A DNA stretch of 64,000 nucleotides from an uncultured Chloroflexia bacterium (GTDB lineage Bacteria; Chloroflexota; Limnocylindria; Limnocylindrales; CSP1-4), in contig CAWHDR010000001.1 in the NCBI GenBank assembly GCA_963828165.1, forward strand, positions 2,240,001-2,304,000, in the 5' to 3' direction. Positions 1-64,000 of the stretch are shown piece after piece (positions within the stretch are counted from its first letter, which is position 1; every line of letters starts with the position of its first letter). Below the pieces are notes generated by a model that searched no databases, was not told the DNA's origin, and worked only from the letters and a program-made list of their open reading frames with translations. The position numbers and the translations under genes are program-made.

Positions 1-495
1 TAGAGTCCGCGAATGCCAGCCCGGCAGCCTCCAGAAGGCGGACATGCTGTTCACCCCGTCCCGTGCTCCCTGGGCGTCGACCCCGTTCTGACGGGGAAGG
101 GGATCGACGATCTCGGCGGATCTGATCATGCTGCCGCGCATGGGCCACGTGGCATAGCGCCGAGCCCTTCGCGGCTTCGTCTGGGCCGGGTCGACGGACC
201 GACACAAGGCAGCCTCGGATGGCGTCGGCTCCGCGAATCATGAGCACTGCGGGCTTCTGGTGGGCGAACGCAAGGCTGATGTAAGAGTCGATCCGAACCT
301 GTCCCCCGCAACCTTCGTATCAATTCGTCCAGACTGCCCTCACAACACGGGCAGCCTTCGACGGGACCTCAAGGACCCGCCTCGACTGCGGCTCGGTCCG
401 CGGAATGGACCGAACCAAATGCTGGACGTGTCGTCCCCCAGCTGGTCGACGCACCGTAGCCGACTGCGGCTGCCCCGAACCTGGAGGACGCACCA

Positions 496-1013
496 ATGCG
501 TCGATTCGTACCGCTCCTGATCGGAGCATTACTGTTGGCCTTCGTCCTGCCCGGCGCGGTCGCGGCGAAGCCGCCGACGACCCATCCGGTCACCGTCCCG
601 GTCACGGGCGTCTCGGACACGGGCGATACCCTCGCCGGTACCTTCGAGATCACCCGCTTCGAGCGCAGGGTGGCGAGCTCGTCGCCGTCGGCAACCTGAC
701 CGGCACGCTGACGACCGTCGCCGGGACGACTACCGCAGTCAGCGAGAGCCTGGCTCTGCCGGTTGCGATCACGGGCACATGCGCGATCCTGGATCTGACG
801 CTCGGGCCGCTAGATCTCGATCTGTTGGGTCTCGTGATCCATCTCGATGTCGTCCACCTGACCATCGATGCCGAGTCGGGCCCCGGCAACCTGTTGGGCA
901 ACCTGCTGTGCGCGATCGTCGGCTTGCTGGACGGTGCCGGCCCGCTTAGCGCGATCGCCGCGCTCCTGAACAGGATCCTTGCCATCCTGCAGTCGATCCC
1001 GCTCCCTGTGTAA
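496..1013 (+). CDS. Secreted hypothetical protein (signal peptide; C-terminal CxILxLxLGPLDLxLLGL-type domain), split by a frameshift near 662
   Basis: RBS GGAGG at ~483. ORF 496-699 has a signal peptide (MRRFVPLLIGALLLAFVLPGAVAA). The coding sense continues in the 405-1013 frame (AQGGELVAVGNLTG...GTCAILDLTLGPLDLDLLGL) if one base is restored at TTC GA(G) GCG. Confidence 0.7.
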
Positions 1014-1028
1014 CCCGTAGCGTTATTG

Positions 1029-1068
1029 ACGGTGCCGCGTCCCTCTGGGGCCGGCACCGTTTTCATTT
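1029..1068 (+). terminator. Intrinsic terminator hairpin
   Basis: Stem ACGGTGCCG...CGGCACCGT followed by TTTCATTT, between convergent genes. Confidence 0.7.
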
Positions 1069-1079
1069 GCCCGCGAGCT

Positions 1080-1704
1080 TCAAGCCAGCCCGATCACCCC
1101 GAGGAGCGGCTCGCCGGTCGACTGGCGGAATCCGACGGTCGAAAGGTGAAGTGCGATGTCGTCGCGATCCGGCCAGTTCGGGTCGTAGACGCGGACCGTG
1201 GTGGGGCCCGTCGAGACCTTCGGTCTCGTAGGCGAAGGCCAGGACCTGGTGGTCTCGATCGAGGTGCATCGGGTTCATGCCGTGATGCCGGATGAGGCCG
1301 ACCATCGCGAGCTTGCCAGCATCGATCTCGGCGCGGATCCGCGGCCACTCCGCCTCGACGGTCCGGCGCGCCAGGGCGGCCGGGTTCATCGACGCGGCGC
1401 GCCAGAAGCGCAGCGGGATGCGCATGAAGTCGAGCGACAGGATCTGACGCCGGACGATCGCCTTGAACAACGGGGAGCCGTTAGCCGGGGCAGTCACGTC
1501 GGCCGGGATCGGCTGGCCGGCCCCAAAGCGTTCGCGCACGAACCAACTCATCCCACCGCACAGGCCTGCCTTCGCGTCGCCCACGCCGACCAACCGGGGG
1601 TCGAGGAGGCCGAGGCGGATCGTCGGTCCGGGCTCCCAGCGGTTCGCGAAATGGAGGCCGTTGGTGCTCGGAAGGAATCCAGCGACGGCATTGGATTCGG
1701 TCAT
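1080..1704 (-). CDS. Putative papain-like (Cys-His-Asp/Asn) peptidase/hydrolase, frameshifted near 1205
   Basis: Motifs GLCGGMS and DHQVLAFAY. Removing one base in the GGGG/CCCC run gives TVRVYDPNWPDRDD...GEPLLGVIGLA-stop. Confidence 0.6.
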
Positions 1705-1740
1705 GTCGACGAGTATCCCCCGGACGCCGCGAGCTGGGAC

Positions 1741-3633
1741 CTAATCGTCGCTCGTGGGGGACTCAGCAGGCGTCGGCTCCGACGACGGCAAGGACGGGGG
1801 CGGAGAGGCGATCACTCCGAAGGACTCGGTCGTCGCGCCCGTGGCGGCGGGGACCTCGACTGGCGTCTCCACCGGGCTGACGGCCGGGGCCGCATCCTTG
1901 CCCACGGTCACCCGGATGATCGGCGGTTCGACGCCGCGCGCCGTCAGCGATCCAGCCTCCGGCGTGAGGATGTCCAGGATCAGCAGGTAGTCACCCGCGA
2001 CACTCGGGGCGAACAGCCGAAGGTTGGGCCTGGCGACCGCTCCTGGCTTGAAGCCAGCCGGCAGCTCGGCGGAGGTGACTGAGGCAGCGTTTGCTGCGTC
2101 TTCCTGCGCCGGGTCATCCAACGGACCCAAGGCGACCCACGTGCCAGTCATCCGGGCGCTCTCGCCGGGCACGCTGCCCTCCGGATCCCGAGGATCGTCG
2201 AAGGCGACATGACCCCAGGTCTGCCGTCCGAGATTGGCGACGGGGACCTGCAGGTCCACGGCGGCGCCCGGCGCGAGGGCGAGCAAGGCCGGGGCGTCGA
2301 AGCCGGCGTCGAGGTCACCCGTCACCCGGAAGATGAGCGAGGGGACCTGGGCCTGGGTCACGGGGTCGTAGGCCACGCCGTCTTCGTCGTGCAGCGTCAC
2401 CGTCAAGCGGTACCGCCCGGGCGCGGTCGGCGTGGCCACGTGGACCGCCATCTGCCCTCGGCCGATCTTCAGGGTCGCGGGCGCGATGACGTCGCCGATC
2501 CGCTCCGGGGTGATGAGTCCGAAGTCCGGTGTCACGACCTCAGGGACGGGCCGGTCCGCCTCCGGGGAAGGGTCGCCGAGATCGACGGCGGGCTGGATCA
2601 GGTCCCAGCGAGCGCTGGCCTGGAGCTTCTTGGGCAGCTTGTCGCGATCATCGATCTTGAATGGGATCCGGTAGTTGATCCTGCCACCCGCGACGGTGGA
2701 GCCCTGGAAGCTGGGGACGCCGATCGCGATGCCGCTGCCGGCCAGGGTCGGGACGAGCGCCGCAGCGTCCGCCGGTGTCTGGGCCGCCGCAGCACTCAGT
2801 GCGCTGCCGCGAGCGTTGCGCAGCACGTCGGCCGAGGCGAGCCCCTTCTTCAGGACGATCGACCGCGAGAACCCGGAGTTGCTCCGCTCGGGATCCATCT
2901 GCGCCACGTAGCCGTTGCTGCGTGAGCTCTCGAACGCGAAGGCGTTGTGGTTGGCGGTCGGCGCTCCGCGCCAGGCCGCCTCGATCGAGCGCTGCCCGGC
3001 CAGCACGGTCCGGACCATGTGATTCGGGCTGGCGTAGGCCTCCGCGATGACGGCTGCGGCGCCGGCCTTGATGAAGCCGGCCGCGAAGTTGTCGACCCGC
3101 TGGCGGGCCATGGCCAGGGTGCCCTCGGCGACCCCCGGCTCGCTGTTGCCAGACGCGTAGCACAGGTGGTTCAGGAGCACGACCGCGTTCTTGGCGAGAC
3201 GGACGTCAGAGGCGATCGGCCCCTCCCCGAAGTACTGATGCGTGGCGTCGTTGCCGCCGGGGCTCGGGTTCAGCCCGAAACCGTTCTGTGTCGGCGGGTA
3301 GAGGCTGTCGCGGTACTGGCTCGGCCAGCCGTTGCCGTGGCCCATGTAGATGACGAGGCTGGCACCCTGCAGTGCCTTCCGGACCGCCGGCCACGTGGCG
3401 TTGGGCGAATAGATCTCCGTGACGTCCGGGGTGTACTGGCGGGCGAGCCGCGCGGCCGCGCGTGCCTCCGTGCGATACCGGGTCGTGGCCGCGCCCGACG
3501 GTCCGACCACCACGACGACCCTGGGGACGGCCCGGCCCTGAGCCGGGGCGGCCGCTGCCACGGGCGCGATGAAGCTCGCGACGAGCAGCGATGCAAGGAC
3601 GGCGATGAGGGCGCGTCTCACAACAGGCGGCAC
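1741..3633 (-). CDS. Secreted protein with N-terminal caspase/gingipain(C25)/CHAT-like His-Cys domain and C-terminal Ig-like segments
   Basis: Signal peptide [23 protein letters not shown]; motifs [10 protein letters not shown] and [11 protein letters not shown]; Pro-rich tail. Confidence 0.55.
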
Positions 3634-3786
3634 TCCTGTGACGTCATGGTTCGGAGCCTAACCCAAGCGGATGCACCCGCACCATACCTCCAAGGCGTTA
3701 TCTGGGCCTTAACGGTTCACGAATCGCGGAAATGGTGCCGAGGCGCACCATCGGGCGGATCTCGGCGTTCGACGTACCATCGGACC

Positions 3787-5840
<2,054 letters not shown>

Positions 5841-5854
<14 letters not shown>

Positions 5855-7163
5855 CGCGGTGACTCCGCGGCCGGCCGCGACGGTCGTGCTCGTGCGTCCG
5901 GCGGCCGATGGGCTCGAGGTCCTCCTGACGCACCGACCGGCGACGATGGCGTTCGCCCCGGACATGCATGTCTTTCCTGGTGGGCGCGTGGATGCGGCGG
6001 ATGCGGACCCGGCCCTGACGGCGCGGTCGGTCTTGTCGGCAGCGGAGGCGGCAGAGCGGCTCGGCGGCGATCTCGAGCCGACGGCCGCGCTGGCAGCTCA
6101 CGTCGCGGCGATCCGAGAGGCCTTCGAGGAGGTCGGCGTGCTGCTGGCGGATGTCGGGCCCGGCGCGGACCTGGTCGCCGCTCGGTCGCGGCTGCTCGCG
6201 GATCCGGGCGCCTTCCCTTCCGTTGCCAATTCGCTCGACTTGCGGCTCAGGACGGATCTGCTCGTGCCGCTGTCGCGGTGGGTGACGCCGCCCTCGATGC
6301 CGCGGCGGTTCGACGCCCGCTTCTTCGCCGGCGCGTTCCCAGAGGGCGCGGCGGTGACCCTGGTCGGGGACGAGGTCCTGGCGCAGGCCTGGCACCGGCC
6401 GATCGATGCGCTCGAATCGATGGCGGCGGGTGACCTTGGCATGTGGCTGCCGACCTCGACGACGCTCATGCAGCTGGTGCACGCACGCTCGATCGAAGAG
6501 ATCGCGGAGCGTCTGGCGCCTGGTCCGCTCGGCGAGGTCGTGGACGAGGTGGTGGCCACCGATGTCATCCGGATCGAAATGCCGGCCGGTGGCGGGGTCG
6601 CCGGCCAGCCCGTCAACGCCTACCTGGTCGGTCGCGCGGGGTTCGTGCTCGTGGATCCAGGCGACCCCACGGGAGAGGCGCTGGATCGGGCGCTCGAGGT
6701 GGCCGCCGAGCATGGCGGGCGGATCGTGGCGATCGCGCTGACCCACGCCGATCCCGACCACGCGGCCGGCGCCGAGGCCGTCGCAGAACAGCTCGGCATC
6801 CCGGTGATCGTGGGCCCGGGCGGTGGACGGCACCTACCGTACGAGACGCGCGAAGTCCGCGATGGCGAGGTCATCGATGTGGGAGACGTGGCGCTGCGGG
6901 TGGTCGCGACACCAGGCCCACGGCCGGACCACGTGGCGTACGTCGTGGGCAACGGGACTGATGTCATCGCCGGCGATCTCGACGGCGTTCGCGGGGAGCG
7001 GTCGATCCTCGCGCCGCCGGACGACGCCGCGTGGCAGCGGTCCGCGTCAGCACTCCGGTCCGTTGCCCCAGATGCGAGGTGGCTCCCAGGCCACGGTGCC
7101 GTCGGCGACCGACCTATGCCCGATCGACCGGCAATGACGACGCCAGGTTCCGGAGCAGGTTGA
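5841..7163 (+). CDS. NUDIX hydrolase / metallo-beta-lactamase-fold fusion protein
   Basis: PRPAATVVL, FPGGRVD, AAIREAFEEVGV, RWVTP..RRFDARFF (NUDT19-like); C-terminal LVDPG, THADPDHAAG, TPG..DH, PGHG. Confidence 0.8.
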
Positions 7164-7716
7164 GGCCCTCGTCGACCTGTTCGGTCGTCGCATACGGTCC
7201 GGGCATCAGGAAGCACGGGCGGCCGGCCATCGCGACGCCCATCAGCTGACCCCACGGCTCCTCGAGGTCACGTCCCGCGGCGATCGTCGCGGCGCGCTTG
7301 TAGATGAACACGACGGCAGCGGGCCGCCAGAGCGCGATCTTCTGCCAGAGCGGCCCGACGCCCGCGGTGAGGTCGGCATCGCTGGCCTCGTCGTGTGGGC
7401 TCGGGGTCTTGAGCAGGTCGGTGATGCCGTGGCCGGCCGCCAGGAGGGCGTCGTCGGCCGTCTCGACATCCGTCCCCGCCGGCAGGATCTCGGCCAGCAT
7501 CAGCCGGCGCCAGAACGTCCGCCCGAGGCGACCCTGGTGGTAATGCCCGGCCTCGACGCTGCCCGGTGACGGATTGAGCCCGACGAACAGCAGCCGATCG
7601 CGGAGCGGTGGCAGGTCCGCGAGCGTGTCGACCGGGCGGCCGTCGACCAGCGTGGTCGTGACGTGCGGTCCCGGATCGGGTCGGCGGGTGATCGCCTCGA
7701 GCTCGTCCGGCGTCAC
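7114..7716 (-). CDS. Mismatch-specific uracil-DNA glycosylase (Mug/TDG family)
   Basis: LLFVGLNPS, GHYH, FWRRL, GITDL motifs. Confidence 0.75.
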   Translation of the reverse strand: MTPDELEAITRRPDPGPHVTTTLVDGRPVDTLADLPPLRDRLLFVGLNPSPGSVEAGHYHQGRLGRTFWRRLMLAEILPAGTDVETADDALLAAGHGITDLLKTPSPHDEASDADLTAGVGPLWQKIALWRPAAVVFIYKRAATIAAGRDLEEPWGQLMGVAMAGRPCFLMPGPYATTEQVDEGLNLLRNLASSLPVDRA

Positions 7717-7792
7717 GGCAAGGATGGGTGGTCAGTGGCGGCCCGGTGGTCGGCGGCGGCCAGGCGACGCGGCATCAACGAGCGCCTGTCGG

Positions 7793-8005
7793 TCAGACGG
7801 GGCCGTCGGGCTTGGCCGGCTCGTCTGGTGGGATCGGCTCGCCGGCGGCACGTGCCTGGATCTCGGCCTGCGCTTTGCCCGCTTCGGACTTGGCCTCGCG
7901 GACACCGCGTCCGAGCGCCTCCCCGAGCTTGGGCAGCGTCTTGGGGCCGCGCCACAGGAGCACGAGGACGAGGATGACCACGAGGACGATGGCGAGATCC
8001 TGCAT
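7793..8005 (-). CDS. tatA: Twin-arginine translocase TatA/TatE subunit
   Basis: N-terminal TM helix followed by GPKTLPKLGEALGRGVRE amphipathic helix. Confidence 0.85.
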   Translation of the reverse strand: MQDLAIVLVVILVLVLLWRGPKTLPKLGEALGRGVREAKSEAGKAQAEIQARAAGEPIPPDEPAKPDGPV

Positions 8006-8071
8006 GCGCCGATGGTACTCGCCCCGGGTGTGGCCGGGCGCTCAGCAGCCCGCCGGGTATCGTGGCACGCG

Positions 8072-9760
8072 ATGCTCCTCGTGTTCGGACCCCGCTCCGC
8101 CGACTTCGACTTCGGGCCTGGTCACCCGCTGACGCCGCGGCGTTTCGGACCGGGGATCGATCTGCTGCGCGCCCTGGGGGCAGAACCGGGGATCGCACCG
8201 GAGCCGGCCGCCGACGAGGAGCTGTTGTGGTGCCACACCCAGCGGTACCTGGACGCGGTCAGGCGGTTCTCTGTCGACCCGTTCGGGTTCCCGGAGGCCG
8301 GCATCGGCGAAGGTGGCGACTGCCCGCCGTTCGCGGGCATGCACGAAGCATCGGCGGCGGTGGCCGGTGGGTCGCTACGGGCGGTCGAGGCGATCCTGCG
8401 CGGGGACGTGGAACACGCGCAGCACCCGGGTGGCGGCCTGCATCACGCGATGCCGGCGCGGGCGTCGGGGTTCTGCATCTACGACGACCCGGCCCTCGCG
8501 ATCGCCCGCGCGCGACGAGACGGGCTGCGGGTGATGTACATCGACCTGGACGTGCATCACGGCGATGGGGTGCAGGCCATCCATTGGGACGATCCTGGCG
8601 TGCTCACGGTCTCCTTCCACGAGACGGGTCGGGCTTTGTTCCCTGGGACCGGCGACGTCGACGAGGTGGGGGAGGGCGTCGCGGCTGGGACCAGCGTCAA
8701 CGTGCCCCTTCCACCCGGGACCGGCGAGCGGGCGTGGCTCGCGGCCGTCGAGCTCCTGCTCCCCGAGCTGGCGGCCACGTTCGCGCCCGACCTCATCGTG
8801 TCCCAGCACGGCGCCGATTCGCACGCCTGGGATCCGCTCGCCCACCTGAACGTGACCACGACCGCCCACGGCGCGGCGGCGCGCCTCGTGGACACGTTGG
8901 CGCACCGGCATGCCGGGGGCCGCTGGCTCGCCACGGGCGGTGGCGGATACGACGCGTACCGCGTGGTGCCGCGGACCTGGGCCCTGACCTGGCTTGCCGG
9001 GGCGCATCGCGAGATCCCGGAGGCGACACCCGTCGCCTGGCGCGAGCGATGGGCGACCGAGGCGGCACGGTACGGGCAGGCGCCGCTCCCCGAGGGGTTC
9101 GACGACGAGCCCAATGCCGGGCTCGAGTTCGACGCCGCGCAGGCGGCCGTGGAGGAGGTGGCGAGCGGGGTCGCGGCGCTCGTCCGGCGCGTGCTGGTGC
9201 CGCGGCTCGTGCACGTCGGCCACGACCGCGGATGGTGGGATCCGCTCGCGCCTTCCCACGGGACCATGTCGGGAGCGGGGCCCGTTAGCGGGACGCCGAC
9301 GATCCTCCCCGAGATCGACGCCGCGACCTGGTCGGGCCTGTCGCTGGCGCCAAGGGTCATCGCGCCGGCGGATCCGAGGGCTGCCCACGGACTCGTCCTG
9401 GCTGGCCTCGCCGACGGCGCCCGGGTCACCGTCGCGGTGATCGGACCGCGGGTCGTCGGGCTCGCGATCTCCCGGGTCGATGGCGAGTCCGAAGAGCTCC
9501 TGGCCCTCGGCGTAGAGCCCTCGCATCGTCGTCACGGCCTGGCCGGCAAGCTCCTCGAGGCGCACTCGGCCGCCGATCGCGCGAGCACCGCAGAGGTCGC
9601 CCTGGCCGAGCGCGACGTCGTCGACCCGCTGGATCGTGCGGACCGCGCGTCGATCGCCCGCCGGCTGCTTGAACGGGCCGGCTACCGCGTGGTGTCGGCC
9701 GCCGGGGCGATCCGATCGGTGGATCCATCCGCGATCGTGGCCGGGCGGGGGCCGGCGTGA
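8072..9760 (+). CDS. acuC: AcuC-like Zn-dependent (HDAC family) deacetylase fused to a C-terminal GNAT-like domain
   Basis: GHPLTPRR, GGLHHAMPARASGFCIY, YIDLDVHHGDGVQ, SFHETG, QHGADSH..DPL, GGGGY; C-terminal ELLALGVEPSHRRHGLAGKLL (acetyl-CoA motif A). Confidence 0.85.
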   Translation: MLLVFGPRSADFDFGPGHPLTPRRFGPGIDLLRALGAEPGIAPEPAADEELLWCHTQRYLDAVRRFSVDPFGFPEAGIGEGGDCPPFAGMHEASAAVAGGSLRAVEAILRGDVEHAQHPGGGLHHAMPARASGFCIYDDPALAIARARRDGLRVMYIDLDVHHGDGVQAIHWDDPGVLTVSFHETGRALFPGTGDVDEVGEGVAAGTSVNVPLPPGTGERAWLAAVELLLPELAATFAPDLIVSQHGADSHAWDPLAHLNVTTTAHGAAARLVDTLAHRHAGGRWLATGGGGYDAYRVVPRTWALTWLAGAHREIPEATPVAWRERWATEAARYGQAPLPEGFDDEPNAGLEFDAAQAAVEEVASGVAALVRRVLVPRLVHVGHDRGWWDPLAPSHGTMSGAGPVSGTPTILPEIDAATWSGLSLAPRVIAPADPRAAHGLVLAGLADGARVTVAVIGPRVVGLAISRVDGESEELLALGVEPSHRRHGLAGKLLEAHSAADRASTAEVALAERDVVDPLDRADRASIARRLLERAGYRVVSAAGAIRSVDPSAIVAGRGPA

Positions 9761-10449
9761 CCGGCACCGGCGCACCAGAGGGCTTGCCCTCACGTGACCT
9801 CGTCGATGTACGGCTGGCCGCCGCGATCGAGCTCGGCGGCTGCGCTGTTTGCGCCGTCCGGGCCCGCTCGGAACGCGCGACGCTGGACGCGATCATCGCG
9901 GAGCGCGTGCTCGATATCGGCTTTCGGGAGGGACTCGAGCGCGAACATGGGTTCTGCCGCCGCCATTCGGCCGAGCTGCTCGAAGCCAATCGACAGGCGT
10001 CGGGCAGCCTCGGTTCGTCGATCCTGTTCGGGGCGATCGTCGAACGACGCGCCGCCGCGCTCCAAGCGGCGATCGGCACCCGGGGTCGGAGCCGTCGTCA
10101 GCGGCTCGCCGAAGCCGGTCGACGACCACCGTGCATCGCCTGCGGCCAGGGCGTCTCGGGTGTCGACATCGCGCTCGCCCGGCTGGTCCAGCGGAGCGCG
10201 GACCCGGCCTGGGCCTCGGCCATGCTCGAGATCCCGTTCTGCCTCGACGATCTGACGGCCTTGCTGGCCGCCGCCGGTGACGAGGCGTCGTTCGCCCCGA
10301 TCGCCGCCCATCACCTCTCCCGGCTCGACGACCTGCGTCGCCGGCTCGGTGGCTTCGTGGATCATTCCGCCCAGGACCGCCGACACCTGCTGACGGATGA
10401 GGAACGATCGGCGGCAGACGAGGCCGCGCGGCTGCTCGCGGGCGATTGA
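9757..10449 (+). CDS. DUF6062-like Cys-rich (Zn-binding) protein
   Basis: Duplicated CxxC...FC pattern: CAVC..GFCRRH and CIAC..PFCLDD; overlaps the acuC stop codon. Confidence 0.6.
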   Translation: MTGTGAPEGLPSRDLVDVRLAAAIELGGCAVCAVRARSERATLDAIIAERVLDIGFREGLEREHGFCRRHSAELLEANRQASGSLGSSILFGAIVERRAAALQAAIGTRGRSRRQRLAEAGRRPPCIACGQGVSGVDIALARLVQRSADPAWASAMLEIPFCLDDLTALLAAAGDEASFAPIAAHHLSRLDDLRRRLGGFVDHSAQDRRHLLTDEERSAADEAARLLAGD

Positions 10450-10613
10450 TGCAGTTCGTTCACCGGGGACCAGGCCGACGAGCCGTCGTCCGCCGGAAGA
10501 TCGATGCCGCCTTCGGTCGGGCCGGCAGGCCGGCCCCCCGACGGCCAAGTCAGCCGTTGAACCTTGACCCAGGATGCCGACCCGTAGCCGCGCCGTCGAG
10601 CTATCGGGGCGTG

Positions 10614-10774
10614 ATTTAGCGTGAGTGAACGAATGCACCGGCAAGCCTCTTTGTTGCCGCTGCACGCGTCTCCTCGCGTCATGATCTTCGCTCACGGTGA
10701 ACGCCCGCCGGCGTGACATCTCGGCAGGGACGACCTTATGGCGCATCCCTGGCGAGTGTTCAGTGCCAGTGAAT
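10614..10774. repeat. Array of three degenerate 17-bp palindromes at exact 72-bp period
   Basis: 10614 ATTTAGCGTGAGTGAAC; 10686 CTTCGCTCACGGTGAAC; 10758 GTTCAGTGCCAGTGAAT. Confidence 0.75.
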
Positions 10775-10818
10775 CTCGAAGAGGAAGCCGGAAGCCTCGA
10801 ACCGACTACGGGTGCCAG

Positions 10819-11571
10819 TCACCGACCGAAGGCCACGCCTCGCGGAGGTCGATCGAGCAGCGTCACCACGTCGCCTTCGGCCCTCGCCCATAGGACACCT
10901 GGTCCCGGCCATGGACCATGCCCACAGACCGCCTCAAACACATCCCTGGCGCGGGCGGGATAGAGCGCCTGGAAGGTTTCCGGAAATCGATGGGCCAGAT
11001 CCCGAGTGGTCCGCGTCGACCGAAGAACAAGCAGTCGACTGACCTCCGCGCCGGATGGCGCATTCGACCACAGGGCCGCCGACGGCAGCGACGACGCCTT
11101 GTCCTGTGCCCATCGGAAGTGCTGCTCGAGGCGGCGGATCTCCGAGCTCACCTCTGTTGCCAGGAAGAGCGGCTCGGCGTGATCCCTGAGGACGATGTCG
11201 ATGTAGCCGCGGGCGGGTCGCGTGACCGGGACTTCCACGAATGTTCGCCAGCGAGGTCGGACCGCTCGCAGGATGTGCTCGACGATCTGGCTCTGGATCC
11301 GATCATGGATCCGGGGACCTGTGTTCGGGTATGCCCTCAGCGACAGGTCGGCGCCGAGGACATCGGCGATCCCAACCAGGACCGTCGTGCTCGCCTCCGA
11401 AGAACCTTGTTCGATTCCGCACAGGTGGCCCGGACTGATCCCGACCGATCTCGCCACCGCCGCCTGCGTCAGTGCCGCATCCTCGCGAAGTCGTCGAAAC
11501 TCCCCGCCGATCGACGCTCTGACCTGCCGTGTCCGCGCGCGCCGCCGCCGCTCGTCCTCTCGTGCACTCAA
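10819..11571 (-). CDS. XRE-family HTH protein with C-terminal PD-(D/E)XK restriction-endonuclease-like domain
   Basis: HTH: FRRLREDAALTQAAVARSVGISPGHLCGIEQG. Nuclease-like core: VEVPV..RGYIDIVL..LATEVSS. Probable TTG start at 11571 with GGAG upstream; the ORF track starts at 11604. Confidence 0.75.
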   Translation of the reverse strand: MSAREDERRRRARTRQVRASIGGEFRRLREDAALTQAAVARSVGISPGHLCGIEQGSSEASTTVLVGIADVLGADLSLRAYPNTGPRIHDRIQSQIVEHILRAVRPRWRTFVEVPVTRPARGYIDIVLRDHAEPLFLATEVSSEIRRLEQHFRWAQDKASSLPSAALWSNAPSGAEVSRLLVLRSTRTTRDLAHRFPETFQALYPARARDVFEAVCGHGPWPGPGVLWARAEGDVVTLLDRPPRGVAFGR

Positions 11572-11609
11572 GGCGGAACTCCATCCTGCAAGGCGGAACT
11601 CCATCCTGC
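11569..11609. repeat. Perfect 20-bp tandem duplication CAAGGCGGAACTCCATCCTG x2
   Basis: Copies at 11569-11588 and 11589-11608, covering the putative RBS and start of the XRE gene. Confidence 0.9.
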
Positions 11610-11618
11610 CGGCGGCCG

Positions 11619-11922
11619 ATTTAGGGCCAGTGAACCAAATCTCGCTCTACCGGCGCTTATCACGCCGAGGGACCGACAGATGCAGCGCTGTCGCCACGAC
11701 GTTCACTGGCGGTGAACCCTGACGCGCCAAACTCGGGTGGTTCGGGGCCGAGCGCGGTTTGGGCCCGATCGCGTTCGCTGTCAGTGAATCCCGTCTCGGG
11801 ACGGGCTCACCGATCTGGCATAGCCCCCCGGACGTTCACTGGCGGTGAACCCTGACGCGCCAGGCTCGGGTGGTTCGGGGCAGAGCGCGGTTTGGGCCCG
11901 ATCGCGTTCGCTGTCAGTGAAT
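11619..11922. repeat. Array of five 17-bp palindromes (spacing 82, 72, 61, 72 bp)
   Basis: 11619 ATTTAGGGCCAGTGAAC; 11701 and 11834 GTTCACTGGCGGTGAAC; 11773 and 11906 GTTCGCTGTCAGTGAAT. Confidence 0.85.
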
Positions 11923-11995
11923 CCCGTCTCGGGACGGGCTCACCGATTTGGCCTAGCCGCCCGTCTCGGGACGCGCTCACCGATCTGGCGTAGCC
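11698..11995. repeat. 133-bp tandem direct repeat (2 copies) plus a third partial ~36-bp copy
   Basis: GACGTTCACTGGCGGTGAAC...TAGCC starts at 11698 and 11831 with few mismatches; CCCGTCTCGGGAC.CGCTCACCGATCTGGC.TAGCC recurs at ~11960-11995. Confidence 0.9.
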
Positions 11996-12022
11996 GGCCC
12001 GGCTCGTTGTTGGTGGCACAAA

Positions 12023-12060
12023 TAGAACGGACGATCGAAACGCGCACGCAGGCCTATACT
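12023..12060 (+). promoter_or_regulatory. Possible LexA (GAAC-N4-GTTC type) box and -10 element upstream of lhr
   Basis: TAGAAC-GGAC-GATCGA at 12023-12038 (one mismatch in the core); TATACT at 12055-12060. Confidence 0.4.
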
Positions 12061-12069
12061 CTCGAGTCC

Positions 12070-15000
12070 GTGGCCACGACCCTCGTCGCCGATCCGCTCG
12101 CGCCGTTCTCGCCGGCCGTTCGCGCCTGGTTCGAGGCGAGTTTCGAGGCGCCCACCCAGGCCCAGACGGAGGGATGGGCAGCCATCGCGCGAGGCGAGCA
12201 CACGCTCATCCACGCACCCACGGGGAGCGGCAAGACACTGGCCGCCTTCCTGTACACGCTCGACCGTCTCGCCCAGCATCCGAGCCCGCCGGTCCAGAAA
12301 GGCCAGACCGGCAACGTCCGGGTTCTCTACATCTCGCCGCTCAAGGCTCTGACGTACGACGTGGAGCGCAACCTGCGGGCCCCGCTCACGGGGATCGGCC
12401 TCGCGGCGCAGCGACTCGGCGAAGCACCTCCAAGCATCTCCGTCGCCAGCCGCACCGGCGACACCCCGGCCGAAGACCGCCGCGAGATCGCCCGACGCCC
12501 GCCCGACATCCTCATCACGACCCCGGAGAGCCTGTACCTGCTCCTGACCAGCCAGGCGCGCGAGATCCTCCGTGGCGTCGAACACGTCATCGTCGACGAG
12601 ATCCACGCGATGGCCGGCACGAAACGGGGTGCCCACCTTGCCCTGAGCCTGGAACGGCTTGAGGCGCTCCGTCCCGAGGGCGCAGAGCCGCCACAGCGCA
12701 TCGGCCTGTCGGCCACCCAGCGGCCGCTGGACGCGATCGCCCGCTTCCTCGGTGGCATCGGGCCGGATCGCGAGGTCACGATCGTCGATGCAGGCGCCCG
12801 GAAGCCGCTCGACCTGCAGGTCGTCGTACCGGTCGACGACATGAGCGCCATCGGCGATGTCCTGCCGCAGGAGCAGCAGCCCGGCGGGCCGGCGATCAGT
12901 CCGGACCTGCGCACGAGCATCTGGCCGGCGATCCACCCGCGGATCCTCGAGCTGATCCGCAGCCACAAGAGCACGATCGTGTTCACGAACAGCCGGCGCC
13001 TCAGCGAGCGTCTGGCCCAGCGCCTCAACGAGCTCGCCGGGGAGGAGCTCGTGCGTGCCCACCACGGCAGCATCGCTCGTGAACAGCGGCTCGAGATCGA
13101 GGAGGAGCTGAAGGCCGGCCGCCTCCCGGCCCTCGTCGCCACGAGCTCGAGCCTCGAGCTCGGCATCGACATGGGCGCCGTCGATCTCGTCATCCAGGTC
13201 GAGAGCCCGACGAGCGTGGCCCGTGGCCTCCAGCGGGTCGGTCGGGCTGGTCACCAGGTCGGCGCGCCCAGCAAGGGCGTCATCTTCCCGAAGTACCGCG
13301 GCGACCTGCTCGAGGTCGCGGTGGTCACCAGACGGATGCACGAGGGCGCGATCGAGGCCACGAAGATCCCGCGGAATCCGCTCGATGTCCTCGCTCAGCA
13401 GCTCGTGGCGATGACCGTGATGGACCGCTGGACGGGTGAGGACCTGCTCCGCACCATCACGAGAGCGGCGCCCTACGAGACGCTCACGCGCGATGTCCTC
13501 GACGGTGTCCTTGGCATGCTCGCGGGCGCCTACCCATCGGACGAGTTCGCGGAACTCAAGCCGCGCATGGTGTGGGACCGCGTCACCGACACGATCGAGG
13601 GCCGCCGCGACGCGCGCGTCGTCGCCGTCACGAGCGGCGGCACGATCCCCGATCGCGGCCTCTTTGGCGTGTTCATGGAAGGCGAGGCCGGCACGCCCGG
13701 CCGCCGCGTGGGCGAGCTCGACGAGGAGATGGTCTACGAGCTTCGCGCCGGGATGCACGGTGACGTCATCGTGCTCGGGGCGAGCAGCTGGCGCGTCCTC
13801 GAGATCGGTCATGACCGGGTCACCGTCAGCCCGGCTCCCGGCGTCCCCGGCAAGCTGCCGTTCTGGAAGGGCGACGCCGTGGGCCGGCCGATCGAATTGG
13901 GCCGGGCGCTCGGGGCGTTCGTCGGCGAGATGGAGACCAACCTTGGGCGTGGCGCCAAGGGCCGGCGCGATGCCACCAAGCGACTGCGGGAGCATCACGA
14001 CCTCGACGAACGGGCTGCCGAGAACCTTGTCGCCTACCTGGAGGACGAGCGAGAGGCCACGGGCGCCCTCCCCACGGACAAGCGAGTGGTGGTGGAGCGG
14101 TTCCGCGACGAGCTGGGCGACTGGCGGCTGACGCTCCTGACGCCGTTCGGTGGGCGAGTCCATGCGCCGTGGTCCCTGGCCATCGAGTCCCGTCTCCAGG
14201 AACGGCTCGGGATGGAGGTCCAGACCATCTGGTCCGACGACGGGATCGCGATCCGGATGCCGGAAGGTGAGGCCAGCCTCGACGGGGTCGAGGAGCTGCT
14301 GTTCCCCGCCGCGGAGGATGTCGAGGACCTCGTGGTCGGGCAGGTCGCCAACTCCGCGCTCTTCGCGAGCCGCTTCCGGGAGAACGCGGCCCGGGCGCTC
14401 CTCCTGCCGCGGCGCCGGCCCGGTACCCGGACGCCGCTCTGGCAGCAGCGCCAGCGCGCGGCAGACCTGCTGGCCGTCGCCAGCCGTTATGGCAGCTTCC
14501 CGATCCTGGTCGAGACGTACCGCGAGTGCCTGTCCGACGTGTTCGACCTCGACGCGCTGCGCGAGATCCTCGGTGGCATCTCGAGCCGTGAGATCGCCGT
14601 GCACGGTGTCGAGACGCCGAAGGCGAGCCCGTTCGCGAGCAGCCTGCTGTTCGACTACGTGGCGGCCTACATGTACGACGGCGACACGCCATTGGCCGAG
14701 CGGCGGGCCGGCGCCCTCACCCTGGACCGCGACTTGCTGCGTGAGCTGCTCGGCCAGGAGGAGCTCCGGGAGCTGCTCGACCCCGATGCCCTCGGCGACC
14801 TCGAGCTGTCGCTGCAGGCGCTCGTCGAGGACCGGGCCGCCACGACGCTCGACCAGGTCCACGACCTGCTGCGCCGCCTGGGGGACCTGTCCGCCGACGA
14901 AGTGAGTGCCCGGACCGCGGGCGGTGCCCCCGTCGCCGTTCCGTGGCTGGCGGAGCTGGAAGCGGCCCGCCGTGCTGTCCGTGTCCGCATCGCGGGCGAC

Positions 15001-16633
15001 GAGCGCTGGATCGCGATCGAAGATGTCGCTCGCTACCGAGACGGTGTGGGCGTCACGGCGCCGGTCGGGGTGCCGGCCGCGTTCCTGGGTCCGGCGGCAG
15101 GCGCGCTCGATGGGCTGCTGGCGCGCTTTGCGCGGACCCACGGCCCGTTCCTGACCCCCGACCCGGCGCGCCGCTGGGGCTTGCCTGCCGGTATCGTCGG
15201 CGACGCCCTGGAGCGCCTCCTGGCCAACGGTTCGCTGCTCCTCGGTGAGTTTCGGCCGGGTGGAGCGGAACGGGAGTGGTGCGATCCCGGATGTCCTGCG
15301 ATTGCTGCGCCGCCGCTCCCTCGCGCGCCTGCGACGCGAGGTGGAGCCGGTCGATCCGGCCGCGCTGGGCCGCTTCCTCCCGGCGTGGCATGGCGTGGCG
15401 CCGGTCGGCGGCCCGGGCGCGGACGCATCGCCATTCCGCGGTTCCGCTGCGCTCGAGCGCCTCGCGGAGGTCGTCGATCAGCTCGCCGGCGTTGCCATCC
15501 CGGCGTCCGTGCTGGAACGCGACGTGCTGCCGGCCCGCGTGCCCGGCTACCAGCCGCGTCTGCTCGACGAGCTCGGCGCGATGGGCGAGGTCGGCTGGGT
15601 GGGGCGGGGGAGCCTCGGCCGCGACGACGGTCGGATCGCGCTGTTCCGCCCCGGTCGCGATGCTCTGCGTCCGATCACGCCGCCGGATGGCGCGGAGCGG
15701 CCGGAGAGCGAGCGCCACGATCTGATCCGCGAGCACCTCGGCCGCCGGGGCGCGAGCTTCTATCGCGAGATCCATGCCGCGGCCGGCGGCGGCTCGGACC
15801 GGGCGATGCTCGATGCGCTGTGGGACCTCGTCTGGGTCGGCGAAGTCACGAACGACACGTTCGCGCCGCTCCGGGCCCTACGCTGGAAGCGCCCCACCGG
15901 CGGCAACGGGGCGCGGCCGCGACCGGGTCGCCTGACCGCGCTCGGTCCACCCGAGGCGGCGGGACGATGGTCGCTCGTGGAACCCGCGACGGAGCTGACT
16001 GCGACGGAACGCCTCCATGCGCAGGCCCTCGCGTTACTGGAACGCTATGGCGTGCTGACCCGCGAGGCCGTCGCCAGTGAAGGAGTCGATGGCGGGTTCG
16101 CCGGCGTCTACCCCGTCCTCCGCGCGCTCGAGGACGCCGGGCGGATCCGGCGGGGCTACTTCGTCGACGGCCTCGGTGCCGCGCAGTTCGCACTGGCGGG
16201 CGCGCTCGATCGACTGCGGGCCGTCCGCGAACCGGCCGACCGTCCGGCGGAGGGGTCGGTCCACCTGCTGGCCGCTGCCGACCCGGCGAACGCGTACGGT
16301 GCGGCCCTGCCGTGGCCCCGCCGGGGCGAGGCCGACCGGCGCCCCCTCCAGCGGGCGGCCGGAGCCTACGTCGTCCTTGTGGACGGAGTCGCGGCGCTGT
16401 ACCTGGAGCGCGGTGGCTCCACGCTGCAGACCCTGGCCCCCGCCGACGATCCGGCCGTCGCCGATGCTGCGATCCGCGGCCTCGGCGCGCTCGTCGGGAC
16501 GGGCCGGGCGCGCGAGCTCGTGATCCGCAAGGTCGACGGCCTGCCCGTCGCCGACGCTCCGTTCCGCGACCAGTTGCTCGCATCGGGCTTCAGCGCCGGC
16601 TACCGCGGCCTGGTCATGCGCGGCGCCCGATAA
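12070..16633 (+). CDS. lhr: Lhr-family ATP-dependent DEAD/DEAH-box helicase (long form); frameshift near 15287
   Basis: APTGSGKT, ITTPESL, VDEIH, GLSAT, HHGS, LELGIDMG, QRVGRAGH; C-terminal portion (DVLRLLRRRSLARLR, RRGYFVDGLGAAQFA, DPANAYG) is in the next frame. Confidence 0.9.
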
Positions 16634-16649
16634 CCGCGAGCGACCTCCG

Positions 16650-17477
16650 ATGCCCGAAGGCGACACGCTCTTCCGCACCGCCGCCGGTCTGCGGCCGTAC
16701 CTCGTGGGACGGGACGTGCTGGCCGCGCGCGCCCAGGGTCCCGGCGCCATCCCGCAGGTCCAACGGATCGTCGGCAAGCGCATCGATGCGGTCGAATCGC
16801 AGGGCAAGAACCTCCTGATCCGGTTCGACGGCGGCCTGCAGATCAGGACCCACCTCCGGATGAACGGCTCATGGCACCGCTACCGACCCGGCGAGCGCTG
16901 GCGTCGGCCGCCCGGCCGCGCCCGGCTCGTGCTGGAGGTCGACGGTGCGGTCGCGGTCTGTTTCGATGCCCCGGTGATCGAGCTGTTCGAGACGCGGAGC
17001 GAGCCATTCCATCCGTCCCTCTCGCGTCTGGGACCGGACCTCCTCGCCCCCGACTTCGATGCGGCCGAGGCCCACCGCCGGCTGCGCGCGCCCGAGCGGG
17101 CCGACCTGGAGATCGGCGTCGCGCTTCTCGACCAGCGGGCGCTGGCCGGCATCGGCAACGTCTACAAGAACGAGGTCCTGTGGATCGAGCGCGTCGCGCC
17201 GTTCGCCTCCGTCGCGACGCTCGACGACGCCACGCTCGAGCGGCTCGTCGCCACCGCCCGCCGCCTGATGCGCGCGAACGTCGACGCGCGGCGCGGACCG
17301 GAGCGCGTGACGACGGCCGGTGATCGAGGCGCCCCGGGCTCGCTGTACGTCTACGGCCGCACGGGACGTCCCTGCCGCCGCTGCGGGACCGCGATCGCCG
17401 TCGCCCGTCAGGGCACCGACCTACCACGCACGACCTACTGGTGCCCGAGGTGCCAGGGACCTGGAGCCGACACATGA
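16650..17477 (+). CDS. nei: Fpg/Nei family DNA glycosylase (endonuclease VIII-like)
   Basis: MPEGDT N-terminus, GKNL, HLRMNGSW, LLDQRALAGIGNVYKNE (H2TH), C-terminal CRRC...CPRCQ zinc finger. Confidence 0.9.
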   Translation: MPEGDTLFRTAAGLRPYLVGRDVLAARAQGPGAIPQVQRIVGKRIDAVESQGKNLLIRFDGGLQIRTHLRMNGSWHRYRPGERWRRPPGRARLVLEVDGAVAVCFDAPVIELFETRSEPFHPSLSRLGPDLLAPDFDAAEAHRRLRAPERADLEIGVALLDQRALAGIGNVYKNEVLWIERVAPFASVATLDDATLERLVATARRLMRANVDARRGPERVTTAGDRGAPGSLYVYGRTGRPCRRCGTAIAVARQGTDLPRTTYWCPRCQGPGADT

Positions 17478-17767
17478 ACCAGATCGACGTCCGGTGCGAC
17501 GCGACCGCGACCGGCTGGCGCTGCGCCGTGACCATCGACGACGGCCGAGGGACGAGCACGCACGACGTCACCGTGGCCGCCGAGGACGCCACCGATCTCG
17601 CGGCAGCGGCTGACGGGGCCGACGTCGAGCGGCTGGTCTACGAGACGGTCGCCTTCCTCCTCGAGCGAGAGGCCAAGGAATCGATCCTGCGCAGCTTCGA
17701 TCTCACGGTCGTGGGCCGCTACTTCCCCGAGTTCGAAGATGAGGTCCGGAGCCGCCTCGCGCCCTGA
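17474..17767 (+). CDS. Small conserved hypothetical protein
   Basis: ATG overlapping the nei stop; FLLEREAKESILRSFDL..RYFPEFE looks like a conserved small-protein motif. Confidence 0.65.
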   Translation: MNQIDVRCDATATGWRCAVTIDDGRGTSTHDVTVAAEDATDLAAAADGADVERLVYETVAFLLEREAKESILRSFDLTVVGRYFPEFEDEVRSRLAP

Positions 17768-17776
17768 GCTCCGTCC

Positions 17777-19610
17777 TCACTCGACGGGCGTGGTGTAGGT
17801 CACGTACCCGCCGGGGACGTCGACGGTACAGGGGCTCTTCGAGGTGACGAACACCGCTGCCGGAAGCTCGACGACGGCAGTTCGCCGGATCCCCAGCGCC
17901 CGATACGCGATGTCGAAGCGGCTCAGAGGCACGGTCCTGACGATGTCGTCTGCGGCAGCGCACGGGCCAGCCCTTCCAACGACCACGATCGCCAGTTCAT
18001 CGCCCGGAGCAAGGGTCACTGGCCAACGTGCCGACGCATCTTCCGGCCTGGCGGAGAGGTACGTGACCCGCCCGTCCGACGGCTGGACCACCCAGCCCAG
18101 GCTCACGATCGAGGCGATGTACGGGTTCGGCTCGGTCGTCGACACGCCCTCGAGACCGAGGACGGTCAGCGGCAGGACGCCGGGATTGTGGATCTTCGAG
18201 GTGAGCACGAAGGGGTCCCCTGGTGACAATCGGTAGGTGACGGTCTCGGACAGGCCCAGCACGGCATAGCCAACCTCGCCGTTGTCGCCCGTGACCCACG
18301 CGCGATCCTGAGAGGCGCGCGTGGGAACGCTGTGATCGACGACGGCCGACAACGTCCATCCGACCAGGGCGACCAGCACGATCACGCCGATCCGGCGACG
18401 CCATCGGCCGCGCCATGCGTATGTGACCAGCGCCGCGACACCGATTCCGACGAGTGCGAAGGGTGCAATACCCAGACCCGGCACGGCGGCGCCGAGGCCG
18501 TCGACCGCCGGGTCGAGACGCGGCTCGCTTGCGGCGGGCAGGAGCAGGTCCATGACCCCGAGGACGGCCAGGCCCGCCAGGGCTGCGAAACTGACCAGCA
18601 CCAGCGAACGATCGGACCAGGTCGGCCACGCTGGCCACGCACGCCAGGGTTCGCTGGCTGACGTCTCGAGCGGCTGAACCTCCTCGCTCCGCGGCGCGAT
18701 CATCACCGGAGAGGTCTGGGCTGTCGCGACGGCCGTCGGACATCTCCACCGCCGTCCAGTCGCCACTTGACGCGTTCGCGGCCTCCGCGACGGGTCGCCG
18801 ACGAAGTGCCACGAACGCAAGCACCAGCATTGGAACCACGACGGCGAGCAGGCCGAGCGACCTGCCGAAGCTGTCGCTCGTCAGCCTCTGGTTCTCGAGC
18901 TCCGAGAGCCTCGGCGCCATGTCCTCGATCCCGCTCACGAAGTCGTCGAGCGCCCCGTTGCGGGCTTCTGCTGTCGCCTCAGCGAGATCGTCGTCCAGGG
19001 CCCCGGGCTGCGCGATCGGGCGCCAGTACTGTTCGGCCTGGGCGCGTTCGATCAGGTCGCCTGCCAAGGTCAGGCAGCACACGGGTTTGCCCGTGGGCGT
19101 GAGCCCGATGACGGCGACGACGTCGCGGTCGCCATTCCCGTCGCGGTCGAACTGATCAGGCCAGCCTGCGGGCGTCGACAACTGAGCCGCGCCGGGCACG
19201 GGCTGGATGACGAGGGTCGCCTCGACCCCGGTCGCCGCGAAGACCGCGGCGAGTCGCCGCTCCGTCTCCGCAATGGCACCAGGGGTGAACAGGCCCGCAG
19301 GCGCGGACACGAACGGGGTCGTGACCAAGCCCGGAACGGCCGACGGCCCGCCGACCGTGCCCGGGTCCCGCACCGAGAGCGCGTCCGTACGCAGCAGCAT
19401 CGCGAGGAGGACGACCGCCACCGCGGCGACCGCGGCCACGCCGACGGCCGCCCGCCACGCCCCGCCGAGCCACCCGGTCCACCCCCCGGAGCGAACGGGC
19501 GACTCGGCGGTGACGGACTGCAGCCGTTCCCGGAGCACCGGGCTGAGGGACGCGGGCTCGCGAGCGGCCAGGAAGCCGCGCAGCTGCTGCTCGAATCGAT
19601 CGTCGGTCAT
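17777..19610 (-). CDS. Membrane-anchored anti-sigma factor-like protein (TPM-like extracytoplasmic segment); frameshift near 18735
   Basis: Starts overlapping the ECF stop (MTDDRFEQQLRGFL), followed by a TM helix; several later TM segments continue in the 17777-18820 frame. Confidence 0.55.
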
Positions 19611-20134
19611 CGCTCGGTCTCCTCGCGGCGCTCGACCGTCGTTCGCAGGCGTCGGAGCGCGTGGTGCAGCCGGGATTTCACGGTGCCCTCGGCGATGCCG
19701 AGGCGGGCGGCGATCTGGGGCACGGTCAGGTCGGCGTAGTAGCGCAGTGCGACGACAACGGCGTGGTCCGGCTCGAGCCGAGCAAAGGCCCGCTCGAGCT
19801 CGTCGCGGGTCGCCAGCGCGATGCCGGCATCCGGCCCGGTCATCAGCGGCAGTCCGGCGTCGGTCGTGCCCAGCGACGGGATCGCGACGATGATCGGCCG
19901 GCGGCGGCGTGCCCTGAGCCGGTCGCGGCAGCCGTTGACGAGGATCCGTCCGAACCAAGCCTCGAACCGATCGCGCTCCCGTAGGCCCGCGAAGCCGCGC
20001 CACGCCACGACGGCGGCGTCGTGCACGGCATCCTCGGCCTCGATCGGATCGCCCAGGATCACGGCGGCGAGCCGGTAGTGGGTCTCGAGCCCGCGATCGA
20101 GCAAGGCGGCGAACGCGATCGCTCGGTCATCCAT
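19607..20134 (-). CDS. ECF (sigma-70 group 4) RNA polymerase sigma factor
   Basis: AEDAVHDA, FEAWFGRILVNGCRD, VVALRYYADLTVPQIAARLGIAEGTVKSRLHHA. Confidence 0.9.
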   Translation of the reverse strand: MDDRAIAFAALLDRGLETHYRLAAVILGDPIEAEDAVHDAAVVAWRGFAGLRERDRFEAWFGRILVNGCRDRLRARRRRPIIVAIPSLGTTDAGLPLMTGPDAGIALATRDELERAFARLEPDHAVVVALRYYADLTVPQIAARLGIAEGTVKSRLHHALRRLRTTVERREETER

Positions 20135-20270
20135 GGTGGCGTGCACCGTGCGGCTGGCCAGCACTCGTCTCCCTCCGACCCGTTCGGGTCCTTCGCACCG
20201 ACCTGACGACGACGGGAGGGAAAACGTTCACGGCGAATCGTACCCAGCGGCCCACGTATCATCGCGACCG

Positions 20271-20990
20271 ATGTGCGAGCACTACATCGCCCGGGCCGAC
20301 GAGCCGTTTCGCCTCGACGAGCTTTGGCCGTTCACGGAGCGCCTCGAGCGGTTCGGGATCGCCGGGTTCGGCTGGGGCGCGGCCTGGCTGGGTAGCGATG
20401 GCCGGCTCCACAGCCACCGCGACGTGCGCGCGTTCCGCGACGATCCCGACGGCGCTACGAAGGTCGGCACCGCGGAGACGACGGCGGCCCTCATCCACCT
20501 GCGCCGACCGTCGAGGCTCTCGACGCTCGACCTACCCGATACGCAGCCGTTCGACGATCCGTCCGGGCGGTACAGCTTCAGCCACAACGGCGACCTGCGC
20601 GATCACCGAGCCCTGCGCGCCACGTACCGAAAGGCTGGCCGGATCCACGGCCGGGCGGATACCGAGGTCGGCGCGCGCTGGCTCGAGGACGCGTGGCGCG
20701 ACGACGAGCCGGTCGCGCACCTGCTCACGGCACTCCACGATCGATTCGGTGGCCAGGCGAACCTCGCGGTGCTCACGGCCGATGGCACGCCGCATCACTA
20801 CGCGGGTAACTCGGAGAACCCCGTCTTCACGTTCCGCCTCGGGCGCATCGGCCTCGCGTCGACGGGGATCTATTCGCTCGATCGCTCGTTGTTCCGCTTC
20901 GTCGCACCCCGTGCGACCGAGCGTCGGCTGGTGCGACAGCGCTCGACCGTGGCGCTGGAACGTAACGGGAGCCCGGTTCAAGCGTTCTAG
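20271..20990 (+). CDS. Class II glutamine amidotransferase (Ntn hydrolase, EgtC/YafJ-like)
   Basis: N-terminal Met-Cys, GFGWG, HLRR, DTQPF, FSHNGDL, DTE. Confidence 0.75.
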   Translation: MCEHYIARADEPFRLDELWPFTERLERFGIAGFGWGAAWLGSDGRLHSHRDVRAFRDDPDGATKVGTAETTAALIHLRRPSRLSTLDLPDTQPFDDPSGRYSFSHNGDLRDHRALRATYRKAGRIHGRADTEVGARWLEDAWRDDEPVAHLLTALHDRFGGQANLAVLTADGTPHHYAGNSENPVFTFRLGRIGLASTGIYSLDRSLFRFVAPRATERRLVRQRSTVALERNGSPVQAF

Positions 20991-21055
20991 GATGCGACGG
21001 GGGTACGGCAGCCGGGTGGGCGACATCCGTGCCGAGGATCGAGGGAGCACCGCGC

Positions 21056-22390
21056 ATGACCAGCCCCGCGACCGTGGCCACCGACTCGGGCCGGCCGATT
21101 CGGGCGTTGCCGCTCACGCACCTCCTGCGCCTGTCCGTGTACTGGCTGGGGCTCATCGCCGTCGTCCAGGGCATCGGCGTCATCCTCCAGGAGCGCATCA
21201 AGGACCTCGTCCCGGACCCTACGATCCAGTACACGACCCTGGGCATCATCCAGGGCGCCGGCGTGCTCATCGCCGTCCTCGTCCAGCCGATCGCCGGGTC
21301 CCTCAGCGACTACACGATCAGCCGGTTCGGGCGGCGCAAGCCCTACATCCTCGTGGGGACCATCCTCGACGTCCTGTTTCTCATCGGGATCGCCACGTCG
21401 AACACGGTCCTGGCGGTCGGTGCGTTCGTGGTCCTGCTCCAATTCAGCGCGAACTTCGCCCAGGGCCCGTTCCAGGGGTATGTCCCCGACCTCGTTCCTC
21501 CCCTCCAGGTCGGCCTGGCGAGCGGCCTCGTGGGCCTGTTTACCGTGCTCGGCGTCGTCGTCGGCTCGGGGCTGGCATCGATCGGACTGGCGAACGGCGA
21601 TTTCGCGGGCCCGACCATCGCCTTGGGCGTGATCGAGCTCGTCACGATGCTGTCGCTGTTCTTCCGCCTCGATGAAGGGCGGGCCGCAAAGGACCGCGCG
21701 GGCCGGAGCTGGGCAGCCGTCGCCAGGGAGGCCTGGGCCCGGGACGTCTTGCAGGAGCGAAGCTTCATGTTCCTGGTCGCCTCGCGCTTCTTCATCCTCG
21801 GTGGTGGCGCGTTCCTCATCGGCCTGCTCGTGCCGTATCTCGAGCGAGCACAGGGCGTCACGGATTCGGGGGACCGCGCGAACCTCATCTTCGTGACGAC
21901 CGCCATCGTGGCGTTGTGCACGGCGATCGCGACGATCCCCGCCGCGAAGATCGCCGATCGCTTCGGCCGCAAGCGCGTGATCTACGTGGCCTGTCTCGTC
22001 GCGGGCGTGGGCATGACGCTGTGCGCCCTGGCGCCGACGGTCCCCATCTTCATCGGCGGGGCCATCCTGATGGGCGTCGGGCTCGGCAGCTTCCTGTCGG
22101 TCGACTGGGCGCTGATGACCGACATCATCCCGAAGGCGTCTGCCGGCCGGTACATGGGCATCTCCAACGTGGCCACCGCGACCAACGGCGTGATCGCCGC
22201 GTTCATCGGCGGCATCCTCATCGATGCCCTCGTCCGAGCCGGTTCTCCAGAGGCCGGTCCGCGGATCGCGTTCCTCCTGGCCCCGGTGTGGTTCGCGATC
22301 GGAGCGCTGTTGCTGCGCCCGGTCGTCGAGAGACGGCGCGAGGATGAGGATCCGCAGGGAGTCGGTCAGCCGGAACCGATCGTTTCCTGA
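21056..22390 (+). CDS. MFS transporter
   Basis: About 12 TM segments; GSLSDYTISRFGRRKPY and ADRFGRKR motif A repeats. Confidence 0.9.
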   Translation: MTSPATVATDSGRPIRALPLTHLLRLSVYWLGLIAVVQGIGVILQERIKDLVPDPTIQYTTLGIIQGAGVLIAVLVQPIAGSLSDYTISRFGRRKPYILVGTILDVLFLIGIATSNTVLAVGAFVVLLQFSANFAQGPFQGYVPDLVPPLQVGLASGLVGLFTVLGVVVGSGLASIGLANGDFAGPTIALGVIELVTMLSLFFRLDEGRAAKDRAGRSWAAVAREAWARDVLQERSFMFLVASRFFILGGGAFLIGLLVPYLERAQGVTDSGDRANLIFVTTAIVALCTAIATIPAAKIADRFGRKRVIYVACLVAGVGMTLCALAPTVPIFIGGAILMGVGLGSFLSVDWALMTDIIPKASAGRYMGISNVATATNGVIAAFIGGILIDALVRAGSPEAGPRIAFLLAPVWFAIGALLLRPVVERRREDEDPQGVGQPEPIVS

Positions 22391-23295
22391 CTTGCCGGAA
22401 AGCGGGCTCGCAGGGTCGCCAGTCGACGAATCAGCACGGCTCGGAGATCGTGCCGGTACAGCCACGGGATGAACGCCCAGAGGTAGACCAGGTAGTCCAG
22501 CCGGATCGGTCGCGCCCCGAACCCGAACAGGGCCTGGAACTGCTGGATGGTGAGTGGCAGCAGCGCGATGCTCAGCAGGACCGCGAGGCACAACCAGACG
22601 AGCCCCAGAACACGCGCCCTGGGCGCCAGGACGAACCAGAAGAACACCGGCACCCATTTCATCCACGTCGCGAGGGCCCACAGGAGGCCGGCCAGCCGTG
22701 GTCCGGTGAACTGGGCGGCCCACAGCATCAGCGTCAGGAGGAGGTTGATGTTGCCCGTGTCGAGGTTCGCCCCGACCGGGAAGGCGAGGAGCGCGACGAT
22801 GACCGCGGTCATGAGGGGCCGGCGCTGGTAGGCCCAGTGGACGGTCCACAGCAGCAGCAGGATCGTCGCGCCGCGCCACACGACCCAGGCGACGTCCCAC
22901 GGCAGGAGCGCCCACGGCGCGAACAGCGGCAGCATCCACGGGGCGTAGACGTACGGCAGGAATGGGCCGGTCGGGTGGTACGGGTCCCCGCCGTTGAGCC
23001 AGATCCGCACCCCGGCCCAGTACGCCCGGGCGTCGGCGCCGGCGGCCTCGCCGCGGCCGATCATGCCGGCGGCCAGCAACGAGAAGGTCAGACTGAGCAG
23101 CACGATCGCGATGACACGCCGGTGGTCATGGAGCCGGGAGGCCTCGCGCCGTATCGCTCGCCGGTAGACGCCGGCACGGCGGCGGGCCGGGGTACCCAGC
23201 ACGTCGGAGAGGTCCACCACGAGGCGGCCGCGTCCCCGCACGGTTCCGGGGGTCGGATGGAGTTCGGGTGGGAGTGGCGCGTCCGCGTCGGCCAT
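22366..23295 (-). CDS. Glycosyltransferase family 87 (GT-C, DUF2029) membrane protein
   Basis: DARAYW, GGDPY, PYVYAP, GNINLLL, K-W-V-P; multiple TM segments. Confidence 0.7.
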   Translation of the reverse strand: MADADAPLPPELHPTPGTVRGRGRLVVDLSDVLGTPARRRAGVYRRAIRREASRLHDHRRVIAIVLLSLTFSLLAAGMIGRGEAAGADARAYWAGVRIWLNGGDPYHPTGPFLPYVYAPWMLPLFAPWALLPWDVAWVVWRGATILLLLWTVHWAYQRRPLMTAVIVALLAFPVGANLDTGNINLLLTLMLWAAQFTGPRLAGLLWALATWMKWVPVFFWFVLAPRARVLGLVWLCLAVLLSIALLPLTIQQFQALFGFGARPIRLDYLVYLWAFIPWLYRHDLRAVLIRRLATLRARFPASQETIGSG

Positions 23296-23371
23296 GGACG
23301 GGCATTCTCGCACGGCTCGATCGGCTCTCCGGGTATCCTTCCCGGAATCGCGTAAAGGAGTTCGCCCGGTC

Positions 23372-24208
23372 GTGACCGAGGGATCCGTCATCATCATCGG
23401 CGGCGCGGAGGACAAGGTCCGCGACCGCGTCATCCTGAGCCGCTTCGCCACGCTCGCCGGTGGGCGTGACGCGAACGTCGTCGTGATCTCGACCGCTTCC
23501 TCGATGGGCGTGGAGGCCGGGGCCCGGTACAAGCAGGTCCTCGGCGAGCTCGGCGTGACCAAGGTCCGGACGATCCACGCGATCACGAGGGCCCAGGCGA
23601 ACGACGAGAAAGCGGCCCACGCCATCCGCACGGCGACCGGCATCTTCCTGACCGGGGGCAACCAGCTCCGGCTCTCGTCGACGATCGGCGGGACCCGGCT
23701 CGCGGACGCGGTGCTGGACCAGTTCCGCCAGGGGGCCGTGGTCGCGGGCACGAGCGCGGGCGCCAGCGCCCTGTCGAGCCACATGATCGCCTTCGGGGCA
23801 TCGGGGGCCACGCCGAAACATCGCATGGCCCAGATCGCGGCCGGGCTCGGCGTGCTCCCGGGCGTCATCGTCGATCAGCACTTCCAGCAGCGGAACCGAC
23901 TCGGGCGATTGCTCAGCCTCATCGCCCAGAACCCCAGCCTCCTCGGCCTCGGCGTCGACGAGGACACGGCCGGAGTCGTCGGTGTCGACCACGTCATGGA
24001 GGTCATCGGGCGTGGCTCCATCACGGTCGTGGACGGCGCCCGCTCGGAGACCGATGCCTGGGAGGTGAAAGGCCACCGCCCGCTCATGATCAGCGGCGTC
24101 GTGCTGCACTCCCTGCCGGCCGGCTACCGCTTCGACCTTCGTCGTCGGGAGCGCATCGTCGCTCCGGCGCTCCACGCGCTCCCCGGCGGCGAGGCCGCGT
24201 CGAGCTAG
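23372..24208 (+). CDS. cphB: Cyanophycinase (S51 serine peptidase)
   Basis: IIGGAEDK, IFLTGGNQ, GTSAGA, DQHFQQRNRLGRL, GVDEDT; RBS AAGGAG; directly upstream of cphA. Confidence 0.92.
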   Translation: MTEGSVIIIGGAEDKVRDRVILSRFATLAGGRDANVVVISTASSMGVEAGARYKQVLGELGVTKVRTIHAITRAQANDEKAAHAIRTATGIFLTGGNQLRLSSTIGGTRLADAVLDQFRQGAVVAGTSAGASALSSHMIAFGASGATPKHRMAQIAAGLGVLPGVIVDQHFQQRNRLGRLLSLIAQNPSLLGLGVDEDTAGVVGVDHVMEVIGRGSITVVDGARSETDAWEVKGHRPLMISGVVLHSLPAGYRFDLRRRERIVAPALHALPGGEAASS

Positions 24209-24236
24209 AGCACCAGCGCACTAGAGCACCAGCGCA
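24205..24236. repeat. 16-bp tandem duplication CTAGAGCACCAGCGCA x2 at the cphB stop
   Basis: Copies at 24205-24220 and 24221-24236. Confidence 0.85.
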
Positions 24237-24280
24237 CGCCGCCGTACACTGGCGGCCATCCAAGGCAGGGGAGGGCCAGC

Positions 24281-27142
24281 GTGACCGAGACCGCGGAACC
24301 GACGACGACACGCGCACGCCGGCCACGGTCCAAGTCCGCGTCCACGACCTCCGCGGCCACGCCGCTGCCCACGTTGCGCATCCTCGAGACCCGCGTCCTG
24401 CGCGGGCCCAATTATTGGGCGCGCGAGCCCGTCATCCGCCTGCTCGTCGATCTCGGGGTCCTGGAGGACTTCCCGTCCGACAAGCTCCCGGGCTTCACCG
24501 ATGCGCTCGTCGCGCTTCTGCCGACGCTCGAGGACCATGCCTGCTCGCTTGGCCGGCGCGGCGGCTTCATCACGCGACTCCGTGACGGCACCTGGGCCGG
24601 GCACATCGCCGAGCACATCGCGCTCGAATTCCAGAATCTCGCCGGCACCGACGTCCGCCACGGCAAGACCCGCTCCGCCGGGCCGCGGGGCCAGTACAAC
24701 TGCATCTACGAATACCGCGAGGAGGCCGTCGGCCTCGAGGCGGGCCGGATGGCCGTGGCCCTCGTCAACCACCTCGTGGCCCCGGACGATCCCGAGGTCT
24801 TCTTCGACTTCGCGCCGCAGCTCGAGGCGCTGATCCGGCTGGCCGAGCGCCAGGCGTTCGGTCCGTCGACGCAGGCGCTCATCGACGAAGCCGTGAGCCG
24901 CGACATCCCGTTCATCCGGCTGGACCGTCACTCGCTCGTCCAGTTCGGTCACGGGGTCCACCAGCAGCGCATCCGCGCGACGATGACGTCCAAGACCTCG
25001 GCGATCGGCGTCGACGTGGCGTCGGACAAGAGCCTGACCAATCGGCTGCTCGACTCGGCTGGTCTTCCGGTGCCGCGCGCCGATGTCGTGGAGACGGAGG
25101 ACGCGGCGGTCGCCGCGGCGAAGCGGATCGGCTTCCCGTGCGTGCTCAAGCCCCTTGACGGCAATCACGGCAGGGGCGTCCACCTGGACCTGCGTTCCGA
25201 GGAGGCCGTGCGAGCCGCCTTCCCGGGCGCGCTGGGTCAGAGCCGGACGGGTGTGGTCGTCGTCGAGAGCTACGTCACGGGCAACGACTATCGCTGCCTG
25301 GTGATCGGCGGCAAGGTCGCGGCCATCGCCGAGCGCGTGCCGGCCAGCGTCACCGGCGATGGCGAGCACACCGTTCGGCAGCTGGTCGACATCGCGAACG
25401 CCGATCCACGCCGGGGCATCGGCCACGAGAAGGTCCTGACCCGGATCAAGGTCGATGATGCCGCGATCGAGCTCGTCCGCGCCCAGGGTCACGCATTCGA
25501 CGACGTCCCACCCGCGGGCACCTGGATCAAGCTCGCGCTGACCGGCAACATGTCGACCGGCGGGACGTCCATCGACCGGACGATCGAGGCGCACCCCGAC
25601 AACGTCGAGATCGCCGAGACCGCGGCCGGCATCGTCGGACTCGACGTCGCCGGCATCGACTTCATCTGCCCGGACATCGCGACCCCGGTCCGCGAGACGG
25701 GCGGAGCGATCGTCGAGGTCAACGCGGCCCCAGGGTTCCGGATGCACACCCACCCGACCGAGGGCGAGCCCCAGTACGTGGCCCGGCCCGTCATCGATGG
25801 GCTCTTCCCGCCCGGACAGCCGGCGCGCATCCCGATCGTCAGCGTGACCGGCACGAACGGCAAGACCACCACGGTCCGGATGATCAGCCACATCCTCAAG
25901 CTGATGGGCCGGCGGGTCGGGATGACATCGACCGACGGCATCGTCATCGACGGGCGATTGATCAAGAAGGGCGACATGTCGGGCCCGAAGTCGGCCCTCA
26001 TGGTCCTCCAGAACCCGACCGTGGACACCGCGGTGTTCGAGGTCGCGCGCGGTGGGATCCTGCGCGAAGGCCTGGGCTACGACCGCAACGACGTGGCCGT
26101 GGTGACCAACGTGACCGGCGACCACCTTGGTCTGGGTGGGATCAACTCGCTCGGCCAGCTGGCCAACGTCAAGGGCGTGGTCGTGGAGGCGGTACCCCGC
26201 TCCGGTACGGCCGTGCTGAACGCCGACGACAGCCACGTCTACCGGATGGGTCGCCACTGCGCCGGACGGGTCGTGCTGTTCAGCATGGCCACCAAGAAGG
26301 GCGAGGACGGCTTCGACCGCATCGACGGCCACACGAGCCGTGGCAATCCCGCGTTCTGCCTCGAACCGAGCGCCGAGGGAGAGTTGATCGTGTTGCGCCT
26401 CGGCAGCCGCAAGATGCCAGTCCTCTACACGCACCTGATCCCGGCGACGTTCGGGGGACGGGCGCGGATGAATGTGGCGAACGCGCTGGCCGCTGCGGCC
26501 GCGGCGTGGGCCACGGGAGCGCACCTGCACGACATCCGTCAGGGGCTGCGGACCTTCACGACGTCGTTCTTCCAGGCGCCGGGTCGCCTCAATCTGCTCG
26601 ATGTCGGTGGGGTGCGGGTCGTGATCGACTACTGCCATAACGTCGATGGCATGCGCCAGCTCGCGGATTTCGTCGAGCGGATGATGGTCGAGCCGCAGAC
26701 CAAAGCCGGACGGATCGGCTCATCGGCGCCGGCCGCGCGGTCAGGTCGGGCGATCGGCGTCCTCGGCATCCCGGGCGACCGCCGGGACGAGGATCAGCGC
26801 GAGTACGGTGCGATCGCGGCGGGTGCCTTCGACGAGATCATCGTGCGCGAGGACAAGAACCTGCGCGGCCGGGCGCCGGGTGAGACCGCGACGAACGTGA
26901 TCGAGGGCGTGCGTAGCGCCAAGACGGCCGGGAACTCGCGGACGACCCGGGCCGACAAGGTCCTCGAGGAGATGACCGCGGTCCGCACGGCGCTCCGCCG
27001 AGCGATCCCCGGCGATCTCGTCGTGTGCTGCGTGGACGATGCGATCGGTGTCTACCGCGAGGCGATGGCCGCCGCGGGCGCATCACGCGCCGGCGGGATG
27101 GCGTTCGCGGATCCGGGCGAGCTCGAGGCGCCCGAGGGGTAG
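24281..27142 (+). CDS. cphA: Cyanophycin synthetase CphA1
   Basis: LRGPNYW; N-domain Cx19HxxEH; ATP-grasp (KPLDGNHGRGV, EVNAAPGFRMH); Mur-ligase domain (VTGTNGKTTT, EVARGGILREGL, PGRLN, DYCHN). Confidence 0.95.
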   Translation: MTETAEPTTTRARRPRSKSASTTSAATPLPTLRILETRVLRGPNYWAREPVIRLLVDLGVLEDFPSDKLPGFTDALVALLPTLEDHACSLGRRGGFITRLRDGTWAGHIAEHIALEFQNLAGTDVRHGKTRSAGPRGQYNCIYEYREEAVGLEAGRMAVALVNHLVAPDDPEVFFDFAPQLEALIRLAERQAFGPSTQALIDEAVSRDIPFIRLDRHSLVQFGHGVHQQRIRATMTSKTSAIGVDVASDKSLTNRLLDSAGLPVPRADVVETEDAAVAAAKRIGFPCVLKPLDGNHGRGVHLDLRSEEAVRAAFPGALGQSRTGVVVVESYVTGNDYRCLVIGGKVAAIAERVPASVTGDGEHTVRQLVDIANADPRRGIGHEKVLTRIKVDDAAIELVRAQGHAFDDVPPAGTWIKLALTGNMSTGGTSIDRTIEAHPDNVEIAETAAGIVGLDVAGIDFICPDIATPVRETGGAIVEVNAAPGFRMHTHPTEGEPQYVARPVIDGLFPPGQPARIPIVSVTGTNGKTTTVRMISHILKLMGRRVGMTSTDGIVIDGRLIKKGDMSGPKSALMVLQNPTVDTAVFEVARGGILREGLGYDRNDVAVVTNVTGDHLGLGGINSLGQLANVKGVVVEAVPRSGTAVLNADDSHVYRMGRHCAGRVVLFSMATKKGEDGFDRIDGHTSRGNPAFCLEPSAEGELIVLRLGSRKMPVLYTHLIPATFGGRARMNVANALAAAAAAWATGAHLHDIRQGLRTFTTSFFQAPGRLNLLDVGGVRVVIDYCHNVDGMRQLADFVERMMVEPQTKAGRIGSSAPAARSGRAIGVLGIPGDRRDEDQREYGAIAAGAFDEIIVREDKNLRGRAPGETATNVIEGVRSAKTAGNSRTTRADKVLEEMTAVRTALRRAIPGDLVVCCVDDAIGVYREAMAAAGASRAGGMAFADPGELEAPEG

Positions 27143-27144
27143 GG

Positions 27145-27240
27145 TCAGGCTCGCCCCATGTTCGCCTGCACCGTGCGGATGATGAAGACGATCTCCAGGG
27201 CGGCGATCACGATCAGCGCGATGCCGACGAACATCTCCAC
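27145..27240 (-). CDS. Small (31 aa) single-TM membrane protein
   Basis: GTG start with GGAGG upstream; reads MEMFVGIALIVIAALEIVFIIRTVQANMGRA; too short for the ORF track. Confidence 0.55.
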   Translation of the reverse strand: MEMFVGIALIVIAALEIVFIIRTVQANMGRA

Positions 27241-27320
27241 GGGTAGCCCTCCGCTGGGGCCGGCCAGGACCTCCGACCGATCCCGCGCGCATCATGCGCC
27301 CTGCCGGCGAGCGACCGCAA

Positions 27321-27471
27321 ATTCGCTGACAGTGAACGTCGGCGCGCCGAAGCCTTTCTGGAGGTTCTGGTTGCCGCCCCTGCTGTCGGCGCATTCATCG
27401 GCGCTGAAGCCCTTGGACCCAGGTCGCCCTCGAAGGCAGGCATAGATGGAACGGATTCACCGACAGCGAAG
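27321..27471. repeat. Orphan array of three 17-bp palindromes (spacing 72, 62 bp), same family as 10.6-11.9 kb
   Basis: 27321 ATTCGCTGACAGTGAAC; 27393 ATTCATCGGCGCTGAAG; 27455 ATTCACCGACAGCGAAG. Confidence 0.75.
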
Positions 27472-27515
27472 AACTGGGGTCCCCGCGCTCGGATTGATCT
27501 TGCGGCGAACCCGGC

Positions 27516-29261
27516 TCAGTCGCGGCGCGGGCGGTCCTGGAGCCTCGGTACGAGCCGGGTCAGTTCGTCGGCCACGTCGACCGGCCGCGCCCCCAGCTCG
27601 GACAGCAGCGCGAAGACCTCGTCGCGCTCCTCATGGCACATGAGCACGATCACGCGCGGCCGCTGCGCCCCCGAGCCGTTGATCTCCGCCCGCAAGGCAG
27701 CCGTTTCCGACTCGTAGATCGGGACATCGGCCACGACCCCGCCGCCGGCCTTCACGCCGTCGAGCAGCTCGCCGATCACGGATGACGCGGTCCGGCCGCG
27801 GAGGTATTTGCTCGTTTCCTTGATCGCGACCCGTTGCGCCCGTCCTGCGGCGATGCGCCCGATCCCGCGCAGCGTGTCGTCGGGGCGGTCGCCGGCGGTG
27901 CCGATGATCGCGGTGATCGATGCCGCCCGGCCGGCCCCGCCCGCTGCGATCCCCTCGGCGACATCGAGGACTGCCGAGATCCCAGCCTCGTTGTGGGCGA
28001 AATCCACGATCACCAGCTGCGAGCCGAGACGGAACAGGTTGAGCCGACCGGGCGAACGGTCGGTCGAAGGACGGAAGTCCAGGAGACCGTCGCGGACCTG
28101 CGCGATCGATGCGCCCAGGCCGCGTGCGCCACCGGCCGCCGCGAGCGCGTTCGCGACGTTGTGCCGGGCGAGGCCACCGATCGCGATCGGGATCCGCGCC
28201 GCTTCGGCGATCTTCGTGGCGGACGTCCCCGATGCCTCGATGAGCCAGCCGTCCCGCAGCAGGTAGGCGCGACCGCCGTTCGCGACGTGGCGACGAACCC
28301 GGGGAGGGCCCTGGCCATTGCGGTCCATCGAGAAGAAGGCCACGTTGGCGCGGACCCGGCGTGCCACGGCCGCGACGAGGGGGTCATCGCCGTTGAGCAC
28401 GACCCAGCCGTCCGGTTTCGTGATCCGGCACACGGTCGACTTGACTTCGGCGAGCTCCGGCAGGGTATGGATGCCTTGCAGGTCGAGGTGATCAGACGAG
28501 ACGTTGGTGAGGATGGACGCGTCGTTCAATTCGTAGCCCATCCCGCGCAGCACGATCCCGCCGCGAGCGGTCTCGAGGACGCCGACCTCGATATCCGATC
28601 TGGCAAGGACCTGCTGCGCGCCGGCGGGCCCGGTCCAGTCGCCGGCCTCAACCAGCCGCTCGTCGATGAGGACCCCGTCCGAGGTCGTCGTGCCGACATG
28701 CTTCCCGGCCCTGACCAGGATGTGGGTGATCAGCCGCGTCACCGTGGACTTGCCGTTGGTCCCCGAGATGGACACGATCGGCACGCGCCGTTCCGAGTCG
28801 CGGATCCAGGTCGGTGGTTCGGTGCGGGCCGCCGCGATCCGCTCGCTCCAGCGGGCCCACAGCCGCTCCTGGGCACCGGTCAGCTGCGCGGTCCGAGACG
28901 GCGAGACGTCGCGGTCGGCGAGGGCCATGGCCGCCTCGGTCAGGACGCGGGCGCGTTCCTCCCCGGTCCACGGGAACGTGATGATCCAGTGACCCGGGTC
29001 CGAAGATCGATGCACCGCCAGGCCCGCCCGCCCCTCGCCGTGGTCCACGCGGAGCCGGCGAACCCAGGCCACGATCGCGGCGATGGGATCGGGCCACTCT
29101 CGGGCCGGCACGGTGGCGCCGAGCCAGACGAGGGCGTGGCGGCCGGGATCGCGCTGTCCGTACCACGTCCGGCGACGACCGACCGCGACCTCCACCTTGA
29201 CCACCGGCTCGAGCCGGTAGACATTCGGTCCCTCGAGCAGGCGGATCTCGACCAGTCGCAC
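27516..29261 (-). CDS. CphA paralog: degenerate N domain + Mur-ligase (M) domain, no ATP-grasp domain
   Basis: IRLLEGPNVY (compare RVLRGPNYW in CphA); ISGTNGKSTV, GDWTGPAGA, ETARGGIVLRG, TNVSSDHL, VLNGDD, HNVANALAA, PGRLN, DFAHN, GDRPD; 581 aa. Confidence 0.8.
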   Translation of the reverse strand: MRLVEIRLLEGPNVYRLEPVVKVEVAVGRRRTWYGQRDPGRHALVWLGATVPAREWPDPIAAIVAWVRRLRVDHGEGRAGLAVHRSSDPGHWIITFPWTGEERARVLTEAAMALADRDVSPSRTAQLTGAQERLWARWSERIAAARTEPPTWIRDSERRVPIVSISGTNGKSTVTRLITHILVRAGKHVGTTTSDGVLIDERLVEAGDWTGPAGAQQVLARSDIEVGVLETARGGIVLRGMGYELNDASILTNVSSDHLDLQGIHTLPELAEVKSTVCRITKPDGWVVLNGDDPLVAAVARRVRANVAFFSMDRNGQGPPRVRRHVANGGRAYLLRDGWLIEASGTSATKIAEAARIPIAIGGLARHNVANALAAAGGARGLGASIAQVRDGLLDFRPSTDRSPGRLNLFRLGSQLVIVDFAHNEAGISAVLDVAEGIAAGGAGRAASITAIIGTAGDRPDDTLRGIGRIAAGRAQRVAIKETSKYLRGRTASSVIGELLDGVKAGGGVVADVPIYESETAALRAEINGSGAQRPRVIVLMCHEERDEVFALLSELGARPVDVADELTRLVPRLQDRPRRD

Positions 29262-29306
29262 GGTCCGGGCAGGATAGCAATCCGGGCGCCGCGTAGACTG
29301 GCCGCG

Positions 29307-30548
29307 ATGACGAGCGGGACGACGGCCACCGACCTCGAGATCGACGCGCTCCGCGGTTCGATCGCGGCGGACCTCCCGGCCTACCTCGCCGACCTGGAGA
29401 AGCTCGTCAACATCGACTGTGGCACCTACACGCCCGATGGCGTGAACGAGGTGGGCCGCTGGACCGCCGGCTTCCTGTCCGATCTGGGGGCAGAGATCGA
29501 CATCCGGCCCGATCCGGGCGGCCGTTTCGGGAACACGGTCGTGGCGACGTTCCACGGCATGGCCGATGGCCCGCGGGTCCTGCTGATCGGCCACATGGAC
29601 ACCGTGTTCGACCCAGGGACTGCCGCGGAGCGCCCATTCCGGATCGACGACGGCAACGCCCACGGACCGGGCGTGACCGACATGAAGTCCGGCCTGCTCG
29701 CCGGTCTCTACGCGCTGAAGTCGATCCTTGGTGAGCTCGGCGGCCTGCCCTTCGAGCGCCTGACCTTCATCGCCAACCCGGATGAGGAGATCGGCTCCCC
29801 GTCGTCGGTCGACCACATCCGGGAGGCGGCCGCGGACGTCGACGTCTGCCTGGTCCTCGAGTGTGCCCGCGCCAACGGCGACATCGTGTCGGCCCGCAAG
29901 GGCATCCTCGATACGCGCTTGACCGTGCACGGTCGCGCGGCCCACGCGGGCGTGGAGCCGGAGAAGGGGCGCAACGCGATCCTCGAGGCCGCGCGGATCG
30001 TCCGCGAGCTGCACGAGCTCAACGGACGCTGGCCGGGCGTGACCGTGAACGTCGGCAAGATCGCCGGTGGCACGCGACCCAACGTCGTCCCCGAGCGCTG
30101 CGAACTCGAAGTCGATGTTCGCGCCACGAGCGCCGATGGCCTCGCGGAGGTGAAGCAAGCGATCATGGATGTCGTCGCCGCGACCGAGATCGAGGGCACC
30201 TCCGTCGAGCCGCACGTGATGGTCGCCTGGCAGCCCATGGAGAAGCTCGCTCGAAGCGGTCGCCTCGTCGAGCACGCCCAGGTCGTGGCGAGTCGACTGG
30301 GCTTCGAGGTGCACGACACCGCGACCGGTGGCGCGTCGGATGCGAACACGACCTCCGGCATGGGCGTCCCGACCCTCGACGGGCTTGGACCGATCGGTGG
30401 CAACGACCATTCGCCGGCCGAGTACCTCGAAGTTGACTCGATCGTGCCCCGGATCGCGCTGTTGGCTGGTCTCCTGCTGGCGATCGCCCGCGATCCCGAG
30501 GTCCTCGCCTGGCGCGCCGACGACCCGCGTTTCGTCGCCGCGGAGTGA
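29307..30548 (+). CDS. M20 family metallopeptidase (glutamate carboxypeptidase-like)
   Basis: GHMDTVF, GPGVTDMKSG, DEEIGS, LECAR, AHAG, GGASDAN, DGLGPIG..HSPAE. Confidence 0.9.
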   Translation: MTSGTTATDLEIDALRGSIAADLPAYLADLEKLVNIDCGTYTPDGVNEVGRWTAGFLSDLGAEIDIRPDPGGRFGNTVVATFHGMADGPRVLLIGHMDTVFDPGTAAERPFRIDDGNAHGPGVTDMKSGLLAGLYALKSILGELGGLPFERLTFIANPDEEIGSPSSVDHIREAAADVDVCLVLECARANGDIVSARKGILDTRLTVHGRAAHAGVEPEKGRNAILEAARIVRELHELNGRWPGVTVNVGKIAGGTRPNVVPERCELEVDVRATSADGLAEVKQAIMDVVAATEIEGTSVEPHVMVAWQPMEKLARSGRLVEHAQVVASRLGFEVHDTATGGASDANTTSGMGVPTLDGLGPIGGNDHSPAEYLEVDSIVPRIALLAGLLLAIARDPEVLAWRADDPRFVAAE

Positions 30549-30937
30549 GCGGCGAGCGGCGACGGGTCTCGTCGGGCGGGCCGTGGGAGCGGGTCGCCGG
30601 GTATAGCCGGGCCATCGTCGTCGGCGATGCGTGCTGGGTGGCCGGAACGACGGACGCCGGCCCGGACGGCACGTCCCAGCACCCCGGAGACGTCGCCGCT
30701 CAGGCGCGGGCCGTCCTCGAGATCATCGAACGCGCACTGGCCGAGGGCGGCTTCGCGCTGGGGGACGTCGTGCGGACACGGATGTTCGTCACCGACATGG
30801 CCAATTCAGCCGCGCTGCTGGCGATCCACGGCGAGGTCTTCGCGGAGATCCGACCGGCGGCCACGCTGGTTGCGGTCGCCGCGCTCATGCACCCGAGCCT
30901 GCTCGTCGAGATCGAGGCCGAGGCGCGCCGCGGCTGA
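30545..30937 (+). CDS. RidA/YjgF/UK114 family protein
   Basis: WERVAGYSRA, VVRTRMFVTD, HGEVF..IRPAAT, LVEIEAEA. Confidence 0.9.
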   Translation: MSGERRRVSSGGPWERVAGYSRAIVVGDACWVAGTTDAGPDGTSQHPGDVAAQARAVLEIIERALAEGGFALGDVVRTRMFVTDMANSAALLAIHGEVFAEIRPAATLVAVAALMHPSLLVEIEAEARRG

Positions 30938-30947
30938 ACGACGCGGC

Positions 30948-31292
30948 TCAGATCGGGATCGCGGCCAGACCGGTCGCCCGCGCGATCGCCACGATGGCCA
31001 CCGCGGCGATCAGCCCCAGGAGCAGGTTCTTGCGCCAGGCCGTGATCGCCAGGCAGGCCAGCACCGCGACCCACTCGATGCCGACGTGGAACGCCGGCGG
31101 GCCGTCGCCCTCGACGACGACCATGACGTTGACGGCGGCCAGAGCGGTCAAGACCGCCGGTCCGACCAGCTGGAGGTAGTCGAGGGCCACGCGTGGCAGC
31201 CGGTCGATGCCCGGCCACAGCAGGCCGAGCGCCCTTGTCGGGTAGGTCGCCCCGAACATGAGCAAGGCGAGCAACACCAGGTCCGTGCTCAT
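30948..31292 (-). CDS. azlD: AzlD domain branched-chain amino acid transporter small subunit
   Basis: GATYPTRA, PAVLTAL; hydrophobic; coupled to azlC. Confidence 0.75.
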   Translation of the reverse strand: MSTDLVLLALLMFGATYPTRALGLLWPGIDRLPRVALDYLQLVGPAVLTALAAVNVMVVVEGDGPPAFHVGIEWVAVLACLAITAWRKNLLLGLIAAVAIVAIARATGLAAIPI

Positions 31293-32173
31293 GGCGAGCC
31301 ATCCCGGTCCTTGGACCCGTCGTCGACCGGTGGCACGGATCGACCGTCGGGCCTGGGTACCACCCGGGCTCCAGGCATCGAGTAGCGCTCCGCGGACGCC
31401 GGGGTCCCGATCGGCGCGATCTCGCGCGCGGTGGTCGCTGGCAACAGCAGCCCGACCGCGGGCCCCACCAGGCCACCCGCGACGATCCCGATCGACGGGC
31501 TGGTCAGCAACGCCGCGACCACCGCGACACCGGCCCCGACGGTCGCTGCCACGATCTCGCGACGACCGGTGATGAGCCCGACCGCCAGTCCGATCATCGC
31601 CGCGGGGAAGATGATGTCGATGCCGAACCGGTTCGGGTCCGGGATCTCGCCACCCAGCACCGAGCCCGCGAAGGTGGCGATGTTCCAGGGGATGAAGGTC
31701 GCGACGATGGCGGCGACCCAATAGCCGCGTTCATCGGTCCGACCGATGCGCTGGTTGTGGGCGATGGTCAACGCGAAGGCCTCATCCGTGAGCAGATGCG
31801 CCATCACGGCGCGTCGCCAGAACGGGATGTGTCGGAACCATGGCGCGAGCGCAGCGGAGTACAGCAGGTGGCGCGCGTTGAGAAGGAAGGTCAGGAGCAC
31901 GATGGCCGGCCAGGCGAGGCCGGTCGCCACGTAGCCCACCGCCGCAAACTGCGCCGCACCACCAAAGACGATCACGCTCATCGCGATGACCTCGATCGGC
32001 GAGAAGCCGGCCTCGCGAGCGGCCAGGCCATAGACGAACCCGAACCCGACCGCCGCGACGGCGATCCCGAGCGCATCCATGAGGAGCCGACGCCGACTCT
32101 CGGCGAGCACGGTCGGATCGACGAGTGCTTCGGGGGCTTGGAGGGCCGCGCGGTCGGGCAGGGGATCGGTCAC
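31289..32173 (-). CDS. azlC: AzlC family branched-chain amino acid permease
   Basis: MSVIVFGGAAQF, LNARHLLYSA, LTDEAFA. Confidence 0.9.
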   Translation of the reverse strand: MTDPLPDRAALQAPEALVDPTVLAESRRRLLMDALGIAVAAVGFGFVYGLAAREAGFSPIEVIAMSVIVFGGAAQFAAVGYVATGLAWPAIVLLTFLLNARHLLYSAALAPWFRHIPFWRRAVMAHLLTDEAFALTIAHNQRIGRTDERGYWVAAIVATFIPWNIATFAGSVLGGEIPDPNRFGIDIIFPAAMIGLAVGLITGRREIVAATVGAGVAVVAALLTSPSIGIVAGGLVGPAVGLLLPATTAREIAPIGTPASAERYSMPGARVVPRPDGRSVPPVDDGSKDRDGSP

Positions 32174-32226
32174 GGTCGCCTAGCGTAAGAAACTCTGGAC
32201 GAGCGTCGGGGGGCGCCGGTTCGCCG

Positions 32227-32499
32227 CTAGCGCAGGAAGGTCTTTGCGCAGGTGCCGTCGCAGACGACGAAGACCGCGTGCTTCTCCGCGGAATAGCCGG
32301 CGGCGTGCAGCAGACCCGCGCAGCCCGGCGTCGGGCACTTCCAGACCCACCATCTCTCGCGCACATCGGGCGGTGTCGATTCGGCTGCGAGCGTGTCGGC
32401 CAGGCCCTCACGCTCCGCGACGAGACGCGCGACCGCCGCGGCCCGATCGGCCTCGGTCTCGCTGGTGTACGGATAGTTCTGCCCGACGTTCGAAGTCAC
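32227..32499 (-). CDS. Small hypothetical protein with Zn-ribbon-like C-terminus
   Basis: RBS AGAGGAG, GTG start; KCPTPGC..LLH....VCDGTCAKTFLR. Confidence 0.65.
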   Translation of the reverse strand: MTSNVGQNYPYTSETEADRAAAVARLVAEREGLADTLAAESTPPDVRERWWVWKCPTPGCAGLLHAAGYSAEKHAVFVVCDGTCAKTFLR

Positions 32500-32613
32500 G
32501 GGGCTCCTCTGGTGCGGCGCGCCAACTGTTGGCGTGAACAAGGACGGCGCTCGTCATCTGGCGCTACCGGCGTTAGAGGAACGGCGCTCGCCAGATCGCG
32601 GTCAAAGGTACGG

Positions 32614-32730
32614 CGCTCGCCGAGGGGCGGTCCTGGGGAAGGCCGGAGCGAGGAGTGGAGCGGCGCACTGAGGTGCGTGAGCGAACCCCGAAGCTTCCAA
32701 CGCAGCCCTGGGCCGTCCCCTTGGCGAGCG
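32614..32730 (-). repeat. Structured dispersed repeat (MITE/REP-like or ncRNA), copy 1
   Basis: Long terminal stem CGCTCGCCGAGGGG.../...CCCCTTGGCGAGCG. On the minus strand the inner motifs read TGCGTT, CTCACGCAC-loop-GTGCG, TCCGG, CCTT, also found at 55146-55258. Confidence 0.6.
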
Positions 32731-32798
32731 CAACCGGTGGCGGCGGTGTGTGAGCGCTGCTGCCACCGGTCGGCGGAGTATCGCATATAGGCAAGGGC

Positions 32799-34469
32799 CT
32801 ACCAAACCGCCGGCAACCCCTCGCTGCGCGGGTCTGTCGCGGCCGCGAGCGTGCCACCCGGTTCCGCCGGCCCGCCGGCGACGAGCTCGATCGCATGCTC
32901 GTGGCCAAGGTTCGAGTCGAAGGCAGCGGTCGGCACCAGGTCGTGGCCGAGGGCGCGCAGCGTGTCGTCGATGCCGTCCGCATGCCGCGGCTCCAGGTAG
33001 ACGGCCGTCGGTGGCGCGAAGTGATCGGCGGGCTCGATGTAGAAACGCGGCGCGGCGATCGCGGTCCGGATGTCGAGCCCGCCGTCCACGACGGCGCTGA
33101 CGAACTGGGCGTGGATCTGGGGCTGGGCATCACCGCCCATCGAGCCGATGACGATCCACGGCCCGGCTCGATCGCTCCGGAACAGCATCCCGGGGAGCAG
33201 CGTGCTCAGCGTTCGCTTCCAGGGTTCGAGGATGTTCGGGTGCCCCTCGTCCAGGCTGAAGTAGCTGCCCCGGTTCTGGTAGTGGATCCCGGTCTCCGGA
33301 TCGACGACGCCGGAGCCGAAACCCAGGTAGTTCGACTCGATGAGGCTCACCGCGTTGCCGGCGCTGTCCACCGTGGCCAGGTACACCGTGCCGCCGCCGA
33401 CCGGGTTGGACGCAGCCTGTGGTGCGCTGGCCCGCGTCAGGTCGATCCTCACCGCCAGATCCGCGAGCCGGTCCCGGTCCAGGAGCAACTCGACCGGCAC
33501 CTCGTGCGCCGTCGGGTCGGTCAGGTGGGCGTCGCGATCGGCCATGGCGATCTTGGCGGCCTCCAGATGCAGGTGGATCCAGCGTGCGTCCGCGACACCT
33601 TCCGGCCCGAAGGCCGCCGGGCCCGGCGGCTCGAATCGCTCCAGCAGGCCGAGCAGCTCGAGCGCGACGAGACCGGAGCTGTTCGGCGCGTGGGTCGTCA
33701 CGCGGACACCGCGGTAGTCGATCGAGATCGGTTCGCCCCATGTCGACGTGTGCTCGCGCAGGTCCTCGACCCGGATCGGCGATCCCGCGGCGGCGAGGCC
33801 CCGCGCCTGGCGCTCTCCGAGGTCGCCGTCGTAAAAGGCATCGAAGCCCTCGCGCGCCAGCGTCTCGAGCGTGTCCGCCAGCGCCGCCAGTCGCACGCGC
33901 TCGCCGGGCAGCCAGGGGCGTCCTTGCGGGCGGTACACCGCAGCAAATCCGGCCCCGGAACCGGGCTCGTCCGCGAGCAGCCGCGCTGTCCCTTCGACGC
34001 TATCGATGAACTCGCCCCAGGCCGGGAAGCCATCCCGAGCGAGCTCGATGGCCGGGGCCAGCAGCTCGGCAGGAGTCAGGCACCCGTATCTCTCGTGAGC
34101 GTCAGCCCAGGATCGGACCGCCCCCGGGACCGTGATCGTGAGCGGCCCCCGGCGGGGCATCGTCGTCACACCGCGCTCGCGCAGCGTCGCGGCATCGATC
34201 GCGCGGGCGCTCCGGCCCGATCCATTGAGCGCGACCTGGCGTGATTCCGCCCCGTCCCAGATCAACCAGAACGCATCCCCGCCGATGCCGCAATGGTTCG
34301 GCACGACCACCCCGAGCACGGCGTTCGTCGCGATCGCCGCGTCAACGGCCGATCCGCCGATGCGCAGGATATGGAGGCCGGCGGCCGTCGCCAGGTGATG
34401 TGGGGCCACGACCGCTCCGCGCGCCCCACGGGCCAGTGGCACCGGACTCCACGGGTGCCCGTCGATCAA
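32799..34469 (-). CDS. ggt: Gamma-glutamyltransferase family protein
   Basis: GGSAVDAAIA, CGIGGDAF, ITVPGAV, PNSSG, GTVYLATVD (Thr nucleophile), SNYLGFGSG, QNRG, GSMGGDAQPQ, DPRSEG. Confidence 0.9.
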   Translation of the reverse strand: MIDGHPWSPVPLARGARGAVVAPHHLATAAGLHILRIGGSAVDAAIATNAVLGVVVPNHCGIGGDAFWLIWDGAESRQVALNGSGRSARAIDAATLRERGVTTMPRRGPLTITVPGAVRSWADAHERYGCLTPAELLAPAIELARDGFPAWGEFIDSVEGTARLLADEPGSGAGFAAVYRPQGRPWLPGERVRLAALADTLETLAREGFDAFYDGDLGERQARGLAAAGSPIRVEDLREHTSTWGEPISIDYRGVRVTTHAPNSSGLVALELLGLLERFEPPGPAAFGPEGVADARWIHLHLEAAKIAMADRDAHLTDPTAHEVPVELLLDRDRLADLAVRIDLTRASAPQAASNPVGGGTVYLATVDSAGNAVSLIESNYLGFGSGVVDPETGIHYQNRGSYFSLDEGHPNILEPWKRTLSTLLPGMLFRSDRAGPWIVIGSMGGDAQPQIHAQFVSAVVDGGLDIRTAIAAPRFYIEPADHFAPPTAVYLEPRHADGIDDTLRALGHDLVPTAAFDSNLGHEHAIELVAGGPAEPGGTLAAATDPRSEGLPAVW

Positions 34470-35773
34470 CCGATCATCCCGCTCACTGGGTCCTCGGCCC
34501 GTCGCAGGCGGGCCAACGGCAGCAAGGCCACGAGCAGGAGCACCCCGGTCGCGACCAGCATCCCGTCGATGCCGGCAGCCTCGGCCGCAAAGCCGCCGAT
34601 CAGGGCGCCGATGATCTGCCCGATCGCGAGGAACACCGAATAGAGGCCCATGATCGCGCCGCGGTCGTCGGGAAAGCGCTCGGAGATGTCGGCCAGGAGC
34701 CCCAACGCCGCGGGTGTCGCCCCCGCCATCACGAACAGCCCGAAGGCGGCCAGGGCCGCGGCCGCCACCAGGACGGCGAGCGGCAAGCCCTGGCCGTGGT
34801 TCACGACCATCGCCGCCCCGACGAGCCCGCCTCCGCCGAGGATCCCATACAGGATGATCGACGTGCGCCGGGTGTTCTTGAAGCGGTTACCCCAGTACAG
34901 CAAGCCGAGCCCGAAGATGATCCCGATCACCAGGACCGCGGCCGAGATCTGGACCGCCCCGAAGCCGCGCATCAGCGACTGGTCCGGAAAATCCGGGTTC
35001 GCCTGGGCGAACTGGAAGATCGACTGGCTGAACCACAGCCCGATCGACGCATTGACCGCGATCCAGGTCGGTGCCAGGAGCCAGACATGGCTGCTGCGGA
35101 GCAGCTCCAGGTACCGGCCGAACCCAACGTGCTCCGACCGCGCGGCGCTCGCGTCGCCCGCCGGGTCCTTGACGGTCAGGAAGATGAGGAACGAGACGGC
35201 GTAGAGCACGGCGTTGAGGAAGAACGCCGTCGGGCCGAACAGGGCGAAAACGACCGGGGCCGCCCCGAAGCCAGCACCCAGGCCGAGCAGCGTCGCGCCC
35301 TCGAACCGGGCGGCGGCCTTGCCCCGGAGCAGCTCGTCACCGGCGGTGACCATGGCGATGTAGCCCAGGATCGACGGGATGCTCGCCGCGGTCGACGCCC
35401 CCTCGAGGACACGCGTCAACCCCAGGACGACCAGGCTGCCGGTGATCGGCGCGAGGACGAGGGCCAGCGGGTCCGGCAACCCCAGGTCGGCGGTGAAGCC
35501 GGTCATGATCACGGCCACGGCGCCGAAGATCGGTCCGTAGAGCATCACCCGGTGATGGCCCTGGCGGTCGGACAGGATCCCGAAGATCGGCGACAGCACG
35601 AGTTCGGCGAGATAGAACAGGGCGCCGAACACGCCCAGCACGATCGCGCCGACGGCCGGGCCGCCATGTTCGGGGAGGGTCGCGAGGTAGACGCCGAGCA
35701 TCGCCCCGGTGAGCCCGGTGCTGAAGCGCAGCGAGAAAGTGCCGGCCAGCACGGCCCACAGCGGTCGATCCAT
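34466..35773 (-). CDS. MFS transporter
   Basis: GILSDRQGHHR motif A variant, multiple TMs, RGAIMGLYS. Confidence 0.85.
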   Translation of the reverse strand: MDRPLWAVLAGTFSLRFSTGLTGAMLGVYLATLPEHGGPAVGAIVLGVFGALFYLAELVLSPIFGILSDRQGHHRVMLYGPIFGAVAVIMTGFTADLGLPDPLALVLAPITGSLVVLGLTRVLEGASTAASIPSILGYIAMVTAGDELLRGKAAARFEGATLLGLGAGFGAAPVVFALFGPTAFFLNAVLYAVSFLIFLTVKDPAGDASAARSEHVGFGRYLELLRSSHVWLLAPTWIAVNASIGLWFSQSIFQFAQANPDFPDQSLMRGFGAVQISAAVLVIGIIFGLGLLYWGNRFKNTRRTSIILYGILGGGGLVGAAMVVNHGQGLPLAVLVAAAALAAFGLFVMAGATPAALGLLADISERFPDDRGAIMGLYSVFLAIGQIIGALIGGFAAEAAGIDGMLVATGVLLLVALLPLARLRRAEDPVSGMIG

Positions 35774-35868
35774 GTGCTGCACAGCCTACCGGTTGCGGCC
35801 TCGACCGGGCCCGTATCATGCCGGAAACGCCACACGCTCCGGTTCGGTCCCCTGAGGAGGAGCCACCC

Positions 35869-36732
35869 TTGAGTCGCGTCGCGATCTTCACCGATTCGGC
35901 GTCGGATCTTGACCCGGCCGAGGCCGAGGCGTCGGGCATCCACGTCATCCCGTTGCTGGTCAGCTTCGGTGACACGACGTTCAAGGCCGGAGTCGATCTG
36001 AGCGGCCCCGCCTTCTGGGACCGGATGGTGGCGCCGGATGCGCCGTTCCCCACGACCGCGGCGTCGTCGCCCGGCGACTTCAAGGCGGCGTATGAGGCCG
36101 CGTTCGCCGCCGGTGCCGAGGCGATCGTCTCGATCCATGTCGCCGGCACGCTGTCGGGCACCATCAAGAGCGCCCAGATCGCACGCGACATGCTGCCGGA
36201 CCGGGAGATCCATATCGTCGATTCCCAGGGCGCATCGATGGCGCAGGGCATCCTCGCCCAGATGGGCGTCGAGATGGCTGCGGCCGACCGCCCGGCCGCC
36301 GAGATCGCCGAGATGCTCGAGGCGCGGGCACCGGACATGCTCATGTATGTCGCGCTCGAGACGCTCGAATACCTGAAGAAGGGTGGCCGGATCAGCGGCG
36401 CCCAGGCGGCCATCGGCACGCTGCTGTCGGTCAAGCCGATCATCAAGGTCAAGCACGGCGTGGTCACCACCGCCGACCGGGTCCGCACGCGCTCAAAGGT
36501 CCGCGAGCGCCTGATCGAGCTCATCACGGAAGCGCCGATCGAACGGCTGGTCATCCTCCACACGACCTCCGCGGACGTCGAGGCGTTCCGCGAGGAGATG
36601 CTGCGACGCCTGCCGCATCTGAAACCTGAAGACGTTCCCGTGGCGCTTGTCGGGGCGTCGGTCGGGCCGCACCTGGGGCCGGGCTGTGTCGGCGCCGCGA
36701 TCCTGTACAAGCCGGGTGGCGCCCCCGCGTGA
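35869..36732 (+). CDS. DegV family fatty-acid-binding protein
   Basis: IFTDSASDL, PTTAASS, LSGT, IVDS, LEYLKKGGRI, LSVKPII, HLGPG; RBS GAGGAGG, TTG start. Confidence 0.92.
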   Translation: MSRVAIFTDSASDLDPAEAEASGIHVIPLLVSFGDTTFKAGVDLSGPAFWDRMVAPDAPFPTTAASSPGDFKAAYEAAFAAGAEAIVSIHVAGTLSGTIKSAQIARDMLPDREIHIVDSQGASMAQGILAQMGVEMAAADRPAAEIAEMLEARAPDMLMYVALETLEYLKKGGRISGAQAAIGTLLSVKPIIKVKHGVVTTADRVRTRSKVRERLIELITEAPIERLVILHTTSADVEAFREEMLRRLPHLKPEDVPVALVGASVGPHLGPGCVGAAILYKPGGAPA

Positions 36733-36949
36733 AGGTTGCGGTGAGGTTGCGACAACCTTGCCGACCGGTACCATCGGGGAGGCGCGTCCAGCCGACCTCC
36801 GGCTATACTCGGCGCCGCATGAGTCGCGCGTCGAAGTCCGGCGAAATCGCCCAAGAACCTTCGACACGCCCCGTGGGGTCGTCCGGGAGACGGCCCACAC
36901 ACGACGAGGCGACCCGGGACGGGCGCCCGACACGGAGGTTCTCCCTTCC

Positions 36950-38215
36950 ATGACCACCGAGCACGTCGCTGCGCGAATCAACGCGTGGGAAGTCGCACAG
37001 CGACAGTTCGATCTCGCCGCAGAGCGTCTCGACCTGGACGCCGGGATGCGGCTCGTCCTTCGCGAGCCGCGGCGCGAATTCACCTGCCACTTCCCGGTTC
37101 ACATGGACGACGGGTCGGTGCAGGTCTTCACCGGCTATCGCGTCCAGCACAACCTGGGCCGTGGTCCGGCCAAGGGCGGGATCCGCTACCACCAGGATGT
37201 CTCGCTCGACGAGGTCAAGGCCCTGGCGATGTGGATGACCTGGAAGTGCGCGGTCGTCGGGATCCCATACGGCGGCGGCAAGGGCGGCGTCATCGTCGAT
37301 CCCAAGAAGCTCAGCCAGAAGGAGCTCGAGGGCCTGACCCGCCGGTTCTTCACCGAGATCGAGGTCCTGGTCGGCCCCGAGAAGGACATCCCGGCCCCGG
37401 ACGTCAACACCAACGCCCAGATCATGGCCTGGATGATGGATACCTATTCCATGCATGCGGGCTACACGGTCCCGGGCGTCGTGACCGGCAAGCCGATCAG
37501 CCTGGGTGGCTCAGAGGGCCGCAACGAGGCGACGGCCCGCGGCACGGTCTTCTGCGTCATCGAAGCCGTCGCGCACCTCGGGATGGACCTGACCAAGTCG
37601 AAGGTGGCGATCCAGGGCTTCGGCAACGCGGGCGCGATCGCGGCCAGGCTCATCGCCCAGGAGGGTGCGACGGTCGTCGCCGTGTCGGATTCGACCGGTG
37701 GCATCCACGCCGCGGGCGGCCTCGACGTCGCGAAGGTGGTCGGCTGGAAGCAGGAGCACGGCACGGTCCAGGGCTTCCCGGGCGCGGACGACGTCTCCAA
37801 CGCCGATGTCCTCGAGGTCGACTGCGACATCCTCATCCCCGCAGCCCTGGAGAACCAGATCACGTCGCGGAACGCCCGCAACATCAAGGCGAAGATCATC
37901 GCCGAGGCAGCCAACGGCCCGACCACGCCGGAAGCGGACGAGATCCTCTACGACGCCGGCAAGTTCATGATCCCGGACATCCTGTGCAACGCCGGGGGCG
38001 TCACGGTCAGCTACTTCGAATGGGTGCAGGACCTCAACCGCGACCACTGGAGCGAGGCGGTCGTGAACGCCAAGCTAAAGGACATCATGGTCAAGGCGTT
38101 CGGGGAGACGCTTGCGATGATGCAGCGCGAGGAGGTCAACATGCGGACCGCCGCGTACCTGCTCGCCGTGAAGCGCGTCGCGGACGCCATGGAGATGCGC
38201 GGCCTGTACCCCTAG
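36950..38215 (+). CDS. gdhA: Glu/Leu/Phe/Val dehydrogenase (glutamate dehydrogenase)
   Basis: GYRVQHN..RGPAKGGIRYH, MTWKCA, GGGKGG, DIPAPDVNT, QGFGNAG, EAANGPTT, NAGGVTVSYFEWVQ. Confidence 0.93.
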   Translation: MTTEHVAARINAWEVAQRQFDLAAERLDLDAGMRLVLREPRREFTCHFPVHMDDGSVQVFTGYRVQHNLGRGPAKGGIRYHQDVSLDEVKALAMWMTWKCAVVGIPYGGGKGGVIVDPKKLSQKELEGLTRRFFTEIEVLVGPEKDIPAPDVNTNAQIMAWMMDTYSMHAGYTVPGVVTGKPISLGGSEGRNEATARGTVFCVIEAVAHLGMDLTKSKVAIQGFGNAGAIAARLIAQEGATVVAVSDSTGGIHAAGGLDVAKVVGWKQEHGTVQGFPGADDVSNADVLEVDCDILIPAALENQITSRNARNIKAKIIAEAANGPTTPEADEILYDAGKFMIPDILCNAGGVTVSYFEWVQDLNRDHWSEAVVNAKLKDIMVKAFGETLAMMQREEVNMRTAAYLLAVKRVADAMEMRGLYP

Positions 38216-38710
38216 GGCGTCGGGCCTGGTTGCGCCGCCCCATAGACCCGCCAGCCGTCGGTGCGCACGGCGCGCATTCATTCCAGCCAACGCGATCGTG
38301 GTTGCCGTTGGTCCGGTGCATGACACGCACCGGACCGGACCCGGTCCGCGAGATGCGGTCGATCTGGTGCGTGGCACGGCCATGAACGTCAGGTTGGTCC
38401 CGGTCGATGGCCGGAATGGTCGCCGGGGCGCACGGGGCCGCGCCTGTTACGGGTCAGGCCAGCGAAGGACGCGTGGGAGATCACGCAATGGGACGTGCGG
38501 ACGCGTCTCCCGTGCACCGGGTGCTCGTATCAGCGACCGAACGACGTCACGTTCGTTGATCGTGCATCCGATGCCCGCGTTCGCGGTGGAACACCATGAT
38601 CCGTGGTCCTCGGACGCGTTCCTTCGTCGATAGGCGCGCGGGGTGCATGAAGGATCGATGCCACGACAACGCGCCAGGGCACGCCCCGGCCCGGTGCTAC
38701 CATCGCGGCC

Positions 38711-39316
38711 ATGCTCGACCACGAAGAGAAATTCCTGTTCAAAGAGGAGATCCTCCACCTGTCGAACGCGGTGGCGGAGCCCGGCATCCTCGACAACGTC
38801 GAGGATCTGCTGACCGACGTCATCACGAGCCCGCGGTTCGATTCGGAGGTCTTCACGCTCGAGCGCAGCCTGCAGGTCATGCTCGGGCCGCGCGCGGGGA
38901 CGACGCTGGTCGGGCTGCTGACGGTCGCACCGGAGGTCTTCGACGAGGTCGCCGAGGTGCGCATCCCGTCCGAGGTCCACGAGCGGCTGGTCGCGTGGCG
39001 GGCGCGCTTCGGCCTCGCGATCGACAACGCGCTGAACTTCCTCAACAACCCTGACGGGATCCAGGGTCACAACTTCGCGACCCAGGTCGCGCATGTCGAA
39101 GAGCGTCGCGTCCTCCAGGGGCGCCTGACGCTGGTCCGCTACAACAACGAGCCGCAGTTCTTCGTGGCCGACGCGAGCGTCTTTTTCGGGCTCGTCGTCG
39201 ACATCCTCGAGCGGCTCGGCCCGTACCTCGAGCCTGACGCGGTCGATGCCGAGACGGTCGCTCGACTGCGCGACGCGCTCGGCCTGGTCGAGCGCAAGAC
39301 GGGCACGCACAGCTGA
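38711..39316 (+). CDS. Hypothetical protein
   Basis: 201-aa ORF with typical high-GC3 codon usage; no recognisable motif. Confidence 0.7.
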   Translation: MLDHEEKFLFKEEILHLSNAVAEPGILDNVEDLLTDVITSPRFDSEVFTLERSLQVMLGPRAGTTLVGLLTVAPEVFDEVAEVRIPSEVHERLVAWRARFGLAIDNALNFLNNPDGIQGHNFATQVAHVEERRVLQGRLTLVRYNNEPQFFVADASVFFGLVVDILERLGPYLEPDAVDAETVARLRDALGLVERKTGTHS

Positions 39317-39351
39317 GAATTTCGGGCTGATGGCGCACGGGGCCGCCTGAA

Positions 39352-40476
39352 ATGCGCCACGTCTACCTCGCGGCGACCGGGCAGAACCGTGGCAAGACCA
39401 CGCTCAGCCTCGGGGTCATGGACGGGTTCGGGCGCCGTGGCCTCTCGACCGGGTTCATCAAGCCGGTCGGGCAGCGAACGGTCATCGAGGATGGCGTCCC
39501 CGCGGACGAGGACGCCGTCCTCATGAAGAGCGTCTTCGACCTCGCCGAGCCCTTGCAGCAGATGAGCCCGGTCCACATCCCGCGTGGGTTCACGCAGAGC
39601 TACATCGACGGCAGGGTCGTCGAGGACCTCCCCAGCCGGATCGCGGCCGCCCACTCCCAGTTCGCCGCCGACCGCGACATGCTGCTCATCGAGGGGACCG
39701 GGCACGCAGGCGTCGGCGCCGTCATCGGGCTGTCGAACGCCCAGGTGGCCGCGATGCTCGGTTCGCCGGCGGTGATCGTGTCCGAGGGCGGCGTCGGCCG
39801 CCCGATCGATGAGATCGTGCTGAACAAGGCCCTGTTCGAGCGCGCGGGCGTCCACGTCGCGGGGGCCATCGTCAACAAGGTCGACCTCCTCGCCAAGCCC
39901 GATCTCGCGAGGACCCTGGAGCGCGGACTGGCGCGCCACGGCATCACGCTGCTCGGCGTCCTCCCGTATCGCCCGATCCTGTCGAATCCGACGCTGTCGA
40001 TGGTCCTCGAGGGCGTCCACGGCGAGACGATCCACCCGGGACCGGACCTGGATCAGGTGATCGGCGGCGTTGCGATCGGCGCCATGGAGCCGCAGCACAT
40101 GCTCCAGCGCATCGGGCCCGGAGCGCTCGTCATCGTGCCCGGCGACCGCGAGGACGTGATCGCCGCGATCGTCCACGCGCGGCGGGTCGGGGCGGAAGCC
40201 GGAGGCGACGCCCTGGGACTCGTGCTGACCGGGGGCTACCGGCCGCGCAAACCGGTGCTCGAGGCGATCCGCGCGGCGGACCTCTTCGCGACCATCGTGC
40301 CCGAGGACACCTACGCCGTGGCGTCCGAGGTCCACGACCTCCTCGTCAAGACGCACGCAGCCGACCGGGGCAAGATCGAGGAGATCAAGGCGCTCGTGTG
40401 GGAATACCTGTTCATCGACCGGATCCTCGACGTCGCCACTGAAGCGGAGGTTCGCCCCTCTCCGGCGACGGCCTAG
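39352..40476 (+). CDS. Phosphotransacetylase N-terminal-like protein (BioD-like AAA_26 + DRTGG), no PTA catalytic domain
   Basis: TGQNRGKTT, GFIKPVG, LIEGTGH, IVNKV, VPGDRED, LVLTGG. Confidence 0.8.
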   Translation: MRHVYLAATGQNRGKTTLSLGVMDGFGRRGLSTGFIKPVGQRTVIEDGVPADEDAVLMKSVFDLAEPLQQMSPVHIPRGFTQSYIDGRVVEDLPSRIAAAHSQFAADRDMLLIEGTGHAGVGAVIGLSNAQVAAMLGSPAVIVSEGGVGRPIDEIVLNKALFERAGVHVAGAIVNKVDLLAKPDLARTLERGLARHGITLLGVLPYRPILSNPTLSMVLEGVHGETIHPGPDLDQVIGGVAIGAMEPQHMLQRIGPGALVIVPGDREDVIAAIVHARRVGAEAGGDALGLVLTGGYRPRKPVLEAIRAADLFATIVPEDTYAVASEVHDLLVKTHAADRGKIEEIKALVWEYLFIDRILDVATEAEVRPSPATA

Positions 40477-40535
40477 CCGACGCGGGGGCGGCGGGGCAGG
40501 GGGCGCCGGAGCGAACCGGCCTTGCTCCGACTTCG

Positions 40536-40709
40536 GGTGTCAGCCTGAGACACCATATCGCCACAGCCGTGCGCGACCGACTAGCCCACGTCAGCCTCAG
40601 ACACCATCACGCCACAGATCAGCATGACCGATTGCCCAGATCGCAGAAATCGTCATATGAGGCGATCGACCACGAGCGACCTGTTCTGAATTTGTCACTG
40701 ACATTGACA
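40536..40709. repeat. Second palindrome/tandem-repeat array (GTCA...GAC family, 51-bp duplicated unit)
   Basis: GTCAGCCTGAGACACCATATCGCCACAG (40539) and GTCAGCCTCAGACACCATCACGCCACAG (40590); further GTCA-led imperfect palindromes at 40652 and 40694. Confidence 0.6.
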
Positions 40710-40798
40710 CGGTTCGATCGGCCCTGCGGCCGTGCGGTGGGCGGGCCGGCGCCGGTCGGGGCCGCGGCCGGCGCCCGCCCGTCCATCACCTACAACCG

Positions 40799-41675
40799 TC
40801 AGGCAAACGAGGTTCCCGTCGTCGGGTCCAGGATCTCGTTGTCGATGAGGCGAGTCGAGCCGAAGCGAACGGCCAGCGAGGCCAGCGCCGGCCGGTCGAC
40901 GCTCGTGAGCTCCTGCAGCGTCATCGCATCGGCGATGGAGACGTACTCGACGTCCACCAACGGCTCTGCTGTCAGCGTCTCGAACATCTGGTCGCGGAGC
41001 CGCTCGGCGTCCCGCTCGCCTGTTCGCCACGCATCGCGCGCCGCCACGAGCGCCCGCCTCAGGACCGGCGCCGCGGCGCGCTCATCCGGGGTCAGGTGCA
41101 CGTTCCGCGACGAGAGCGCCAAGCCGTCCGGCTCGCGGATCGTGGGACACGTCACGACCTCCGTCCCGATCGCGAGGTCGCGCGCCATCTGGCGGATCAC
41201 CATCACCTGCTGCGCGTCCTTCTGGCCGAAATACGCGCGTTCTGCCCCGACCAGGTCGAACAGGATCGCCACGACGGTCGCCACACCGTCGAAATGTCCC
41301 GGCCTCGCCGCGCCCTCCAACGGCAGAGCGACCGCCCCGACCGAAACCGTGGTCGCGAAACCCGGCGGGTAGATCTCCTCCACGTCCGGGCGCGAAGACC
41401 AGGTCGACCCCTTCCGCCTCGCACATCGCCAGGTCGTGCGCCTCGTTACGGGGGTAGCGCGTGAAGTCGGACGCGACGTTGAACTGGCGGGGATTGACGA
41501 AGATCGAGACCACGACCGTCGCGTTCTCGGCGCGCGAAGCCCGCATCAGCGCGCGATGGCCCTCGTGCAGCCAGCCCATCGTCGGCACGAGCCCGACCGG
41601 CCGTGGCGCATCGGCGAGGGCCGCCCGCAGTTCGGCGCGTGTGCGCACGACCGTCGTCTTGGCAACCTCAGTCAT
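40799..41675 (-). CDS. panC: Pantoate--beta-alanine ligase; frameshift near 41388
   Basis: VPTMGWLHEGH, SIFVNPRQF; next frame RPGHFDGV, FGQKDAQQ, REPDGLALSSRN, RLIDN. Confidence 0.92.
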
Positions 41676-41695
41676 CGGTCGTATTCGGGGATCAG

Positions 41696-42613
41696 TCAGA
41701 GATCGCGGTCGAGCGGGATGCCTCCGACCGGGATGCTGCCGCCGGCTCGATCGGACTCCCCTCGGCCCAACGCCTCGTCGAGCACGGCCTCGTCCATGAG
41801 GACGGTCTCGGCCTCACCCGGGAACGTGCCCGCCTCGACGTCTGCGGCATACGCCCGCGCCGCCTCGGCGATCGTCGTCCGCAGCTGCGCGTACGGTCGA
41901 GCGTGCCGCGGCACGAAGTCGCCCAGCCCAAGGAGATCCGTGATGACCTGGACCTGTCCGCTGCAGCCCGGGCCCGCCCCGATGCCGATCGTCGGGATCC
42001 GCAACCGTTCGGTGATCGCGGTCGCCAGCTGCGCAGGCATGAGCTCGAGCACGATCGAGAAGGCCCCTGCCTCCTGGACGGCGAGTGCATCTGCCAGCAG
42101 GGTCCGGGCCTGGGATCGGTCCTTGCCCTGGACCTTGACCTTGCCACCCATGCCGAGCTGCGCCTGTGGCGTCCAGCCGATGTGGCCCATGACCGGGATG
42201 CCGGCCTTGACCATCGCCTCGATGACGCGGGCGGAGCGGACGCCACCTTCGATCTTGACGGCCTGGGCCCCAGCCTCCTGCAGGAAGCGGCCCGCGTTCT
42301 CGAGCGCCTCGTCGACCGTGGAATAGGTCAGGAACGGCATGTCGCCGATCACCATCGCGCGTTGCGAGCCCCGCACGACCGCCTTGGTGTGGTGGAGCAT
42401 CTCGGTCATCGTCACGCGCACGGTGGACTCGTAGCCGAGGAGCACCTGGCCCAGGGAGTCGCCCACCAGCAGCAGCGGGACCCCGGCCTCGTCGAGGATC
42501 TGGGCGGTCGGGTAGTCGTAGGCCGTCAGCATCGGCAGGCGCTGGCCGTCGCCGTAGCGCTTGGCGATGTCAGCGACGGTCAGGCGGCGCGGGGCGTCGG
42601 TCTGAGCGCTCAT
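41696..42613 (-). CDS. panB: 3-methyl-2-oxobutanoate hydroxymethyltransferase
   Basis: MLTAYDY, LLVGDSLG, DMPF, VKIEGG, GHIGWTPQ, IGIGAG. Confidence 0.95.
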   Translation of the reverse strand: MSAQTDAPRRLTVADIAKRYGDGQRLPMLTAYDYPTAQILDEAGVPLLLVGDSLGQVLLGYESTVRVTMTEMLHHTKAVVRGSQRAMVIGDMPFLTYSTVDEALENAGRFLQEAGAQAVKIEGGVRSARVIEAMVKAGIPVMGHIGWTPQAQLGMGGKVKVQGKDRSQARTLLADALAVQEAGAFSIVLELMPAQLATAITERLRIPTIGIGAGPGCSGQVQVITDLLGLGDFVPRHARPYAQLRTTIAEAARAYAADVEAGTFPGEAETVLMDEAVLDEALGRGESDRAGGSIPVGGIPLDRDL

Positions 42614-43968
42614 GGCTTCGAAGTCTGCGCGTCGGCGTCGCGGGCGTCCAGCGCGAGCGCGATGCGGTCCAGCAGCCGGTCGGCCACCTCGCGCTTGCTC
42701 AGCAGCGGCAGGTCGTCGCGCTCGCCGTCGAGGGCGAGGATGCTCACCCGGTTCGTGTCCGTCCCGAACCCGGAACCGGCCTCCGCGACGTCGTTGGCCA
42801 CGAGCAGGTCGACCCCCTTGCGCTTGAGCTTCTCGGCCGCCCGCTCAATCGAACCGGTCTCCGCCGCGAAGCCGACCAGGTAGGGCCGCGGCTCCACGGC
42901 CTGTGCGGTCGCCTCGCCATTGGTGTCGGTGCCGCGCACGATCCGAGCGAGCTGGGCCAGGACGTCGGGCGTCGGCTCGAGCTGGAGCGTGAGCCCGGCG
43001 GCAATGCGCTCGAGCTTCGTTTCGGCGGTGCTCACCGGCCGGAAATCGGCCACGGCTGCAGCCATGACGAGCGCATCGAAGCCGGCGGCGCCGTCGGGTC
43101 GATGGGTGAGGCGCAGCAGGGCCGCCCGCAGCTCGGCGGTCGATTCGACGTGGACGACCTCGGCGTCGTCCGGCAGCGCCACCTCGAGGTTGGCTGCCAC
43201 CACCGTGACCTGCGCGCCGCGCTCCAGGGCCGCCGCGGCGATGGCCGCACCCATCCGACCGGTCGATCGATTGCCGATGAAGCGCACCGGATCGATGGCC
43301 TCGCGCGTGCCGCCGGCGCTCACGACGATGTGACGACCCGCCAGGTCCGTATCGCGAGGGCCGTCGACGACGGGTGGGCGCCGGCTCGGGTCGGGGGCAC
43401 GGACCGGGGTACTGCCGACGGCCGCAACGACCGCATCCACGATCGACGGCAGGTCGGCGAGCCGCCCGACGCCCGACTGCCCCGATGCCAGCTCACCGGC
43501 CGCGGGCTCCACGATCACGTATCCGAACGCATCCCGCAGTCGCGCGACATTCGCCTTCGTCGCCGGGTGGGTCCACATGTCGCCGTCCATCGCCGGCGCG
43601 ACGACCACCGGCGCCCCGGATGCCAGGACCGTCGCCGTCACGACGTCCCCGGCCAGACCGTTGGCCATGGCTCCGAGGAAGTGCGCCGTCGCCGGAGCCA
43701 CCACGATCGCATCGGCGCTGTCCGCGACCACGATGTGCCCGATCCGGCCGTCCGGCAGCAGCTCGAGGATGTCGGTCTCGACCGGATGCCTCGATAGCGC
43801 GGCGAACGTGAGTGGGCCCACGAACCGGGTCGCCGCCGGGCTGAGCATCACCGCGACCTCCGCGCCCTCGGCCCGGAACAGCCGGAGCAGCTCGACCGCC
43901 TTGTACGCGGCGATCGAGCCCGTGACTCCGAGGGCGATGAGCCGGCCGCTGAGGCGCCCCTCCGTCAC
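42610..43968 (-). CDS. coaBC: Bifunctional phosphopantothenoylcysteine decarboxylase/ligase
   Basis: GVTGSIAAYKA, APATA, APAMD, SAGGTREAIDPVRFIGNRSTGRMG, AAVADF, VGFAAET, VANDV. Confidence 0.93.
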   Translation of the reverse strand: MTEGRLSGRLIALGVTGSIAAYKAVELLRLFRAEGAEVAVMLSPAATRFVGPLTFAALSRHPVETDILELLPDGRIGHIVVADSADAIVVAPATAHFLGAMANGLAGDVVTATVLASGAPVVVAPAMDGDMWTHPATKANVARLRDAFGYVIVEPAAGELASGQSGVGRLADLPSIVDAVVAAVGSTPVRAPDPSRRPPVVDGPRDTDLAGRHIVVSAGGTREAIDPVRFIGNRSTGRMGAAIAAAALERGAQVTVVAANLEVALPDDAEVVHVESTAELRAALLRLTHRPDGAAGFDALVMAAAVADFRPVSTAETKLERIAAGLTLQLEPTPDVLAQLARIVRGTDTNGEATAQAVEPRPYLVGFAAETGSIERAAEKLKRKGVDLLVANDVAEAGSGFGTDTNRVSILALDGERDDLPLLSKREVADRLLDRIALALDARDADAQTSKP

Positions 43969-44777
43969 GGCAACCCGAGCTCCAGCCGCTCCCCGCCGGC
44001 GACCTCGGCGTGCAGGATGGCGAGGCCCTTCAACGTGAGATCGGGATCGATGGCGTCGATGCCTTCGAGGTCGGCGGCCCACGGCGCCGCGGACAGCCCG
44101 CCGGTCAGGATGGCCTTGACCTCGCGCGGTTCGACGCCGGCGGCATCCGCGAGCTCCCCCCGGACGCGGCGCAGCAACCCGGTCGTCAGCGCCTGGTAGC
44201 CGAAGATCGTGCCCGATTGCATCGCGCTGATCGTGTCTCGCCCGATCGCCCGGTCGGGGGCGCGCAGTTCGATGCGCGGGAGCTTGGCCGTGCGCGCGGC
44301 GAGGGCCTCGAGCCCGAGCTCCAGGCCCGGGGCGATGGCTCCACCGACATACGCGCCGTCCGTGGCCACGCAGTCGAGCGTGGTCGCCGTCCCGAAATCG
44401 ACCACGACGGCCGGCGTGCCGTACAGCCGCGCTGCGGCCAGGGCATTGACGAGACGATCGGCGCCGACCTCGCCCGGCCGGTCGACGCGAACGGCGAGCG
44501 GCACGATCCCGGCCGCGGCCACGGTCAGCGGCCGCTCGCGCCGGGCGGCGATCGCCTCGACGTGCGCCGTCAGGGCCGGGACCACGGACGCGCAGGCGAT
44601 CGCATCGACGTCGCCGAACGACGCGTCGTCGAGGCGCAGCAGCCCGTCGAGCATAAGGTCGAGCTCGTCGGCCGTGGCCCGCGCTTCGGTGGCGGCACGG
44701 CGGGTCGCGATGAGCCTTCCGCCGCGCAGGAGGCCGATCGAGACGTTCGTGTTCCCGATGTCGATGGCGAGCAACAT
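43965..44777 (-). CDS. coaX: Type III pantothenate kinase
   Basis: LAIDIGNTN, ASVVP, VGADR, VVDFGTATT, GGAIAPG, LTGG, LTLKGL. Confidence 0.93.
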   Translation of the reverse strand: MLLAIDIGNTNVSIGLLRGGRLIATRRAATEARATADELDLMLDGLLRLDDASFGDVDAIACASVVPALTAHVEAIAARRERPLTVAAAGIVPLAVRVDRPGEVGADRLVNALAAARLYGTPAVVVDFGTATTLDCVATDGAYVGGAIAPGLELGLEALAARTAKLPRIELRAPDRAIGRDTISAMQSGTIFGYQALTTGLLRRVRGELADAAGVEPREVKAILTGGLSAAPWAADLEGIDAIDPDLTLKGLAILHAEVAGGERLELGLP

Positions 44778-44895
44778 GGCCGCGATGATACGCGGCGGCC
44801 GATTCGGGGTCGCCGCGGCCCTCACCGTGCGGTACCATCGCCGACGACCGTCGTCCCCCAACGACCACGTCCCAGCGCCCCCGAGGAGACCCCAC

Positions 44896-45330
44896 GTGTC
44901 GACCCCGCCGGCCAAGTTCTTCGTGAACCAGGGCGTCGTGTCAAGCGCGGCCGACATGCTCCACTTGTTGCGCCCCCTGCTCAAGCAGACCGTCAGCTAC
45001 CGGTACCTGCGCGGCCGCGAGGTCGTCTCCCACGGAACGGGCTGGGTCGAGCGCATCGTGACCGACGCGCCGGACACCTCGACGTACTTCACGCCGCTGG
45101 CGATCACCCTGAACATCGATTCCTTCGAGCATCTCGAGTTCGAGACGCGCCCCGACCAGCTGCTCGTCTATGTGCTCGTCCAGGGCGACGAGCGGGTCAT
45201 CGTCGAGTTCGCGCCGATCGGCGCAAGTGGCGAGGATGTCTCGCCGTTCGCCCCGCGTCAGCTCGAGTTCGACACGTCCGATTTCGTCCAGATGGAGCTG
45301 CTCGGCCTCGACGCCCACGAGGACGAATAG
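44896..45330 (+). CDS. Hypothetical protein (acidic, 144 aa)
   Basis: RBS GAGGAG with GTG start, divergent from coaX; high-GC3 codon usage. Confidence 0.65.
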   Translation: MSTPPAKFFVNQGVVSSAADMLHLLRPLLKQTVSYRYLRGREVVSHGTGWVERIVTDAPDTSTYFTPLAITLNIDSFEHLEFETRPDQLLVYVLVQGDERVIVEFAPIGASGEDVSPFAPRQLEFDTSDFVQMELLGLDAHEDE

Positions 45331-45443
45331 CCGATCCGGGACGCCGGCGCGGTGGGACGCCGGCGGAGAGCGAACCATGGCGCGGTCCGAGCCCGCCCAA
45401 CGAGGCTCGGCGCGCGGTCGAGGGCAAGGAGGGAAAGAACCAG

Positions 45444-46853
45444 GTGGACGATGTCCAGAACCGGCCCGTCCCGGAGGGAGGCGGCGGCGCGCTCGCCGAG
45501 TACTTCAAGTTCGCCGAACGTGGGACGAACCTAGCCACCGAGATCAAGGCCGGGGTGACCACGTTCCTGGTCATGGCCTACATCCTGTTCCTGAACCCGG
45601 CCATCCTCTCGAACATGTTCGGCGCTCCGGGCTCGCCCGAGGCGTTGGCGTTCATCCCTGCCGCCGCGGCCGCCACGGCGCTCGTCGCGGGCGTCGTGAC
45701 GATCGGGATGGGCCTCATCGCGAACACGCCGCTCGCCCTGGCGGCCGGCCTTGGCATCAACGGTGCCGTGGCCTTCGGGCTCGTCCTGACCCAGGGCCTG
45801 ACTCCGGCCGGGGCCATGGGCGTCATCGTCCTCGAGGGCCTCATCGTCACCGTCCTCGTGCTGGTCGGCCTGCGCGAGGCGATCATGCGAGCCGTCCCGA
45901 TGGCCCTCAAGCGCGCGATCGGCGTCGGGATCGGCCTGTTCATCCTGTTCATCGGCTTCATCGACGCCGGGATCATCGTCAAGACCGGCGGCTCGTCGGC
46001 CGAGAACCCGGTGCCGGTCACCTTCGTGTACCCCACCGAACCCGTGCACTTCCTGTTCTGGCTCGGCCTGCTGATCACCGTCGTCCTGTGGGCGCGGAAG
46101 GTGCCGGCGGCCCTGCTGATCAGCATCCTCGTGACGACGGCCATCGCCCTTGCGGTCGGCATCCAGCCACTGCCGACCTCGTTCGTGGCCACGCCCGACT
46201 TCTCGACGCTCGGGGACTTCGACCTGACGAATGTCTTCGTGGTCCTTGGCGGTCTGGCCGCCGCACTGACGATCTTCAGCTTCATGCTGACCGACTTCTT
46301 CGACACGATGGGCACGGCCACCGCGATCAGCGAGCAGGCCGGTCTCGTCGACGAGGGGGGCCAACCGGAAAACGTCGGTCGGATCCTGCTGGTCGACTCC
46401 GTCGCGGCTGTCGCCGGTGGCGCGGCCGGCATCAGCTCGAACACGAGCTACATCGAGAGTGCCGCTGGCGTCGCTGAAGGGGGCCGGACCGGCTTCACGT
46501 CGGTCGTCACCGGCGTGCTCTTCCTGGCCGCGATCCTGCTGACGCCGCTGGCCGTGCTCGTGCCGTACGTCGCGACCGGGCCGGTCCTGGTCTTCGTCGG
46601 GTTCCTCATGATCGGCTTGATCAAAGACATCGACTTCAGTGATATCGAGGAAGGCTTCCCGGCACTGCTCGGGCTCATCCTCATGCCCCTGACCTTCAGC
46701 ATCACGGTCGGCATCGGGGCGGCATTCGTGGCGTATGTCGTCGTGAAGCTCGCGAAGGGCAAGATCGGTGAAATTCATCCGCTGATGTGGGCGGTCGCGG
46801 TCGCCTTCGTCATCTACTTCATGCAGAACTGGCTCAACGCCACCGTCATCTGA
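45444..46853 (+). CDS. NCS2/AzgA family purine permease
   Basis: TEIKAGVTTFLVMAYILFLNP, DFFDTMGT, TSYIESAAGVAEGGRTG, MPLTFSI. Confidence 0.92.
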   Translation: MDDVQNRPVPEGGGGALAEYFKFAERGTNLATEIKAGVTTFLVMAYILFLNPAILSNMFGAPGSPEALAFIPAAAAATALVAGVVTIGMGLIANTPLALAAGLGINGAVAFGLVLTQGLTPAGAMGVIVLEGLIVTVLVLVGLREAIMRAVPMALKRAIGVGIGLFILFIGFIDAGIIVKTGGSSAENPVPVTFVYPTEPVHFLFWLGLLITVVLWARKVPAALLISILVTTAIALAVGIQPLPTSFVATPDFSTLGDFDLTNVFVVLGGLAAALTIFSFMLTDFFDTMGTATAISEQAGLVDEGGQPENVGRILLVDSVAAVAGGAAGISSNTSYIESAAGVAEGGRTGFTSVVTGVLFLAAILLTPLAVLVPYVATGPVLVFVGFLMIGLIKDIDFSDIEEGFPALLGLILMPLTFSITVGIGAAFVAYVVVKLAKGKIGEIHPLMWAVAVAFVIYFMQNWLNATVI

Positions 46854-46869
46854 CAGGCGCGCACGTCTT

Positions 46870-46902
46870 GGGCGCCCCGGCCGGCCGGCCGGGGCGCCCT
46901 TC
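46870..46902. terminator. Perfect 30-bp GC palindrome / terminator-like hairpin
   Basis: GGGCGCCCCGGCCGGCCGGCCGGGGCGCCC immediately after the permease stop. Confidence 0.55.
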
Positions 46903-46925
46903 GCGTTCCTGTACCATCGGCCGCG

Positions 46926-48194
46926 ATGTTCGAACGGACCGCGCTGCCCTCGGGGCCGCGCGTGATCAGCTCCCGGGTGCCCGGGGCGCGTTCGGTCTCC
47001 ATCGCGGCATACGTCCTGGCCGGCTCGCGCCTGGAATCCGCGGCCGAGACCGGCGTCGCCCACTTCATGGAGCACATCACGTTCAAGGGCACGCGGGCCT
47101 ACCCATCGACGCGCTCGATCAGCGAGGCGATCGAAGGTGTCGGTGGCTCGTTCAACGCCTCGACCGACCGGGAATCGACCGTCTACTGGGTTCGCGTCCC
47201 GCGTCGCGAGGCGCCGCGGGCGGTCGATGTCCTCGGGGAGCTCATCGTCCGACCCCTGCTCGACGCGGAGGAGATCGAGGGCGAGCGCTCGGTGATCATC
47301 GAGGAGATCCGCTCGTACCAGGACGACCCAGCCGAGTACGCGCAGATCCTGTTCCAGACCGCGCTGTTCGGCGATGGCCCGCTGGGTCGGGAGATCTGCG
47401 GGGACGAGACCGGCATCCGGGCGCTCCCCGACACGACCATCCGCGACTTCTGGCGAACGACGTACCGCCCGGCCAACACCGTGATCGCGGTGGCCGGCGA
47501 TATCGCGCATGCGGAGGCCGTCGAGCTCGCCGCCGCGGCGTTCGGCACGGGCAACGGGAAGATCCCGGACTACGACCCCGCCCCGCTGTTGCCCGCCGGC
47601 GAGCGCTCCCGACTCGGCAAGCGCCAGACCTCGCAGGCGCAGCTCGTCATCGGGCTCCCGGCGTTGCGTCGCGACCATGCCGACAGCTGGATCCTGGCAC
47701 TCCTGAACGCGATCCTCGGCGACGGCATGAGCAGCCGCCTGTTCCTGTCGGTGCGCGAGGAACGCGGGCTCGCCTACGACATCGGGTCGGGCATCGTCGA
47801 TTACGCGGATGCCGGGTCCATCGAGATCTCCGCGGGCGTCGACCCGGCCGGGCTGCGCGATGCGCTCGCGGCCATCCTCGACGAGCTCGTCCGGCTCCGT
47901 GACGAGCTCGTCCCGCCCGAGGAGCTGGACAAGGCCCGGCGCTACCTGTCAGGTGGTCTCGAGCTGCGCATGGACGAGACCCGCCATGTCGCGTCCTGGA
48001 TCGGTGGCCAGGAGGCGCTCCACGATCGGGTGCTGACCCTCGAGGAGGCGCTCGCCGAGTTCGAGGCGGTCACGGCGGAGGACATCGCGAGGGTCGCGGG
48101 CGAACTGATCCGCGACGACGGCCTGCGACTTGCCGCGGTGGCGCCGGCGCGTTACCTGCGTGGGCTCGAGAAGCACCTGCGGCTACCGTCCTGA
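46926..48194 (+). CDS. M16 (pitrilysin) family Zn peptidase
   Basis: GVAHFMEHITFKGT (HxxEH), FNAST, GDGMSSRLF..VREERGLAY. Confidence 0.93.
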   Translation: MFERTALPSGPRVISSRVPGARSVSIAAYVLAGSRLESAAETGVAHFMEHITFKGTRAYPSTRSISEAIEGVGGSFNASTDRESTVYWVRVPRREAPRAVDVLGELIVRPLLDAEEIEGERSVIIEEIRSYQDDPAEYAQILFQTALFGDGPLGREICGDETGIRALPDTTIRDFWRTTYRPANTVIAVAGDIAHAEAVELAAAAFGTGNGKIPDYDPAPLLPAGERSRLGKRQTSQAQLVIGLPALRRDHADSWILALLNAILGDGMSSRLFLSVREERGLAYDIGSGIVDYADAGSIEISAGVDPAGLRDALAAILDELVRLRDELVPPEELDKARRYLSGGLELRMDETRHVASWIGGQEALHDRVLTLEEALAEFEAVTAEDIARVAGELIRDDGLRLAAVAPARYLRGLEKHLRLPS

Positions 48195-49294
48195 TGAGCG
48201 TGGCAGAGGACGGCGGCGTCGCGACCCGCGGTTCGGACCTCGCCCTGGCACGGCTGCACCTGCGACTGGGGTCGCTGGCCCTGGCACGCGCCGAGCTCGA
48301 GACCCTGGCCGGTCGGGACGCGCTCGACCGGGACGGACTCGTCGACCTCGCCGAGGCTCGCTGGCGCACGGGCGACATCGCCGGCGCCGGAGAAGCCGCC
48401 GTGGCCGCCCTGGACGACGAGGACGGTCCACTCCTCGCGCTCGTGGTCGCCGCGGAGGCGGCCGCCGCACGCGGCCGCCCGACGGAGGCCCGGCGCCTCG
48501 CGGATCGGGCGATGGAGGTCGCGGACGGCTCGATCGACGTGTTGTTCGCGGGCATGCCGCGCGCTGGCGTCTGGCCGCCCGATGCCGCGGCGCCGCCGCC
48601 GTCGCCGACGACCATGTTCGACCCTCCGCGCCGCGTCTCATCGGTCGTGCACCGTCATCCGCGGCCGCACGACGAGGGAGCGGCCGTAGAGGTGCCTGCG
48701 CCCGGCGCGGTGGGCGAGACTCCCGCCGGCCCGAGCGCCGACGCGGACGCCGCGACCATCGGCCTGTGGGAGGCCACGGTCGCGACGCATGACCCCGATC
48801 CCGTCCCCGATCTGACCGCCGATGTAGAAGCGCGCGATGAGATCGACGCCCTCAACGACCAGCCGACGGGCGAAACGGAGCTGGATCTCGGGCGTGCGGC
48901 GCTCGAAGCGGGCGACGCGGACGAGGCGGCCGTCCGGCTCGGGCTCGTGCTCCGGGTCGCGCCCGCCCTCGCGCCCGCGGTCCTCGACCTGGTCGAGGGC
49001 CGGACGGAGCGAGGGATGGCCCTCGTCCGGGGAGATGCGTACCGACTTGTCGGGCGCGAGATCGAGGCCCGTCGCGCCTTCGCCGAGGCGGCCAGCGGGG
49101 GGTGGTGGCCACCGTCCGCCCCAGATCACGAGCCCGATACGCGCCGAGATGAGCCCAGCCACCCTGCGGGACCGTCTGCCGAGGCGGGAACGGCACTGCA
49201 GGCCGACGAGCACCGGGCTCCGGCAGCCGAGCCGCCCGAGGACGTTCCGTACGACCCATCCACTGACCCACCCACCCAAGGAGACCCTGCGTGA
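48194..49294 (+). CDS. Hypothetical alpha-helical/TPR-like protein
   Basis: Ala/Leu-rich helical repeats (LAEARWRTGD, RGDAYRLVGR); translationally coupled to neighbours. Confidence 0.55.
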   Translation: MSVAEDGGVATRGSDLALARLHLRLGSLALARAELETLAGRDALDRDGLVDLAEARWRTGDIAGAGEAAVAALDDEDGPLLALVVAAEAAAARGRPTEARRLADRAMEVADGSIDVLFAGMPRAGVWPPDAAAPPPSPTTMFDPPRRVSSVVHRHPRPHDEGAAVEVPAPGAVGETPAGPSADADAATIGLWEATVATHDPDPVPDLTADVEARDEIDALNDQPTGETELDLGRAALEAGDADEAAVRLGLVLRVAPALAPAVLDLVEGRTERGMALVRGDAYRLVGREIEARRAFAEAASGGWWPPSAPDHEPDTRRDEPSHPAGPSAEAGTALQADEHRAPAAEPPEDVPYDPSTDPPTQGDPA

Positions 49295-49752
49295 CCGAAC
49301 GAACCCTTGTCCTCGTCAAGCCCGACGGCGTGCAGCGCCAGCTGACCGGCCGGATCCTGGCCCGGTACGAGGAGCGTGGCCTCAAGGTCGTCGGCCTCAA
49401 GCTCGTCCAGGTCGAGCGCGACCTCGCGGAACGCCACTACGCGGCGCATCGCGAGAAGCCGTTCTTCGCCGGCCTGGTCGAGTTCATCACGTCCGCGCCG
49501 CTCGTCGCCCTCGCCCTCGAGGGACCGAACGCGATCGCGGTGGTCCGTGCGATCAACGGCGCGACGCGCCCGCACGAGGCGGCGCCCGGGACGATCCGCG
49601 GGGATTTCGCGCTCGAGACCGCGCAGAACATCGTCCACGCGTCCGACGGCCTCGAAGCGGCCGAGACCGAGCTCGCGCTGTGGTTCGCGCCCGGGGAGCT
49701 GTTCGACTACGAGCGAGACATCGATCGCTGGGTCCTGGCGCCGGAGGAGTAG
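49291..49752 (+). CDS. ndk: Nucleoside-diphosphate kinase
   Basis: ERTLVLVKPDGV, PGTIRGDF, NIVHASD. Confidence 0.96.
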   Translation: MTERTLVLVKPDGVQRQLTGRILARYEERGLKVVGLKLVQVERDLAERHYAAHREKPFFAGLVEFITSAPLVALALEGPNAIAVVRAINGATRPHEAAPGTIRGDFALETAQNIVHASDGLEAAETELALWFAPGELFDYERDIDRWVLAPEE

Positions 49753-49759
49753 GCCTCGG

Positions 49760-51334
49760 TCAGGGCGAGGGAGCTCCGCTGGGCTCGTCGTCCGAGGGCG
49801 GGGCCGATGGCGCTTCGCTGGGCTCACCGTCGGCGGGTGGCGCCGACGGCGCATCCGACTCGATCGGCTGCTGGGGTTCTTCAGGGGCGAACGACTCGCG
49901 GCTTACGTCGAGCGTGGGCGGCAGGCCTGCAGCCGCGCTTGACGCGCCGAACGCCCCGAACGACACGGCCAGCGCCAGGATGGCCAGGAGCGCCGCACCT
50001 CCCGTGGCGGTCACGCCCAGGTTGTCCGACCAGGTCCGGCCCAGCCAGCTTCGGATGTCGGTGAGATCCACCGGGGACACGATCGGACGGGGGCCCATGC
50101 CGCGGGCGGGACCGCCCTCGGGCCGCCCGACACCGACCGCGAACAGCCGCCCGTAATACAGGAGCGGCGACAGGGCGCCAAGCATCACGAGCGCGCCAAG
50201 CGGTCCCTCGATCGCAAGCCCGATGATCGCCCCACGGGCGTCGAACGCCGCCAGTCCCGGCACGCCGACGCTGGCCACGACGACCATCGCCAGGATCACG
50301 CCGAGCACGGGCGACCGGATCGCCCACCCGCGCAGGTCCTCGACCCTGCCCGTGAAGAACACCGAACGAGTTGCGGCGGCCCACGCGGCGAAGGCGCTCC
50401 GGGCGACGACGAACGCCAGGATCCAGGTGCGTGCGGGCGCCCAGGCCGCCGGATCGAGCGCGGCGATCGCGAGCAGTACGACGCCGGCGTCGCCGATGAT
50501 CGCGTAGCCGACGATGTGCTCGATGTCGTCCTGGATCAGCGCCGCCACGGATGCGAGCACGATCGAGGCGATCGCGATGGCGAGCACGACGAACCGAACG
50601 GCATCGAGATCCACGAGCAGCGGTGCGATGGACGCATCGGCCCACGCCAGGGCCACGACCGCGAAGGCGGCCGGCGCCCATGCCGTCACGAGCGGGAGCG
50701 AGGATTCCGGCACGTTGTCGGTCAGTGGCGCGGCCCAGGTATGGAGCGGGATGGCTCCGAACCGGATCGCGACCGCGATGGCGAACGCGAGGTAGGCAAG
50801 ACCGAAGACCACCGGCTGGGCGGCGAGATCGGTCAGGTCGCGTCCGATCCACGCGGTGGCCGCCACGGCCATCGTGCCGGCGACGACCGTCGCCCGCAGG
50901 ACGCGGGTCCCGACGGTCGCGCCCACGCGGCCGCCGATCGGAGCGAGCGTCACGAGTGCGCCGAAGCCCCCGCCGGCCGTCGCCGCGAGGACGGCGAGCC
51001 GGGCGTCGGGCAATGACAGGGCCAGGGCCGATGTCGCGAGCACCCCGAGCGTCACGGCCGCCGCGTCCCGCCGGCTGCCGACCGCCTGGCCCACCACGGC
51101 GAGTAACAGTCCGACTGCAGCCCCGAGGACGAGGAACAGACGGAGATACTCGGTGGTCGCGATCCCGGCTCCACCGATGGCGACGCTCTGACCCGGACTG
51201 ATCGCGAGGGCCGTCACCCCGGCCCCGATGAGGCCGGTGACGGCGATGGCGGTCGCGACCCGTTCGTTGCCCCGCAGCAGCAACGCCAGCACCGCCCCGA
51301 CGGTCGTGACCAGCACGAAGGGGAGGAGGCTCAT
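49760..51334 (-). CDS. Proton-conducting membrane transporter subunit (NuoN/MrpD-like, divergent)
   Basis: Many TMs; RFGAIPLHTW, ALIQDDIEHIVGY, DLRG, SVGVPGLAAF. Confidence 0.65.
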   Translation of the reverse strand: MSLLPFVLVTTVGAVLALLLRGNERVATAIAVTGLIGAGVTALAISPGQSVAIGGAGIATTEYLRLFLVLGAAVGLLLAVVGQAVGSRRDAAAVTLGVLATSALALSLPDARLAVLAATAGGGFGALVTLAPIGGRVGATVGTRVLRATVVAGTMAVAATAWIGRDLTDLAAQPVVFGLAYLAFAIAVAIRFGAIPLHTWAAPLTDNVPESSLPLVTAWAPAAFAVVALAWADASIAPLLVDLDAVRFVVLAIAIASIVLASVAALIQDDIEHIVGYAIIGDAGVVLLAIAALDPAAWAPARTWILAFVVARSAFAAWAAATRSVFFTGRVEDLRGWAIRSPVLGVILAMVVVASVGVPGLAAFDARGAIIGLAIEGPLGALVMLGALSPLLYYGRLFAVGVGRPEGGPARGMGPRPIVSPVDLTDIRSWLGRTWSDNLGVTATGGAALLAILALAVSFGAFGASSAAAGLPPTLDVSRESFAPEEPQQPIESDAPSAPPADGEPSEAPSAPPSDDEPSGAPSP

Positions 51335-51347
51335 CTGGCGTCTGCGG

Positions 51348-52016
51348 TCAGAGCTGTTCGCGCGGGTGCGCGTCCGGTTCGCGACGGACGCGAACGCGTG
51401 CTGGATCCGCGTACGCGTAGCCGCCGGAGCCATCGGCCCGGGCGCTGGCCGCCAGGGCCGCGAGCGCGCCGCCCAGCACGATCAGCATCGCCGCGGTCAC
51501 CAGCTGCTCGACCTCGCCCGGCGTGCCGCCGAGCCCCGTCCGGACCAGCAGCGCAGCGTCGATGAGCAGCAGCAGGCCCGTGCCCACACGGATGATGTCG
51601 CTGCCGGTCACGACCGGTGCCACGGCCAGCGCCGCGACGGCGAACCCGGCGGCGCTCGCGAGCGGCGGTCCATCGGCGGGGGCGCCCAGCCCGTGCGCGG
51701 CGTATCCCGCGACCATCGCCCCGGCCGCGAGCAGGATCTCGGACGGCCAGCCGATCCGCGAGCCACCGGTCGGGCTGGTGACGACCCCGCGGTCCCCACG
51801 ATGGCGGGCCACGACCCACAAGAGGTAGATGGCAAGGATGGCGCCGACGAGACGCGCGGCGAGCCCGAGGGGTGAGGCCAGGGGATCGGCAACGAGCGGA
51901 GTGGCGACCAGCGTCACCGCCAGGGCCAGGAGCACCGTCCGCGGATCCCGCGACGACACCACCACGACCGCCCCACCGACGACCGCGAGGGCGACGATCG
52001 CGATGATCGGCGTCAC
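51348..52016 (-). CDS. Hypothetical multi-pass membrane protein
   Basis: Highly hydrophobic, about 6 TMs; lies between lepB and the transporter-like gene. Confidence 0.65.
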   Translation of the reverse strand: MTPIIAIVALAVVGGAVVVVSSRDPRTVLLALAVTLVATPLVADPLASPLGLAARLVGAILAIYLLWVVARHRGDRGVVTSPTGGSRIGWPSEILLAAGAMVAGYAAHGLGAPADGPPLASAAGFAVAALAVAPVVTGSDIIRVGTGLLLLIDAALLVRTGLGGTPGEVEQLVTAAMLIVLGGALAALAASARADGSGGYAYADPARVRVRREPDAHPREQL

Positions 52017-52061
52017 CGCGTCATCTCCTCCGCGTCGTCCCGCACCGCGTCGTCACACGGC

Positions 52062-52661
52062 TCAGGAATCGGCCGGGGACAGATCCGCGTAGGTCGGCGC
52101 GGGCAGGATGCCGAAGGTGTCCAGCGGCCAGTAGCGCAGCCATGCGCGCCCGATGACCTGGTCGACCTCGACCGGTCCGAACGTTCGTGAGTCGGCCGAA
52201 TTGGAGCGGTGGTCACCCATGAGGAAGACCTCGTTCTCCGCGATCGTCCATTTGGCCTGCTCGAGCGGAGCGGTCGTGGGCTGCGACGGCCCGCCGTCCT
52301 CGTCAGCGTAGATATACGGCTCCTCGAGCGCGACATCGTCGATGTAGACCAGCCCATCGTCGCGGATCTCGACCGTGTCGCCCGCCTCGCCGATCACGCG
52401 CTTGATGAAGGGCGTGCCGTTGTCGCCCCAGTCCTCGGGTGGGGTGAACACCACGATGTCGCCGCGCTTGTACGTGTTGAACCTGGGCGTGAGCTTGTCC
52501 ACCAGCACGTACTGCTCAGGCTCCAGGGTCCGCTCCATCGACTGTTGCTGGACCTTGTACGGCTGTGCGACGAAATTCTGGATCACGACGAAGATGATGA
52601 GAGTCAGCACGAGGGTCTCGACGATCTCGAAGAGACACCCGAGTGCGGGTCGTTTGGTCAC
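52062..52661 (-). CDS. lepB: Signal peptidase I
   Basis: TM followed by QSMERTL (Ser), RGDIVVF, FIKRVIG (Lys), MGDHRSNSADSR. Confidence 0.93.
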   Translation of the reverse strand: MTKRPALGCLFEIVETLVLTLIIFVVIQNFVAQPYKVQQQSMERTLEPEQYVLVDKLTPRFNTYKRGDIVVFTPPEDWGDNGTPFIKRVIGEAGDTVEIRDDGLVYIDDVALEEPYIYADEDGGPSQPTTAPLEQAKWTIAENEVFLMGDHRSNSADSRTFGPVEVDQVIGRAWLRYWPLDTFGILPAPTYADLSPADS

Positions 52662-52752
52662 AGGTCCGGCAGTATAGGGGCCGCCGCCTGCGGCCGCCGG
52701 GATGGGTCCGGAAGGCCATCGACCAGGATGCATAACCTCGCGACGGGCGAGT

Positions 52753-52782
52753 TTGACCCGCTGAAGAACGCCTTGTTACACT
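52753..52782 (+). promoter_or_regulatory. Putative sigma-70 promoter of hppA
   Basis: TTGACC-18 bp-TACACT with extended TG. Confidence 0.45.
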
Positions 52783-52929
52783 CGCCGCCGGCCTGCAAGG
52801 TCCCAGCCCACGGTGCATACCGTCGGGGCCTGCCGGCAGCATCCCGGACACCCGCCCGCGACGGCGCACGCGCACGCGCCACGGGACGGACGCCGGACCT
52901 GACCGACCTGGAGGACCCGACAGACCCTG

Positions 52930-55137
52930 ATGGATGCGACCACGCTCCAATTGATCATCCTGCCGGCGGGCATCATCGCCGTGCTGTTTGCCATCTACCT
53001 GGCCCGCGACGTCCTGTCGCGCGACACCGGCACCCCGGAGATGGAGGCCGTGGCCGGCACGATCTTCGAGGGCGCCGTGGCGTTCATCCGTCGCCAGTAC
53101 ACGACGATCGGCATCCTCGCCGTGGTCGGGGCGGTGGTGATCGGCGCGGTCATCACCGTCTTCGAAGGCCCGGACGTGGCCGATACCGCCATCTTCGGCC
53201 TTGACCTCGGCTGGCGCACCGCTCTCGCATTCATCGTCGGAGCCGCGTGCTCGATGGCCTCGGGCATCATCGGCATGTACATCAGCGTCAAGGCCAACGT
53301 CCGGACGGCGGCGGCCGCGCGGCGGAGCCTGGTCGAGGCGGTCCAGGTCGCGATGCGCGGCGGAGCCGTCTCCGGCTTCCTCGTCGTCTCGCTGTCGCTG
53401 CTGGGCGTGTACGGGATCTTCACCCTCTTCGGCGGCCTCGAGGGTGGCCAGGCCACCCACGACGCGCCGTTCCTCATCGTCGGCTTCGGCTTTGGTGCCT
53501 CGTTCGTGGCCCTCTTCGCCCAGCTCGGCGGCGGCATCTACACGAAGGCCGCCGACGTCGGCTCCGACCTCGTCGGCAAGGTCGAGAAGGGCATCCCCGA
53601 GGATGACCCCCGAAACGCGGGTGTCGTCGCGGACCTCGTCGGCGACAACGTCGGCGACTGCGCCGGCCGCGGCGCGGACCTGTTCGAATCGACCGCCGCC
53701 GAGAACATCGGCGCGATGATCCTGGGCGTCGGCGTCTTCACGATCGCCACGGCGGCGGGCTGGCCGAATCCGGCGGCCTGGATCTTCTTCCCGCTCGTCG
53801 TCCGCGCGTTCGGGCTCCTCTCGACGATCGTCGCGATCTTCTTCATCCGCGGTCGCGAAGACGAGAACCCGATGAACATCCTGAACCGCGGCTACTGGGT
53901 CACGACGATCCTGTCGGTCGTGGCGCTCCTGGTCACGACGAACGTGATGCTCCAGACGAACGGCAACGCCCCGTCAGGGATCCCCGTCTGGCTGTACTTC
54001 TTCGGAGCCGGCGTGGTGGGCCTTGCGACCAGCGTCGCCTTCGTCTACATCACCCAGTACTACACGGCGGGCTCGTTCCGCCCCGTCCGCGAGATCGCGG
54101 AGGCGTCCAAGACCGGTCCCGCGACGAACATCATCTCGGGTACGGCGGTCGGTTTCGAGACGACCTTTGTGACGGCCATCACCATCGGCATCGCGCTCTT
54201 CGCCAGCCACTGGCTGGGGACGCAGGCCGGCATCGTGAACGACGCCGGTCGCGATGTCGGCGGCATCTTCGGGACCGCTGTGGCCACCATGGCGATGCTC
54301 ATGACGACGGCCTACATCCTGGCGATGGACACGTTCGGACCGATCACCGACAACGCCGGTGGCATCGCCGAGTTCAGCCGCGCCGAGGCCGGGGCACGCG
54401 AGATCACCGATCGCCTGGACGCGGTCGGCAACACGACCAAGGCGCTGACGAAGGGCTACGCGATCGCGTCGGCCTCGCTGGCCGCCTTCCTGCTGTTCTC
54501 CGCCTACATCGACAAGGTCAACCTGATCCAGACGAACCGCGGTGGCGAGCTGCTCACGTCGGTCGACATGGCCAAGGTCGAGGTGTTCATCGCCGCCTTG
54601 ATCGGCGCGATGCTCGTGTACTTCTTCAGCTCGCTCGCGATCCGCGCCGTCGGGACGACGGCCCAGGCGATCATCGTCGAGGTTCGTCGCCAGTTCCGGG
54701 AGATGCCCGGGATCATGGACTACACCCAGCGCCCGGACTACGCGCGCGTCGTCGACATCACGACCAAGGCCGCCCTGCGCGAGATGATCGCCCCGGGCGT
54801 CGTTGCCGTGGCCACCCCGATCATCGTGGGGCTGCTGCTTGGCGCGGAGGCCGTCGCAGGCATGCTGATGGTCGGCACGATCGCAGGCGTCATGCTCGCC
54901 ACCGTCCTCAACAACGGCGGCGGGGCGTGGGACAACGCCAAGAAGTACATCGAGTCCGGGCATCTCAAGGACGACCAGGGCAACGTGCTCGGCAAGGGAT
55001 CTGACGCCCATGCCGCGGCCGTCGTGGGTGACACGGTCGGCGACCCGTTCAAGGACACCGCCGGTCCGTCGCTCCACGTCCTTGTGAAGCTCCTCGCGAC
55101 GATCACGCTCGTTCTCGCACCGCTGTTCATCCGGTAG
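52930..55137 (+). CDS. hppA: Membrane-bound proton-translocating pyrophosphatase, K+-independent type
   Basis: GGGIYTKAADVGSDLVGKVE, EDDPRN, GDNVGD, DNAGGIAE, GNTTKA (Lys determinant), GDPFKDTAGP. Confidence 0.95.
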   Translation: MDATTLQLIILPAGIIAVLFAIYLARDVLSRDTGTPEMEAVAGTIFEGAVAFIRRQYTTIGILAVVGAVVIGAVITVFEGPDVADTAIFGLDLGWRTALAFIVGAACSMASGIIGMYISVKANVRTAAAARRSLVEAVQVAMRGGAVSGFLVVSLSLLGVYGIFTLFGGLEGGQATHDAPFLIVGFGFGASFVALFAQLGGGIYTKAADVGSDLVGKVEKGIPEDDPRNAGVVADLVGDNVGDCAGRGADLFESTAAENIGAMILGVGVFTIATAAGWPNPAAWIFFPLVVRAFGLLSTIVAIFFIRGREDENPMNILNRGYWVTTILSVVALLVTTNVMLQTNGNAPSGIPVWLYFFGAGVVGLATSVAFVYITQYYTAGSFRPVREIAEASKTGPATNIISGTAVGFETTFVTAITIGIALFASHWLGTQAGIVNDAGRDVGGIFGTAVATMAMLMTTAYILAMDTFGPITDNAGGIAEFSRAEAGAREITDRLDAVGNTTKALTKGYAIASASLAAFLLFSAYIDKVNLIQTNRGGELLTSVDMAKVEVFIAALIGAMLVYFFSSLAIRAVGTTAQAIIVEVRRQFREMPGIMDYTQRPDYARVVDITTKAALREMIAPGVVAVATPIIVGLLLGAEAVAGMLMVGTIAGVMLATVLNNGGGAWDNAKKYIESGHLKDDQGNVLGKGSDAHAAAVVGDTVGDPFKDTAGPSLHVLVKLLATITLVLAPLFIR

Positions 55138-55145
55138 GAGCGGCT

Positions 55146-55258
55146 GTCGCGCCTGACGGCCGATACGTGCGTTGCCCGCTCCGCTCCACGCTCACGCACC
55201 TTGACGTGCGCTCGCTCCGGTGCTCTCGGGCGCCTTCGCCTCGACCGCCATCCGCGAC
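55146..55258 (+). repeat. Structured dispersed repeat (MITE/REP-like or ncRNA), copy 2
   Basis: Outer stem GTCGCG...CGCGAC enclosing TGCGTT, CTCACGCAC-CTTGAC-GTGCG, TCCGG, GCCTT. Confidence 0.6.
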
Positions 55259-55280
55259 GAATGCAATCGGGGCCTGATCG

Positions 55281-56108
55281 ATGGAAACCATCCTTCAGGC
55301 ATTGGTGATGGGGATCGTGCAGGGACTCACCGAGTTCCTGCCGGTCTCTTCGTCCGGACACCTCGTGCTCGTCCCATTCCTGTTCGGGTGGGACGACGAA
55401 TTCCTGAACTCGCTCGCGTTCAGCGTGATGCTGCACCTGGGCACGCTGGTGGCCCTGCTCGCCTACTTCCGGGAAGACTGGGCACGCCTGATCCCGGCCG
55501 GCTTGGCCGCCGTGCGGGACCGGTCCTTCCGGGGTGACGCGGATCGCCGGCTCGCCTGGCTGCTCGTCGCCTCCACCATCCCGGCCGCACTCGCCGGGCT
55601 CCTGTTCAACGACCTCATCGAGGATCAGTTCCGCGAGGTCGGCCTGGTTGCCGTCATGCTCGTGGCCGGTGGCGTGATCCTGTTCGTCGCCGATCGGGTC
55701 GGGCGTCGGTCGCGTGCCATCGCCGATGTCACCTTCCCGGTCGCGATCGGGATCGGCGTCGCCCAGGCGCTGGCGCTGGTGCCGGGTATCAGCCGGTCGG
55801 GCATCTCGATCTCGGCGGGTCGCCTGGCCGGCCTGGACCGCGAGGCTGCCGCGAGGTTCGCATTCCTCATGGCGACCCCGATCACGGCCGGGGCCATCAT
55901 CTTCGAGGCCCGAAGGCTCTTGACCGGCGAAGCTGGTGTCGCCGTTTCGGTCGAGCCCCTCCTCGTCGGGATGCTCGCGGCGCTCGTGTCGGGCCTCGCG
56001 GCGATCCACTTCATGCTGCGCTACCTGCGGACGCGATCGCTCGATATCTTCGTCTGGTACCGGTTCGGGCTGGCGGTGGTCGTCCTCGTCGTCTGGCTGG
56101 CGCGATAG
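55281..56108 (+). CDS. uppP: Undecaprenyl-diphosphate phosphatase
   Basis: GIVQGLTEFLPVSSSGH, PGISRSG, AARFAFL. Confidence 0.95.
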   Translation: METILQALVMGIVQGLTEFLPVSSSGHLVLVPFLFGWDDEFLNSLAFSVMLHLGTLVALLAYFREDWARLIPAGLAAVRDRSFRGDADRRLAWLLVASTIPAALAGLLFNDLIEDQFREVGLVAVMLVAGGVILFVADRVGRRSRAIADVTFPVAIGIGVAQALALVPGISRSGISISAGRLAGLDREAAARFAFLMATPITAGAIIFEARRLLTGEAGVAVSVEPLLVGMLAALVSGLAAIHFMLRYLRTRSLDIFVWYRFGLAVVVLVVWLAR

Positions 56109-56123
56109 CGCGGCGGCCCGGAC

Positions 56124-56594
56124 ATGGAGGTCATGAAGCAGCTCCGCCAGCGGGCGATCCGCGATCTGGTCGACCTTCGACCGATCCGCACCCAGCAGGA
56201 GCTGGCCACCGCGTTGCGTGAGCGGGGTTTCCGCACGACCCAGGCCACGATCAGCCGCGACGTCGCCGAGCTCGGCCTCGTCAAGGTCACGCGCGAGGGG
56301 ACCGCGGCGTACGCGCTGCCGCCCCGGCTCATCGAGGCCGAGACCTCCGGAGAGGACCGCCTCCGCAAGCTGCTGTCCGACCTGCCGCTGGAGATCCACG
56401 AAGCCGGCCTGCTGCTGGTCCTGCGCACGCTCCCGGGTTCGGCCCATGCGATCGCCGCCGCGCTGGACCGGGCACGCTGGCCGGAGGTCGCGGGCTCCGT
56501 GGCGGGCGACGACACGCTCTTCGTCGCCCTGCCGGACCGCGGTTCGCTACAGCGCGTCAAGCGACGCCTGCTCCGCATGGCCAAGGAGACCTGA
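56124..56594 (+). CDS. argR: Arginine repressor
   Basis: TQQEL, TQATISRD, RTLPGSAH, AGDDTLF. Confidence 0.93.
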   Translation: MEVMKQLRQRAIRDLVDLRPIRTQQELATALRERGFRTTQATISRDVAELGLVKVTREGTAAYALPPRLIEAETSGEDRLRKLLSDLPLEIHEAGLLLVLRTLPGSAHAIAAALDRARWPEVAGSVAGDDTLFVALPDRGSLQRVKRRLLRMAKET

Positions 56595-56621
56595 CCGGTG
56601 TCGGCGGGCGTCCACGCGGCT

Positions 56622-56650
56622 TTGACACCTCCTCCCGGCCCGTCTACCAT
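56622..56650 (+). promoter_or_regulatory. Sigma-70 promoter upstream of greA-lysS-serS
   Basis: TTGACA (56622-27), 17 bp spacer, TACCAT (56645-50). Confidence 0.7.
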
Positions 56651-56779
56651 TCGCGTCCGGTCGGAACTTCAGGCGCGCGGCATCGGCCCGCGACCCGCCT
56701 GGAGTTCTTTCCTTTATCACCAGACCGACGAGGGCCGCCAGCCCGTTCCGGCCCACCTGCTACGCGGGGTCTACCCACG

Positions 56780-57244
56780 ATGAACAACAAGCCCACCTAT
56801 CTTTCGAAGGATGGCCTCCAGAAGCTCCGTGCGGAGCTCGAGGACATGATCACCGTCAAGCGTCCCGAGGTCGCGGATCGGATCCACGACGCCAAGGAGC
56901 ACGGCGACCTGTCCGAGAATGCCGAGTACGAGGATGCCAAGAACGAGCAGGCGTTCGTCGAAGGCCGGATCCAGACGCTCGAGGCGCTGATCAAGAACGC
57001 CACGATCATCGACGAGAACCACTCCACCGACCACGTCCAGATCGGCTCGACGGTCAGCGTCGAGAGCGGCGATGGCAAGGAGACGTTCACGATCGTCGGC
57101 TCGACCGAGGCGAAGCCCGGCGAAGGGCGCATCTCCAACGAGAGCCCGGTCGGCCGCGCGCTCCTCGGCAAGAAGAAGGGCGAGAAGGTCGTCGTGAAGG
57201 TGCCCGCCGGCGACTTCACCTACAAGATCACGAGCATCAGCTAA
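56780..57244 (+). CDS. greA: Transcription elongation factor GreA
   Basis: HGDLSENAEYEDAK, ISNESPVGRALLG. Confidence 0.96.
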   Translation: MNNKPTYLSKDGLQKLRAELEDMITVKRPEVADRIHDAKEHGDLSENAEYEDAKNEQAFVEGRIQTLEALIKNATIIDENHSTDHVQIGSTVSVESGDGKETFTIVGSTEAKPGEGRISNESPVGRALLGKKKGEKVVVKVPAGDFTYKITSIS

Positions 57245-57261
57245 CACGTTCGGGAGACGCG

Positions 57262-58899
57262 GTGGATTGGGCTGACGAACTCGCGCAGCGGGTCCGGGAT
57301 GCCGGTCCGCAGGTCGTCAACGACTCCAAGACGCCGTCCGGCACCGTCCACGTCGGCAGCCTGCGCGGACCGGTCATCCTCGACACGATCGCGCGGGCCC
57401 TTCGCGCGAACGGGATCGAGACCACGTTGCTCTATGGCGTCGACGACCTCGATCCCATGGATGCCCAGGCCTTGCTGACACCGGACGCGGTCGAGACCGA
57501 GATGGGCCGACCGCTTGCCCACGTCCCGGACCAGGAGGACGACGGCCACGCCTCCTACGCCCGACACCACGCCCAGACGTTCATCGACACGTTCGCGGGA
57601 CTCGGCATCCACCCGGACCGCTACTACTGGATGAGCGACATCTACGCGACCGGAGAGCTGGACCCGTTCATCCGCACGGCGCTGGACAAGGCGGCTCTGG
57701 TGCGTGAGATCTACCGCCGCGTCGCGAACGTCCAGCACCCCGACACGTGGCACCCGATCGGCGTCATCTGCCCGACCTGCGGCAAGGTCGGCACCACGAT
57801 CGTGACGGACTGGAATGGCGAGCAGGTCCATTTCGAATGCCGCAAGGACCTCGTCACGTGGGCCCAGGGCTGTGGCACGAGCGGGTGGGTCTCACCCTTT
57901 GGTGGGGCCGCGAAGCTGCCCTGGAATCTCGAGTGGGCCGCCCAATGGTCGCTCCTCGGCGTCACCATCGAGCCGTGCGGCAAGGACCTCTCGACGGCCG
58001 GTGGCTCACGTGATCGGTCGGACGCGATCGCGCGCGAGGTGTTCGAGCGCGAGCCGCCGCTCAACGTCCCGTACGAGTTCCTCAACATCGGCGGCAAGAA
58101 GATGTCGACGTCAAAAGGGCGCGGCGCGGCCGCGCATTCGATCGCCGAGGTCGTCCCACCGGAGCAGCTCCGCTTCCTCTTCATGCGTCACCGCCCGAAC
58201 CACGCCATCGACTTCGACCCCGAGGGCACCGACCAGATCCCGCGCCTGTTCGACGAGTTCGACAAGTTCGCGGCGGCCGCGGCGGGGCGCGAGGTGAAAG
58301 GCGAGCTGCCGCCGGGCTACGAGGCGACCTTTCGGTACTCCCTGCTCGACCCGGACGCGGACGTCGCCGCCGAGGCGGCCGCCTTCCGGCCCGCGTTCGG
58401 CCACCTGGCCATGCTCATCCAGATCCCAGGCGTCGACATCGTCGCGCGCATCGAAGCGGAGAAGGGAAGCGCGCTGACCGACCGCGAGCGCGCGCTCCTC
58501 GACCAGCGCGCCGGGGCCGCGCGCGCCTGGCTGGAAACGTACGCGCCTGAATCGGCGAAGCTGGCCGTCCAGCACGAGGCCGTCCCGCCTGCAGCCGCCG
58601 ATCTGGACCGGGACCAGCGCGCGTTCCTCGCCCAGCTCGCCGAAGCGGCCGATCGGGATTCGCCCGCGAGCGGCGACGCCTGGCAGGCCTTGATCTTCGC
58701 CGTCGCGACCGAGCGTGACGTTCCGGGCCGCCGCGCCTTCGAGGCCATCTACCGTGCGTTCCTCGGCCGAACCAATGGCCCGCGCGCGGGCTGGCTCCTC
58801 GCCAGCCTCGACCCGGTGTTCGTGCGGGAACGCGCGCGCGAGGCCTCGGGCTGGACGGACGCCGGCGGACCACCCGGTCTGCTCCCGGTGGGCGGCTAG
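57262..58899 (+). CDS. lysS: Class I lysyl-tRNA synthetase
   Basis: TPSGTVHVGS (HIGH-like), DDLD, CPTCGK, KLPW, EPCGKD, KMSTSKG. Confidence 0.92.
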   Translation: MDWADELAQRVRDAGPQVVNDSKTPSGTVHVGSLRGPVILDTIARALRANGIETTLLYGVDDLDPMDAQALLTPDAVETEMGRPLAHVPDQEDDGHASYARHHAQTFIDTFAGLGIHPDRYYWMSDIYATGELDPFIRTALDKAALVREIYRRVANVQHPDTWHPIGVICPTCGKVGTTIVTDWNGEQVHFECRKDLVTWAQGCGTSGWVSPFGGAAKLPWNLEWAAQWSLLGVTIEPCGKDLSTAGGSRDRSDAIAREVFEREPPLNVPYEFLNIGGKKMSTSKGRGAAAHSIAEVVPPEQLRFLFMRHRPNHAIDFDPEGTDQIPRLFDEFDKFAAAAAGREVKGELPPGYEATFRYSLLDPDADVAAEAAAFRPAFGHLAMLIQIPGVDIVARIEAEKGSALTDRERALLDQRAGAARAWLETYAPESAKLAVQHEAVPPAAADLDRDQRAFLAQLAEAADRDSPASGDAWQALIFAVATERDVPGRRAFEAIYRAFLGRTNGPRAGWLLASLDPVFVRERAREASGWTDAGGPPGLLPVGG

Positions 58900-58901
58900 C
58901 C

Positions 58902-60272
58902 ATGAGCGTCGGCCTGCAGCGACTCCGCGACGAACCGGACGTCATCCGACAGGGTGCCGTCGACAAAGGAGAGGACCCGGTCCTGATCGATCGCGCCCTC
59001 GAGCTCGACGGGGAACGGCGCCGCTTGCTCGGCGAGAGCGAGGGGCTCAAGGCAGAACGAAACGCCGCCTCCAAGCAAATCGGCGAGGCCATCAAGGGCG
59101 GAGCGAAGCCCGATGGCCCGGAGGTCGCGGAGCTCAAGGCTGCGTCCGTCGCGGCCGGCGAGCAAATCACCGCCCTCGACGCCAGCCTGGCCGAGATCGA
59201 GGCGGATCTCGACGACCAGCTGCTGCGCATCCCGAACCCAGCCGACCCGGACGTCCCCGTGGGCGGCGAGGACGCCAACGTCACCGTCCGGACCTGGGGG
59301 GAGCTGCTCGCCCACGACGAACCGGCCGAGGGCGAGGTCGGGGCGGACGCGCCCGCCGGCGGCGCGACGTGGACCCGAAGGCCCCACTGGGAGCTCGGCG
59401 AGGCGCTCGACATCATCGACAACGCGCGCGGTGCGAAGATCGCGGGATCCGGCTTCCCGGTCTACAAGGGAGCCGGTTCGGCGCTCCAGCGCGGGCTGAT
59501 CTCGTGGTTCCTCGACGTGCACACCCGCGAGAACGGGTTCACCGAGGTGTGGCCGCCTGCCGTCGTCAACACGGCCAGCGCCACGGGCACCGGCCAGATC
59601 CCGGACAAGGAAGACCAGATGTACGTCGTCACACGGGACGAGCTGTACCTGGTCCCGACCGCCGAGGTACCCGTCACGAACCTGCACCGCGACGAGATCC
59701 TGGACGCGTCCGAGCTGCCGATCCGATACGCCGCTTATTCTCCGTGCTTCCGCCGCGAGGCCGGTGCCGCCGGCAAGGACACCCGCGGGATCCTGCGCGT
59801 CCACCAGTTCGACAAGGTCGAGATGGTGCTGTTCGAGAAGCCCGACGACTCGCCAGCGGCGCTCGAGTGGATGACGGAGCGCGCCGAGATCCTGCTGCAG
59901 CGCCTCGGGCTCGCCTATCGTGTGCTGCTGATGAGCACCCGGGAGATGGGCTTCGTCCAGGCCAAGAAGTACGACCTGGAGGTCTGGGCACCCGGCGTCG
60001 AGCGTTGGCTGGAAGTCAGCTCGTGCTCGAACTTCCGCGACTACCAGGCGCGGCGCATGGCGATCCGCTACCGACCGGAGGCCGGCGCAAAGCCCGAGCT
60101 CGTGCACACGCTCAACGGCTCGGGTCTCGCGCTCGCCCGCATCGTGGCCGCGATCCTCGAGACATATCAGCGCCCGAATGGCTCGGTCACCGTCCCCGAC
60201 GTGCTGCGGCCGTACCTCGGTCGCGACGTCATCGAGCCGGCCGCGGTGAAGGGCTCACCCGCGGCCCGCTGA
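58902..60272 (+). CDS. serS: Seryl-tRNA synthetase
   Basis: N-terminal coiled coil, PTAEVP, FRREAGAAGKDTRG, HQFDKVE, EVSSCSN, HTLNGSGLA. Confidence 0.96.
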   Translation: MSVGLQRLRDEPDVIRQGAVDKGEDPVLIDRALELDGERRRLLGESEGLKAERNAASKQIGEAIKGGAKPDGPEVAELKAASVAAGEQITALDASLAEIEADLDDQLLRIPNPADPDVPVGGEDANVTVRTWGELLAHDEPAEGEVGADAPAGGATWTRRPHWELGEALDIIDNARGAKIAGSGFPVYKGAGSALQRGLISWFLDVHTRENGFTEVWPPAVVNTASATGTGQIPDKEDQMYVVTRDELYLVPTAEVPVTNLHRDEILDASELPIRYAAYSPCFRREAGAAGKDTRGILRVHQFDKVEMVLFEKPDDSPAALEWMTERAEILLQRLGLAYRVLLMSTREMGFVQAKKYDLEVWAPGVERWLEVSSCSNFRDYQARRMAIRYRPEAGAKPELVHTLNGSGLALARIVAAILETYQRPNGSVTVPDVLRPYLGRDVIEPAAVKGSPAAR

Positions 60273-60284
60273 TATCCTGACCGT

Positions 60285-60372
60285 GGAGAGGTGGCCGAGC
60301 GGTTGATGGCGGCGCTCTTGAAAAGCGCTGAGTCGAAAGACTTCGTGGGTTCGAATCCCACCCTCTCCGCCA
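60285..60372 (+). tRNA. tRNA-Ser (anticodon UGA)
   Basis: Acceptor stem GGAGAGG/CCTCTCC, anticodon stem GCGCT/AGCGC with loop CTTGAAA, long variable arm, GGTTCGAATCC, encoded CCA. Confidence 0.95.
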
Positions 60373-60489
60373 CCCGGTCCTAACGTGCGCGGGCGTCGCC
60401 GAGGGCGGTGCGCCGACCGCAGGTCCCGCGCCCCACCCATGACCATCGGACGGTGTCCTCCGTACCGCACCGGACGGTACCGTCGGGAC

Positions 60490-62349
60490 ATGACCAACCG
60501 ATCGGGGATGCCCGCGCCCTCGGGCTTGTTCGGAGCCGCGCCGCGGATCCCCAAGCCCGTCCTGCTCGTCCTCGTGTACGCCATCTTCCTCGTGATCGTC
60601 GGGGTCACGGCGACGGCACAGACCGTGATGGTCTCCGCCAGCTACTCGCAGACAGCCCTGCAGTCCGTCGTCTCGACGGACGCGGCGCTCATCCGCAGCT
60701 TCGTCAACGGCAATCTCGAGCCCCAGGACCTCGACCCGGCAGGGATGACGAGGGAGCGACGCGCGGAGCTCGAGGCCCGCATCCGCCTGCTCGTCGACCG
60801 CACCGAGATCCTCCACATCGAGGTCCGGCGCCCGGACGGGACGATCGTGGCCGCAGACCGGCCCGGGCACGCCGGCACCGTTGCCGGCATGACGCCCGAC
60901 TTCCGGGCCGCGGTCGAGAAGGGATCCGTCGCAGCGAGCTTCGACCTCGCGACCAGGAGCGAGGTCGCCGGCGGCATACCCGAAACGACCGACATCCTCC
61001 GCCAGTATTTCCCTGTCCAGGCCGACGGACGCGTCCACGGCGTCGTCGGCGTGTGGCGCGACGCGGTGCCCATCCTCGCGACGCTCGGCGAGCTTCGGTC
61101 CGGGATCGTCATGACCACGCTCTCCGCGGCGCTGGTCGCAGCCGTGGTCCTGTGGATGGTGTTCCGCTCGGCCCAGCACCGGATCACGCGCCAGACCGCG
61201 GCCCTCGTCGAGGCGACGCGGCGGGATCCGCTCACCGGGCTGCTCAACCACGGCGCGCTCGTCGGCGAGCTCGCGCTCGCGATCGAGCAGGCTCGCACGG
61301 AGGATGCTGCGATCGGCATCGCGCTCGTCGACCTCGACGGCTTCCGGCTGCTCAACGAGACCTATGGCCATGCGGCAGGGGACCGAGCCCTCATGGCGGT
61401 TCGTACGCTGTTCGACGAGGAGCTCCCCCGCACCGTCGTGCGAGGACGCTACGGCCCCGATGAGTTCCTTCTGATCGCGGGCCGCCACGACGTCGCCGAG
61501 CTACTGCCTGCGCTCGAGGCGCTGCGGACGCGGCTTGCGGACCTCGTGCTCCAGTTCGATGCCTCGGAGCGTCTGCCGTTGTCGATCAGTGCCGGGATCT
61601 GCACCTATCCGGACCACGGCGGCTCGGTCACCGAACTGCTGGCGACTGCGGCGCTCACGCTCCAGGACGCGAAGGCGAGCGGCGGCGACAAGGTCCGGAT
61701 GGCCGGCATGGAATCCACGGAGGGCGAGACCCGCACGTTCGACGTGTTCCAGGGCCTGATCCTGGCGGTCGACACGAAGGACCGCTACACCAAACGGCAC
61801 TCCGAGGACGTCGCGCGGTATGCCGTGTTCCTGGGTCACCGACTTGGCCTCGAGGAGGAAGCCATCCAGACGCTCCGCGTCGCCGGCCTCCTCCACGACG
61901 TCGGCAAGATCGGCATCCCGGACCACATCCTCCGGAAGCCCGGGCGGCTGACCGAAGAGGAAAGCGTGATCGTGCAGCAGCACGTCGTGCTGGGCGACAT
62001 GATCGTCCGCGACCTGCCGAACGTGGAACTGATCCGCGCCGGCGTCCGCCACCACCACGAGCGCTGGGACGGAAACGGGTACATCGACCGCCTCGCGGGC
62101 GAAGAGATCCCGCTCGTCGCACGCATCCTGGCCGTCGGCGACACCTTCTCGGCGATGACGACGACGCGGCCATACCGCAAGGCGCTCGACATCGCGGAGG
62201 CGCTGAGGCGCCTCGAGGACTCGGCCGGGACGCAGCTCGACGAGACCCTGGTCCGCCATTTCGTCGCGGCCATCGAGACCGACGTGAACGCTCCGCTGCC
62301 GGGCAGCGACGCGGGGCGGACCTGGACGCCATACGTCCAGGTCGCCTGA
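60490..62349 (+). CDS. Membrane-bound GGDEF (GPDEF variant) + HD-GYP c-di-GMP signalling protein
   Basis: Two TMs; DPLTGLLN, DLDGFRLLNETYGHAAGD, RYGPDEF; HSEDVA, LHDVGKIGIP, HHERWDGNGY, RPYRK. Confidence 0.9.
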   Translation: MTNRSGMPAPSGLFGAAPRIPKPVLLVLVYAIFLVIVGVTATAQTVMVSASYSQTALQSVVSTDAALIRSFVNGNLEPQDLDPAGMTRERRAELEARIRLLVDRTEILHIEVRRPDGTIVAADRPGHAGTVAGMTPDFRAAVEKGSVAASFDLATRSEVAGGIPETTDILRQYFPVQADGRVHGVVGVWRDAVPILATLGELRSGIVMTTLSAALVAAVVLWMVFRSAQHRITRQTAALVEATRRDPLTGLLNHGALVGELALAIEQARTEDAAIGIALVDLDGFRLLNETYGHAAGDRALMAVRTLFDEELPRTVVRGRYGPDEFLLIAGRHDVAELLPALEALRTRLADLVLQFDASERLPLSISAGICTYPDHGGSVTELLATAALTLQDAKASGGDKVRMAGMESTEGETRTFDVFQGLILAVDTKDRYTKRHSEDVARYAVFLGHRLGLEEEAIQTLRVAGLLHDVGKIGIPDHILRKPGRLTEEESVIVQQHVVLGDMIVRDLPNVELIRAGVRHHHERWDGNGYIDRLAGEEIPLVARILAVGDTFSAMTTTRPYRKALDIAEALRRLEDSAGTQLDETLVRHFVAAIETDVNAPLPGSDAGRTWTPYVQVA

Positions 62350-62350
62350 C

Positions 62351-64000
62351 ATGAGGGGCCACCGCGGCACGCTGCGAACGGCGGCGCGGCGGACCGGCCG
62401 ACGTGGCCTCGTCGGCCTCCTCGCGGCGCTCGTGGCCGCGATGGCCATGCCGTCTGGGGTCTTCGCGGCGCACGACTGGTCCGTGTCGGCGTCGCCCTCG
62501 TCGGTGGTCCACAACGTCTCGACCGACGTCTCACTCAGCGTTCGCAACATCTCGACCAACGACGGCGGCGGCGACTCGATCGGCTGCGTGATCGTCACCG
62601 TGCCCAGCGCCTACACGCTGGACGCCGTGACGATCGTCTCCGTCTCGCGCGGCTTCATCTGGTCGCACTCGACCTCGAGCAACAATGGCGATGCGATCAT
62701 CACCTTCAAGGCGCAGGACGACAGCAACCGCCTGCGCGGTGCCGAGGAATACGATCAGCTGCTCGCCACCATCACCGTGACCGGGACCGTCCTTGGCACC
62801 TCGAACTGGAGCGCGACCGAGTACGAGAAGCCGGACTGTAACCAGGAGCAGCTGAGCGCGTCCCTGCCCATGACCATCAAGGCCGGCGCGAACGTCGGTC
62901 CCAGCGGTACCGCGGACGCGTACACGGTGGTGGCGGGCTCCACCCGGACCGTGGCCGCGCCGGGTGTGCTGGCGAACGACAGCGACGGCGACGGTGACGT
63001 CATCTCGGCGGTGCTCGCGACCGACGTGTCGTCGGGGACCCTGTCCCTGGCCAGCGACGGCGGGTTCGCCTACACACCGGACGCCGGCTTCGTCGGCACG
63101 GACTCGTTCACCTACCAGGTCAGCGACGGGACCGTACTCAGCTCAGCCGTGACCGCCACCATCGACGTGACCAACACCGCTCCGGCCACCGCGGCCGATG
63201 CATACGCAGCACAGAAGAACGTGCTGCTCACGGTGCCCGCAGGATCGGGCGTGCTGGCGAACGATAACGACGCCGACGGCCACGCACTCTCGGCCGCGGT
63301 CGTGTCCGCCCCGGCATCCGGCACCCTGGCACTCGCCGCGGACGGCAGCTTCACCTACGACCCGGCCCTGAGCGTGACTGGTGACGTGACGTTCACCTAC
63401 GAGACCTTCGATGGCTATGACACGAGCGCACCGGAGACGGTCACCATCTCGCTGACGAACGACGCACCGGTCGCGGAAGATGATGGCTACGCGACCCACA
63501 TGAACGACCCGATCGTCGAGGGTGCTCCGGGCGTGCTCGCGAACGACACCGATGCCAACGCCGACGGGCTCACCGCGGAACTCGTCTCGACGACCACGTC
63601 CGGGCTCCTGCTGCTCGCGCCCGACGGATCCTTCACCTACATGCCGAATATCTTCTGGGTGGGCACCGATACGTTCACGTACCGGGTCTCGGACGGCAGC
63701 GCCTGGTCGGCAGCGGCCACGGTCACGATCGCGGTATCCAACGGCACGCCGACGGCGGTCGACGACGCCGCCACGACCGTGCACGACACGTCGGTGGGTG
63801 GGAACGTCCTCGACAACGACCTCGACCCCGACGACGACCCGCTGTCCGCCAGCCTCGTGACCGACGTCGCGTCGGGGACGCTCACGCTCGCCGGCGACGG
63901 ATCGTGGAGCTATACGCCGGATGCCGGCTTCGTCGGGACCGATTCGTTCACGTACGACGTGACCGATGGCGAGGCGGTGTCGAACGCTGCGACCGTGACG
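62351..64000 (+). CDS. Secreted Ig-like/cadherin-like (tandem-95/Big_9) repeat surface protein, truncated by the window end
   Basis: Signal peptide then ~95-aa repeats GVLANDSDGDGD...DGGFAYTP...GTDSFTYQVSDG (about 4 visible); no stop seen before the window end. Confidence 0.85.
   Translation, partial: MRGHRGTLRTAARRTGRRGLVGLLAALVAAMAMPSGVFAAHDWSVSASPSSVVHNVSTDVSLSVRNISTNDGGGDSIGCVIVTVPSAYTLDAVTIVSVSRGFIWSHSTSSNNGDAIITFKAQDDSNRLRGAEEYDQLLATITVTGTVLGTSNWSATEYEKPDCNQEQLSASLPMTIKAGANVGPSGTADAYTVVAGSTRTVAAPGVLANDSDGDGDVISAVLATDVSSGTLSLASDGGFAYTPDAGFVGTDSFTYQVSDGTVLSSAVTATIDVTNTAPATAADAYAAQKNVLLTVPAGSGVLANDNDADGHALSAAVVSAPASGTLALAADGSFTYDPALSVTGDVTFTYETFDGYDTSAPETVTISLTNDAPVAEDDGYATHMNDPIVEGAPGVLANDTDANADGLTAELVSTTTSGLLLLAPDGSFTYMPNIFWVGTDTFTYRVSDGSAWSAAATVTIAVSNGTPTAVDDAATTVHDTSVGGNVLDNDLDPDDDPLSASLVTDVASGTLTLAGDGSWSYTPDAGFVGTDSFTYDVTDGEAVSNAATVT

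Follow-up and report, generated by a model that had tools for sequence, protein, structure and literature searches.

The window, which is the whole 64-kb stretch of DNA analysed in this study, contains a gene for a 250-aa protein with a helix-turn-helix (HTH) and a nuclease-fold domain, and this gene is flanked by eight palindromes of 15-19 bp, three downstream and five upstream. The coordinates of these and of the other features are listed in Table 1. For gene calling in 70% GC DNA, genes were placed by tblastn, and the flanking open reading frames (ORFs) of both strands were run through Pfam. The limits of the gene given in the preliminary description agree with those in the family, and its neighbours, named there as acuC-DUF6062 and lhr, are confirmed as histone-deacetylase/GNAT, DUF6062, and Lhr. 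The gene is solitary, with a convergent neighbour on one side and a divergent neighbour on the other.

Table 1. Features around the HTH-nuclease-fold gene and elsewhere in the 64-kb window (positions are those of the window).
Feature	Position	Strand	Details and basis
HTH + nuclease-fold protein gene	10819-11571	-	250 aa, TTG start; limits agree with family
Downstream array, predicted operators	10614-10630 (half-site only), 10686-10702, 10758-10774	.	spacing 72/72; motif scan
Upstream array, predicted operators	11619-11635 (weak), 11701-11717, 11773-11789, 11834-11850, 11906-11922	.	spacing 82/72/61/72
Orphan array, window palindrome	27322-27336, 27394-27408 (weak), 27456-27470	.	spacing 72/62; motif scan
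133-bp tandem duplication	11698-11963	.	2.0 copies, 95% matches
37-bp repeat with internal short inverted repeat	11923-12006	.	2.2 copies (11923, 11960); extra copy 11790-11825
20-bp exact tandem duplication	11569-11609	.	spans ribosome-binding and start region
Conserved lhr promoter region, outside cassette	12023-12069	+	alignment of 32 lhr upstream regions

The window palindrome can be read as CG-TTCRCT-N3-AGYGAA-CG, and all eight 17-mers of the preliminary description were found at their coordinates and with their spacings. When the 64-kb window was scanned on both strands with the pattern TTCRCTGNCAGTGAA, allowing at most three mismatches, 21 strand-matches were obtained, compared with a mean of 3.69 and a maximum of 14 in 100 shuffles, none of which reached 21; seven of the eleven matched positions adjoin the gene. 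Two of the eight sites are half-sites, which retain the right half AGTGAAC alone. The first of these (10614) has four mismatches to the pattern and was hence missed by the scan, and the other (11619), about 56 bp upstream of the start codon of the gene, has three. The downstream array is placed in a tail-to-tail gap between the stop codons of DUF6062 (10449) and of the gene (10819). The palindrome is not private to the gene locus, since an orphan array lies 15 kb from the arrays of the gene, 82 bp upstream of a 31-codon hydrophobic ORF (27145-27240, minus strand).

The sequence between the sites had been described as mostly unique, which is wrong on the upstream side, where both the 133-bp tandem duplication and the 37-bp repeat are located. 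Alternate spacers of the upstream array are 0.94 identical, and because the 133-bp duplication doubled two operators, the sites at 11834 and 11906 are copies of those at 11701 and 11773. A shorter duplication, of 20 bp, generates an in-frame upstream ATG at 11604.

The protein is laid out as an Arg-rich N-terminal helix, a ClgR-like XRE HTH, a low-confidence (disordered) linker, and a C-terminal domain (C-domain) with a predicted PD-(D/E)XK fold. Membership of the HTH in the XRE/Cro-CI group, which had been proposed before, is confirmed by Pfam scores above cut-off for HTH_31 (46.1 bits, cut-off 27; E 6e-12) and HTH_3 (31.9 bits, cut-off 23). The closest solved relative of the HTH is ClgR (PDB codes: 3f51 and 5woq; E 5e-12 and 9e-12, respectively); the NCBIfam ClgR model NF041677 yields 21.6 bits against a cut-off of 170, which places the protein outside the ClgR equivalog. 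A type II toxin-antitoxin system with an XRE antitoxin was rejected, since no small toxin gene adjoins and the neighbours are housekeeping genes. A CI-type phage immunity repressor was also rejected, as there are no phage genes nearby, no S24 match, and no tblastn match among 50,697 phage records.

A fold search with the whole protein gave HTH matches only, and the C-domain was then modelled (pLDDT 94) and searched separately. The 50 top-ranking PDB matches are almost without exception PD-(D/E)XK nucleases, all of them weak (TM 0.3-0.4). The top match is NucS (PDB code: 2vld; E 4e-3, probability 0.99, TM 0.38) and none is at E <=0.001. The best of these structural matches, weak as they are, comprise NucS/EndoMS, McrC, Bax1, SduA, and the R2 retrotransposon endonuclease domain; NucC and Can2/Card1 are also included. 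Sequence searches with the C-domain gave no match in Pfam, NCBIfam, PADLOC, or PDB. Overall, the modelled C-domain has an alpha/beta core fold of the restriction-endonuclease type, with weak matches. In 28 aligned members, E124, D136, E151, S154, R158, E160, Q161, W165, and K169 (numbering of the 261-aa ORF) are invariant, and position 153, that of the canonical Lys, is occupied by Ser, Gln, His, Asn, or Glu and by Lys in none. In these sequences, the catalytic motif D...(D/E)-x-K of the superfamily is incomplete. The earlier view of a PD-(D/E)XK fold that has lost its Lys position is therefore consistent with both the fold matches and the alignment. The invariant E/D/E triad together with K169 hints at catalysis or metal binding, neither of which would be needed in a pure repressor model.

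Relatives of the protein are almost confined to metagenome-assembled genomes (MAGs) of Chloroflexota, and the arrangement of gene and arrays is shared by dozens of uncultured members from soil and water. Sites were counted by scanning the gene flanks of 80 loci with a half-site library, with displaced windows as control. At least three sites of one palindrome (in 6-N3-6 format) are present in the flanks of 47 of the 80 genes, and at least two in 62 of them; in 18 loci, some with short flanks, the library detected fewer than two. Among full-length flanks, at least three sites were found in 41 of 69 true flanks versus 1/61, 1/60, and 1/57 of the displaced windows, and the palindromes that the preliminary description would lead one to expect beside homologues are thus present. 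The motif type of the window has six sites in its own flanks, as against four in 774,488 bp of sequence that belongs to no locus flank. Across loci, the start of the proximal site is mostly 40-90 bp upstream of the start codon. A Pfam scan of 186 of the 246 listed flanking ORFs (the L061-L079 batch of 60 being left out) showed no transposase or integrase, and no defence gene, cas gene, methyltransferase, or partition NTPase was seen among the same 186 ORFs.

The half-site sequence varies from locus to locus, and where one MAG has two copies with at least two sites each, the half-sites of the copies differ (5/5 MAGs). Mutual information between half-site and HTH peaks at positions 2, 3, 7, and 8 of the recognition helix (z 6.7-9.2), and in all 25 loci with Asp at position 2 of this helix, half-site position 3 is G. 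A phylogeny-aware analysis had eight independent pairs and was underpowered; about four changed in the same way, none in the opposite way, and about four were unchanged (median p 0.125). The co-variation of palindrome and recognition helix, for which a test had been proposed in the preliminary description, is seen in the mutual information. The sites probably belong to the encoded protein, as had been suggested, since different proteins come with different palindromes from one locus to the next.

Alternatively, the palindromes could serve another factor or an RNA, i.e. a separate short ClgR or other regulator may bind them, or the arrays may be transcribed to hairpin RNAs that are processed in the manner of CRISPR. 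The sites do resemble the ClgR box, and palindromes with unique 45-57 bp spacers are superficially CRISPR-like; however, a conserved separate factor fails to explain why the palindrome varies with the adjacent protein. No Rfam family is matched in 10300-12300, and the arm mismatches are without wobble bias (70 G-T, 55 A-C, and 130 other of 255 non-Watson-Crick pairs). The repeats are degenerate, their spacing is quantised by the helical turn rather than constant, and there are no cas genes among the scanned ORFs nearby. This makes the alternative extremely improbable. A CRISPR array was rejected on the same grounds, since degenerate palindromes of 15-19 bp at 61-82 bp in whole turns, instead of near-identical repeats of at least 23 bp at constant spacing, were found; the original statement that the array is neither CRISPR nor REP is thus upheld.

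The placement of the sites on one face of the helix had been suggested from the spacings in the window, which alone provides few independent spacings for phasing, and the homologous loci carry the test. For 94 spacings from 36 loci, the best period is 10.35 bp (R 0.84), while 2000 simulations of the null gave no R above 0.34. Leaving out the TTCAC-type loci (n=73) or taking one spacing per locus (n=36) gives R 0.86 in either case. Sites are separated by four to eight whole helical turns, 62 or 72 bp being commonest, and 95% of the spacings are at most 2 bp from n x 10.4. The suggestion is thereby substantiated across the family. In 122 spacers from 59 loci, the A/T content peaks at 10-12, 21, 30-33, and 40 bp from the dyads, with an amplitude of 0.074 versus a null maximum of 0.020 (0/1000 shuffles as high). 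These peaks come once per helical turn and are aligned with the dyads of the sites. Therefore, from the whole-turn spacing and the in-register A/T peaks, all predicted dimers would face the same way on a DNA whose sequence is made for bending in one direction.

Several known systems share part of this architecture. ClgR, an actinobacterial regulator of clp genes, uses single boxes per promoter and is not known to use phased arrays. Its chains of about 117-120 residues have no nuclease-fold domain, whereas the 250-aa protein here has an additional domain of 150 aa. The published ClgR box, WNNWMGCYNNNRGCGWWS in the available text of PMC2905415, is like the window sites in its 6-N3-6 format and CY-N3-RG core; however, the half-sites in the window read TTCRCT..AGYGAA and relatives use others. 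The restriction-modification controller (C) proteins C.AhdI, C.BclI, and C.Esp1396I, which are among the fold and sequence matches of the protein, have an XRE-type HTH on palindromic operator pairs. Such controllers are associated with the PD-(D/E)XK fold, and their specificity groups vary between systems. In contrast, HTH and nuclease fold are on one chain here, the catalytic Lys is missing, and no methyltransferase gene is nearby among the scanned ORFs. Plasmid partition centromeres (sopC, parC-type) consist of short repeats in helical register, to which a single small DNA-binding protein attaches in many copies, often around its promoter. The proteins concerned have ParB or ribbon-helix-helix folds, while the copies here occupy several chromosomal slots with no partition NTPase gene beside them (scanned ORFs).

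In the phage 186 CI repressor, according to the available text of 10.1101/2021.10.29.466366, the C-domains link the dimers into a wheel, around which operator DNA is wrapped, and flanking sites are used. The family studied here resembles phage 186 CI and lambda CI in that HTH dimers oligomerise via C-terminal domains to wrap or loop DNA, with operator sets flanking the controlled region, although for the present protein this likeness is a predicted one. It differs from them in the unrelated fold of the C-domain and in having neither a prophage nor a match in the phage records. Moreover, unlike the operators of these repressors, the sites here, at distances of 4-8 turns and with phased A/T signals, belong to many paralogous chromosomal cassettes. 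No description of an HTH + nuclease-fold family or of its phased-array architecture was found in the partial texts covered by a literature search.

It is rather probable that dimers on their own phased operators, by bending or wrapping the DNA, form a cooperative complex that regulates its own gene. Based on homology and covariation, dimers of the 250-aa protein would recognise the palindromes through the ClgR-like HTH. The C-domains may link neighbouring dimers, so that the array would be bent or wrapped into a single cooperative nucleoprotein particle. By covering the gene's own promoter, this particle would cause autorepression; it might also bridge the downstream and upstream arrays around the gene, and further arrays elsewhere, such as that at 27322-27470, may be additional targets. 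A consensus promoter scan of 10450-12100, downstream array included, detected no sigma-70-like promoter; therefore, the overlap of array and promoter is an assumption. Against autorepression, two genes end on either side of the downstream array, which leaves it without an evident target of repression. Simple autoregulation also leaves unexplained how the cassette came to be replaced beside a near-identical Lhr.

This replacement is seen when the window is compared with loci L078 and L006, in which Lhr is 97-98% identical to that of the window, the HTH-nuclease-fold protein 53-54% identical, and the palindrome different. With a near-identical Lhr next to a diverged protein and a changed palindrome, it follows that gene and sites turn over jointly as a cassette. 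They evolve and get replaced together, with specificity diversifying. The variable cassette ends at the 37-bp repeat, and DNA similarity to relatives returns from about 12020, approximately 50 bp 5' of the lhr start. Copies occupy few recurrent chromosomal slots, and those in the lhr slot are spread over at least three separate well-supported clades.

Replacement and spread of this kind would be expected of a selfish or mobile cassette, in which the protein would be an active site-specific nuclease or a recombination factor that works on its own palindromes in a homing-like or transposon-end-like manner, with the arrays as multi-site ends. Consistent with this are the invariant triad, the R2 domain and McrC among the fold matches, the GC3 of the gene (0.73 versus 0.81-0.88 in neighbouring genes), the two-sided arrays of the window and of roughly one third of the confident loci, and the 21-nt direct repeat D8 (GATTTAG..AGTGAAC), whose copies, 1005 bp apart, bracket the gene. 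However, the canonical Lys is absent from every aligned member, the slots are few and recurrent, arrays are one-sided in many loci, and phage and plasmid collections hold no match to the protein. A transposon or insertion sequence was rejected, as there are no transposase or integrase (186 ORFs), terminal inverted repeats, or target-site duplications, and D8 is the only repeat of this sort. Overall, an actively spreading cassette is unlikely. The idea of a selfish or regulatory module between housekeeping genes, as first described, thus stands with respect to cassette replacement and to the lack of mobility genes among the neighbours examined, but active mobility, a sensing function, and processed array transcripts are not supported.

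Since lhr is divergent and adjacent in 29 of the 80 loci (194-744 bp off), arrays extend to 63-160 bp from its start in several loci, and uvrA precedes one paralogue, the protein could also be a damage-responsive repressor or activator of lhr (uvrA etc. at other slots), with a nuclease-like domain that detects DNA ends or single strands and with arrays that make the response switch-like. ClgR, the closest HTH relative, is tied to DNA-damage genes in mycobacteria in the available text of PMC5656591. However, 47 of the 80 loci have no lhr in the covered stretch and have unrelated housekeeping neighbours instead, such as aconitase, dxs, fdhD, EamA, and a PEP-utilising enzyme. Furthermore, lhr retains its own conserved promoter and a palindromic box under any upstream cassette type, and this box is unrelated to the cassette palindromes. 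In the window, this promoter region consists of the box TAGAAC-N4-GATCGAAA (12023-12040), which we take to resemble a LexA box, and TATACT (12055-12060), with GTG at 12070. A conserved target would also not be expected to tolerate a change in operator specificity between near-identical genomes. Regulation of a neighbouring repair gene is therefore quite unlikely.

A defence or incompatibility module, whose nuclease-fold protein would be kept in a silent state on its own arrays and directed against incoming DNA in which those sites are present or by which they are titrated, would account for diversifying specificity at a variable hotspot. The locus is indeed hypervariable beside conserved genes, paralogues of one genome differ in specificity type, defence nucleases (SduA, NucC, Can2/Card1, and McrC) are among the fold matches, and the HTH matches the PADLOC model 'HTH_VI' (E 2e-7). 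However, the C-domain matches no PADLOC model, no further defence genes adjoin among the 186 flanking ORFs, the canonical Lys is missing, and we know of no defence system with helically phased arrays and bending signals. Such a module is, on balance, highly improbable.

Beyond a cooperative autoregulatory complex, the family may possibly represent an undescribed class of chromatin-like cassettes, although this is doubtful. The particle would then be sequence-addressed and nucleosome-like, and it would form in the regions flanking the gene of its protein, with dimers every 6-7 turns and A/T bending signals every 10.35 bp. Within this reading, diversification of specificity and exchange between genomes and slots would imply selfish, incompatibility, or defence-type selection instead of ordinary regulation, possibly driven by some nuclease activity that the C-domain has retained.

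If true, this would be a very regular natural case of DNA architecture written in sequence, with helix-locked operators, nucleosome-like spacers, and a matching protein. The dozens of specificity variants would form a tractable model for cooperative wrapping assembly and for the evolution of specificity, as well as a ready source of orthogonal HTH/operator pairs. The C-domain family is new to Pfam, NCBIfam, and PADLOC, and its host is an abundant uncultured Chloroflexota lineage. Whole cassettes are replaced beside near-identical housekeeping genes, and one may ask which kind of selection lies behind such turnover.

The cassette, i.e. the window gene with its flanking palindrome arrays, combines a ClgR-like helix-turn-helix (HTH) and a predicted nuclease-fold domain with helically phased cognate palindromes, an A/T signal in phase with them, co-diversification and cassette turnover, each of which was observed. 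The comparison of Lhr with the cassette protein between pairs of loci is the most telling result. Relative to the window, the homologous loci L078 and L006 from other genomes have Lhr identities of 98% and 97%, whereas their HTH-nuclease-fold proteins share only 53% and 54%, and their palindromes have ATCSCT half-sites (6-nt arms) against TTCACT in the window. In a third locus, L001, Lhr is 95% and the cassette protein 83% identical, and the motif type is shared. The DNA similarity between the window and L078 (92.6% over 5.7 kb) ends at window position 12020, copies in the lhr slot appear in the protein tree as three or more distinct clades with good support, and the GC3 of the window gene is 0.73 (lhr, 0.83; DUF6062, 0.81; deacetylase, 0.88; family mean, 0.82). 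Therefore, the gene and its arrays behave as a single replaceable unit.

The gene has lhr as its divergent neighbour in 29 of 80 loci, at a distance of 194-744 bp (Lhr domains confirmed), and other copies occupy a few further recurrent slots (see table). No transposase or integrase was found among the 186 flanking ORFs scanned, of 246 listed. One locus, L026, carries two gene copies flanking a VanW/PG_binding_4 gene; in L076, the same VanW gene is placed between lhr and a single gene copy. The change of frame within the window lhr, near 15141-15245, reflects either a frameshift or a mistake in the assembly.

Coordinates of features in the window and in homologous loci, with recurrent slots
Feature	Position	Remarks
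UDG-superfamily glycosylase gene	7114-7716	two genes away; syntenic with deacetylase/DUF6062 block in many relatives
Degenerate sites	10613-10633; 11618-11638	direct repeats GATTTAG...AGTGAAC, 81% identical, 1005 bp apart, bracketing the gene
Window gene	10819-11571 (-)	
Tandem duplication	11698-11963	133 bp, 95% matches
36-37-nt unit, three copies	11790-11825; 11923-11958; 11960-11995	lhr-side end of array; contains short GC-rich inverted repeat CCCGTC..GACGGG; comes after TTCGCT-type operators
lhr promoter	12023-12069	near-leaderless layout
lhr	12070-16633	in two frames
DEAD, Helicase_C, WH_Lhr, DEAD_assoc, WH2_Lhr	12070-15141	
WH3_Lhr, WH4_Lhr	15245-16630	other frame
31-codon ORF	27145-27240 (-)	very hydrophobic
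Second array of window palindrome	27322/27394/27456 (27322-27470)	spacing 72/62; 82 bp upstream of 31-codon ORF
L008, own-palindrome arrays	2278-2481; 7702-7917	one upstream of ECF sigma-factor gene
L060, own-palindrome array	1758-2010	directly upstream of lhr
L072, own-palindrome array	7789-7937	
L026, two gene copies	5038-5796; 8086-8805	
Slots of other copies		upstream of aconitase; beside dxs, NAD kinase, FtsJ
Slots of other copies		between fdhD and NuoF-like gene; beside EamA, PD40, ECF sigma factor
Slot of another copy		after uvrA

Since almost all homologues are 250 aa long, the start of the window gene is placed at the TTG at 11571; an exact 20-bp duplication spans this start region. 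The N-terminal third of the protein is an XRE HTH (HTH_31, E 6e-12), the nearest solved relative of which is ClgR (3f51, E 5e-12). After a linker of low model confidence (residues 89-100 of the 261-aa ORF) comes an alpha/beta domain that reached a pLDDT of 94 when modelled on its own. Pfam, NCBIfam and PADLOC contain no model of this C-domain, and the PDB contains no protein related to it in sequence. The nuclease fold proposed in the preliminary description is in keeping with its best PDB fold matches, almost exclusively PD-(D/E)XK nucleases (NucS, R2 endonuclease domain, McrC, SduA and Bax1), although all of these are weak, with none reaching E <= 0.001 (best match: E 4e-3, TM about 0.38). 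Across 28 aligned members, E124, D136, E151, S154, R158, E160, Q161, W165 and K169 are invariant and the canonical Lys position (153), already described as replaced, is variable. A C-domain search of 1.84 billion representative proteins returned 323 clusters at E <= 0.001, and among the best 150 of them most members are about 250 aa long with the C-domain at the same place. In L063, L076 and L078, which are long-read MAG contigs, the gene was matched in two frames; these apparent frameshifts may be assembly errors.

The eight 17-mers reported around the gene were all located at the positions given for them, with spacings of 72/72 downstream and 82/72/61/72 upstream, but those at 10614 (outermost downstream) and 11619 (promoter-proximal) retain the right half only. 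The direct repeats formed by these degenerate sites may be due to chance, or may be a trace of the building or insertion of the cassette. With up to 3 mismatches, TTCRCTGNCAGTGAA has 21 strand-matches in the 64-kb window (shuffles: mean 3.69, 0/100 reaching 21). The sequence between sites had been described as mostly unique; upstream this is corrected by the tandem duplication, through which two of the five sites there arose recently as copies.

A scan of species-representative genomes gave 127 coding stretches, from which 79 loci in 71 MAGs were kept, all retrieved through the presence of the gene; 77 bear the Chloroflexota label, 20 of these being Candidatus Limnocylindrales. Their flanks contain palindromes of the same 6-N3-6 format with varying half-sites: TTCACY in the closest relatives and, in the remainder, TTGACC, TTGGCC, CTGACY, ATCSCT, GGGCCT, GCGACT and TGGACT among others. 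When 27 library half-sites were searched for within 600 bp of the gene, at least two sites of one type were present in 62 and at least three in 47 of the 80 loci including the window. At least three sites were found in 41 of 69 flanks of full length versus 1/61, 1/60 and 1/57 control windows of equal size shifted by 2, 3 and 4 kb, which bears out the expectation of palindromes around homologues. The window type occurs six times in its own flanks, compared with four occurrences in 774,488 bp beyond the flanks of all loci. An RNA reading of the palindromes is disfavoured, as Rfam gave no match for 10300-12300 and arm mismatches lack a wobble bias (70 G-T, 55 A-C, 130 other).

The half-site varies hardly at all at positions 5-6 (C, Y) or at their mirror images (R, G), the differences lying in the outer four positions; the published ClgR box has the same core (PMC2905415). 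In all five two-copy MAGs with at least two sites at each copy, the half-sites are unlike between copies. When the aligned recognition helices were compared with the half-sites, mutual information was greatest for helix positions 2, 3, 7 and 8 (z 9.2, 7.4, 6.7 and 7.9). All 25 loci with Asp at helix position 2 have G as the third base of the half-site; among loci with another residue there, 12 have C and 10 have G. In a phylogeny-aware test of 8 independent pairs, about four changed in the same direction, none in the opposite and about four not at all (median p 0.125). Therefore, the suggested covariation is strong in raw counts and in the right direction, but non-significant once relatedness is allowed for.

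The spacing by multiples of about 10.3 bp, originally noticed in the window, extends to the homologous loci. In 36 confident loci, the 94 spacings between adjacent sites group at 41-43, 50-53, 61-63, 71-73, 82-85, 92-96 and 103-104, and on to 175 bp, with 95% lying within 2 bp of multiples of 10.4 and six and seven turns being commonest. A Rayleigh scan has its maximum at 10.35 bp, where R is 0.84 (highest value in 2000 random-spacing simulations, 0.34); R is 0.86 both without TTCAC-type loci (73 spacings, 30 loci) and with a single spacing per locus (n=36). The phasing is not merely the product of tandem duplication, since the identity between adjacent spacers has a median of 0.37 and is at least 0.7 in only 5 of 56 pairs. 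From a level of about 20%, spacer A/T climbs to about 60% at distances of 10-12 and 21 bp from the closest dyad; at 30-33 and 40 bp it reaches about 40%. The amplitude of this periodicity is 0.074 (null maximum, 0.020; reached in 0/1000 shuffles; 122 spacers, 59 loci). Periodic A/T of this type promotes one-directional bending through anisotropic DNA flexibility, and would do so in this 70% GC DNA.

Arrays also occur away from the gene. The second array in the window, which with its 31-codon ORF is flanked by two cyanophycin-synthetase-like genes, may be a second target of the window protein. In L008, L060 and L072, own-palindrome arrays lie 1-4 kb from the gene, their sites again being 52-73 or 134 bp apart.

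The favoured scheme is that protein dimers would bind the palindromes and be joined to neighbouring dimers through their C-domains, and that the DNA would be bent or wrapped into a single cooperative particle covering the promoter of the gene; the arrays on the two sides of the gene may also be bridged by such a particle. In most cases, the proximal site begins 40-90 bp ahead of the start codon; a consensus promoter scan of the window locus (10450-12100) found none. The reading head is most closely related to ClgR. The nearest functional precedent is CI of phage 186, the HTH dimers of which are joined via C-domains into an operator-wrapping wheel with extra sites on either side (10.1101/2021.10.29.466366). 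A plain autorepressor fits poorly with the invariant acidic triad, with a downstream array located between two gene ends, and with turnover beside a near-identical Lhr; because of these features, selfish, incompatibility or defence functions are possible.

All cassette types keep lhr's own, strongly conserved promoter, TAGAAC-N4-GWTCGAAA followed by TATACT about 14 nt on and GTG about 10 nt further, in the window and in the same region of 28 other lhr-adjacent loci. Therefore, the cassette palindromes are not the core lhr operator. The palindromic box TAGAAC-N4-GWTCGAAA resembles Gram-positive LexA boxes (GAAC-N4-GTTC). If it is LexA-like, lhr would be SOS-controlled in this lineage.
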